Assembly: GCF_009914755.1 (NCBI RefSeq)
Contig: NC_060929.1
Reading direction: 5' to 3' (one strand)
DNA from: the human T2T-CHM13v2.0 reference genome, Homo sapiens
Length of the DNA: 64,000 nucleotides
A program made the translations under genes and the position numbers. Every line of letters starts with the position of its first letter. The first letter of the stretch is position 1. This document shows, piece by piece, positions 1 through 64,000 of the stretch. The notes under the pieces are model-generated. The model did no database searches. It worked only from the letters and a program-made list of their open reading frames with translations, and was not told the DNA's origin.

Positions 1-84
1 ATTTGAATGCTGACTGGATATTTAATATTAAAGAAATTACTCTTTATTTTTTAAAGTGAAAATGGTATTGGTTTTTAAATTTTT

Positions 85-1380
85 AATTCAGGTGAAATTC
101 ACAAAACTTAAAATTAACCATTTAAAAATAAACAATTCTGTGGCATTTAGTACATTCAAAATGGCATGCAACCACCACCTCTATCTAGTTTTAAAACATT
201 TTCATCACCTTAAAAGAAAACCTTAAAGTGCAATGTACACTACTTGGGCAACAGGTGCATTAAAAGCTCAGAATTTACCACTATATAATTAATCCATGTC
301 ACAAAGAAAATGCTTGTACCCCAAAAGCTATTGAATTTTTTTAAAAAAGAAAACCCCACACCCTTTAAGCAGTTGATCCCTATTCCCCTCCCTACTTCCC
401 CTGGCAAGCGCCAATCTGCATTCCATCTCTATGGATTTACCTATTTTGAATATTTCATCTGTGTGGATCATACAACATATGACCTTTGTGCCTGGTTTCT
501 TTCACTTAGCATGTGTATGAGATTTATCCATGTTGTAGCATGTATCAGTACTTCACTTTTCTTCATGACTGAACATTCCATTGTATGTGTGTGCCACAAT
601 TAGTTTATCCGTTCATTTGTTGATGGACATATGGCTTGCTCCAATCTTTTAGCTATTGTGAATAATGCTGTTATGAATATGAGTATGTGTGTATATGTAC
701 TTGAGTACCTATTTTCCATTGTTTCGGATATATACCTGGATGTAGAATTGCTCAGTAATTCTACATTTAACTAAGAAACCACCAAACTGCTTTCATCCGC
801 AGCTGTTCCATTTTCCATTCCCATCAGCAGTGTACAAAGATTTTCATTTTTCTTATTGTAACCATCCTGGAGTGTGTGAGGTGGTACCTCATTGTGGTTT
901 TGATTTGCATTTCCCTAATGACTAATGATGTTGAGCATCTTTTCATGTATTTGTTGGCCATTTTTGTATCTTCTTTGGATAAATGTTTATTCAAGTCCTT
1001 TGCCCATTCTTAAAATTGGATTGTTTGTCTTTTTATTATTGAATTGCAAGAGTTCTTTATGTATTCTACATGCAAGACTCATTAGATATAGGATTTGCCA
1101 ATATTGTCTCCCATTCTATAAGTTGTCTTTTCACATTCTTGAAGATATTTGATGCACAAACATTTTTAATTTCTCAATTTATTTATTTTCCTTTTTGCTC
1201 ATACTTTTGATGTCATATCTATAAGTCATTGCCAAAGCCAAGGTCATGGAGATTTGCCCATATGTTTTCTTCCATTTAATAGTATTAGCTCTTATTTTTG
1301 TGTCATTAATCCATTTTGAGTTAATTTTTTTGTATATGGTGTGAGGTTGGGGTCCAATTTTATTATTTTGCAAGTGAATT
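85..1380 (-). mobile_element. Old L1 (L1M/L1MB-like) 3' fragment
   Basis: Degenerate L1 3'UTR/ORF2-end sequence. The minus-strand ORF 1179-1373 resembles the ORF2 C-terminus (KINSKWI...). Boundaries approximate. Confidence 0.7.
224..346 (+). mobile_element. Short L1 (L1PB/L1MA-like) 3' tail nested in the older L1
   Basis: L1 3'-terminal motif (..CTTGTACCCCAAAAGCTATTG) flanked by an AAAAGAAAACC direct repeat (~212-222 and ~345-355). Confidence 0.5.
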
Positions 1381-1389
1381 ATTTAATTT

Positions 1390-1860
1390 TCAGAGTCTTT
1401 ATATTCTAAGGAAACATAAGGATATTTACAAACTGAAATGTCTAGAATTTGTTTCAAAATAATCTATGAAAGAGAAGAATTGAATATAGATAAAATAGAA
1501 TTGCCCATAAAGTGATCATTGTTGAAGTCAGATAATGAGTAGATGGAGGATCATTTCAGTAGTCTGTATAGCTCTCTATACATTTAAAATTTTTCCTATT
1601 AATGATAATAATAAGAGCTTTATAAATAAGAGCTTTATATTTTAGAGAGATTAATTGAAATATTTACAGATGAAAATATATAATGTCTGAAATTTGTTTC
1701 AAAATAATTTTGTTGAGGGAATTGGGGAAGGTATAAATGAAAGAAGATTGGTAATGAGTTGATAGTTATTGAAGCTATACGATGGTATATGTAGGTCATC
1801 ATACTGATCTTTCTAATTTGAGTATATTTGAAAGTTTTTGATAATAAAGCTTTTTAAATG
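1390..1860 (+). mobile_element. Ancient L1ME-like 3' end remnants (two similar units)
   Basis: A related AATGTCT..AATTTGTTTCAAAATAAT motif occurs at ~1437 and ~1682; AT-rich degenerate L1 tail. Confidence 0.45.
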
Positions 1861-3328
1861 TAATACATAATTAACTGCTAAGATTTTATTTGGTAAGAAT
1901 GAGAATCTTTCCAAATGAAAGCAAGAGGAGACAAGCTACAGAACAGTATTGGCAGCTGATGTTTATTGTTCTCAATAGCCAACCAACATCACCACTGAAT
2001 AAAAGGAATACGGTAGGTGAGCATGTTTGAGGAATTCTTCTGGAAGAGGAAAGCAGGTGACATTTGAATGGGCCTTGAAGGATGAGCATACGTTTTTGTC
2101 AAGATAGGAGAGGAAGGGTGGTTTAGTTACAGGTTGTGGAGAGGTGAAAAGGTTACAATATTTGAGAGGAATGAGAAGCTGAGTGTAAGAGGAGTCCAGG
2201 CAATTAGGCAATGAAAATTAGAGGTAGTCTTTGATTCTCATGCTAAGGATGGATTTTCAAGTAAGCCAGAATTACAAGAAAATTGATGGTCCATAGGCTG
2301 ATGTAGTCTTTGGCCTGTTAGTGTGTGTGTTTTAATTGACCCAACACTAAAAGAAAAAAAAATGCAGGAGACTTTACTTTGAAATCTGAATGTCTAAATT
2401 TCTTGAAAAATTAGAAAATACAGCAACATAGAGCCTGCATCTCCCATGCAACAGTTGACCCAAGCTGAAAGGTGGTGTCCATCTTTAAATGGGCTGGGTC
2501 TCCTTTAGTTCATCCAGCTCTCCCAGCCTCTATCCCATGCCCCACAGCAGGTCCAGTAATGGGGCTATTAATCACCATTGTTTAGCTGGAGGGTTTTTTG
2601 TCATAGTAAAGGAATGTTTACCTGCAACTCTATCAACAGTGAGAAAATGAAATGTAGACACAGAAGTCTGAGTGTCTCAATAAAATATTTGAGAGAGCAC
2701 ATTCCTCTGTGGCAGTAAAGACAGCTCTATTTCCATCTGTTTAACATACAGAGTGTATCAGTATGGGACAAATACAACTTAAGATGTCAAGGTAACAACG
2801 AAAACAGCAATAATAATAATAACACCAAACTAACTAGTACCTACTGAGCACCTGCATGCATAAAATGCTCTTCTACTGCTTTTCAGGTATTGCATCATTA
2901 CCTCCTTATGAAGACACTCTATCCCCATTTTACAAAGAAGGGAACTGGCCCAAGGTCATATTGTTATTATACTCCCAGCCAGGAGGCTATGATTCAAGGC
3001 AGTCAGACTCCAGAGCTCTAGACCACCATGCCAAACAATGACAAGAACATTATGACTGATAATCCTACAAGGTTTGTTCATAAATAGGAGGTAAAAGGCA
3101 TTCCACCCATTGAAGGCAGTGGCATTGTGTTACTCCTTTTTATATTGAAGATTCCTCCCCAGTATCTAGCATAGTGCCTTTTATATAGTAGGTATCCAAT
3201 AAATACACGTTTAATCAATTAGTTGACTAGGTGTTGTTATCTGATCCCCTTAGAGTTTTCTTTCTTCAGGGTAAACAGCTCTTGAACATGTAACATACCT
3301 CACTTCTCAGAGCTAACTCCAAGGCACC

Positions 3329-3493
3329 CAGGGCTAGAACTAGGGGGAGGCAAGAGAGACATCCAGGTTGCAGCATGTGAAAAGGATAGTAGGTCTCAGG
3401 TGCCCAACCTGCACTTGCAGGATCCCAAGAGTGAGGTCCTTCTTATATTTTGCACCCTGGGTACCTCTCTTGCTTTACCCTAATCCCTGCCCA
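3329..3493. mobile_element. Palindromic hAT-like MITE remnant
   Basis: Imperfect terminal inverted repeats (..CTAGGGGGAGGCAAGAGAG / CTCTCTTGCTTTACCCTAATCCCTGCCC). A related half occurs at ~60190-60245. Confidence 0.4.
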
Positions 3494-4372
3494 GTAAGGC
3501 ATCTCTCTTTTTCATCTTCCTGTACTCGTACTCCAGATGTGATCAAACCAGAGTGGACTATGGGAAGGGCTGCCATCATCCATGCACTGAACACTATACT
3601 CCTGTTAATTCTGTCTAGGGTTTCACTTCTAGCTTACTAGCAACTCCCCTCTCCACCTTAGGCCTGTCTGTCAAGCTGATTCCTTAAGACTGGGAGCAGG
3701 ACTTCATATTTAATCTTTCTCTTGTTTCTTTCAACAATAACTGAAATTGAGTATCATCTTTTTTAAGGTCCTTATTGATTATTCAGCATAGTAGTTATTT
3801 TCCTAATCCTCGTTTTCATTCATTTATTAATTCATCAATGCCCATTCCCTGAGAACCTGTTCTGAGGCTTAGCGTACAGAAATGAATGACTTGGTCTCTG
3901 TCCTTGAGGATCTGTGGCATGGTCCAGTGTAAGAGACAGGCCAGTAAACAGTTGACAATTGCACAAGGGACTGAGTGTAGAGAAAAATGTCTGTACTGAG
4001 GGCATAGAGGGGCACTTAAACTAGACCAGAGGACCAGGGAGGGCTTCTGGAGGAGGTGTCAAGGATGTTGACATCAGAGAGGGATGACCAGATATTGTGC
4101 ATCATTAGAATTGATAAATGAGCTCCTATGTCTGTCTCTAAGTTATTAATAATCATAGGGACAGGGCCAAGGCTAAGCCTTGTAGCAACCAGGAAAACAT
4201 TCCCACCTGAGAAAGAAAGTCACCCTGATGAAGAGCAGATGTGCTCTAGAAAGCTGCTGCTAGCTTATAGGGGGTCTTTGTGAATTTTTTTTTCATTTTT
4301 CTTCATTTATTTAGTTGAGCCATTCAATTCATACAGATTGGAAAACAATTTCCACAGGAAGATCAACTGCTA

Positions 4373-6848
<2,476 letters not shown>

Positions 6849-8744
6849 TGCATTTTTTAATGCACCTGTGGGCAGAGGAATTAGAAAAAGACAGCCCGAA
6901 GCAGCCTCAGCACTCCTCCTCCTCTCCTTCCTCCCTCCCCCTCAGTACAGCTTGGTGAGAGAAGCCGAATTCAAATGCAGTCAAAGGGTCCCTTGAGATA
7001 TTAGGGTTCTATTTCTTTGCTTCTCTCCTTTCATCCATAAATATGGACGACTTCCCTTTATGCTGGTAATGCAAGAGAGCGCAAGTGACTAGCCCACAGT
7101 CCAAAAACCAGCCAAAGACAAAAAGAATATTCAGGGTTCCAAACTGTGGAGTGTCAGTCAATAGATTTCTGTTCAGTGCTTACACAGTTCCTGCCACAAG
7201 AAACTTATTGCCCTTTTAGCTTCCAAGTGAACTGAGCTCTCAAATGCTGCATCAGAGCTGCTGGGAGCTGCTGCAAGTTGGCTGCCTCTTTATTAAGGAA
7301 ACAGCATCCCCTGCTGTCACTCCTGACTACATACAGATTTGCTTTATATATTATCTGAGCTGTGTCAAGATTGGATTGACACCCCTTCACTATACCTCTG
7401 GAAAGAAGTCCACCCTGGCCACTGTTCATTGTTTTGTTTGTTCAATTTATTTGAAATGAAATTGGTGTTTAGAATTTGGGGATACCATCTGATACATTAT
7501 CATTATTACTGATAATAACAATTAGCAATTAGCAAACCAGGTATTGTGCCAAGCACTTATATGCATTATTTTATTCAAATCTCTCAACAATAAAAATTAT
7601 CATATCCATTTTATGGATTAAGAAACTGGAAACATTGATCCCTTGGCACAATTACTTTTATTGAATAAGGTAATATTTACTCACACAACACACTTGTACT
7701 GAGCACCTGCTGCATATCAGGCTCTAGAGGCACAAGGATGAATGAGGCATTGCCTTTGTCTTTGTAAAGTCATAACAGAGAAAGGAGGGAGAACAAGAGG
7801 AGAAAAAAACTAATGTTGATTAGACATCTAGTCTGTGGCACTATGCCTGGTGTTTATAATTGGGCAATTTCATCTCATTCTCCAACAATCCTGGGAGGTA
7901 CGTTTTTATATATCCATCTTACAGGTGAGAAAAACTAAGGCTCAGAGGGTTCAAATGACTTGCCTAAGGTGACACAGCTGGTTGGTAGAGCAACTGGAAT
8001 TTAAACTCAGCTCTCCTTGATAGCAAAGCCACACTTTTTGAGAAGATATATTGGAAGAAATTATTGAAAAAAAAAGGTTTATTGAGGCCCCAGAGGGGTC
8101 AAGAAGATGAAATAAGCAACTCGATATAGAGGCAGTCAGGTAATTCACTAAAACAGTTGCTGATTTTGGGTTTTGTCATTTATTCATTTCCTCAGTCATC
8201 AAAGGAGCCTAAAACATGTTTGTTGAGCATGTACTATGAGTTAGATATGGAAACCAGGGAGATGGTAATGCCCAAGATAGTATAATGACACCTGTCTTCA
8301 TGAAGCCTATAATCAGGAGGATAAGGGGGTCCAGCATTCGACAGTGGGACTCCCAGCAACCTCTCAGATTGGGCCCAAGTGCTGAGAACAAAGGTATAGC
8401 AGGGTGCTACAGGAGTGCAAGCAGTGCCTTAAGTCAGATGAGGGTGTGTTTGGAGGACCTGGCCGAGCAAGTTGCATTTGAGCTGCCCTAGAAGGCTGGG
8501 GAGCACCAAGGAGCACTTTCTCTCTAAACAGAGAAAGGATGGAAGAGCTGCCCAGTAGAAGAGGTAGCAGGCATGAATGTTCAAGTCAGGGAGCCGTTGG
8601 GAGCGGGGACGTTGTGCAAAGGAGACATGGGGAGGAAAGTGAAGCTGGGCAGTAGTTGGGGGCAATCAAGCAAAGCTAAGAATATGGAACTTTAGCCTTG
8701 GAGCAGCATTTCATAAACGAGCTGTGGGGAGCACAAACTCTGCT

Positions 8745-9380
8745 TTTCAAAAATGGATGCATAATATTTGTACATATTGACATGGGATATGTGATATTTT
8801 GTTACATGCATAGAATGTGCAGTGATCAAACCAGAGTGTCTAGGATATCTGTCACCACAAGCATTTATCATTTCTATGTGTTGGGAACAATCCAAGTCCT
8901 CTCTTCCAGCTACTTTCAAGCGTGCAATACATTGCTGTTAACTATAGTCACCCTACTCTACTGTCAAATGTTATAGCTTATTCCTTCTATCTAACTGTAT
9001 GTTTCTACCCAGTAACCAACCCCCGACTTACACCCAAATCCTTCCCGGGATAGTTCTCTGATAACCGTTTTTCTATTCTGTACCGTCCTGAGATCAGCTT
9101 TTTAAGCTCTTACATATGAGTGAGAACATGCGATATTTGTCTTTTTGTGCCTGGCTTATTTCACTTAACGTAATAACCTCCACTTCCATCCATGTTGTTG
9201 CAATGATTTCATTCTTTTTTATGGCAAAATAGTATTCCATTGGAAAAATATACTATATTTTCTGTATCCAATTGTCTGTTGATGGACACTTATGTTGATT
9301 TCATGTCTTTGCTACTGTGAATAAGTATTGCGATAAACAGGGGGGTGCAGTATCCCTTTGATATACTGATTTTTGTATAA
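8745..9380 (-). mobile_element. L1MA-like 3' fragment
   Basis: Typical L1MA 3'UTR (GTGAGAACATGCGATATTTGTCTTTTTGTGCCTGGCTTATTTCACTTA). Confidence 0.75.
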
Positions 9381-12300
9381 CAATAATATACAAAATTTTT
9401 ATTTTGTTTCTCTGTCCCCACACATACCAACAGTTTTGTAAAATAAATAAAATGTGAATTAGTATAAAAATAAACAGAACACGAAATAATAGCACAAATT
9501 TATGATTACTAGATTCCACTGTCATAAAATCACTCTGTCAAATTGCTGTTACTGTACTTCTTTCATTGTGGAGAGGGTTTGCAAACTGGCACCTGCCAAG
9601 GACCACACTTTGAGGAGCAAGTATTTGAGAACCTCAGTGAGACACCGACTGTATCTGTGTCTGGAAGAATAAGAATAAGTGGCATTCAGCCAGGAGACAA
9701 GGGGAAAAGAGCAGGCAAGGAAAGCATTGAAGGCAAAAGCAGAGCCACATGAAGCAAGCTGGTGTATTTGGGGACTGGCAGATGGCTGGCTGGGTAGGCT
9801 GGAGAGGTGTGAGAGAGAGGCTGGCAAGCAGGCAGTGTCTTGGAGGGCTTTTTCAGCTATGATGAAGAGCTGAGCAGTAAGAACTGTACCAAGCAGGCCC
9901 TAAATGTCAAAAGCACCTGCCAGGATCATTGCTCTCTTGTGAGTGTTATGAAAGCAGCCAGGGGCTGTTCTACCTGCAAAAACTGCTCTGTTTTGCCCAT
10001 CTGATTGCCAACCTCAGCACACCTATTCCAAAAAAGAAAAAAGAGAGAGAAGAAAGAGAAAGAGAGAGAAAGGAAGGGAAGAGAAGAAAGTGGGAGGAGA
10101 TGGGAGGGGAGGGCACACCAAATAAACAGAGCCCAGAGCTCCTCCTGAATAGCCTTTGACACATTATTTGGATGAACCCATGGGTGGGTTTTTGTTTCTT
10201 TTTATCAGGCAAATGGAAGTTTCACTCAGTTCCTCAAAAAGTGCCCAGGCAGGTAGAGAGCATCCATCTGCGATGGGTTCCCCTTCCTGGAAGCCACAGC
10301 ACCATCCAGCCCCACAGTAGGTGGATGCAAATTCTTGGCTGAAATGAATGTGAGCTCAGCAAGATGATCACCGTGGTCCTGACCATCATCATTGTTGCAG
10401 TGGAAATTATCCAGGAAAAATCCAGAAAAAGAAATAGCATCCAGGGCCTAAGGGTGTGGAGTTGAAATATAACCTTTACTCTCACCCTGAAAAGAGCTTT
10501 GGAAGGGACTGTTCAGTTGAGGCAGCCACCAACTGAGCCACCAACTCAGTTGCAATGAGTCATTTTACAGGCTTTGCAGTAAATTGTCACAGCTGGGCTG
10601 TGAATGTGGTCATCCGGACTTTAGATAATCAACCAGTGAGCTTCTAGATCCTCTTGAAGCTCACATTCTGGAGGACAGAAAGGCAATAAAAAGCAAATAT
10701 ATAATAAATGAAACACTTCCTGATTGTGGTAAGTATCAGGAAGAAAATAAATGGGGTGATGAATCAGGGAATACTGGAGGAGTGACTCAGTCACTGTCCC
10801 AGCAGAAAAGAGAGGGCACGCTCAAATTGGGTAATTTATTAAAGAGACAATTTACCATGGTGTGGGCAAGACTGGATAAAGGAGAAAGTTATGAGGAAGC
10901 CCCTCCCCCCACCCCAAGGCTAAAAACAGTAGGGCACCATTGCTCTCTCTAGGCCTGAAAGGGGCACAGGGAGAAAGCAGTGCCCAGAAGATGTAACAAG
11001 AGGACATTGGAGGGCTGTTCGACAGGAGCCACAGCCATCAGCAGGGATGGAGTAGGAGTAACAAATGGGACCAAACATTAGAGATGTCATTCTTCCCCCG
11101 GGGTACCCACCAGATGCTGCACTTCCAGTGTGGATTTCTCTGCATACACAGCTTGACAAAGCCAGGTTAGGGAGACGAGATGGCCCAGCTCACAGTAGAA
11201 GTGGTTGAAGATTCCACTATCATCTCACATTAAACAGACACTCTTCAAGTGCAGTTGCTTTTGCAGACACCCCTGGGACTCAGATGAATGCAAAGGGGCC
11301 ATTTGCATACCAGAACAGCTTAGCACAGATGAATTCTCTTCCATCTTCCTTGTCAGGCTGCAGGGAGGTATGCTCTAGACCTTGAGAAATGACCTTGGGC
11401 AAGCCATTTAATATTTTCAGGCCTCAGTTTCCTCATCTGTAAAAAGAGAGCATTAGGCTTAGTGATTTCTAGGTACAAAATTATGCTGTGTAGAGGAAGA
11501 AGCACTTTGAAGCAGGGGGAGGTGAGTTCAAATCCTCTATACCTCAGCTGGCTGGCCAACCCTGGGAGCACCACATCTCTGGGTCTTAGCTCCCCTACCT
11601 ACCAATGTAAGTGATAACGTCTATCCAGACCAATCACAGCATTTAGACAATGCATGTTAAATCCCTTGTATTTTGTGCAACGAGTCAGAGCTCCACACAT
11701 GTCTATCCATTTGCTGCAAGGCAATGTAACATAAAGGTCAAGAGAACAGGCTCTGAGTGAAGTACACAGCATGGGTTTGAAACCAACTGCCTCTACCACT
11801 TTCTAGTCAGGGACCTTGGGCAAGTCACTTAATACCTCTAAGCCCCCACTGTTTCATCTGTAAAACCAAGGAGAAATGCTGGCTGAATCCACAAGGTTGT
11901 TGCCAGAATCAAATTAAATAATACATATTGAGCACTTAGAACATCTTCCTTCAGTTACGATATTCTGCAGCTGTAATATAACATTACAAAGAGCTTTCCA
12001 GAATGTTCTCTGATTTTTTTAGTTCTTTTAATGCAACAAAGTTACCTGGGATTGGTTAAATATGGTGTTGCCAGAATTTTCACTATAATGGCATTGCACC
12101 CAGAAGCACCTAGCCTAACCTTGCTTTGCCCTGGGTGGCCAGCATCCAAGACGGCAGACTGTGAGAGCGGCTGAGGAAGAGCACCAGAAGGAAAGATCTG
12201 CGCAATCAAAGGCATACTGACCCCAACTCTCTGCATCCCAATATATTGCCCTAACTGCTTTTTTAGCCCCCTAGTGTGACTTGGTGTGAAGCACAAGCAA

Positions 12301-12792
12301 TTCAAGTGATTAAGAAGGGAGTTACTAATTTAAATGAATAGCTTTGGCAAAATGAGCTCCTCGAAGAGCTCTGAGGGAGATAATGGGGCCTTGTGTTTGG
12401 AGGCTAGAGTCAGGATGGTTGTTTATGGCGCTCTAGGGCCAAGTATTGCTATAGCAACAAACGACTTAGCAACTGTATTGAACAGACTGTTTCTTTGAAA
12501 GAGTTTACATAATAGGGATTACTCGAGTTCTTTCTGGGAAGGATAACATTAGTACTTTTTTCTCCCCTTTTCTTAAACCTAAGAACATTTGGACGCAAAA
12601 TCCTTTTTCAAAAGCTGTACAACAAAAGGGGGGAAATGACTGAAGGTTTTGAAATAAAATGTTAGCAGTTACATTCCTTGAGTGGAGAGATTACCAGTAA
12701 TGTTTTTGTTTTTCTTTTTGAGTGCTTTTCTGAGACTTCCATGATGGTTTTGGTTTTGTAACTAGGATTAATTTCCATTAAAAGAAACAAAT

Positions 12793-13003
12793 TGACCAGC
12801 CTGGGCAACATGGGAAGACCTCATCTCTATAAAAATTTTAAAACTAAAAAAATTAGCTGGGCTTGGTGGTGCGCACCTGTGGTCCCAGTTACTCGGGAGG
12901 CTGAGGTGGGAGGATCACTTGAACCCAGGAGGCTGAGACTTCAGTGGGCCATGATGACTCCACTGCACTCCAGTCTGGGTGTGAGTGAGACCCCATCGCA
13001 AAA

Positions 13004-13038
<35 letters not shown>
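12793..13038 (+). mobile_element. 5'-truncated AluJ-like element with (ATA)n tail
   Basis: GACCAGCCTGGGCAACAT...GGAGGATCACTTGAACCC...CACTGCACTCCAG followed by (AAT)n. Confidence 0.85.
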
Positions 13039-13040
<2 letters not shown>

Positions 13041-14234
13041 TGACTATGATAAAATATAAGCCTGGAAATGTTAAGAGGGTGCTTGTGACCCAACAAGGAT
13101 GGGGCCTGGCCTTGGTGGAGGAATGGCCCTTGGGGGACTTGCAATACTGTGGCGGGCTCCTGGCATTTGCTGGCTTTGTGCTGGCTTTGACTATGGGAAA
13201 GCACCCCAAAGGTTAATGAGTGGCCTGGCCAGTTGGCACCTGGCTGACGTGAGAATTTGAATCCTGCTGCCCTTGGGATGGGGGAAGGGAGGGAGCCCCA
13301 CCACTGCCCACTCTCCCATTTCACCCCCACTTGACCCTGCAGCACCTATGGAGCCACTAGGGAAATCAACATCCTGTTAGTTTGTGACAAGTGGGCCTAG
13401 GATAATGGAAAAGAACAGGCAGCAGTTAATACATGACATGAGGGTTTGCCCAGAGAGCTCATGGCTTTGGAAGAAAATAAGAGTTGAGAGACAGCCAGGA
13501 TATCTATCTTTACATTGTGAATTTAGTAATTCATGAAGATCTTAAGACGCATTTCTCTAAAATGCTTTTTCCAGTGATCATTATAATTGTTTTGTGGTTG
13601 GGAATTGAGGGAGCAAGGGAATTTCAGGGGGAAAATAATCTAAGCAAAACTTTCAGCATGTATTTCTTGAGTTCCTTCCGAATACAATGTATTGATTTGA
13701 AGGAATTAATTCACAGTTGTGCAATCATAATATGACAAACTATGTTCATAAACAACATAGTACATATAATGGTTAAAAGCCACAGGTTTGGGATCAGACT
13801 TGCATCTGAAGCCAGTACTGCAATAGCCAGCTGTGTGATCTTCAGCCACTTGCTCGAGCTTATAGAAATAGGCAGTGCAGCTGGGATTTGAACCCATGCG
13901 TATATTATCCCAGAGGCCTGGATCCCTAAGTCAAACAGTTTTGGAATGGAAAGATTTGTGGCTTTCTGGGGTGTCCACAGTCTCCTCTCCTCCATCTATG
14001 TGATCTGTCTTGCACCAACTGCAGTTCTAGCCGGAGAGTGTTCTGCCTGCTGTCTCGTGCACCTGAGAACCTAGGCTTAGGGACACTTTTTGTGTTTAGG
14101 CTCTCCCATCTGTCTCCATTTCTAATTTTGTCAGAGCCATGAATTAAGCTGGAAACAGATCCAATTTATTAGTTCCATTCCTGCTCCATGATTGTGCCCA
14201 GAGGCTCGTAGACACACACTGTAAATCACAAAGA

Positions 14235-14258
14235 ATAATAATAATAATAATAATAATA
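14235..14258. repeat. (AAT)n microsatellite
   Basis: About 8 perfect AAT units. Confidence 0.9.
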
Positions 14259-15141
14259 AAGAGCTCTCTGTTGAAAGCTGCCTTAGGGGACATCTGTCAG
14301 CTTGTTGAGGACCCCCAGAGAGCCAACTTCCTCTTTCCTCCTTCCAGAATAAACCACAAGAAGAGGAGTCAGTAAGTGAGGGAAACTTTAAGGTCAAGTG
14401 GAGACAAATTCCCAGCCCCATCCACTTTCTTGGCTAGCCATAAGCATTCTTATCCTTCTTTTCTACAAAAACAGGAAATTTATATATTAATGTGCCAAGC
14501 CCTTTGCACAGATCAAATGCAATCCTCCCAACAGCCCTATTAACTAAATACAGCTACTCAAATTATCCTCATTTTATGCATGAGGACACTGAAGAGTTAC
14601 AGAGGATAAGTAACTCGAGGATGCACACCTCATTAATTGAGGAGCTAGGATTTAGATCCAGAGCCTCATGATTCTAAAGCCTGTTTTTTGTTTGTTTGTT
14701 TGTTTGTTTTGTTTTGGCCACACTAGGTTTCTAGAAACTTCCAGTTCCTTCTTAAAAGTCCTTTTTGGGCATTCCGGCCTAAATCCCAAAACTGTGGTCT
14801 GGGTACAAGAGAGAATTAGGCCAGTGAGAAAAATTTAAACCACCCTGCCCTCTAAATGTCTGTCTTCTTTCGGAGACTGGTGAAAGTTTCTCAATCACTC
14901 AGCAAGTAATCTCATTGTGAGCCAGGCACGGAACTAAGCACTTGCAGAACAGAGGCAAACTAGACACAACTGCAGGCCTCAACAAGCTCGGTCTAGTGGG
15001 AGAGGCAGATTGGAAAACAAACATGGCAAACCATTCGAGGTAGTCTCAAGAATGGAGGGGATAGATAACAAGATGTAGGGAGAGGAGTTTCTAAGCAAAT
15101 GTCCTATGCAACCCTAGAAACAATATGGAGGAATAGAAGGC

Positions 15142-15781
15142 TGTGAGAGGAAAATAAGATCTCAGGGCCCCAAATTCACTGTGCCAAAGGGAAAGGGCTC
15201 ATCCTGGAATCTGAGTCATGAACAAAACAAAAACAAAAACAAAAAACAAAAGCAAAAACAAAAAACAAAAAGACCTGCCTTTGCTTTTGTTTCTAAACTG
15301 ATAGCTACAGATAGAAGGTTGCATGTCTCCACAGAAGGCCTTCCTCACCCTGACAATGTAAATCAACAGCTTATCTTCATGGGTATGGGACAAGAGGAGA
15401 CTAGAAATTGTCCCCACTCCCCATCCCAAGACAAATGTGCATTTGATTGACTGCTTCCTCTACTCCATGTTTACTTTATCTTATGTAAAGTGCAGATTTA
15501 CTGAGCATGAGACAAACATATAATTGACTATTTCCTCTACCCCCTCCTTTTCACTACAACGTGTGGAATGTGACCATATCCTCCCTTTATTTTCTCTTTC
15601 CCCTTTCTCATCCTACCCATTTTCCCCTTTAAATATCAAAGCCCTCAAAATTCTCTTTGGAAGAAATAGGGCCACAGATCCGACTGTGGCTTGTGTCTCT
15701 TTTTCCCCATTGTGTTCTCAACCTTGGCAAAATAAACCTCTGAACTGATTGAGATCTGTCTCAGATACTTTTTGGTTTATA
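15142..15781 (+). mobile_element. MER4-group ERV1 solo LTR
   Basis: Starts TGTGAGAGGAAAATAAGATCTC..CCCAAATTCACT..AAAGGGAAAG (MER4-like), has AATAAA near the 3' end, and is flanked by a 4-bp AGGC TSD. Confidence 0.75.
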
Positions 15782-16874
15782 AGGCATAAGGCCCAGCCAT
15801 TTCCCAGCTGAGTAATCTGGAGTCCAACCCTGAGTCTTTCTGAGTCTCAATTTCCTCAGGCATACAATGGGAATATGAATTGTTTCCAAGGCTCTCACAA
15901 TTAAATGAGATCATATAGGCCATGCTTAGCATCCCATTCTTCCATCACCAGGTGTCACCTATCACGGAGTCTGTGCTGATTCTACTTCTAAACATTTCTG
16001 TAATGTCATTTCCATCTCTTCTGCCAACATGTTAAACAAGGCCCCATCATCTTCCCCATGGATGACTGCAATACACTCCCAACTGGACTTCTCATATCTA
16101 TTCTTTCCTCCTGTCCAATCTGTTCTCCATTGTGAAGCCAGGATCACCTTTTTAAACTCCAATTATGAGCATACCACCCACTACCTCCCATTCGTCACCT
16201 GCTTAACACCCTTCAGTGGCTTCCTACAGGCATCAGGAGAGAGAATGTAACCCTCTGCATAGCATGGTTGGCCCCTGCTCCCTCTCCAGCCTCATCTCAC
16301 CCTGGGTTCCCCCTCACTCCCTGCATCCCCGCCTTGCTGACATTCTTTCAAGCTCTCCCATCTGCCAGGATGCCTCCTGACATGAGGGCCTGAAATATGC
16401 TGTTCCCTCTGCCTATCATGCTCGTTTCTCCTTCTCATCTCAGCCCAAATGTTCCCTTTCCAGGGAAGCCCTCCCTGAAAGCTGCCCCAGCCGTGTCACC
16501 GTCCCCACTGGGACATCCTTCCTTCCTTGATAGCTTCTAATTGAATCCTCACTTAATATGCATTTGTGTGATGTGTGGATTCCAGTCTGTCTCCTTCACC
16601 AGACCATGAGCTCCATGGCTCACCCCTACATGCCTCAAACTTAGCATGGTGTCTGATACACAACAGATGCTCAAGAAAGGTTTGTTGTATGAATATTAAA
16701 TGCATGGCACTTGGGAAGTTTATAAAATTGTGACTTCCTTTTCCCTTGTCTAGGGCTTCTTATATATGAAAGTTAAAAAAAAGTGTGTTTTTGTTTGGTG
16801 GTTGTTTTAATGAAACATTATTTGTCAAAGTCTCCAACAGTGCAGATCCCTAAGATTTCCCTTTCTGCAAAAGA

Positions 16875-16893
16875 TGGCCAGCAGAGGGCCCCA
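16875..16893 (+). promoter_or_regulatory. CTCF-like motif
   Basis: TGGCCAGCAGAGGGCCCCA matches the CTCF core consensus. Confidence 0.6.
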
Positions 16894-18790
16894 TAGGAGC
16901 AATTACTGAAGTCAGGTCAGCGAAAACAGCAGCTGCTGAAAGATAGCCGATCCTGTGCCCAAATCTCTGGCAGTCCTTGAGCAGCTTGGAGAGAACATCA
17001 CCATCATGGAACCCTGGCCCACTATGTCCAAAAACTGTTTGATCTGGCCTCAAGAAACAGGAGTTCATAAGGCAGGAGATCAGAGCCCTGCGTAGACGGT
17101 TTTAATGCAAATCCCTGCTTGTTTCTTGAGTTGCCAGTTTCACGCTTAAGAATTTGTAGTCAAGAGCTCGCACAGTTGGGTAGAATCACGCATGAGTGTT
17201 AGGGGAGATTTGCTTTCTTTGGGGGCCACTTTTCGTTTTCCAGTCAGTAGTTTTATTTCCATTTTAATTTTCCGAGCATCTGGCCCCCAGCAACAGCCTG
17301 TGGTTTGGAATTCATGGCTCTGTTGTGTGTTTACGCACTACACTTGCTTGTAATTGACAAATTTAAATTCTGGTCATATTTCATTTATTACCCAGACCCA
17401 GGGAAAAATCCTAGGCGAAAACCTAATTACAGCAAAAGTGCCACAAGGTAATTGCTGTGAAAGAACTCCTGCAGCAGCAGGGCTGAATATTTCATCCACC
17501 CATAAAATGATTATGCTGACAAGATTCTGAAAAATAATAAAATCTGTTTAATAAAAAAGAAGCAAAATATCAGTGTTTTTACACACAAAGTATTAAAACA
17601 TCCTTCATTTTGGACAGATCCTAAGTCATTTGATTTTTATTCAAATGATGATCCACAGCTGAGATAGTTCTTTTATCAGAAACCGGGGTTGGGTAATCCC
17701 TCCCACATGAGGCTGTGTGGAAGCTTCCAGGCCTGCAATGGCCTTCTGGAACAGTACTGAATCGGCTTGCCACTGCTCTATTGGATCTCTGGTCTGTGCC
17801 ACAGAATCAGAAAGCAGATGGAATGAAAGGAGAATGCCTTTAGTTTAGACTGCTGTCACTCCCCCACATTCTCCCTGGCCACCATGGGGGCTGTCTGTCC
17901 TTCTCTCAGAGGACCTAGAAGGCATGCAGGTGTGACTTCTGCCCTCAGAGCTTTGTTGAGTCCATCAGGGCATCTGGGGGTAATTTGCATCTGGGTGTCT
18001 CCAACTGTCCAGGATACCACTATAGCAGGGACCACTGCATTCATTCAGCTACTGAACAAGGTTGTATGGAGCATTTACCATGTGCCAGGAATTGTGTTAG
18101 ACACAGCGTTGATAACAGTGAACTAGACCCTTGGTTCCTGCCCTTGACAGGAACTATATTACAGTGAAAGAGACAGGTCAAAACCAAAACAAAAAGTAAA
18201 CAGAAACATAAATAAAGCATAACAAATTATATCAAGTACTGCATGGAAACACAGAAGGGGCTGGGAGAGAGGATGGGGCGATATCAGAGTAAGGCCTCTC
18301 TGAACCCTAAAGCAAAACAAGGAGCCAACATGGCAAGCTCAGAAGGAAACAGGTTCCAAACAACCGCTGGCCTGTGCCAGGCCTGAGAGGAGAGTGAGGG
18401 GAAGGGAGACTGGAGCTGTGGGGCCTTACGGACCAGGGTCAGGAGTGTAGTGTTTATTCCATTAAGGGAAACCCCTGGGAGGCTTTAAAGCAGGGGAAAG
18501 ACACAATTCCATTTACATTTTAAAAAGCTCATCCCACTAGAGGCTGGAGCATATACAGTGGCTCTTAGGGACAAAGATGGTAGGTGGTGGGAGCAGACAG
18601 GAAGGACATTATTGTAACACAGGGCAGGACCAGGGCAGTGGGAGTAGAGGCAGGAGTACAGGGGGTTTTTGAGTATGGAAATTTACATATAAAAACATAA
18701 ATATTTTACAAATCATCTAACATCTCAGATGTTAGCATTAGACTTTCCATTATGGTTGCAAGTGAAACTAGAGATCAAAAAATAAAATAC

Positions 18791-19105
<315 letters not shown>

Positions 19106-19229
19106 TTACTAGGAAATAGAAGAAACAAAGACCTAAATTAGAAAGAACTTGAAGCTGGGATGCCCATCTCCTTCTTCTCACTTTAGAGAATATAGACATT
19201 GAGTCTTCGTATCCTCGTAAGCTGCCAGC

Positions 19230-19420
19230 CAGTGTTTCTCAAACATGATCCAAAGACTTCCTAGGTTAAAATAGAAGGAGTCGGGAGGGCAGGGGATTAC
19301 AAATGCAGATTCAGGGAGCCTCACCTTAGATTCACTAAAGCTGAGTCTTTGAGGTGGGCCCCAGAATCTGCATTTTCACAAGCTCCCTAAGTTGTGCACT
19401 GCAGAGTCTGAGACGCTGTG
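19230..19420. mobile_element. MER5-like hAT-Charlie remnant
   Basis: CAGTGTTTCTCAAAC..AATGCAGATTC..GAATCTGCATTTT.. Confidence 0.55.
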
Positions 19421-20236
19421 CTTTAAAGTGATTGATGTATCATGCTGAGAAATCACCTGACAGGGGTTAAAATTATGACTAGGCTAAATAAATAATCACG
19501 AAGAAATAAATCTCATTATCATTAATGTTAATAATCCTTGTAAACATTTTCGTAGATACGCTTCCAAATTTGCTCTTATGCACATATGCATTCTTTTTTT
19601 TCATAACAAAACGTGAGTACACCCTTATATTCTATAGGAATTGACTTCATGAACACAATACGTCTTTTGATAAAGACGCTCATTCTTCATTGCCTGGATG
19701 CTGATGAGGGCACAGTGTGGGGGTGTGGGGCAATGCCCAGAGGGAAATGACATCCACCAGGATCTATGTCTTTAATAATCAGAGGAGGTATTGTGGGGGA
19801 ATGGATGCCTGACATGAGAGAATTAGAAACATATTTTATTTTGGAACAGACAGGTATTCTCTGATTGGTGGATCTCTGGAAATTAACACAAATTGTGTCA
19901 TGAATATGCCTTGCCGGATGAAGGCATCTTCTAAAAAGCCAAGCACAAAGAGTTTTCAGACAAAAAGGCATAGCAAGCAACTGTCAAAACACAGTGCCAT
20001 GTTGAATATTGTCAGCTTCCTTCCATCTGCTGTCTCAAAAACCTAGCTTCTCTCTTGCATTCCAGGGATGCTGACGGAGGAGGAGAGCCAGATTCTGGCA
20101 CAGTAAGTTTATCTGTTTTATTATTTTGGACATCACGGTGGAAAACTTCAACATTCTCTTGGCTTTCGTATCTACTGAATCTACAAGGTTTCACACTGTT
20201 TGCTTTTCTTTCTTCAGGGTTGAAGTGTTTTGGGTA

Positions 20237-20429
20237 GAGAGTTGCCAGATTATCAAATAAAAATACAGGATTTCCCATTAAATTTGAATCTCAGATCAAC
20301 AACGAATACATTTTGAGTATAAGTGGGGGCCATATAACATTCAGGACATACTTATACTAAAAAAAAAATCTGTTGTTTCTCTGGAACTCAAATTTAACTG
20401 GGTGTCCTATATTACATCTCATGACCCTG
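20237..20429. mobile_element. MER53-like palindromic MITE
   Basis: GTTGCCAGAT..AAATACAGGA..TTAAATTTGAA..AGTATAAGT / ACTTATACT..TCAAATTTAACTGGGTGTCCT..ACCCTG: long inverted repeat matching recalled MER53. Confidence 0.8.
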
Positions 20430-22280
20430 TTCAGAGGGAAATATTGATACAGAACTGTAATTTCTTAATTAGAAGTGAAAATGCTTCAGTTAACGTAGGA
20501 GCAATATGGATGTTCATTAATAACATCCTTCTATATTTCAGAAGTGTTTCTCCTAAAGAAAAAAAAATGACTCTGGATAATGTAACATCAGCTACTCGAA
20601 GAAGACAGTGGGCAGACACTGAAGCTTTTAGTTCACACCAGGGTAGCAGAAGTCAGCTTGCTTCTTGCTTCCTTTAAGTGATTGGCTTTGGTGAACGCAA
20701 TAGTTGTTCGGGTACACAGGAATCTGCTTAATCTTTCAAATGCTGGTCATGCTCCCCAGGTAATGATCCAACACATGCTTATGTTGCTGCCTCCCAAATT
20801 AGTGCACACAGGGTTGTACAAAGTCAGGTTCAGGAGGGAGTTGATGCTCCAGCAGGGAGCTGGTCCCTAGACACAGAGGCCAGCACTCTTAATTGATAAT
20901 GAACAGACAGGAGGAAAATGGGAACCCTGAGATCTAGTGGAAGAAGTAAGATAATTTACTCAATTTGTTTTCCTGGAAATGAAGACTTTATGTCAAGAAT
21001 CTGTAATAAAATTAGCCGAGGTGCACACACTCAACTCCATAAAACGCTTGATCACCTTGCTGGTCTGCAGCACCTTTTTCTATTTATGGGAGCATTTACC
21101 AGTTTTTAAATCCCTTTTGTTTGATTAACATTAGAATCAACAACTGCAATCTGTGTTGGGTTCCAGTAAAGTGTTGTATTTTCACACTTATTAAAGAAGA
21201 TAGATTTTGTTTTAGGGCCTTAGCTGTAAGTCTCTAACCCTGAGTAGCAAACCATGCTTTTAAACTTTCATTTTATTAGGGAAAAAAAAACACAAAGAGA
21301 CAAAATCTATAGTTATTTAAGTAGAGAAAACAGTGCAATAAGTAGTCATCACTGCTCCAAGACAGTTTTATAGAGAGAAATGCATTACTAAACCTATCTT
21401 TTTCTGAGTTTTTAATCTCTTTTATTCCTCTTAGAACACTTATTTAAAAGGAACACAAAGTTGATTTTTCTTTGTGAATAACTAATGGCTTAATGATGAT
21501 CTATTCCAAATAGCAGTAGTTTTGATATATTCATAAGAAGCAGTCAGCATTTTGGATGGATCCAAGGCCTTTAGATTCTGCCAAAAATCCTGTGGATTGC
21601 AATTCACAGGTAGTAGAGCTATGATAGCTCCTGCAAACAATTGAGGAACCCAAAAATGAGTTCAGTGTGCTTGGGACAATAGGACACTCCAGCCTACCAA
21701 CCCCAGTGCCCATCATCACTTGATTTTCAGGATTCTCAGTCTTAATGCTATCTCCACCCACCTACTTCTCCTAAGCACCTTATTTACTCCTGTAGTTATC
21801 CACAGGGAGTTTCTAAAAGTGAAGAAGTTTTTACTTCTTCATCATCAAAATAAGTGAGGAGGAGAAAGGATACATCCTGTAAGCTTTCTGTCAAGATAGT
21901 CTTATTCTGAAGTTAAGACCCTCCTCCTTTTATTTTCTTCCTTCTGTTTTGATTTTAAATTATCCTTGCTTTTATAATACAATGAAGCCAGTTCTTTTTG
22001 CTTGGTTTTATACATTAATGTCCTAATTTAGAAATAAATGTTGCTTACCCTATGTTGGTCTCCCCGTATTTGTATTCCTCTTTTAACTCTTTCAGTCATT
22101 CTAATTATATCAAGAAGAAAGTCTTGGTTTGTGCTAGACTGTCTTTAACACTTCTCTAACACTTAATAAGAACCCATTTTAACAAAAAAGATCAGGCTGC
22201 AGAAAACACTGCAACTGGTTGCGAGCGTATATACATGATTAAAATATGCCTTATTTTCACTGTCTTTATTTTTCCAATGA

Positions 22281-22585
<305 letters not shown>

Positions 22586-23750
22586 TGACTTTACGTTTTA
22601 TTCTATTTAACACTGGTGATATAAAGATTTTTAAGTAGACTTAAATTTTAAAAATAAGTAGATTTAAAATATGAAGGCAATAATATAGCTTCGTATTTTA
22701 CAAAGCTGGTTATCATTAAAAACTTCTTCACCTTTAGAAACTCCCTGTAGTTAACCACAGGAGACAATAAGGTGTTTAGGAGAAGATAATAATAATATGA
22801 GTGCCATAAGCACAGAATCTTAACAGTGGCCCAGCAATTAGTACAATTTAGGAACTACTGGTTTAGCCCATCCCTCTCAATAGAAAACAGATAAGGAAAC
22901 AGAGACTCAGAATAAGGAAGATATTCTTTTCTAAGATCATACAGCTGGTTATCATTAAGCTCTGTTCTCCTCTGTCCCTCCTCATCTAGGTAATTGCATT
23001 CGACAACAAATTCTGCAGTGTTAAAGTGAAGGAAATTGGATATAAAATACCCAACAATTGTGATGTGGGCTTTCAGGAAGGTGATGGTTCAAGAGGCTGG
23101 TGTGTACTATAGGGGAGGCATAGACGCAAAGACTTGTTGTATAGCACCTTGTGCTGAAAGCCTAAACTCCTCAATTTCTCAGGGCACCAAGAAAAATCTT
23201 TGGGCCTGCCTCAAAGGTTGCAGTGGCAGAGATTCCTCTGGAGTCAAGCAAAAGACGGCTCGAATCCCAGCTTCTCAGCTTGGCAAAAAACCATTTTCCA
23301 TGTCTCAACTCATCTCTTTATTCATGCTACTCTTTACTATTATCATTCCTATAAAATGTTATAGGAAAAATAATAGCTAACAGTTATGGAGCACTTGGTA
23401 TCTGCCAAGCACCTCTGATGAATTATCTCACTTAACCCTCAAACTAACACTGGAAGGCAGTTATTATCGTTCCATACGATAGGTGAGGACATCTGCACTC
23501 TGAATAGTTAATCGCTTATCTGCATCTATACAACTAAGCAGGTGATAGAATAGGATTCAAACCCAAGTGGCTTCATTCCAGAGTCTGCACTTAACGCTAC
23601 CGCTATCCTGTGCGACTCAAATGCAGATAAGGGTTGCAAAAGCCTGGCACACTGGGGGTAAGGAATGTCAGTGCTTTTTCCGCCAACGTGGCCGCGCGAG
23701 TCAGTTGTAACCCGGCATCCAGAACCTTCTCCGTAGGGGCCTTGCCTGGG

Positions 23751-23769
23751 ACTACAACTCCCAGGATGC
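23751..23769 (+). promoter_or_regulatory. ZNF143/THAP11 (SBS) motif
   Basis: ACTACAACTCCCAGGATGC = ACTACAnnTCCCA consensus. Confidence 0.8.
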
Positions 23770-23785
23770 CGCAGGCGGAGAAGCT

Positions 23786-23805
23786 GGCCAATCAGGGGGC
23801 GCGGC
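23786..23805 (+). promoter_or_regulatory. NF-Y CCAAT box and adjacent GC box
   Basis: GGCCAATCAG followed by GGGGCGCGGC. Confidence 0.65.
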
Positions 23806-23861
23806 TTCGCCTTCACCGTCGGCTCCCTGCTCCTGTCAGAACCTCGGTGACGGTTGGCCAG
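23800..23861 (+). other. C5orf58: Probable non-coding exon 1 of C5orf58 (start approximate)
   Basis: Donor CAG|GTGGGT at 23861/23862, just downstream of the promoter motifs. Confidence 0.5.
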
Positions 23862-24425
23862 GTGGGTAGTGACGGCTGCTCGGTCTTGAAGGATCCTAAT
23901 CTGGTTTGGGAGGGTGAAGACCGCTGAAATTTCCAGGCTGCCCGAGGCTCCACCTTCCACCACCCAACGGGTGGGCGGTGGGCCGGGCTGGCCTCGGAGC
24001 CTCTCCCTGGGTGTCGGTTGGGCCGAGAAGGGGACGGTTGGCTGGGTGGGCCTGGCGGCTGGTGGCTGTCCGTAGGCCGGGGTCACTCTGAGGGCATTTT
24101 ACATTACCCTAATCCTGTCCACTTGGCAAGAAACTTAGTAAGCCCCAAAGGTTCATTCCAAATCCTGTCTGGGAGGGCGAGGACTGTGGAAACTTCCAGA
24201 TGCCTCAGGCTCCATCTTTAGCTGTTGAGCGGGTGGTTGGGCCGCTCATGGCCCCAAAGATCTGGGGGGTCTTCATGGGCAGTTGGGTCGCTGAGGGCCC
24301 TAAAGATCTGGGGCTCCTCCCAGGTGTCAGTTGGGCCAAGGAGGAGGCTGGGCTTTCAGAGTAGAACCTGCGGTGCTAACGATGGCTCTGCAGGGCTGCG
24401 GGCTGAGGGCCTGGGCGGCGTCCTG

Positions 24426-24444
24426 TGGCCCGGAGATGGCGCTC
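24426..24444 (+). promoter_or_regulatory. CTCF-like motif
   Basis: TGGCCCGGAGATGGCGCTC. Confidence 0.6.
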
Positions 24445-24989
24445 TAGTGGTATCAGGCCTTGAGTCAGCGACATCCTGGCTTCTGACCCCCCATTCCTAT
24501 GGCCCCTACAGTCTGGTCTCCGCTTCCCCACTCCCGGTGAATTGCTGTTGGAGCAGCCTCTCCTTTCTGGGTAGTGGCCTGGCCGAGCTCCCCGGGGAGG
24601 GCTTGACCCAGACCTGTCCTGCCTCCAGTCCAGTCCCAGCTACATTGTTGTGTAGCACCCCACTGTGCCCTCACCCCACCCACGCGCTGGGTGCTCGAGG
24701 GCCTAGGAGAACCAGAGTGGAGAGAGGCCACTGTCTTGGGCTCTAAAATCATTTAGTTTCTACTTTACTATTTTTAAAAAACTTTTGCCTTGTTTTTGAA
24801 GTTCTTTAATTCCACCACTCCACCCCTTGTTAAAATATCATCTTTCTTTTTCCCTGCAACTTGACTCTTGGTTTGGCATGCCCAAGGAAGGCAGCTGACA
24901 TCCTGGAGAATGGGGTCTTGGGGGTAGATGCAAAGCGCATTTTATTAATGTCTGGGAAACAAAATTAGTTTTTTTACAGTGGCTCTGAA

Positions 24990-25052
24990 ATGAGAGAAAT
25001 TGCAGAAATTCTCCCTGCTCAGGAAAAGGTAGAGGCAAGGATTGACTTAAAG
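24990..25052 (+). CDS. C5orf58: C5orf58 upstream exon, optional 21-aa N-terminal extension (MREIAEILPAQEKVEARIDLK)
   Basis: Acceptor TTTTTTACAG| at 24979, ATG at 24990, donor AAG|GTTAGT at 25052; phase 0, in frame with the next exon. Confidence 0.65.
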
Positions 25053-25830
25053 GTTAGTTTGTTTTCATTATTTTGGACAAGCAGCTTGACCCATGACTGC
25101 CCACCTTTCACACTGCTGGAGTTGTGTATGCTAATTGAGATGGAGTTTTTCAAGTCATTTTGAGAGACTGAACAGCTTAAGACTAGTTTCTAGTGAACCA
25201 CCTCTCTGTATATTTGTATCTGACACAATTGGTTAAATACAGGTACTGTATAACATAGGAATGCGTTGATTTATACATTTCAGTTAACCAAAATTAAAAT
25301 GTCTGTTACTCTAACTCCCAAAACCAAACCAGCCATTTGCCATACTCTTAGTGGATTATAATTGAATTATCCTCTTAATGAATTAGAATAAAATTCTTTT
25401 TTGAGTTTCACTGTGTACTTAAATCATATGTGGGCCCTGTTATTCAAGAATAAGTTAGAAAAAGACATGGACTTACATAAACAAAATTAGAGAAGATCTT
25501 AACACAAACGCTAAATTGTAAGGTAGTTTATAAGGGCTGAGGCTTTCTGAAAAGGGGACATCTTCATTTCCATTGTAAGCCCTATCTTGTGGATATGGTT
25601 TGATTGAGGAAGGAACCTCATCCTACAAATTCCAGTTGGAGTTTTTAGTTGGAAAAATATTACATAACACATTAATGCCTTTTGATGTTAGAATTCTAAC
25701 CATTTATAAAGATTTGTTTCATAATTATTTCTGAAATAACAGATTTATAGAAATACTGAAAATGTAAGTATTTTAAAAGTACACATAAATACTGATTTAT
25801 ACATTGTTTCTGTTTTTCTTTTAAAATCAG

Positions 25831-25924
25831 ATGGGTAAGAAGCGTGTTACTGATCATAAGCTAAATGTGGACAAAGTAATTAAAAATATTAACACAATTT
25901 CTTCGGAGTTGAAGAAGATAAAAG
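25831..25924 (+). CDS. C5orf58: C5orf58 coding exon (MGKKRVTDHKLNVDKVIKNINTISSELKKIK)
   Basis: Pyrimidine tract + CAG|ATG; donor AAG|GTAAGT; 94 nt, ends phase 1. Confidence 0.88.
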
Positions 25925-28299
25925 GTAAGTATTGAATCACTAAAATGTTTGCATGTCATTGTTATAAAATAAATGATAGAGCCAGTTTGTGTTTCTGCTG
26001 GGGTATAAGTAAATTTTGCCCACTAATTAGGATTTCTCTATTTCTTAACAAATGTTTTCAGTGTAAGTGAACTAGATCTCTAAAGATGAATTATGTTCGA
26101 CTTTGGAGTTAGCAGACCTGAATTCCCATCCCTGACATTAATAAGCTTATCAGGTTGTCTAACCTCTGTAAATTTTACTTCCCTTCCTTCCCTTCAACAC
26201 ACCATTCAAGACTATGTCACATTCAGCAAAATTCATTGTCTTTATAAATTCTTACTAAGCCCCTAAGGTCCATTCCAAATTAAAAAGTATAAATTAGATT
26301 CTGTGACTTAAAGCTTCTTCATTTTAAACAGATTCATATAGTAGGATTAGACCTTATAGGTCATGATGTTTAGTCGCTCACCTCACAGACATATTCAGTT
26401 ATTTTATCCCAAGAAAATTTCTGTGATTGAATATTTCTAGGGATAATCTATCCCTGACCAAACATTTCTTATGCTGGGGAACTTCCTGTCTCACTAGTCA
26501 ATCCATTCTATTTTAAACAATTCCTTCTCACCAGCTAGCTGAAATCTGTTCCCCTATTGCTTTCACCTAAGAGTCCTATTTCTAACCATGAAAACTACAC
26601 TGAATATGTAGTTATTCTTTTTAAAACAACTCTTGGGTATTTAAAGATAACCTGTGTCAGTTATGAGGCCTACATCTATAAGTAACAAAAAAACCAACTT
26701 AACTTATACAATAAGGAAAAACAAGAAGATCCAAGGTAGCAGAGCCCTAAAGTTAATTCAGAGGTTTAAAGATTTTGTCAGGGACCAGGCTCTTTCCATC
26801 TTTCTGCTCTGTCATGTTCACTCTCTTTATTACCCCTCATGATCATTACCTTCAGAGGTGCTCATATATAGACAGTCTCTTTTTATAAGTCTCCTCCCAG
26901 ATCCCTCCAGCACAGTTCCCTTTCATTGGCCAGATTTGCATCACATGCTGATGCTTACAGCAGCCACAGCTAAGGGGACTGGGACTGCCAAGACCAGTTT
27001 GGACCACTCAGAACTTACTACAGGAGCTGGGGAAAGGAACACCTCAAACAAAATCAAGCTGTGACTCCAAGAAGAAGAGGGCATGGCCGTTCGTTAGGCA
27101 CCAAATAATGAGTGCCTAATATGCTTTTTCCATGTGTTCTCCCTAGGACAGCATTTCCTGGACTTTGATCTGTGAACCCTGCTGTTTCAAGCAATGTTAA
27201 TAGATGGTGTACAGTAGAACAGAGTCAATGTTCTTATGGCCAAATAAGTTTGGAAAGTGCTTTATGCTACATATTTCACAAATTTACAGTACATATTAAG
27301 AAATCTGACTACCTTTAATTCATCATTTCTCAAAACCAGCTTCAACACCACAGTGAAGATTCTCCTTCTAAAATGCGAATCTGCAGAAAACCCTCATTGG
27401 CTCACCATTGTCCTCAGGATAAAGTCTAAACATCTTAGAATGGACTATATGACCTGCTCAGATCATTCCCCTCCTTTCCCCTCTAGTCTCTTACTCTGTT
27501 CTTACTGCATGTTCTATGCTCCAGCTGTACTGAACTATTTGCATATCTCCACAAGTGCTTTTCTGTATCTGTTTCAACACATACTTGTCTGTCTGAAATC
27601 CCATTGCTATACCCTACCTCCAACACACCAGGTTAACTGCTAGTAGTCAAGGTCTCTTACAATGGAAAACTTTTTTTGAGCCAGCATGTTATCCTTTCTG
27701 CCTTTTGCTATCACCTGTTATACTATTTTATAATTGCATATTTCCTTACTTTTCTTATCCCTGCTCAACTGTAAGCTCCTTATGGGTATTTCTAGTACTT
27801 AACACGGTGCCTTGATTGATTCGATTCTTAAAAAATTTTTATTAAATGAATAAATGGTTCTGGATGCTTGAACTCATTTAAAACAGTTAAGAAGCTTTAG
27901 ATTCCCCCCAAACTTGATTATCTAATTGTTCTAGTTTGGAGAATATTCTTTCATAAAATAAAATGTAATAACTATGTGATAGATGTTTTCTTGAGACATT
28001 GTATGGGTAGGTCAGGCAGTTAGACTCTGAGGGACCTGTAGAGCTACGCTAGGAAGGTAGACTTCTGGTAAATGTAGAGGATTAAATGAACACTCTGTGC
28101 ACCCTCACTTCCTCCCCTAAATAGTAATGTCAGCAGCCAACCTTTACAGAATTTACCATAATCCAGGACTCTTCTAAGAGCTCTGCATAAATGAACTCTC
28201 TTCATCATAATCCTATGAGGTAGGAACTATTGCCATTGGCATTTACAGATGTGTAAATAGAGAGATTTAACTTTTTCAAGGTCAAGCAACTAGTCAGTG

Positions 28300-29760
28300 G
28301 TACACCTGAGATTTAAATTTAAGTGATTTTTAAAGAGACAAAAATCCACAAGTAAAGAGATTCCAAGAAGAGATAACAAAACAAAAGGCAAATGGAGAAG
28401 CAAATAGACAAGTCTGAACCCCAAAGCCCAAAAATCTGAACCCTAAGCTGGCTGGGTAAAGCCAAAAATAGCCCCTACGACTCAATTCATGGTGGCACCA
28501 GGATCTTCTGGAAGTAGGGGTGAAATTTGGATAATAGGAAGACTAGTTAAATATATAAGAATTGTAGATCCCTGAGGTCTCTTCTGCCCTCTGCATAGCT
28601 GGGCAGCTATCCCTTCACTGTGACAAAAGACTTGAGGTTAAAACAAGGATATTTGCCCTGGAACCACTAGTCATAGGTTGAGGGAAAGTAGTATACTGTA
28701 AAGAAGGACACTGAAACAAAGTTTACTTACAAAATTACAAGACCCCCAGTTTTTTTTCCTTCACTGGGCTACCAAAATACTGGCAGCCAGATTTATACCC
28801 ACCAAGTAGATTTTTCTCTCAGGAATCTGACCAGCCTAAGATAAAAGATCTAAAGATACTAATAGCAGAGGTTCTCCCAACAAAATAACCCAGCCAGAAC
28901 ACCCCACATTATTGAGTACCACAGGTGCAGAACTTCCAATTGTCTTTTTAGTGTCACAGTCTTAAATATGGGCAACTAAGGCACAACAGATACTTGAGGG
29001 ACAAATCTAATATTAAAAAGCAGAGAAAAAATCAACAGATTCAATGAGGAAGAAACAAATAATGAGGGGAGATGAAAATTTCAAGAAATTATTAATATTC
29101 AGAGAGAAGAGAAGATACTGTATCCATGAAAAAGGAACTACATACTATAAAAAATATTCAGAGAACAAGAAGGAGCTCTTGGAAATTAAAAATGTGACCA
29201 TAGACATGAAAAACTCGATAGAAGGGTTGAAAGGTAAAATGAAGAAATTCCTCTAGAGTGTAAACAAAACAAAAGAGATGGAAAGTGTTGGTGATGGGGA
29301 GGAAAAGGATTAGGTAAGTGAAGGAAGTCCAACATCCAACAAATAAGAGTGTTAGAAAGAGAGAACATACACAAGGAATGAAGGGCAATTCATTAAAGAA
29401 ATAAAGAAAACTTCCTAGAGTTGAAGGGCATTTGTTTCTACAATGAAAGAGTCCACCACAGTGCATGAAAATAGGCTCATACCAAGGCAGAATGTTGTGA
29501 AATTTCAGTCTACTGAGAGAACAAAAAGATCTGTAAAGCTTCTGAAAACAAAACAATCATATGAAAGTTCTCATATGACTCCAGCTTCACTGGAACCTAG
29601 AAGACAATGCAGCAGTGCCTTTGGAAATCTGAAAAAAATATGATTTCCAACCTAGATTTCTATAGCTAGTCAACCTAATTAAGGATTAGTGTAGATAAAT
29701 TTTCAGACATATAATTTTATTCCCTCTGGAAGTTACTGAGCCTATATGTCACCAAACAAG
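28300..29760 (+). mobile_element. Ancient L1M/HAL1-like 5' region with ORF1 remnant
   Basis: ORF1-like fragments (KKELLEIKN..MKNSIEGL; PRQNVVKFQ; PRRQCSSAF); no ORF2 evident after it. Boundaries approximate. Confidence 0.55.
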
Positions 29761-30848
29761 GGAACAGATCAAAAAGAGAGACACAGGAATCTGGGGAAAA
29801 GGGCACTCCACAGAATGGAGGGATAAAAGGAGTCTCTAGGATATTAGTGAAGGGAGTTCCCAAGATACCAGCTGTACAGCAGTGCTAGTAAGCAATCAGT
29901 TCAGATTGGAGCAAATCAGAAGGCTCCAGGAGAGGAGAGACGTTTAACAATAGAATAGCTAAGGTGTTGAATAACCCAAGAGCAAATTTACTCAATTGGG
30001 GGACATTTAGGATATATTTCTGATAATGCAGCAATGAAAAAACCCAATTATTACCTCTGGTGGGTTGCGTGCAGGAAGGAAAATGTCATATGACAAGACT
30101 CAGCTATGAAGAATATTTGTATAATTAACATTTAAACATTAGATAATTGAGCTAAGCAAAAATTTTTCCTGAAGTATATTGGGAGAGAAGAGGGTGTGTG
30201 AAAGAGCTGTATCTTAATCTTCTGTGTCAGAGGCAGGTAACACTGAAAATTGAAAAAAAAAAAAAATCAAATCTCAAAAAATTTAAAGTTACAGAGGTAA
30301 ACACCACCCCACCGCTCCCCACAATAAAAATACTCAAAACAGACACACTGAAATGACCAAAGCAACAAAAACAAAGTGAGCTATAAAAAAAAAAAATTAA
30401 AATGGTTGCCTCTGGGAGATTGGAACTGCAGTTTTTTTGTAACATGCCTTAGACTTATCTGATTCTTGGTACTATATGCATGTATAACATAGATAAAAAT
30501 AAGTTAAAACCATATAAATCAAATTTGTATAAATCAAGTTGCAGTTTAGTGATATAGCCGAGAAGTTGGGCTAAAGAGCACCCTTTTAGTAAGTTTTTAT
30601 GTCATGCTTATTTTGTAATAACATAAATCTTATTTTTTTTTTAATTATACTTTAAGTTTTAGGGTACATGTGCACATTGTGCAGGTTAGTTACATATGTA
30701 TACATGTGCCATGCTGGTGCGCTGCACCCACTAACTCGTCATCTAGCATTATGTGTATCTCCCAATGCTATCCCTCCCCCGTCCCCCCACCCCACCACAG
30801 TTCCCAGAGTGTGATATTCCCCTTCCTGTGTCCATGTGATCTCATTGT

Positions 30849-34675
<3,827 letters not shown>

Positions 34676-34738
34676 TATGATGTTAGCTGGTGATTTTGCT
34701 CATTAGTTGATGCAGTTTCTTCCTAGTCTCGATGGTCT

Positions 34739-35756
34739 TTACATTTTGGCATGATTTTGCAGCGGCTGGTACCAGTTGTTCCTTTCCATGTTTAGCGCTT
34801 CCTTCAGGAGCTCTTTTAGGGCAGGCCTGGTGGTGACAAAATCTCTCAGCATTTGCTTGTCTGTAAAGTATTTTATTTCTCCTTCACTTATGAAGCTTAG
34901 TTTGGCTGGATATGAAATTCTGGGTTGAAGATCCTTTTCTTTAAGAATGTTGAATATTGGCCCCCACTCTCTTCTGGCTTGTAGGGTTTCTGCCAAGAGA
35001 TCCGCTGTTAGTCTGATGGGCTTCCCTTTGAGGGTAACCCGACCTTTCTCTCTGGCTGCCCTTAACATTTTTTCCTTCATTTCAACTTTGGTGAATCTGA
35101 CAATTATGTGTCTTGGAGTTGCTCTTCTCGAGGAGTATCTTTGTGGCGTTCTCTGTATTTCCTGAATCTGAACATTGGCCTGCCTTGCTAGATTGGGGAA
35201 GTTCTCCTGGATAGTATCCTGCAGAGTGTTTTCCAACTTGGTTCCATTCTCCCCATCACTTTCAGGTACACCAGTCAGACGTAGATTTGGTCTTTTCACA
35301 TAGTCCCATATTTCTTGGAGGCTTTGCTCATTTCTTTTTATTCTTTTTTCTCTAAACTTCCCTTCTCGCTTCATTTCATTCATTTCATCTGCCATTGCTG
35401 ATACCCTTTCTTCCAGTTGATCTCATCGGCTCCTGAGACTTCTGCATTCTTCACGTAGTTCTCGAGCCTTGGTTTTCAGCTCCATCAGCTCCTTTAAGCA
35501 CTTCTCTGTATTGGTTATTCTAGTTATACATTCTTCTAAATTTTTTTCAAAGTTTTCAACTTCTTTGCCTTTGGTTTGAATGTCCTCCCGTTAGCTCAGA
35601 GTAATTTGATCGTCTGAAGCCTTCTTCTCTCAGCTCGTCAAAGTCATTCTCCATCCAGCTTTGTTCTGTTGCTGGTGAGGAACTGTGTTCCTTTGGAGGA
35701 GGAGAGGCGCTCTGCGTTTTAGAGTTTCCAGTTTTTCTGTTCTGTTTTTTCCCCAT
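34739..35756 (-). pseudogene. L1 ORF1, disrupted
   Basis: MGKKQNRK start at 35756; +1 frameshift near 35590 and a TGA at 35425-35423; C-terminal 218 aa open. Confidence 0.92.
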
Positions 35757-36205
35757 CTTTGTGGTTTTATCTACTTTTGGTCTTTGATGATGGTGATGTA
35801 CAGATGGGTTTTTGGTGTGGATGTCCTTTCTGTTTGTTAGTTTTCCTTCTGACACACAGGACCCTCAGCTGCAGGTCTGTTAGAATACCCTGCCGTGTGA
35901 GGTGTCAGTGTGCCCCTGCTGGGGGGGTGCCTCCCAGTTAGCCGGGTCAGGGGTCAGGGACCCACTTGAGGAGGCAGTCTGCCCGTTCTCAGATCTCCAG
36001 CTGCGTGCTGGGAGAACCACTGCTCTCTTCAAAGCTGTCAGACAGGGACATTTAAGTCTGCAGAGGTTACTGCTGTCTTTTTGTTTGTCTGTGCCCTGCC
36101 CCCAGAGGTGGAGCCTACAGAGGCAGGCAGGCCTCTTTGAGCTGTGGTGGGCTCCACCCAGTTCGAGCTTCCCAGCTGCTTTGTTTACCTAATCAAGCCT
36201 GGGCA

Positions 36206-36421
36206 ATGGTGGGCGCCCCTCCCCCAGCCTCGCTGCTGCCTTGCAGTTTGATCTCAGACTGCTGTGCTAGCAATCAGCGAGACTCCGTGGGCGTAGGACC
36301 TTCCAAGCCAGGTGCGGGATATAATCTCGTGGTGCGCCGTTTTTTAAGCCGGTCTGAAAAGCACAATATTCAGGTGGGAGTGACCCGATTTTCCAGGTGC
36401 GTCCGTCACCCCTTTCTTTGA
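36206..36421 (+). CDS. L1 ORF0 (71 aa, intact) in the antisense 5'UTR
   Basis: MVGAPPPASLLPCSLISDCCASNQRDSVGVGPSKPG...SRCVRHPFL*; ATG context GCAATGG; both CAG|GTGCG donors retained. Confidence 0.85.
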   Translation: MVGAPPPASLLPCSLISDCCASNQRDSVGVGPSKPGAGYNLVVRRFLSRSEKHNIQVGVTRFSRCVRHPFL

Positions 36422-36818
36422 CTCGGAAAGGGAACTCCCTGACCCCTTGCACTTCCCAAGTGAGGCAATGCCTCGCCCTGCTTCGGCTCGCACACCGTGC
36501 GCGCACCCACTGACCTGCGCCCACTGTCTGGCACTCCCTAGTGAGATGAACCCGGTACCTCAGATGGAAATGCAGAAATCACCTGTCTTCTGCGTCGCTC
36601 ACGCTGGGAGCTGTAGACCGGAGCTGTTCCTATTCAGCCATCTTGGCTCCTCGAGAGCATAAATCTTATTTTAAGTCAGAATGGGACACACTTAAGTTGT
36701 GGTTTGATCACTAATCACTTGGAAATTAGGAATTAGGAAGAAATAGCTACTTAAAGCAATAATAGTTTTTTATGACATATGTGCTACAATATAATATCTC
36801 CTGTTTTGTTTTGCACAG

Positions 36819-36970
36819 AGCTCTCCCAGTTATTGCTTTGTGACCTTATCCTACATTTTAATCATCCCATCAAGACTGAGAACTTAGCAGAAGCAGAAAG
36901 AAACAACCCCCTCTTTGAAGAGTCTAAAATATCAGATGTATCCCTTGTTTCTAACAGTTTTTCTATCTGA
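36819..36970 (+). CDS. C5orf58: C5orf58 last coding exon (ELSQLLLCDLILHFNHP...SNSFSI*)
   Basis: Acceptor TTTTGCACAG|, phase 1 matching the previous exon; total 81 aa (102 aa with extension). Confidence 0.88.
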
Positions 36971-37065
36971 TTTCTTATTTGTTATGAGTTTCTGTTTTAT
37001 TGTTGAACTAACAAATATTTGGGAGAGTTGAGTTTACTAATTTGTATATATATAATTTAAAACAA

Positions 37066-37071
37066 AATAAA
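37066..37071 (+). terminator. C5orf58: C5orf58 polyadenylation signal
   Basis: AATAAA ~95 nt after the stop, with T/GT-rich sequence downstream. Confidence 0.65.
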
Positions 37072-38956
37072 AATAATGTAAACAAGCAGTTCATGTTCTT
37101 GAAGGCTGTTTAATGTTTTGAAGAATGGCTTAACTTACGTCACTAATGGCAAGTGTATGACATAGGAAATTGGCCATGGGTCACTGCTTATCCTTTAGCT
37201 TATGCTTGAATTTGGCTCAGGTTGAAAGAGAGCTACTAAATTATTAATTGATGGAATGAGTTTTTATTAATCAGAACTCTCCTGGTAGTGAACGCCAAGC
37301 ACAACTCAACCAGCTGAAGCATTTATTGAGTCATGTGACTTGGAAGCACATAGTTGGAATAGATTTCAGGGATCCCACTAATTTGTCCATACTTTTACTG
37401 TGTTTTTGTGTGTTGGCCTCGTTGTCTTCTATAGTAGACTGGTTCTTCCAGATAATTGGTAAATGGGAGTAGTTGCAGGGCAGCAGGCAGCTCCAAGTGT
37501 ACAGCATTGCCTTTGGGGACCCCAGATAAAAGAGAGATCTTGTCTCAGGCTTCATGTTTAACATTCCAGAGAGTGACCCTGATTGACCCAGCTTTAGTAA
37601 GATGTTTATCACTGAGCAGGGTTCTGAGCAACTGTGACTGATGCACCTGGGGTCATATAGAAGGTCTGTGGCCAAAAGAGGCAAGGCCCAGCCAAAAGGA
37701 GTTGTCGGTGCTTGAACAGAGAGAGAATGCTAGTCATGAAAACATTAGCTTCCCAACATTGATTTCAGTCATAGCCATGGAACAGAACATCTTAATCCTG
37801 ATGGCACTTTCCACTAATAGACTTAAAATGAGCTTTGGTTTGTTTTATAAACATGATTCGCTACCAAATAGTTGCTTTGAAATCTATCAGGTCCTTCATT
37901 TTAGATATTTTTGAATTGTAAAGATAGAATACGGCAAAGCAAGACAAGTGGAGCTTACTCGATACTAGAACCTATGGTGTATGCTATCCTTACTACCTTG
38001 TACCTAGCTCACTTGTTTAACACAGAAGAGCCACTAAGTAAATACTTGCTGAATAGCCCGTTGTGTAGACGTGTAAATGAATGCAGGGTTTTCAGCCTTA
38101 AACTCCCAAGTTTTGGACCCTAAACTGAGAACTTCTGGTTGTTAAGGATGAGATTTTGTGAAACACCATTTTTATCATCAGTTAAAAGTCTCTACCTTCT
38201 GCATACTCCTTATTTTAACATATCATCAGTTTTAAAATGGTGACTTCTTAGATTCCTTCCAATACCCCTTTTATTAGCTCATGAAAATGAAGCTGCAAGA
38301 TACTCTTTTCCATTTCGAAAACTTGTAGATTAAGCAGAGACGCCAAAAATTGTTGCTAATAAAAGTTGTGCAATAACAACCAAGGTCCCAAAGGGAAAAA
38401 CTTGAAGAACAACTGATTGTCACTATTTGGCTGAATACCAGTTTTTTAATCTGGCTGAATGCCTATATTTTTTGTTAAGTGATATTTGTAAACTGGAGGA
38501 AAGAGTTTAATTACCTCAAAGCACTTATACAGCCTGTTTGGGAAGGATGAGGAGAAGGGACTTTATGGCAGAGCTGTCAGGGGGATAACAAGAGACAGAA
38601 GAGCCATATCTAATAGGAAAGTCTGATCACATTTAATCTAAAGTGTTGCTCCCTCGTCTTCCCAGGAAGCCTTTGGTAAAATCTATATCCCTGGACAATG
38701 CTTTTGGGGTTGGGAGAAGGTTGGTGGGGGGCTGTGATGGTTGGTGTGGGTGTGGAGATGTGAAGAAATGCCAACTTAACCCCAGATGTGTTCATTAAAC
38801 CTAGACCCACGATACACCAAAGTCTCATCCCTAAATTTAAAATGTTTTCTTTTGGTATTTGTAGTTTAAATTTTCTTTAAGACAAAAATATAACAGTATG
38901 GACTAAAAGTCAATAAAGTTGTTTTAGGAAACCAAAAAAGTAAAGCAAAAGACTAT

Positions 38957-38962
38957 TTTAAT
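38957..38962 (-). terminator. LCP2: Candidate LCP2 proximal polyA signal (ATTAAA)
   Basis: TTTAAT on + strand ~590 nt beyond the stop, followed on the minus strand by U-rich sequence. Confidence 0.5.
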
Positions 38963-39365
38963 CCCAGAAGTTATCTCAACATGCATTTGTCTTTTCATAA
39001 AAAAATTACGTAAAAATCCCCCCAGGAAAAAATACTAAATAAGAGTGAAATTATATTTTTGAAGCCTCTTAAATTATTGCTGCTGAGAAAACGAGGTTTA
39101 GTGATTTTCAAATTACATGTATAAAACTAATGAATGCCTCTGACTGACAGAGGTTTGGCTGTAAAAAACAAATCAGTTTTATGTGACACCAATAACTATT
39201 ACTGTTTCAGTGTTTTAAAACTTGCCCCAAATTGTTTCTGTAGCTGTGTAAACTACTGTATTTTGAAATGGGCATTAAATAATCTTTTAAAAAATGAATT
39301 ATTACAGTGCACTACTAGACTTCAAGTGTGAACATGACTCATGCACTTTACAAACATTGAAGAAG

Positions 39366-39376
39366 AATAAATAAAT
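39366..39376 (-). promoter_or_regulatory. LCP2: AU-rich element in LCP2 3'UTR
   Basis: Minus strand reads AUUUAUUUAUU (overlapping pentamers, UUAUUUAUU nonamer). Confidence 0.55.
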
Positions 39377-39552
39377 TATGGGATAGTTGACAGTCTTCAT
39401 TTCAAACACTGTTTTTAAAGGAAAGGATAAAACCCTTGTGTTCATGGGGAGGGGTTCAGTTCAGTCCTAAGTGTTTGTCCATTGACCAAGGCTGATTGAT
39501 CTCGTGTTGGCAACAGAGGCAGGAGGACGGTTCATTTGCTCGGCTAAACTTG

Positions 39553-39675
39553 CTATGGGTACCCTGCAGCATGCGTTAATGTGCACTGGTATCTGGAACC
39601 TCGGTTTTTCCCATCAATGAGCAGAAGTGGCATTTTCCTGAAGTAGTCAATAATATCTGACACAGACAGAAAGTC
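39553..39675 (-). CDS. LCP2: LCP2/SLP-76 last exon (21), SH2 C-terminus DFLSVSDII...AAGYP*
   Basis: TTCAG| acceptor, 123 nt, TAG stop; matches the recalled SLP-76 C-terminus. Confidence 0.96.
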   Translation of the reverse strand, partial: DFLSVSDIIDYFRKMPLLLIDGKNRGSRYQCTLTHAAGYP

Positions 39676-39858
39676 CTGAAAGAGTCAAGATAGGGAGATG
39701 AGTCAACATTGGAATGAAAAGCAGGAACTTCACTTTCAGTTTTTTTATCTGCATAATATATGCTGCCTCTTCAAGTGATGAGGATTGTGGGGGGAAAAAA
39801 TGTAAATGTGGCAATTAGTTTAATGATTTCTGCTATAGAACTTTGAAAAAATTCCTCA

Positions 39859-40266
<408 letters not shown>

Positions 40267-41589
40267 TAATTTGAAATGCATATATTTTTAACTTCATATG
40301 AAGGGGTCATTTAAATAGTCACTATTACAATATTCTTGCCTCGGGTTGCTCTGTTTTTGGTTTTGGTTTTGGTTTCTGCATCTCTATTTCACCCCCAGTC
40401 ATTAATAGTGTTAGGAAACATAAGGACTCAGGAGGTCAGACACGGTTCATGGTGTCTAGAGGTGGGATCTGCAGCATGGCACAGGAGTTCCTTCATGATC
40501 TCTCTGCTGTGTCCTCACTGCCACCTTCACACTCATAAAGGCTCAGCAACCAATATTTGCAGCCATAGCCTGGATCGCCCCAGCCTTGATTGCTTGCTAG
40601 AGAGGGAAAAGCCTAACTCATTTTTCTAGATGTGGGTCACAACTCACCTAGGAACCCTAACAGGATAATGCACTTCCTTTAAGACTAATCTGCTAGGTGC
40701 CTCCCTCCATGGGAGCTGCAATGAGTGGTTGGTCTGCACTTGTGTGTTTCCACACTGGACCAAGATAAATCTTGAAGGGCAAATACCTCTGCTCCTATAG
40801 GGTCTGTGCAGCTCTATCCACTGCCAACCAGCGATTCAAACATTTGATCACAAGCATGCATTTTTTTTCTATTCATTAACATTATCATAACAGAAGTATG
40901 TGAAGCAGAAGTTATGGGTAAGCTGTTTCTCATTCTGGACATGTTTGATTCAGCTGGTCCTCCTCTTGGAACTTTGAACTTAGAGTATGTTTGGGGCGTT
41001 ACCTTCAGTTGTTAGTTTCCTTTGCGAAAAACTAGCCCTGAGGGTTTCTTTCCATCCGTTCTGATTAGCACTCAAAAAGTGACTGGCATGAGAATCTAAA
41101 CCTTGGCCTAACAGAGAATTTCTTTGGCGATCTGGCCATCCTCACAGAGCCAAACCTCCATTTTGTTAAGAAATGAGCCAAGTATTTGAATAATCACCCC
41201 AGCAAATATTCTAATTTTTCCCCTTTTCCAGGTGGTGTCAACTTAAAATGCAGCCTACGTTAAAATTATGCCACAGAGGTGAATAATAGTGGGAACTTTC
41301 CTTTGACACCATCTAAATAGATTTTTTTAAGTTAACATAGTTTTTCTTGATTTTGAAAATTATACATGTGATTATTTGAAAGAAAAGATATACAAGAAAG
41401 AATCCTATGGCAGAAGTAACCATTGTAAAGATTTTGCTTTATTTCTCTTCCAATAAATGAAGGGCTTCACTCATGTGATTTAATCCTAAATTTGCCATAC
41501 AGCACGGACTCTCAAAGATCGCTCCATGAAGGCATGCAGAGTGGCATAAATAAAGACTTTGGGAAAATGTCGAAATTTGAAATCCTTAC

Positions 41590-41745
41590 CTCTTTCCCTC
41601 GGAGTCCAGTTCCCAACAAGTAAACTTGACTTTCCTTCTGATAACGGATCTGGATGTTGTAAACTTTATCTTTGTACAACACCATGAGGACATATGGATT
41701 GGTTGTTGTTTTTTTAGAGCTGTCTCTGACCAGAAATGTGCCATC
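41590..41745 (-). CDS. LCP2: LCP2 exon 20, SH2 core DGTFLVRDSSKK...GLRGKE
   Basis: TAG|..|GTAAG, 156 nt, FLVRDS SH2 signature. Confidence 0.96.
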
Positions 41746-42556
41746 CTAAAAAGACAAATTCCTGTTATTATGGGAGCAGTAAAAGTCAATATTTTTGTTG
41801 CTTGTAAGAGTAGTAGACAAGCCTCTAGGGATCTGACAAACATGTCAGTTGCACTTTGCAGCTTCTTGAGTGCAAAACCTGTCATTCAACGAACATTCAG
41901 TTCTCCAAACAGCTACATATCCCATGTGTCATGAGTTATTTTGTTATTAAGAAAGGCAACAGAGATTGTATCAAAGAAATTTCCAAGTCAATCTCGTTAA
42001 AGCCTCCTGATAAAAACGGAATCTTTTGTTCAGTAATAAATAATGGGTGGTTGAGTGGATAAAAGGCCAGGAGAAATAAAATACTTTATTGGTTAACTCA
42101 AGATATATCTTCCTAGTATTCCTGTGAGTTAATTCCCTAAACTTTCTTTTCCACATCCAAAGTCAGAAAACATCCACATGCCATGAAATTCACCCTTCTT
42201 AAAACCCTGTGATCTCTAGATAGTCTTTCCTTCATCAGACCCTTGAGCAAAATTGAATGCAGATGTTCTCTTTTCTTTTCTTTTTTCTGATATTTGCTAA
42301 ACTACTGTTTTGATTGTCCTGTACTTTAAATTTCCATTCAATAAATTATTGCTACATAATATTAATACTGTAAAGATCTAATATTAAAATAGAATTAATT
42401 GGTAAGGACTCCTTTAAACTACTCCCTTCTCCTCATACCAAATCAGGATAGCTTTAAATAGCCATGAGTTGGCAATAATGACTTTCCTTTGTTCCTTTTA
42501 TTGCAAGTTAATTGAGCCTGTCAGAACATCTCTGCTAAACAAACATACTTCTGGAC

Positions 42557-42730
42557 CAGTGATTCACAGTCTTGGCTTCAAATTAGAATTACCTGGGAAG
42601 TTTGAAGACTCCCAGAGCTGACACAGCACCCCCAGAATAATTAGAATCTCAAGGTGAGACCCAGGAATCGGGATTTTTCAAAAGTTCTCCGGGTGATCTA
42701 AATGTGCAACTACTACTGAGAACTACTGGT
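42557..42730. mobile_element. MER5A-like hAT remnant
   Basis: CAGTGATTCACAG..TTAGAATTACCTGGG..TGAGAACTACTG termini. Confidence 0.6.
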
Positions 42731-43293
42731 GTGGAGTTTAAGTGTGAAAGATGAAAGATTTTTGCTTTCCCATTTCTGATAAATAAATCTAAGGTAAAGT
42801 TTCGGCACTGGCTACGGGAAATATGTTTAAGACTTTATGATATTAAAGGACTAGCTAGAAACGTCTAGGGCAAAAAGCAAAAAGTTGCTGCCGTCTCTTT
42901 AATATTGGTCCTTTCACATCAACATGGATGGCACGTCTGTGTTAAGAGGAAGATAGAACTGGTACGATGTTGGAACTTTGAAAGAGAGTCTCCTTCTGAC
43001 ACCATGTGATTCCTATGACAAGACAGACTCTTTCATTAATAAAATCTCCTAAGATGCTGCCAACCAAATGACTGCCTTGAGATTCTTCTGCCAGCCTAAT
43101 GATTCCCGAGCCTAGGAATCCCTGCTATGGGTGCTGGTAGTTGTGAAGCTGGCACTAATGGGTCTCCTAGGTATTACAGAAAGCAACAGCACCTAGCAGA
43201 ATTCCTAGCTTGTAATTGGTACTCAGGACAGGTCAGTTCCCTTCTCTGCCATTAATATTTACAACTATGTTAAAATAAACTATAGCACAATAC

Positions 43294-43371
43294 CTGGTTT
43301 ATCTTTCTAAGAGCAGCTTCTGCCTCTGGTCGGGTAATATAAGAAACGTACCACTCTTCATTTAATGAATT
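43294..43371 (-). CDS. LCP2: LCP2 exon 19, NSLNEEWYVSYITRPEAEAALRKINQ
   Basis: CAG|..CAG|GTATTG, 78 nt, SH2 N-terminal WY motif. Confidence 0.96.
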
Positions 43372-43978
43372 CTGAAAATGTAAATTTTTAGAAACTGAAT
43401 AAATTTTACAGTTACAGATGTAAGTGAAAAGAAAAGCCTCTGAGTAATCATTTCCATAAATCAACACCTCAATTCCAGGAGGTCTGAAACATTTGTTTTC
43501 TTAATTTGCATTCAGAGTCATTTAGCTGGGGCTAAATAGAAGATATTTTGTGCGAACTGCTTTTTATCATGACACTGGTTGCAAAAATGCCTGTGAATAA
43601 GAGTTCCTTACAGTATGGAACCTCTTCAGGAAAGATACAGATACAATAATTTCTTCAGTTTAGCATAATAACCTGCTTGATTAAAAAAATGGGTTATTGA
43701 GCAGTTAAGTGACGAATCAAGGTCATAAACATAAAAAACAGGATTATTTTTCTTGCTGTTTAATGCAAAACACATGTTTGCCATTGAAAGCGTCTGAAAG
43801 AATGCCAAGGGAAAAGAACATATTGTTCATCTGGATCTTCTCCTTTAACTTTTTTTTCAAATAAATAAAATAAAACAAAGGGAAGATAAAAGTACAGAAG
43901 AACATTCAATGGGAGTTTCTGGTGATTCTTTTACCAGGGAAAAGGCAAACAAACAAAAATAAAAACATGCTCTCTTAC

Positions 43979-44073
43979 CTCTTCCTCCGCGGGGGATGGG
44001 GGCCGAGGTTTGTTTGGAAGTGGCAAGGGGAAGTTTCTGCCTTCGGCTCTGATAGGTGGTCTGTTGCTAGGGC
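43979..44073 (-). CDS. LCP2: LCP2 exon 18, GPSNRPPIRAEG...PSPAEEE
   Basis: AAG| acceptor, |GTAAG donor, 95 nt, phases 1 to 0. Confidence 0.93.
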
Positions 44074-46562
44074 CTTCAAAAGTATAGAATTCTGACAGTT
44101 AATTTACTGTAAGCTATTGTTTGCTGCTATCAAAACACAAAACACATTCCCCCCACTCCCCCAAAAAAATACCCTTGCGATTGGTCCTATAGTTCGCATT
44201 TTAAGAAACAAGGGCTTCAAAAATAATTTTCATCTGTTTGAAACCATGGGGGCTGCTCAGGCATTATTCTGTAATCATGCCAGTAAAACTTTGAGAAGAG
44301 AACCTCAACTTTGAGTGATTTTTCTAAATGTGCATGTTACATAATATAAAGTGACTAGATCCCTTTATAAAAAAATTCGCAATTGTTTTAATGAATGTGA
44401 ACGTCAAAATGAATGCTCAAGAGACAAATTTTTCATAGATTCTTATAATATCATCATAGGCAGAATGGATTCCCAACAGCTGATGTAGGGACAATGCAAT
44501 GATGAAGATAATTATGTTCTTAATGTTTCCACAAAAAGAAATGTAAGTGACCCAAGAGAAGACAAAATTACCTTGAGAATATTGCTAGCTTTTAGAATCA
44601 AAGTTGGCTACCCGCTGTTCTAACTAAACAGGTAGACTGTTCAACTCACATAGAAGGCACTACAGATCAGGAAGTTTTTACTGGGCAACTATTAATTACC
44701 CAGTGCTTGTGCCTCATCTTCTCTAAAACTCTTTTTTCTCATTTACAGTTCCTTGAAACTTTAGGAGAATGTTTCCTAATCTCAGGAAAGGTTTAGTTGT
44801 GTTTATTGCAGTTGCCCAGGGTATTTTCTATGTGCCAGGCTGTGGTTAAAAACAGAAAAATTCTGTGAGTCAAATGTTCTCTTAATTATTTAACCATCAT
44901 TCATTCATACCTTCAACAAATATTTATTCAGCACAACTCTGTCCAGATCTTGAGTAAGGTATCGTGTGTACATTTTTTTTAATCCTCACAGCAACATTAC
45001 AAGGTAGGTATTGTCTTCATTTTGCATATGGGGAAATACAGGCTCAGAGGCTAAGCAAATCATGCGCTATCAGTGGCAAAGCCAAAACTTAAACCTGTGG
45101 TTACCAAATGCTACTGTGCATGAGTCAGAATCCCTGGGCGACTTGCGAGCACCTGGGGCTCAGAAATCTGCATGTTAGCAAGTACTTCCGGTGGTTCTAC
45201 ACCACGGATTGTCACTACGTCTACCTTGTTACACCACTGAGGAGAGGAGAGTCACCTGTAAGGGCTAAAGCCTCCTGAGCCGCATCATCAAGATTATTTA
45301 TGATGGTCCTTCCCTGTTTTTAAACAAGTCTCCTGAGCCACATCAACAGGATTGTTTAAGATGCTCCTTCCCTGTTTCTAAACAAGCTGGCCCTGAGCTG
45401 CCAGTGCCTTCCTTCTCCAAGTTCCCAGTGCCTAGACAGATCTTCCCCATCCCCATTTTTTTTGCAGTCCAACACTTGCACTTTTATAATGCTTGTTGAA
45501 TGAATGAAACCTAACAATACAGGAGAGTAACAGAACCAAGGCCCGCATTGCATGGCCATTCTACAGTTAAGAAATGATTCTCTTTCTGCCTCTGCACCTG
45601 CAGGCCAGCATCATAGAGTTCTAAGTTACAACAGAGAAGCACATACACTTTTTTATTGCAGTCACCTACCACCCTTAATATCTAGACTCTCAAGGGAGTC
45701 ATGACAGGTTTTTGGGCAATGCACAGCACAAACTTTATCCTTCTGATGTTGGAACAACCAGTAGAACCAGTAGAGAAGACCGAGGACCAGGTGTCCTGGC
45801 AGTCTTAGGGGAAAAGAGATCAATTTGGATCAAGCTAATGTTCCAAAAATAATTAACTATTTGCATTAATAAGCCCCATCACAGACTCATAAAACTGGAG
45901 ATCTGTGGAACTTGCTTTGGAAAATAATGCTGTGATGTGTCTGGGACTCAGATGGCTACAGAGGCAAGGAGGTAACACAAATGTGTGTTTGCAAAACACA
46001 GAGAATTTTGGGGATTGTGGAAAATTAGGGGTTGGGCGAGAAACTGTGAAAACCATGTGGTGAACGTGGACACCACCATAACCTCAAATGCTTAGAAAAC
46101 ATTGAAAACTTAGTGGGTGCCACTGGCGTCAGCAGTGGGATCTCGCCCCTCTATGGAATGATGCATCCAACTGAATACCCTAGATGTGTTCTTGGAAAAA
46201 ATGTTGATTCTCAGGCTATCAACTCACATTTACTAACATAGTTTTCTACTGAACACACACTGGCCCGTGCACACACTGCATGTGGAACATGACTGCAAAA
46301 AAAGTGGCTTTTCTGTTGTCATTCTTCACAGCATTTTTTAAAAATTTAAGTCAACATTTAAAAATTAAATAATTTCACTTTTCTTGAGAAAAAAATTGGA
46401 AAATCTGGCAATGCTAAGCCAGTTTCCTGGAATGCTACTTACTAGAGTTGGGTAACTTTCCCTAGTCATTTGATGCTCATTCGACAAGCATTTTTAAAGT
46501 GCCTACCAAGTGCCTGTCACTTGCAAGTCTTTAAGGATAAAAAGCACAAATTAGTCCTGCCC

Positions 46563-46900
46563 CAGTGCCTTTCAAAGTGGTTCATGAACCAGCAGTCACA
46601 GCATCGCATGGAATATGTTAGAAATTCAGAAACTCAGGCCTCACCCCAGACCTCCTGAATTAGAATCTGCATGTTAACACAATTCCCAGGTGATCTATAT
46701 GCACTTTCAAGTTGCAGAACACTCTAAGCGAATACTAATCATGGACGTCCAGAGGTGGTATTATTAAAAACACAGGTCCCTGACTTCACTCCGGACTTAC
46801 TGAATCAGAATCTGTGACGTTAAGTTCTCTTAGTTTGTATTTTGAACATGCTCCCCAACTCACAACCATGGACAGATTGATCATGGAAATCTAAAACTGC
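46563..46900. mobile_element. Two adjacent MER5-like remnants
   Basis: CAGTGCCTTTCAAAGTGG..GAATTAGAATCTGCA.., then ..ACTGAATCAGAATCT.. Confidence 0.55.
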
Positions 46901-47002
46901 AGAGAAAGGCAAACAGGATTCTGAGGATTCCGTAGGGAAACCGGAGCTGGAGGAATAGTTCTGCACAGGAAGATTGGGGATGAGGGCTGGCTTCCTGGTG
47001 AA

Positions 47003-47197
47003 GTGTGTGTAGGTGTGTCCATGTATGTATGTGTGTATGCATGTGCATGTGTGTGCATGTATTGTGTATGTGTATATATGTGTATACCTGTGTGCACATG
47101 TATATATGTGTACATGTGTATGCATGTGTGTGTGTGCATGTATATGTGCATGTGTGTATGGGCATGTATATGTATACGTGTGTGTGTATGTGTTGTG
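47003..47197. repeat. Degenerate (TG/TATG/CATG)n purine-pyrimidine tract
   Basis: ~195 nt of alternating RY sequence. Confidence 0.9.
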
Positions 47198-47385
47198 TTT
47201 TAGGTACTATCCTATCATTCCGACAGCCCTTGGCACACTGCAGACACGGAATTAAATGTTGAATGAGGAAATCAGATGCTTTTAGGAAACAATAAAACCT
47301 TTGTCGAAAGCTTTTGGGACAGGTTAGGGATCCAGTCATAAAGGCTTGATGGCTGAAGCACGTCACAAAAGCCCAGAGTACAAAC

Positions 47386-47435
47386 CTTGAGAGAAGTATG
47401 GTGGCAGGGAGGCACTCTGTGGAAAACTGCTGTTA
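47386..47435 (-). CDS. LCP2: LCP2 exon 17, SNSSFPQSASLPPYFSQ
   Basis: CAG|..AAG|GTTTGT, 50 nt, phases 2 to 1. Confidence 0.93.
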
Positions 47436-48896
47436 CTGAGGAGACAGAAAAAGAACAAAATTTATTTGGATTGGGGTGATGGGGCCAGACAGGGGAGCTG
47501 GGTTAGGGAAGCCAGGCTGCAAATGCTTCTTGATTTGGTATCACTTTCCCTGCTGCCCCCAAAACCATGGGGGCTGGGCACAGGGACAGAACACAGCACA
47601 CAGGGAATGGAACTACATTCCGCTGTGGACCATGCCAAAGTCTAACAAGCTTTATAAAGCAGAACAGCAACAACATTCAACTGTGTAAAGGGCACTTAAC
47701 AGTTACTTTAAAAATTGGCTGCAACTTGAGCTCTTTGAGTTGGGAGAATACAGAAGTCCTCTTCTCAGAAGACTTCCCTTTTGCTAGGAAATTATATTAA
47801 TGGGCTTGTCTTTGGTGAGCAGTGAATCCCCAGGGCTTAGGGTCTGCAAGGAGAGAGTAAGCCAGGTGAGAAGGGAAGTGCATGTTAGGTGGGCTCTGCA
47901 GCAGACGGTGATAGCATTTGCAGGGCTGGGGTGGGGAGGCGGGCCCAGAGGGCCCTGAAATGCAGTCTGTTCCCTCCACACTGAGCAGCAACTCCTGCAC
48001 CCATCAGTCTAAACCTTTGGGAAAAGTCTGCTCTGCACAGCAACCTTGTGTGAGTGGGATTTTGTGCAAATGAAGGATGGGGTTGGGGCTAGCATGGAGG
48101 AAAGCAGCAGGAGGGTCAGCAGACAAGGGCAGCAGATGCCAGCGGGAAGAGGGAGAAGAGCAGCAGAAACTCAGGGCCAGAGGGTCCCAGGGCAGAGGAA
48201 ACATTGTGAGAATCCTGCTAGGAGTTGGTGGGGGTAGATGAGTCTTGTGGGTGGTTGAGTTTTCTACAATATTAGGGAAGGATCTTGGCTTCTCTCCTTG
48301 AATATTAAGGGAGAAGGTAAGCCTACAGGGCTGGAGGACTTGGGGGACACCACAGGCTGCCCGTGGGCTTGTTTGGGGACAATGACTGGGCCTTTCTCCT
48401 GTTCATGCATCTGCCCCTGGGCGGCCTCATACCAGCCCTGAGAAACACAGCTGCTACTGAGAAAACAGGGGGACAGAGACTGCAATGAATTCCTAGCATC
48501 AGCCAAGCACGAGGCGCATTTTCTCAGTCTCCCCAACTAAGATGCAGATGAACTTCAAGTACTTAGACTAACTGGGTTTCTTAATTATTGTTGTTTGTTT
48601 GAACTCATAAAGTGAAAATATTCTTTGTTTTCTACCAAAAGGCCCATTCTATCTGGAGGGATCAAGGAGGAAGTCAATTCCTCACCCCTCTCACCTCAAG
48701 CAGAGACTCAGAGGACACTGGTGGATTAACATATCGTTCTTAATGCTCAGTTTGGTTTTATGTCTTAAGACCCAAAATGTTCAGACCCTACTATCTACCC
48801 GTCATTTCCTTCTTTCTCAATCTGCCTGGCATTACTTCAGTACTGGATGGACCTAAACATTATATTAAGCTAGAATTTCATGACAGAGCTACAAAC

Positions 48897-49026
48897 CTTT
48901 CTGAGAATGCTCCAGGCATGTGAGAGGATGGGAGAGGGTTCATGGGACTTGGCTTAGTAGATCTTGAAGGGAAAGTGTTGGAGCTCATAGGAAGTAGTGC
49001 TGGCTGGGGCAAAGGTCTCTGATGCA
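48897..49026 (-). CDS. LCP2: LCP2 exon 16, VHQRPLPQP...PGAFSE
   Basis: CAG|..AAG|GTTTGT, 130 nt, phases 1 to 2. Confidence 0.94.
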
Positions 49027-49725
49027 CTGTGCAGAAGTAGAAAACAATGAATGAGATTGGCAGGCCCCAGCTGTCACTAAGAAACATTCCATAACCGCCC
49101 CCCAGTTAGAAACAGCTAGTATAAAGAGGACACAAAAATAAAGCAGATCAGATGTAATTAGGAAGTAGTAGGATGGAACCTTGCTCCCAGGGTGTTTCTA
49201 GATGACTTAACCACCATAGAATCCATTTACAAAGGGGCGCAGATCTAGATGATACTCTAAAATACACATTGATTTTGTTTTTCATTTTTGAAATGTTAAC
49301 TTGGCAGAAAATTGTCAGCTGGAAACCTTATAAATTTCAGAAATGATTTACAAGTTTTGTTTTATGAAAGTCAAAATTTTATGCTATCTCATTCATTGGC
49401 AGTTACTGATTCTTTACCCACGTGTGTTAGAAGACATAAATGTGAGAAATGTTTCCATCAAACCATGCATGCAATTTTACATTTTGTGATACAATTAAAT
49501 AATCTGCACTGTTACACATGAATTTAGTCTTCTTCGGTAATCTAACCAAGTAATCCATTTTACGATAGTTATGCAGTATGCCAATTGACATAAGTCTACT
49601 TAATACTAATTTAAGACTTATAATTGATTCTATGGGGTTCCTGTACTAAACAATTCCACTTGAATGCCTGAGCAGGAAAATGAAAGAATGAGTTATAGGC
49701 TGTAAGAATGTGTTTCCGAACATAC

Positions 49726-49738
49726 CATCATCTTCATC
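49726..49738 (-). CDS. LCP2: LCP2 exon 15, 13-nt microexon DEDD
   Basis: Long pyrimidine tract + CAG|GATGAAGATGATG|GTATG; required to keep frame between exons 14 and 16. Confidence 0.9.
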
Positions 49739-51422
49739 CTGGGAAGGGGAAGAAAAAAAAAGATATTAAGCTATCATCAAAATACAATTCTTAAAATAAA
49801 AACTGCATTTCTCAATCAAATAAATCAAATAGGTATCTGTTTCTTTCTCTGGCAGTTATACATCTTCATAATAAATATACTGTGGAGAATAATAGAAGTT
49901 GCTAAGTGTTTTACAATTTCTTAATACAAACAGTCATCTAAGGGCATTCCAGTATGAGACTCTCCTCATATACTCAGCATGAAATAGATTCTGAGGTGCC
50001 TAAAAGGGCCCAAAGATGTAATAATATTGACAATATCTACAATGTGTCCAAAAGATTCATACACAAGATTTCATTCAGTTCCCCTAGTGACCCCCCAAAA
50101 ATTTAACATCCTCATTTTACAAAAGCATGATGCTGAGGAAGCTTCCTTAGCTTGCCAGGAGTTGCAGAGATGGATTCAACCCCAAATATGTCTGACCAAA
50201 GCTCAGTCTTCTTTTTGGCTCTCTTTTGCAATGGCCACTCTTCTTAAGATCAATAAGACCATATTTATACGGTGGCTTACAAGGTTCATCTACAACCCTC
50301 ACCATTTTTATCTTCAGAGCAACCTTGGGAAATTAGACAAGGGAGGGGCTATTTTCTCTTCCACTCAGATAAGAAATGAGGTTCAAAGAGAAAAAATGAT
50401 GTTGCCACCAACTAGTAGACCAAAAGGGCCAGCTTGAACTTGTTTGGTTAGGCCAGATCTGTAATGATGAAACAGCATCTTTCTCAAAGTGTTGTTAGAA
50501 GGATTAAATTAGCTACTACTTGTGTCTGGCTTATGTTAAGTGCTCTTTAATAAAAGTTTGCCATCATCAATCCTATCACACACTGAGAGAAGGCGAAAAA
50601 GGCCACAGTCAAAATCATTCATCCCAGTTGGCCAACTGGGAGTCCCAGCAAAGAGCTGCATAAATAAACACACATGGGCTCATAAACCCCACACAACAAA
50701 ATCACTTTTCAATACTTTTGCAAGTATATTCCCTCTGGTTCCAGAAAACACAACTCCCAGATTCTCATGAGCACAAGTGTCAATCCTTCCAGAGACAGGG
50801 AACCTGGAATGTGATGTTATCCTCACTGTCCAGCCTTACCTCTGCCTTGTTCCTATCTCTGCAGCCAAGCCACTGTTCTCACTGTCCCTGCAGCCTCCGT
50901 GGGCACTGGTATCCACCTGCTCAGGACACTCCTGAGGGGAATCCCCATGGGCTTTCTTTAAGAATGACTCTATTCTGTGTCCTCCCTATCATTGAATGAC
51001 CAGCATAAATCTCACCTCCTCTAGGAAGTCACTGCTGGCTCCTTGAGCCACATGGCACACTTTCTTCCCTCAGCCCCACAGAGCATCCCGTGATTGCATG
51101 CTGTCTGGCATGAGGGGTTGTGAGTGTGCCTGCCTCCATAAGATCTCAGCACTTCATCGGAACAAGCACAGCATCTAGCACAGAGCTGCAAAAATAGCAG
51201 GCGCTTTTGGGCTGAGCCCTTGAATGACAGCAGGGGTCTGATGGCCTTCAGAGGGCTTATGGTGTAGAGAAACTCAGCAGATCTGGGTTCAGATCCTGGC
51301 TCTTTATAAGCATGCAATTTGCAAAGAGTATCTTATTCCTTCTGAGCCTCAATTTCCTCTCCGTAAAAGAGAAAAGATGTTTCCTTATGGGTTCATTATA
51401 CTCATATGTAAAGCGAGAAATA

Positions 51423-51530
51423 CTCAACTATCCTGGTTTTCCTAGGATGGAGATAGTTCTTGGGACAGGGGACTTTTCAGTGCTAAAACTGACAGCATCC
51501 CTCGCAAACAGGGACAACTGGTCATATTTA
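51423..51530. mobile_element. MER94/MER81-like hAT-Blackjack remnant
   Basis: CAACTATCCTGGTTTTCCTAGGA..CTTTTCAGTGCTAAAACTG..GGGACAACTGGTCA inverted ends. Confidence 0.5.
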
Positions 51531-51966
51531 ACTGGCATGGCAATGTGCATATGGTAAGCATTCAAGAAATGCTATTTCCCCTCTTTTTCAGGTTGTGGAA
51601 GTATTGAAAAGGAAAACAGTAGCCTTGGAAATTTAGGCATGGTCCAAACTTCTGGCCTTCCCTTACTTTATCCTCTTTTTCTCCTTGTGCCCTGTAATTA
51701 CCGGCCCCTGGTAATGGAGCTGCAATTAAGCCAGCCACTCTGGGAGCTCTTAGAGGGACATGAGCTAAACAACACAGCATGATGGGCTCCAGACAATGAC
51801 CAAGGCCCAAAGACAGAGGCACCAGCCCTTAAGAGACGAGACCCCTGGGTGCAGGACCTGCTCCAGGTTCTGGGCCAAGGCCAAGGTGGATGGAGTCCCA
51901 ACCTCCTAAGAGCCTATGCTTCTTTTCCCTGTATCAAGCACTTACAAACTGACATTTTGTACTTAC

Positions 51967-51997
51967 ATTCTCTCTTCTGTCTGGTCCCCATCCATGC
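51967..51997 (-). CDS. LCP2: LCP2 exon 14, HGWGPDRREN
   Basis: TTCAG|..|GTAAGT, 31 nt, phases 2 to 0. Confidence 0.93.
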
Positions 51998-52248
51998 CTG
52001 AAATGAATTAGGGCAAATAAAAAGAACTGAGCATGAAGAGTTTCAAAGAGCCAGCCTTAGAATACAGTTTTGCTTCATTGAATAATGAGAAATCGAACCC
52101 ACTGAGCCTAGGGAAGATGGGAAGCAACAGACCCCCACAGAGCAGGGGAGAGGGGGTGGAAGGGAGATCTGGTTACTCCATGTTCTGCCATCATTGCAAG
52201 CTGAGCTAGGCAAACCTTTGTTCTGCATAACTAATGCAGCAAATAATT

Positions 52249-52249
52249 A

Positions 52250-52283
<34 letters not shown>

Positions 52284-52345
52284 CACACTCTATATGTATA
52301 TGTACACACACACTATATGTATATACACACACACACACACACACA
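52249..52345. repeat. Compound (TG)n(TA)n..(CA)n microsatellite
   Basis: Directly visible; ends are mutually complementary. Confidence 0.9.
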
Positions 52346-53494
52346 TGTGGTTTAGTCAGCAAACTAACTCTTTAGTAGCTATTAAATTTTACTGAGCTGT
52401 TGTTTTTCCCAAGAAATGAAAACATTTTAGGTAATATTCTCCCTTGCTCTTGCTTTAAAACAGCCCTCTCAGGGCCCACCTTGGTGTAAAGAGAAGACAA
52501 TTAGAAAATGTTGCTGCTTTGGGACTATTCCAAAGGGGGCTTGGTACACTTTGCCCAGATGAATGAGCTAGTCAAACAGACTTGGGGACAGCTGCCTTAG
52601 GGCTGCGACAGGCATCTGCACTGCCTGGGCCGTATAATGTCCTCTCTGGGGAGAAGGGGAAGAGCTGGACAATTTGTTGAACACCTCCTGTGTGTCAGAC
52701 GCTTCACACATCATCATCTCATTCTGTGTTTATTTAAAATTTTGGAATTTTGTTCCTTATGAGTTTGCTGCATTTATTTTGATTTTTTAAAAACATTACT
52801 CTAAAATGTTATCAAACTCCATTACTGAGGAGGTTTTTTGGCACACTTTAGCCCTGGTCCTAATTTAATCCTCACAACAGCCAAGCAAGGGTGATAGTTA
52901 TGACCCCTGATTCACAAATGAGATGGAAGCTTTGGTTGTATTCTTTGCAAGTAGCAAGGTTGGCCTTAACCCCAGGTACATGCGCGCCATTTGGTAAATA
53001 GGCTGAAAACTACTTCACAGCAAAGTTAAAAATACTAAGGCAGAGCTCAGTATTCTGCAATTATCAAATGTGGTTGAGCAGTAAGGAAGACACTTGCGGT
53101 GACCTGAAAAACCTCCCCCAACCATTTCCTGTCTGCTACCTGTATTGAAAAATAAAATGGTGAGTACAGTTCCTATGCACTGTGAAGGCTTTGCTATAAC
53201 GAGGTTGGAAAACTCAATGAAATATTTGACTGGAATCTCTAAAAACAGCAGTCACCCCTTACTCTTGATTAGATGTCACTCTACTCATTTCTCAGTAGAG
53301 TCCATTTCCTTCAAAGAGACCCTGATCCTTCATAGCCAACCTGTGAAGCCTGAACATCCCTCAAGCCACAGCAAGAAAAGGCCCACCCTGCCCGGGAGCA
53401 CCGAGGAGCCTCGGTTCCCACTGCAGAGTCAGCACAGGGCAGCCTGTCTGCCGGCCACTCTGAGTGACAAGCTCAAGCAACACCAGACAATTAC

Positions 53495-53602
53495 TTTGGC
53501 ACAGGTGGCTTCTTCCCTGGCAGGGGGCTGCTCCTTTCATGTCTTTCCGTGGTCGGTGGTAAAGGAGGCTTTTGAATCTTGGGTAAATGCTCCCCGAGTG
53601 AC
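53495..53602 (-). CDS. LCP2: LCP2 exon 13, SLGEHLPKIQKPPLPP...KKPPVPK
   Basis: CAG|..|GTAATT, 108 nt, phases 2 to 2. Confidence 0.94.
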
Positions 53603-53701
53603 CTGTGGAGTTCAGGAAAAGGATGTGTAAGAAACAAACTTTGCCGAGGCAGAGTTCTACAGAACGTCCCATGTACCCTCATGTAGATGCAACAGTCTTA
53701 C

Positions 53702-53721
53702 CTTCCCGCTGGAATCGAGGG
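53702..53721 (-). CDS. LCP2: LCP2 exon 12, 20-nt microexon PSIPAG(R)
   Basis: TTGCAG|..AG|GTAAGA; phases 0 to 2. Confidence 0.92.
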
Positions 53722-53826
53722 CTGCAAGACAGGAGGAAAAATGTATGAGTGTCCAAGCACTTTTCAAAGAATAAGGACAAGATGTGAAACAAACAAACAC
53801 AACCAAAAAACAAGTTCACAGCTTAC

Positions 53827-53852
53827 CTTGTCAGAAAATGGTGGTTTCTTTC
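53827..53852 (-). CDS. LCP2: LCP2 exon 11, 26-nt microexon GKKPPFSDK
   Basis: TTACAG|..AAG|GTAAGC; phases 1 to 0. Confidence 0.92.
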
Positions 53853-54815
53853 CTGTAAATGACAGAGAGCAGATGGGCCATGAGTTCAGAACTTCATAAG
53901 CATGAGGTTTAAAAACACAGTTTGATGAAACTATGAGTCTGAACCCTCTTGGGGGTTGATGGGGTTTAAGCATTAAAGAATCAGAAACTTCAGACTAGGA
54001 AGGGTCCGTTAGAGACCACCAAATTTTATAAGCTCAGAGAAATTAAATGGCTTGACCATTTAATTTGAAGGTCACACAGCTTTGTGTACATACAAGTAGT
54101 GTTGTGGATTCTGTGCTTTTTTTAAATAAAATCACATTTTCTTTTATATAACTGATGATCAAAAGGATTAATGTTTCCTTGGGATTTTATGCCTCTTTAA
54201 TTGGCCAAAGTATTTCTTCTGCAGCCTAAGTTTTATTTTTATATCTGAAATAAATCCACTTGCCACGGAGAGGGTAACTTTTATCCAATTCTGTGAAACA
54301 CTTGATATTAAATGAAGCACTCCACTTAGTTTCTGAAGAAACTTTTCACTTGGGGAGAGCATTTCAGGAGACTCTCCTGGTATGCTGCAAATCTTTTTTG
54401 TCTGCTTGTTTTTAGTTAGTATTGTTTGTTTTGCTTTTCTTCTAGAACGGATGATATTCAGGCTCCCTGAAGAAATGCCAGGTGTACTTGATAATTGTGC
54501 ATCACAAAGTTATTCAAAGTAATTTAATTTGTATTCTATCTAAAGTCCCCTAGAATAAATATGCCCTTTGTCTTCAATGTGATGAAAATATTACTAACAA
54601 AATTCAACCAGGTCTAGAAGCAAATCCCACATGACCAAGAACAAGTTATTTAAGGTTTTTGAATCCCAATGTTATCATCTCAAAATGAAGATTATAGACT
54701 AAAACTCTATAGGTTTGCCATAAGAATTGGGTGACAATTTGCATGCAGGATCAGGCACTTGATTGTGAAAGTTGGTCATACAAATTGGGAATTTTATCAC
54801 CTCCAAGGAAAACAG

Positions 54816-55188
54816 AGTCGAGAAGCCAGAGGGAAAAGCACTCAGGACACATAACATTGCTCCAGAAATGTGATTCTATGTGAGGTTGGCTGTTGTAACC
54901 TGAAACCAGTTTCATCTAGTAGTTGCTGAAATAATCTGCTGCAACTCGAAGATTAATTTTGCCCTCTGCCATTGCTCACCAATCAAAACTTGCCAGCCCC
55001 CAGAACCGATGAACTTTCTCAAGGAGCGATATTGTAACACTTCTCCTTTTTATAAAACCTCCAATCTTCTTTTTGTTCTTCAGACATACTGAAGACCCTG
55101 AAGACCAATTGCCCCAAATTGCAATTCTTTCTTCCTAAATAAAACAAATTTAGAGATTTTCTTCTACGTTTTTATTTTGACTTTGATA
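54816..55188 (+). mobile_element. ERV1-like solo LTR (subfamily uncertain)
   Basis: CCAAT, TATAAAA and AATAAA in LTR order over ~370 nt. Confidence 0.55.
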
Positions 55189-55390
55189 TGGTCCATGTGG
55201 GCTGACAATTGTTAGTTAACTCGCCTTTCTTTCCCTTCCTTCCACACCCAGGCACAGTTAGTGCCCTATGGCGAATGGTGATATTATCTCCCTGGAGTTG
55301 TATTTTCACAACGTGATTTATTCTTTAAGGACCAAGTACATGCCAGGCCCATGATAAGAATATTGCCTCACTGTGAAGAGCTTACTGACA

Positions 55391-55693
55391 CTGAGTGTGG
55401 TGGCTCATGCCTGCTGGGAGGCCAAGACAGGAGAATCACTTGAGGCCAGGAGTTCAAGATCAGCCTGGTGAACACAGGGAAATCCCAGTCTCTACAGTAT
55501 ATTTAAAAATTAGCCAGGCATGGGGACATGCACCTGTAACCTCAGCCCCTTGGGAGGCTGGAGAAGAAGGATTGCTTGACCCGAGGAGTTTGAGGCCGTA
55601 ACGAGCTATGATGCTGTCACTGCACTCCAGCCTAGGTGACAGAGTGAGACCCTGACTCAAAAAAAACTAAAAATAAAAAAATAAAAATAAAAA
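55391..55693 (+). mobile_element. AluJ-like, small 5' internal deletion
   Basis: Diverged dimeric Alu with A-rich tail. Confidence 0.88.
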
Positions 55694-55817
55694 GGAGCTT
55701 GCTGGTAATGGGGAGAGTTTTGACGGTATAAAAGATGCTTATAAAAGTTTGGTTTGGGGTGGAACCTCTACTTTAGAGGGGCACCCAGGAAACTTAAATT
55801 TATATTCTTTGGCCTGA

Positions 55818-56145
<328 letters not shown>

Positions 56146-57667
56146 AAAATTTGCCAATTTTTGCATATTCTCTGAGCATGTTAAAAGTCTCAGGTGGGGT
56201 GTAAACATTTTAAGAAGACAGTAATCCTTCCAAAACATCACAGAAAACGGACTAATTCAAGGGTAAAACAGAAATTGTCAGAAAAGTGTGTCATTTAAAA
56301 ATGCTTTTAAATATAGAAAAAAAGAATATTTTAAAAGAATAACTTTTGTGTCAGGAGGTGATTGCGAAGGATTTGATGTCAGTGTTCCACTTTTCTGATG
56401 TCTCGGCTCGTGGTAGTGAGCAGGGTTGGAATCTGAAGTCAAATCTATCTTCATTTCCATGTAATTATACAGCTCTCTACAGCAGACAATTCCAAGCCAA
56501 ACCAGCCAGCACAGCTTTGCATGACACAGCAGAGCTGTGATGTAGTTCGGGGAAAGAGCAGCGAGCAGCAGCCTCATATCCAAGAACTGAAAGTCATTTT
56601 GTTGACAGACAAAAAGGGATTGAGGCCACAGAAAGCTAAATGCCTTGCTCAGAGCATAGCCAAGAAAGGGGTGGGGGCAGCTGGGATTCTGGGCTCCTTT
56701 CCGTTCAGTTGCAGAGTTCCTTCCTCAGACTCATGTAGTTCACAGCAAGTTAAAACCCAGGGTCCTCAACTGCAGCCTGATATGGTGGAAAAGAGCCCCC
56801 ACTTAGAAGTCAGAAAGACAAGTGTTCGAATTTAGGCAAATTTAGGCAAATTATTCAACTTCTTTGACCCTTAATTTTATCATCTGAGAAGTGAGGTTAA
56901 AAATGCACCTCCTTTGTTGAGTTGCTGTGAGGATTAGAGATACTGTAGGTGTATTTGTGGTAGGTAGAGCACTTGCCCCATAGCAGTTGCTCAATAAATG
57001 GTAGCTAAGAATTGAATTGAAAATAGCTGCACGTGAAGGTAACTGCAATCCAAGAATATTCTGCGTAAATTGTGAAGAAAAAGCACTGTGGTATACCCAA
57101 TGTTTGGTCAATTGCATACCTAAAACAAAAACATCCCTGACATTTGAATAGCACCTTAGGGATTTATAAAGCATTTTCTATGTACAGAACATCCACCTTA
57201 CAGATTAGGAGACTGAGCTCTGAAAAACTAACATCCCTGTGGTCTGTGAGCTATTAAGTAGCAGGCAAGGCAGCAGACAACAGCTCCCCCAACCCTTTTG
57301 TCTCAATTCAGGTCCTCTCTCTGTACCCTAAAGCCTCTTGGCTGAAGGACAATGGGATTTGTATACACAGATCATCCACATCACATAGAGAAGCAGCACA
57401 GCCCCCAGAAGCTGCAAGCAGGAGCTTTCTAATGAGGCTGATATGGGCTTTGGTCGCTACTCCCAACACTTGGTAGCTGTGTGATCTTGGGAAGGTACCT
57501 CTTTGTGTCTCCGTTTCCTTATCTGTAAAATGAGGATGATTCTACTAGTCTCCACTTCCTAGTATTGTGGCCATAGTTAAATGAGATGGTACATGTGAAA
57601 CGTATGCAGGAAGCACTTTATAACAGCTTATCATTATTACTATGCATTAAATGTGAATCATACCCAC

Positions 57668-57751
57668 CTAGTGTGAAGGGTTCTCTATCAAACGGAGCTA
57701 ATGAACGATCTAGGGGAGGTTTCGTGCTTCTGTCTATTGAAGGAGCAGGGA
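57668..57751 (-). CDS. LCP2: LCP2 exon 10, LPAPSIDRSTKPPL..EPFTL (Gads-binding RxxK)
   Basis: CCAG|..|GTGGGT, 84 nt, phases 1 to 1. Confidence 0.95.
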
Positions 57752-57868
57752 CTGGAAGGGGAAAAGGCTGACATCAATTAAAAGAAGAAAGCAGTCGGCT
57801 GGGGGTTGGGCGGGGCTAGGGGAGTGCCTGGTGGGAACAGGGCAAGAGAGAGCAGCCCTTGTACTCAC

Positions 57869-57935
57869 GCTTTGCCGTTTTGTGGTTTCTGCTTCTGCTG
57901 GGTTCTTCGTGGTTGGTCTGGGGTGGGGGCAGTGG
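57869..57935 (-). CDS. LCP2: LCP2 exon 9, PLPPPQTNHEEPSRSRNHKTAK
   Basis: GCAG|..|GTGAGT, 67 nt, phases 0 to 1. Confidence 0.95.
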
Positions 57936-58900
57936 CTGCATAAAGATCCAAACGTTAGGAAGCACTTCCAATACATCAGCAAGAGCCGGCACTCCCAAAA
58001 CCTGTCTGGATCTGCTCACTTTTCCTCATCTTCATGTTCTGCCTACAAACATCCATGTCCATTTCTTCACTGAACTACCGCAGTAGCCTCCTATCTGAGC
58101 TCCCTGTTCTAGACTCTGCCACGCAAGCTCTTTTCTGCAGGCAGCAGAGTGAGCATGTCACTTTCCTGCTAAGCCTCCTATCACATTAGAAACAAAATTG
58201 AAACTCGTTAATGTCCTGCGAGGCCCTGCCTGAGCTGGCCCATGTCTGCCCTCTCAACTCTTTCCTGTGATCCCTTCTCAGTACTCATGGGGTCCCTACC
58301 ATAGAATCTTCTTGCAGTTCCTGGAAAATCTCAAGGTTATGCCCTCTTTGGCATCCCTACACTTGTTTCCTTCTGCCTAGAACGTTCTTCTCCCGGCTCT
58401 TCCCACAACTGGCTCATTCTGTCCCAGGTCCTTGTCACCTCCCCCCCCCATACCGTCATGTTACCTGGTCTTCCGTCCCCCGAACCACACATAACTACTC
58501 AAATGATCTCTTTCAGACATCTGTCTACCGTCTGATAACTAGCCCTAGTTGAGTTTTATGAAAGCAGGGACCTTATTTATCTTGTTCACACTTTATCCCC
58601 AACGCCTAGAACTCTGCTTGGCACATAGTAGCTGCTCAGACAATATTTGCTGATTAAATAAGTGAATCCTGCATCTCAAAAGAAGGTCTTCAAATCTCAA
58701 AAGCAATATACATCTGTAGATAAACTTGTGAAGGGAACACATTCCTAACTATCAAGTCCTTAGTCTGAGCTTCTCAGGGTCACTCTGGGAACTTATCAGA
58801 TTCACAAGGACCGGGCTGTATGCTCGAAGAAGGAGAAAACGGGGTTTGCTACCTCTGTCTCCTCCGGTCTGAAGGCTCCTGTCCTTGGAATTTCAGGTGT

Positions 58901-58976
58901 CGGCCAGAAGGTGGCGCAAGTCTTTTTGCAGGAGAGAGGAAGGCTCGGTACCCAGGCAACACCAGTAGGTGCCACG
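58901..58976 (+). promoter_or_regulatory. Two tandem CTCF-like motifs in LCP2 intron 8
   Basis: CGGCCAGAAGGTGGCGCAA (58901) and ACACCAGTAGGTGCCAC (58959). Confidence 0.5.
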
Positions 58977-59244
58977 GACTTAATTCGGTTCTCTTTGGGT
59001 TTATTTTACAGTTTTCACTTCTCTCAAATAGTGGGAAGTAAATAAAAACCACCAGTATTTTACCCCAAAAAAGAAACACGTGTGAATGCTTGGGTTTGCC
59101 TTTCCCCAGCCGAGGGAAAAGATTATAATCTTTTCTTACAAAATTAGAATGAGATAAAGATGTTTATAGTTTTATTTTTCTCTCTGGCGGAGGAAATAAC
59201 TGCAGTGGACACCAAGTACTGTAAAAGAACGGGAGGAGGCCTAC

Positions 59245-59342
59245 CGAGTGATTCCGGCCGGCTGGTGGGGGCGGGAGGGCGGCCATCGGTCTCTGGGGGG
59301 GCACAGGAGGCTGCTGGGGGGTTTTCCCAGAGGGGGGCCGGT
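59245..59342 (-). CDS. LCP2: LCP2 exon 8, DRPPSGKTPQQPPVPPQRPM..GRNHS
   Basis: CCACAG|..|GTAGG, 98 nt, phases 1 to 0; contains the QQPPVPPQRP SH3 ligand. Confidence 0.95.
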
Positions 59343-59686
59343 CTGTGGAAACACAAGGTTATTAAAGTGAAAGGGGAGTATCGGCCAAGCTCAGGGGTCT
59401 CCAGGAACAGATATGCAGCTCGGGGCACCGGGGGTGCATGATCCTTGACCCCCAGGCCCACATGAGCCCCAGCCACGGGGAGACCCAGCCTGGATCTCAC
59501 CCACCCCTCCCTGCCCATTTTTTCTGTCCTAGTTTGTGTCACTCTCCTTATACACAGGCTCAGCTTTCTTTGCATTTCACAGGAATAGGTATTTATCAGA
59601 GATTTTGCCAATCAAGAAAGGCCTCTTTGTAACCAGCTCAGCCAGAACTGGAAGGGAGGATTTTCAGACAATTTTGTAAGAAGTAA

Positions 59687-59813
59687 ACATACGCATACCT
59701 CTGTATGCAGACACACAGATATACACATGTGCACACATGCATGCACACACATGCATATATATGCACACACCTGCATACACAGAGACACGAGTGCACACAG
59801 ACACACACACATG
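59687..59813. repeat. Degenerate (CA/CATG)n purine-pyrimidine tract
   Basis: Visible alternating RY run. Confidence 0.88.
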
Positions 59814-61578
59814 CCAAAAATCTCACAGGCACACCCAGCTGCCTGTGCAGGGTGAAGTCAGCTCTCACTGCCATAGGGATCTTGTTCTGTCTGCCCTTCC
59901 TTCCCCTCTCCAGTGTCCTGGGCTATCTCCTCCCTGACACTTCCTCATTTTGCTCATCTCTTCCCATAAAGGGAGGAGCTGATCACCAACTTCTGTTACC
60001 AGACCACAGACTCTTAAGTGGAAGCTAGATTTGCCTCGAGCAGAAACTCACATTATCTGGGCAGAAACTCACATTATCCACATCTCCACGGAAGTGTCCC
60101 TAGGCCAGGTTGACAGGCTGGCAATTTCCTACCCCTTTGACAGGGAAAGGCCAGGACAAGACCATCAAGCAAGAGGGGTGAGTGGGTAGGGCCTCCTTAC
60201 GCTTTGTGCCCTGGGTGCCTCTCTTGCCCTACTCTAGTCCCAGCCTTGGGGAGGTGCAGCTCTTCCACAGGGAAAAGGGTAGGAGCAAGGCCCAGCCTGA
60301 TCTAATTCCACCCTGCTCCACCCGCACTGGCCATCTCTCAGCTTCTCTAATAGGCCATGCTCCTTTGAGCCTCAGGGCCTTTGCACAGCCATTTCTACTG
60401 CTCCAAATGTTCTTCCCTTACCACATCCATTTCCACTTGGCCAACTTGTATTTATCCTTTAACCTTGGTTTAATATCACAGCTTAAAGATACACCCTCAG
60501 GCAAACGCTCCAGCCTCATCTGTGCTTGTCTTCGTGCCTCTGTATCACGGTTTCACCAAGTAACCTCATGGCTCATTTGTTGGAGGGTGCGTCACCTGCC
60601 AGACTGTCAGTCCCTTGGCGAGGGCTGTCTTATTCACTCTGTATCTTAATGACTGGCACACACAAGGCACTCAACAACTGACTCATCCATTGCTTTTCCG
60701 GACCTCCACTTCCCTGTATATGAAACAGACTTGATCATGGTTGTCCTTATTACACAGATGTTTAAAAACCACCATGAGATATTGAGACAGCATTTTGTGA
60801 AAGGGCTTTAAAATGGAAATGGGTTATACCGCATAAAGGATTAAATGGTATTCGTTTTTTGTGGTACTGACCTTCAATTTTCAGCGTACTCTCTGAAAGT
60901 ATATTATTTAAGAATATATTTGTTTATTTTCTGTCAACACCACTACTAGAATGTAAGCCCCAGGAGGCAGGGGCTATTTCTTCTTTCCTGATCATTTCTA
61001 AGCACTGAGAATGGGGCCTGGGCTCCCAGCAGATCAACAATGTTTGTTGAATGAATGGAGAGAGAAGTGGGCTAAAAGGACAGATAGACAATAAAAATCG
61101 TAAACACCATCTAATATTTTTTAAAGTTATAGTCAAACCCTACTCAATATCTTCATGTTTATTCTAGCATAATAATGCCATGTAACTATAATTTGGTCAA
61201 AAGATGGGGAGGAACAGGAAAGTACTCTTGGAGTACCTGAGTAAACTGCAGAATGAGTTGAAACTGCCAAATAGCCTTAGGTGGTAGTTCAATGCTGATA
61301 TCAGCCACCATAGGCAAGAATTGGTTGCAGTCTTAGTAGTCCTCACAGGAAACCTATGTGGTCTGTACATTTATTATCCTATTTCACAGATGAGGAAATT
61401 GAGGCCCAGAGAGACAGAGTTACTTGTACAAAGCCACATAGCTGTTAAGAAGCCGAGCAGATATCGAGACCCAGAGCTTTCTGCTACATGGGCAAGCTGG
61501 GGCATCAGCCTTCCATGCAGCAGTGGCGAGCTTGCCTTTGGGCTGCTCGGGCCAGAAAATCCGGAAACGGGCCCTTAC

Positions 61579-61777
61579 CGATGTACATGGAGTTGGAGTT
61601 GGGGAAAGGCTTGGCAGGCAGGATGGAGTTCTGCAGAGCTTCCTCGTCATTGGAGGGTGGCGGCTCATAATCCGCGTCATCTTCCACGGGTGCCTCTTCC
61701 TCCTCATTGGGGGACTCATAGTCTCCATCATCCTCCCCATCCTGGTCATCATTGGGACTTTCATAATCGTCTTCTTC
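61579..61777 (-). CDS. LCP2: LCP2 exon 7, acidic domain with DYESP, DYESP, DYEPP tyrosine motifs
   Basis: CAG|GAAGAAGAC..ATCG|GTAAG, 199 nt. Upstream exons were not found in the window. Confidence 0.97.
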
Positions 61778-63184
61778 CTGCCCACACAGTGATAGGGACA
61801 GTGCAGTTTGTAGAGGCTCTGTGGCCCTCGATGTGCCTGTGCCTACTCTCTCCCTGCCAAGCCTCACAACAGTATAACCCGGGACCAGGCAGCCTGAAGA
61901 TGGTTACTCCCATTTTACAGATGAGGAATCTGAGGTCAGGGAGCACTGTACCACAGGGGCAGCAAGTCATGGACTTGAGACCTTGGTGAAGGTCTTCGGA
62001 CCACCTTTTTACACAACACCTTTCTGCACAACAGAGAGAGAAGAAAGGGGAAGGATGCTGGAATAGAAGGTACCGGAATAGGCTCTGTCTTGAGTAAACA
62101 CATTTTTTGCTCCAGGCATCACCATGAGAAAGACTAAAGGCCTGGAGCATTTGTGATGATACTAGTTAATTGCCATTTCTGTTCAAGGGTGCCTGTGCTC
62201 AAAAAATGTCCTCTCATTATAACCTGGTGCAGCGTTGAAGGCCCGGCTAAGGGGAAAAACAGATAAACAAAGCCTGTTAAGTGGAAGGCAGATTAAGTTG
62301 TGTCGAGGAGGGGACCGTCAGAGGCTGTGCTGTTCTTTTTGCTGAAAGTTGAGTGTATCAACACATCCATTATTCATGAAATCTGACACTGAGTTTGAAG
62401 CTGTTCTCTTGGAAAGAATCTCTAAATTTTAGATTTTTTATTGTATTTTATTTTTGCTTCTTCTTGGATCTCAGGGAAAGTAAGCCCGAGGTGCTGGATG
62501 CTTGCCTTTGAAGCAGTCCATGAAGGTGAATGAGCATCAGAATGACCTCCCAAGCAAAGGCGGCACCATCAGCAGCAGTGATGAGCGCTCATCATGGTCA
62601 TGCCAAAGTCCAGGGGGTGAGTCAATGAGCCCAGACCTCAACACTCAAGGGCAGTGTGGGAAAAAGCAATGGGAAGTGGCCACTTTTTGAGGAAAGAAAT
62701 GTTCCAGTGTCCTAGAAATCCTGACAGCTTTGGGTGGCCTCAGGCAGACTGTCTTTACGTTGTTCTGTTGAGAGAGTCCTGTGTTTGTTTTTGACTTGAG
62801 GAATATTAAAAACATCAACAACAGAGGGGCAAAGTGAGCATTGGGTGCCTTCCCAACTCCAAAAAAAGACTTTGTCCTGCCCTGTCAGGGTTCTTATAAC
62901 TTTAGGAGCAGGTGGGCAGAGCCCCAGAGGAATGCTGCTTCAGATCAAGAGCCTCAGCATGGAGGTCCGCAGGCACGTGGCCTCCCTCCAGGCTGCTGAC
63001 CCTTTCCTCACCCTGTCTACCCTAGGCCCATCATTCCTGACTTTACACCAGCTCTTTACCCCATCAACCTTTCTCAAATGACAGAATTTTCCTCTCTGCT
63101 TCTAGAACAATTATTTTCTCCCAATCATTTGGCTCCTAAATTTGTATGCATGATGTTGTTGCTAATTATATTCTGCCATATGTG

Positions 63185-63955
<771 letters not shown>

Positions 63956-64000
63956 TGGGGTATCCATACTGTAAAATGCTTATGATTGGGTCCTTTATCT

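What the first reader, a model, noticed from the sequence alone, without database searches (positions are those of the whole stretch)
36206..36970. Intact L1 ORF0 positioned to splice in frame into the last C5orf58 exon: predicted 85-aa chimeric protein
Seen: the intronic L1 has broken ORF1 and ORF2 but a complete 71-aa ORF0 (ATG 36206, GCAATGG context). Its first donor CCAG|GTGCGG (36311/36312) falls after 35 codons + 1 nt (phase 1). The C5orf58 terminal exon acceptor (36818/36819), 507 nt away, is also phase 1. Joining gives MVGAPPPASLLPCSLISDCCASNQRDSVGVGPSKP-E-LSQLLLCDLILHFNHPIKTENLAEAERNNPLFEESKISDVSLVSNSFSI (85 aa), with the native stop and AATAAA and no downstream junction to trigger NMD. 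Established: primate L1 antisense promoters drive ORF0, and ORF0 donors can fuse to nearby host exons. Inference: a self-contained, lineage-specific L1-promoted fusion gene, probably active where L1 is demethylated (germline, pluripotent cells, tumours). I cannot tell whether it has been reported.
Basis: partly seen in the sequence, partly recalled or inferred. Interest (0 to 1): 0.85.

Follow-up and report, generated by a model that had tools for sequence, protein, structure and literature searches.

The report
Latent L1 ORF0–C5orf58 in-frame fusion
A young LINE-1 element in the last intron of C5orf58 could, by sequence alone, splice its small antisense ORF0 in frame onto the gene's last exon, but this is an ordinary feature of such elements and I found no evidence that the fusion is made.

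Summary
There is a 71-aa ORF0 at 36206-36421. A donor at 36311/36312 is in phase 1 and the C5orf58 terminal-exon acceptor at 36818/36819 is also in phase 1. Joining them gives an 85-aa open chimera that ends at the native stop, with AATAAA at 37066.

The arrangement is not unusual. The element is a full-length, hominoid-age L1 with a 15-bp target-site duplication. Of its 39 nearest sister copies, 31 keep an intact ORF0 and 38 keep the same donor. The phase match is a 1-in-3 coincidence. Two equally good donors, at 36373 and 36396, are out of frame.

ORF0-exon fusion is a known kind (Denli 2015, as quoted: 57 fusions observed among about 3200 loci). I found no sign that this junction is used:
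- It is absent from two published lists of L1 chimeric transcripts.
- The RefSeq models in the hub table do not include it.
- None of 25 related database proteins has an ORF0-like N-terminus.

The one suggestive datum is that C5orf58 is induced in DNMT1-knockout neural progenitors, but the gene's own CpG-intermediate promoter could explain that. The chimera would keep only about 14 of the 45 residues of C5orf58's conserved helix.

Verdict: a real but latent fusion, whose expression is untested.

The parts
30639..36652 (-). Full-length LINE-1 (young primate L1PA type, probably L1PA2/L1PA3-like). It lies antisense to C5orf58 in the gene's last intron. ORF1 and ORF2 are broken.
   Evidence: Stop-to-stop frames are fragmented. 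Pfam finds Transposase_22, Tnp_22_dsRBD, Tnp_22_trimer, Exo_endo_phos and RVT_1 on the pieces. The nearest genomic copies are 96-97% identical over the 5'UTR and 97-98% over the 3' kb. The T-run of the tail is visible at about 30639-30644.
30624..30638 (.). Target-site duplication, copy at the L1 3' end (15 bp)
   Evidence: The same 15 bases are found at 36658-36672.
36658..36672 (.). Target-site duplication, copy at the L1 5' end (15 bp)
   Evidence: Five extra bases (36653-36657) lie between the L1 body and this copy.
35757..36652 (-). L1 5'UTR (about 898 nt), with no large deletion
   Evidence: The ORF1 ATG lies at about 35756 on the minus strand. The stretch aligns end to end with 9 sister copies at 95.7-97.0% identity with small gaps only. 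It holds 32 CpG.
36055..36255 (+). Expected position of the L1 antisense promoter and its start sites (L1 nt about 400-600). This is inferred, not measured, at this locus.
   Evidence: The position is carried over from Criscione 2016 section 7 (antisense ESTs lie within the first 600 nt, with the primary start near nt 400). L1 numbering is anchored on the ORF0 start codon at nt 452-450 (Garza 2023 passage).
36206..36421 (+). L1 ORF0, 71 codons plus stop, ATG in the context GCAATGG
   Evidence: No Pfam family matches. The same ORF is intact in 31 of 39 nearest copies.
36309..36317 (+). Donor 1 (CAG|GTGCGG, cut after 36311), phase 1, about L1 nt 347. This is the in-frame donor.
   Evidence: It matches the consensus at 7 of 9 positions. 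Its U1 duplex energy is -7.2 kcal/mol against a median of -7.55 for 20 annotated exon ends in the window. A GT is present at this place in 38 of 39 sister copies.
36371..36379 (+). Extra donor-like site (CAG|GTGGGA, cut after 36373), phase 0. It was made by a CGG-to-CAG change nearly private to this copy.
   Evidence: 35 of 39 sister copies read CGGGTGGGA and 1 of 39 reads CAGGTGGGA. Its U1 duplex energy is -10.3. Using it would give a 78-aa product with an out-of-frame tail.
36394..36402 (+). Donor 2 (CAG|GTGCGT, cut after 36396), phase 2, about L1 nt 262. Out of frame with the exon.
   Evidence: 8 of 9 consensus matches and -7.5 kcal/mol. A GT lies 191 nt from the ATG in 36 of 39 sister copies. 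The product would be 71 aa with a 7-residue foreign tail.
36312..36818 (+). Would-be intron of 507 nt (341 nt of L1 5'UTR antisense, 5 extra nt and 161 nt of unique intron)
   Evidence: It holds no poly(A) signal. Only two weaker acceptor-like AGs lie before 36818.
36819..37088 (+). Terminal exon of C5orf58 (coding 36819-36970, AATAAA at 37066-37071)
   Evidence: Hub table. The peptide is conserved at 67-92% identity in placental mammals. The exon is single-copy in the genome.
25831..25924 (+). Native first coding exon of C5orf58 (31 codons + 1 nt), which the chimera would replace
   Evidence: Hub table. It encodes the first two-thirds of the predicted conserved helix.

Best explanation
The stretch is the 5' end of an ordinary full-length, hominoid-age LINE-1. 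It inserted antisense into the last intron of C5orf58, so that its 5' end lies 166 nt upstream of the gene's terminal exon. Like most of its sister copies, it still carries the family's standard antisense ORF0 with its standard internal splice donors.

The first donor is in phase 1 and the ancient terminal exon is entered in phase 1. So an RNA that starts at the L1 antisense promoter upstream of the ORF0 AUG and is spliced 36311^36819 would encode the 85-aa chimera and end at the gene's own poly(A) site.

This is a latent ORF0-exon fusion of the kind already described for human L1s. The frame match is a 1-in-3 coincidence. If the RNA is made at all, it is most likely a rare by-product that appears only when methylation is lost. 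It would compete with two out-of-frame donors and with unspliced ORF0 RNA. Its product would lack most of C5orf58's conserved helix, so a selected function is unlikely.

What is shown: the anatomy, the frame, the family-wide commonness of the features, and the conservation and predicted fold of C5orf58. What is inferred: promoter activity at this locus, donor choice, translation, and lack of function.
For: - Anatomy and frame.
- L1 identity, target-site duplication and broken ORFs.
- Commonness: 31 of 39 nearest copies have an intact ORF0, 38 of 39 have donor 1 and 36 of 39 have donor 2. There were 5105 first-look candidates for this 5'UTR piece in the genome.
- Known kind: about 3200 genic ORF0 loci, 57 with observed exon fusion (Criscione 2016 passage quoting Denli 2015); ORF0 has two donors and can fuse to downstream exons (review passage).
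- Competing donors of equal or greater U1 complementarity. Their out-of-frame products.
- The main EST-defined antisense start lies near L1 nt 400, while the ORF0 start codon is at nt 452-450. Many antisense RNAs may therefore lack the AUG.
- No record of the fusion: 0 occurrences of the gene name in 10 supplementary files of the 988-gene EST catalogue, 0 in 3 files of the brain/glioma study, no RefSeq exon starting in the L1 (hub table), 0 of 25 protein relatives with an ORF0-like N-terminus, and no retrocopy of the exon in the genome.
- Predicted fold: the Saimiri ortholog, modelled with a 16-sequence alignment, is one helix over residues 2-46 (pLDDT 97-98 for residues 11-40) followed by a disordered tail. 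The exon junction at residue 31/32 falls in mid-helix.
Against: - The geometry is very favourable. A strong constitutive acceptor is the first good acceptor downstream, 507 nt from the donor. There is no intervening poly(A) signal and no upstream ATG.
- The 5'UTR has no large deletion and keeps 32 CpG, so the promoter may well fire when demethylated.
- C5orf58 rises from a mean of 0 to about 13 normalised counts (padj 2e-3) in DNMT1-knockout human neural progenitors. That study attributes gene activation to young L1 antisense promoters (one passage of supplementary file 1; the title is).
- The catalogues that lack the gene are incomplete. One is EST-based and one covers brain only.
- I could not see Denli's own list of 57 fusions.
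- I had no access to RNA-seq junctions, CAGE, Ribo-seq or proteomics.
Confidence: 0.68

Rival explanations
1. The locus is a working L1-promoted fusion gene: the antisense promoter fires in germline, pluripotent or tumour cells, donor 36311 is used, and an 85-aa ORF0-C5orf58 protein is made.
For: - The frame, Kozak context, lack of an upstream ATG, terminal-exon position (so no nonsense-mediated decay) and native poly(A) signal are all confirmed.
- ORF0-exon fusion products have been detected in cells, according to passages that cite Denli 2015.
- C5orf58 is induced on loss of DNMT1.
- C5orf58 appears among the cancer/testis genes discussed in a genome-wide screen, so it is expressed where L1s are often derepressed.
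Against: - There is no trace of the fusion in two chimeric-transcript lists, in RefSeq or in protein databases (hub table).
- Only one of three comparable donors is in frame.
- The main antisense start may lie downstream of the AUG.
- The product keeps about 14 of 45 helix residues, placed after a proline-rich ORF0 segment.
- The base rate of observed fusion is 57 of about 3200 loci.
Confidence: 0.12
2. The L1 antisense promoter at this locus is active when demethylated, but its output is not the in-frame chimera. Instead it gives one or more of three products: unspliced RNA that encodes plain ORF0 and borrows the C5orf58 poly(A) site about 880 nt from the ORF0 start codon; RNAs spliced from 36373 or 36396 with short out-of-frame tails; or RNAs starting near L1 nt 400 that lack the ORF0 AUG and are in effect non-coding.
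For: - No poly(A) signal lies between ORF0 and 37066.
- Donors 36373 (-10.3 kcal/mol) and 36396 (-7.5, 8 of 9 consensus matches) are at least as good as 36311 (-7.2, 7 of 9).
- Their products are 78 aa and 71 aa with foreign tails.
- The primary antisense start lies near nt 400 by ESTs, against the AUG at nt 452-450.
- Reads on the terminal exon from any of these RNAs would be counted as C5orf58, which fits.
Against: - ESTs are 5'-incomplete, so the nt-400 figure may understate upstream starts.
- Primers placed at about L1 nt 580-600 do amplify antisense ORF0 RNA (primer sequences match window 36058-36077).
- Nothing measured at this locus favours one donor over another.
Confidence: 0.25
3. 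The L1 plays no part in C5orf58 expression. The methylation-dependent behaviour of the gene comes from its own promoter at about 23600-24000.
For: - The canonical promoter has intermediate CpG density (GC 0.59-0.65, CpG observed/expected 0.63-0.71), a class typical of methylation-silenced germline genes (established knowledge, recalled).
- The rows next to C5orf58 in the DNMT1-knockout table are germline genes (DCAF12L1, RHOXF1).
- A TCGA study calls C5orf58 a methylation-driven gene in liver cancer.
Against: The data seen are gene-level counts and cannot tell the two promoters apart. A young full-length L1 166 nt upstream of the counted exon is exactly the configuration that the DNMT1-knockout study invokes (title and abstract start).
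Confidence: 0.45

Closest known systems
L1 ORF0-proximal exon fusions (Denli et al. 2015, Cell 163:583; known here only through citing passages and from recall, because the paper is not held)
   Same: A primate L1PA 5'UTR carries an antisense 71-aa ORF0 with a strong start context and internal donors. A host exon lies downstream on the same strand in a compatible frame.
   Different: For the published cases the junction was observed in RNA. Here it is only predicted. I could not check whether C5orf58 is among the 57 listed cases.
L1 antisense-promoter chimeric transcripts such as L1-MET (Speek 2001; Criscione 2016, PMC4908685)
   Same: An intronic full-length young L1, antisense to its host gene, offers an alternative downstream start that skips the gene's 5' exons. 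Of 2316 EST-exon overlaps, 2134 are sense to the gene.
   Different: C5orf58 is not among the 988 genes in the supplementary files searched. Only the last exon would be captured, so the product is a micro-protein and not an N-terminally truncated enzyme or receptor.
L1PA2-driven LINC01876 (Garza et al. 2023, PMC10619931; passages)
   Same: A hominoid-age L1 antisense promoter drives a lineage-specific spliced RNA, and the state of the ORF0 start codon matters for the outcome.
   Different: In that case ORF0 is disabled in humans (M1T) and the RNA is non-coding. Here ORF0 is intact and the downstream exon is coding.

Membership tests
Young primate LINE-1 (L1PA), full length | About 6 kb with a 5'UTR of about 900 nt, ORF1 (Transposase_22 domains), ORF2 (endonuclease + reverse transcriptase), an A-tail and a target-site duplication | tested here: met
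   The ORFs are broken but recognisable. The duplication is 15 bp. The 5'UTR aligns over its full length with sister copies.
Young primate LINE-1 (L1PA), full length | Assignment to a named subfamily (L1PA2 or L1PA3) by diagnostic positions | not tested
   No reference set was on hand and I built no consensus. Only pairwise identity to the nearest copies was measured: 96-97% over the 5'UTR and 97-98% over the 3' kb. That fits an age of very roughly 8-15 million years. The subfamily ages are recalled, not taken from a call.
L1 ORF0 locus | An antisense ORF of about 70-71 codons starting at L1 nt about 452 with a strong start context | tested here: met
   The position agrees with the start codon at nt 452-450 implied by A451G = M1T.
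L1 ORF0-exon fusion | A splice donor inside ORF0 and a downstream same-strand host acceptor that keeps the frame open | tested here: met
   This holds at the sequence level only.
L1 ORF0-exon fusion | The junction is observed in RNA (EST, RNA-seq or long reads) | tested here: inconclusive
   No expression data are available to the tools. The gene name is absent from the supplements of two catalogues, both of which are incomplete. Further supplements could not be opened.
L1 ORF0-exon fusion | Translation of the fusion (Ribo-seq, mass spectrometry or tagged reporter) | not testable with these tools
   None.
L1 antisense-promoter chimeric transcript | [quoted passage not shown] | not testable with these tools
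   The only finding is that the promoter region is present without large indels.

The most novel reading that the evidence does not exclude
In hominoids, a conserved mammalian micro-protein gene (C5orf58: one long helix plus a disordered tail) has gained a second, L1-driven isoform. When L1s are demethylated (germline reprogramming, pluripotent cells, tumours), the antisense promoter yields an 85-aa protein. In it, the first 31 residues of the helix are swapped for the 35-residue N-terminus of ORF0. That could give the conserved C-terminal tail a new localisation, or make a dominant-negative form. The product would be a lineage-specific protein and a possible tumour-restricted antigen.
Probability: 0.08. 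Interest if true: 0.55.

Novelty: new member of a known kind. Interest (0 to 1): 0.3.

Why it matters
If the junction is used, this would be a compact case of a retrotransposon giving an old gene both a new promoter and a new N-terminus in apes. Its junction peptide would be absent from normal somatic tissue. As it stands, it shows how often such in-frame arrangements arise by chance, because roughly four in five sister L1 copies carry the same ORF0 and donor. Prediction from sequence alone therefore over-calls fusion genes. There is also a practical point: reads from any L1 antisense RNA ending at this poly(A) site would be counted as C5orf58 in gene-level expression tables.

Tried and rejected
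2. Denli 2015 and Speek 2001, the primary papers for ORF0 and the antisense promoter: not held. Donor usage and the list of 57 fusions could therefore not be checked.
3. Further supplements: paper reading closed. The supplements of PMC12791003 were not searched. The supplements of PMC10879037, PMC10506190 and PMC9288060, which I had planned to search, were not searched either. The header and the rest of the DNMT1-knockout table could not be read. These files may bear on whether the fusion has been seen.
4. Literature link: full-text searches for C5orf58 with LINE-1 (1 paper, on lung-fibrosis methylation by its title and abstract) and with 'transposable' (4 papers) gave nothing on L1 chimeras by title. 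None of the 30 listed of 35 C5orf58 papers is about L1 by title.
5. Retrocopy test: a processed copy of a germline-expressed chimera might preserve the junction, but the terminal exon is single-copy in the genome. This is uninformative.
6. Pfam on ORF0 and on both C5orf58 exon peptides: no family.
7. Protein database search for an annotated chimera using the 49-aa exon peptide (proteins of 26-86 aa searched): 25 hits, all ordinary C5orf58 orthologs or intron-started ORF calls.
8. Selection as the explanation for ORF0 being intact: rejected, because 31 of 39 sister copies are intact too.
9. Proper splice-site scoring: no MaxEnt model was available. I used consensus matches and U1 duplex energy against 20 annotated exon ends in the window. 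One of those 20 (27107) has no GT and is probably a transcript end, so the comparison is crude.

Full report
**1. The observation**

Every sequence statement in the finding is correct.
- The + strand has an ATG at 36206 in the context GCAATGG. It opens a 71-codon frame that ends at 36421.
- The donor CAG|GTGCGG is cut after 36311, 106 nt from the A of the ATG, which is 35 codons plus 1 nt.
- The annotated C5orf58 coding parts are 94 and 152 nt. The terminal exon (acceptor 36818/36819, preceded by a good pyrimidine tract) is therefore entered in phase 1.
It ends at the native stop. The only poly(A) hexamer in 36200-37200 is at 37066.
- There is no ATG on the + strand between 35900 and 36205.

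**2. What the element is**

- On the minus strand, the stretch from about 30639 to 36652 is a full-length LINE-1.
- Its frames are broken into many pieces. These still score as L1 ORF1 domains (Transposase_22 E = 3e-63, plus the trimerisation and dsRBD-like domains), endonuclease and reverse transcriptase.
- It is flanked by a perfect 15-bp target-site duplication at 30624-30638 and 36658-36672.
- The 5'UTR is about 898 nt. It aligns end to end with nine sister copies at 95.7-97.0% identity, with small gaps only.
- The nearest copies of the last kilobase are 97-98% identical (39 other copies scored out of 3658 first-look candidates).
- This fits a hominoid-age element of the L1PA2/L1PA3 kind. 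I did not assign a subfamily by diagnostic sites, and the ages attached to those names are from recall.
- The L1 5' end lies 166 nt upstream of the terminal exon of C5orf58, and the element is antisense to the gene.

**3. Is the arrangement special?**

- I fetched the 39 best other matches to the 511-nt piece 36150-36660 (5105 first-look candidates, 40 scored, one of them the window itself).
- 38 of the 39 start with ATG at the homologous place.
- 31 of 39 have an intact 71-aa ORF0.
- 38 of 39 have a GT donor 106 nt from the ATG, and 36 of 39 have a second GT donor at 191 nt.
- These 39 are the copies most like this one, so they are not a random sample of all L1s.
- The intact ORF0 and its donor are thus the default state of the family, and there is no sign of constraint at this locus.
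- The phase match with the downstream exon is a 1-in-3 event for a given donor.
- This copy has donor-like sites in all three phases: 36311 (phase 1), 36373 (phase 0) and 36396 (phase 2).
- The site at 36373 arose from a CGG-to-CAG change. 35 of 39 sister copies lack it and 1 of 39 shares it.

**4. Competing outcomes**

Donor strength was compared by consensus matches and by computed pairing to the 5' end of U1 snRNA:

| Donor | Consensus matches | U1 duplex energy (kcal/mol) | Frame with the terminal exon |
|---|---|---|---|
| 36311 | 7 of 9 | -7.2 | in frame |
| 36373 | 7 of 9 | -10.3 | out of frame |
| 36396 | 8 of 9 | -7.5 | out of frame |

- The median energy for 20 annotated exon ends in the window is -7.55. 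One of those 20, at 27107, has no GT and is probably a transcript end.
- Splicing from 36373 or 36396 to the same acceptor gives 78-aa and 71-aa products with short foreign tails.
- No poly(A) signal lies between ORF0 and 37066. An unspliced RNA encoding plain ORF0 could therefore also end at the C5orf58 poly(A) site.
- Criscione et al. 2016 (section 7 read in full) place the primary antisense start near L1 nt 400. A passage in Garza et al. 2023 implies that the ORF0 start codon is at nt 452-450 (A451G = M1T).
- With that anchor, the ATG at 36206 is nt 452, and nt 400 falls near window 36258, downstream of the AUG.
- ESTs are 5'-incomplete. Primers at about L1 nt 580-600 (matching window 36058-36077) are used to amplify antisense ORF0 RNA. 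Upstream starts therefore exist, but their share is unknown.

**5. What is known of the kind**

- Passages that cite Denli et al. 2015 state three things: L1HS and L1PA2-8 carry ORF0; there are about 3200 genic ORF0 loci; and for 57 of them a fusion of ORF0 to a gene exon was observed.
- They also state that ORF0 has two donors through which it can fuse to downstream exons.
- The mechanism is therefore already in print. The Denli paper itself is not held, and neither is Speek 2001.

**6. Has this case been seen?**

- The gene name does not occur in the 10 supplementary files (913,054 characters) of the EST catalogue of 988 L1 antisense transcripts.
- It does not occur in the 3 supplementary files of the brain/glioma chimeric-transcript study.
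- No RefSeq exon in the hub table starts in the L1.
- Full-text searches for C5orf58 together with LINE-1 (1 paper) or 'transposable' (4 papers) turn up nothing on L1 chimeras by title.
- None of the 30 listed of 35 papers naming the gene is about L1 by title.
- A search of the protein collection with the 49-aa exon peptide (proteins of 26-86 aa searched) gave 25 hits. All are ordinary C5orf58 orthologs or ORF calls that start in the intron, and 0 of 25 have an ORF0-like N-terminus.
- The exon has no second copy in the genome that might preserve a spliced junction.
- Paper reading closed, so several further supplement lists could not be searched.

**7. One datum in favour**

- In supplementary file 1 of the DNMT1-knockout neural-progenitor study (PMC6639357), the C5orf58 row shows group means of 0 and about 12.9, with an adjusted P of 2.0e-3 (one passage seen, header not seen).
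- The title and abstract start of that paper attribute gene activation to LINE-1 elements.
- However, the neighbouring rows are germline genes.
- The gene's own promoter (23600-24000) has intermediate CpG density: GC 0.59-0.65 and observed/expected 0.63-0.71.
- A TCGA study calls C5orf58 methylation-driven.
- Gene-level counts cannot tell the two promoters apart.

**8. What the chimera would be**

- C5orf58 is an old gene. Orthologs of 79-84 aa occur in primates, rodents, a colugo, a rhinoceros, bats, whales, carnivores and a shrew. They are 67-92% identical to the human terminal-exon peptide and 57-75% identical over the whole protein to the Saimiri ortholog, and both exons are conserved.
- An AlphaFold2 model of the Saimiri ortholog, built with 16 sequences, gives one continuous helix over residues 2-46 (block pLDDT 97-98 for residues 11-40). 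Residues 52-81 form a low-confidence tail (mean pLDDT 72, pTM 0.46).
- The exon junction at residue 31/32 falls in the middle of that helix.
- The junction codon is the same Glu in both the native and the chimeric joins.
- The chimera would keep about 14 helix residues, placed behind a Pro- and Cys-rich ORF0 segment.
- A C5orf58-like function is therefore unlikely. A new function cannot be excluded.

**9. Verdict**

The frame match is not beyond chance, and I could find no evidence that the junction is used.
- I put about 0.12 on a regularly made 85-aa protein.
- I would put a higher figure, perhaps 0.4 (my judgement, not a computed value), on at least rare 36311^36819 junction reads existing somewhere in public data.
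- The decisive test is a junction and start-site look-up, which needs data I do not have.

Noticed in passing
window 37066-37114: C5orf58 (+) and LCP2 (-) end tail to tail with one base between them (37088 and 37090). Each has its own hexamer: AATAAA at 37066-37071 on the + strand, and ATTAAA on the - strand at 37114-37109. An alternative C5orf58 exon (42508-43430) also overlaps LCP2 exons on the other strand. In unstranded RNA-seq, LCP2 reads could be counted as C5orf58. That may explain why the gene turns up in immune-infiltration signatures (CD8+ correlation; macrophage study title).
   Followed up: partly
window 36652-37090, minus strand: The L1 is in the same orientation as LCP2, and its 5' end lies about 440 nt downstream of the LCP2 poly(A) site. 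Read-through from LCP2 in leukocytes would run into the L1 in sense. That could mimic L1 expression or interfere with the antisense promoter.
   Followed up: no
window 25831-25924 and 36819-36970: C5orf58 is conserved across placental orders. It is predicted to be a single 45-residue helix with a hydrophobic stripe, followed by a disordered acidic tail. No Pfam family matches. This looks like a coiled-coil or partner-binding micro-protein of unknown function.
   Followed up: partly
window 36779-36970: A 63-aa ORF that starts at an intronic ATG and runs through the terminal exon is in the protein collection as a cluster standing for 479 contigs with no named source (P0001). Similar intron-started 64-67-aa calls occur for other mammals. 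These look like prokaryote-style gene calls on mammalian DNA in assemblies.
   Followed up: no
window 36372: A CpG-to-CpA change turns CGGGTGGGA into CAGGTGGGA. It makes a strong donor-like site in phase 0 and at the same time changes ORF0 residue 56 from Arg to Gln. Only 1 of 39 sister copies has the same change.
   Followed up: yes
window 36653-36657: Five bases (GAGAG) lie between the L1 body and the target-site duplication, where the element's first few G residues would be expected. This points to a slightly 5'-truncated copy with extra or diverged bases at the junction.
   Followed up: no
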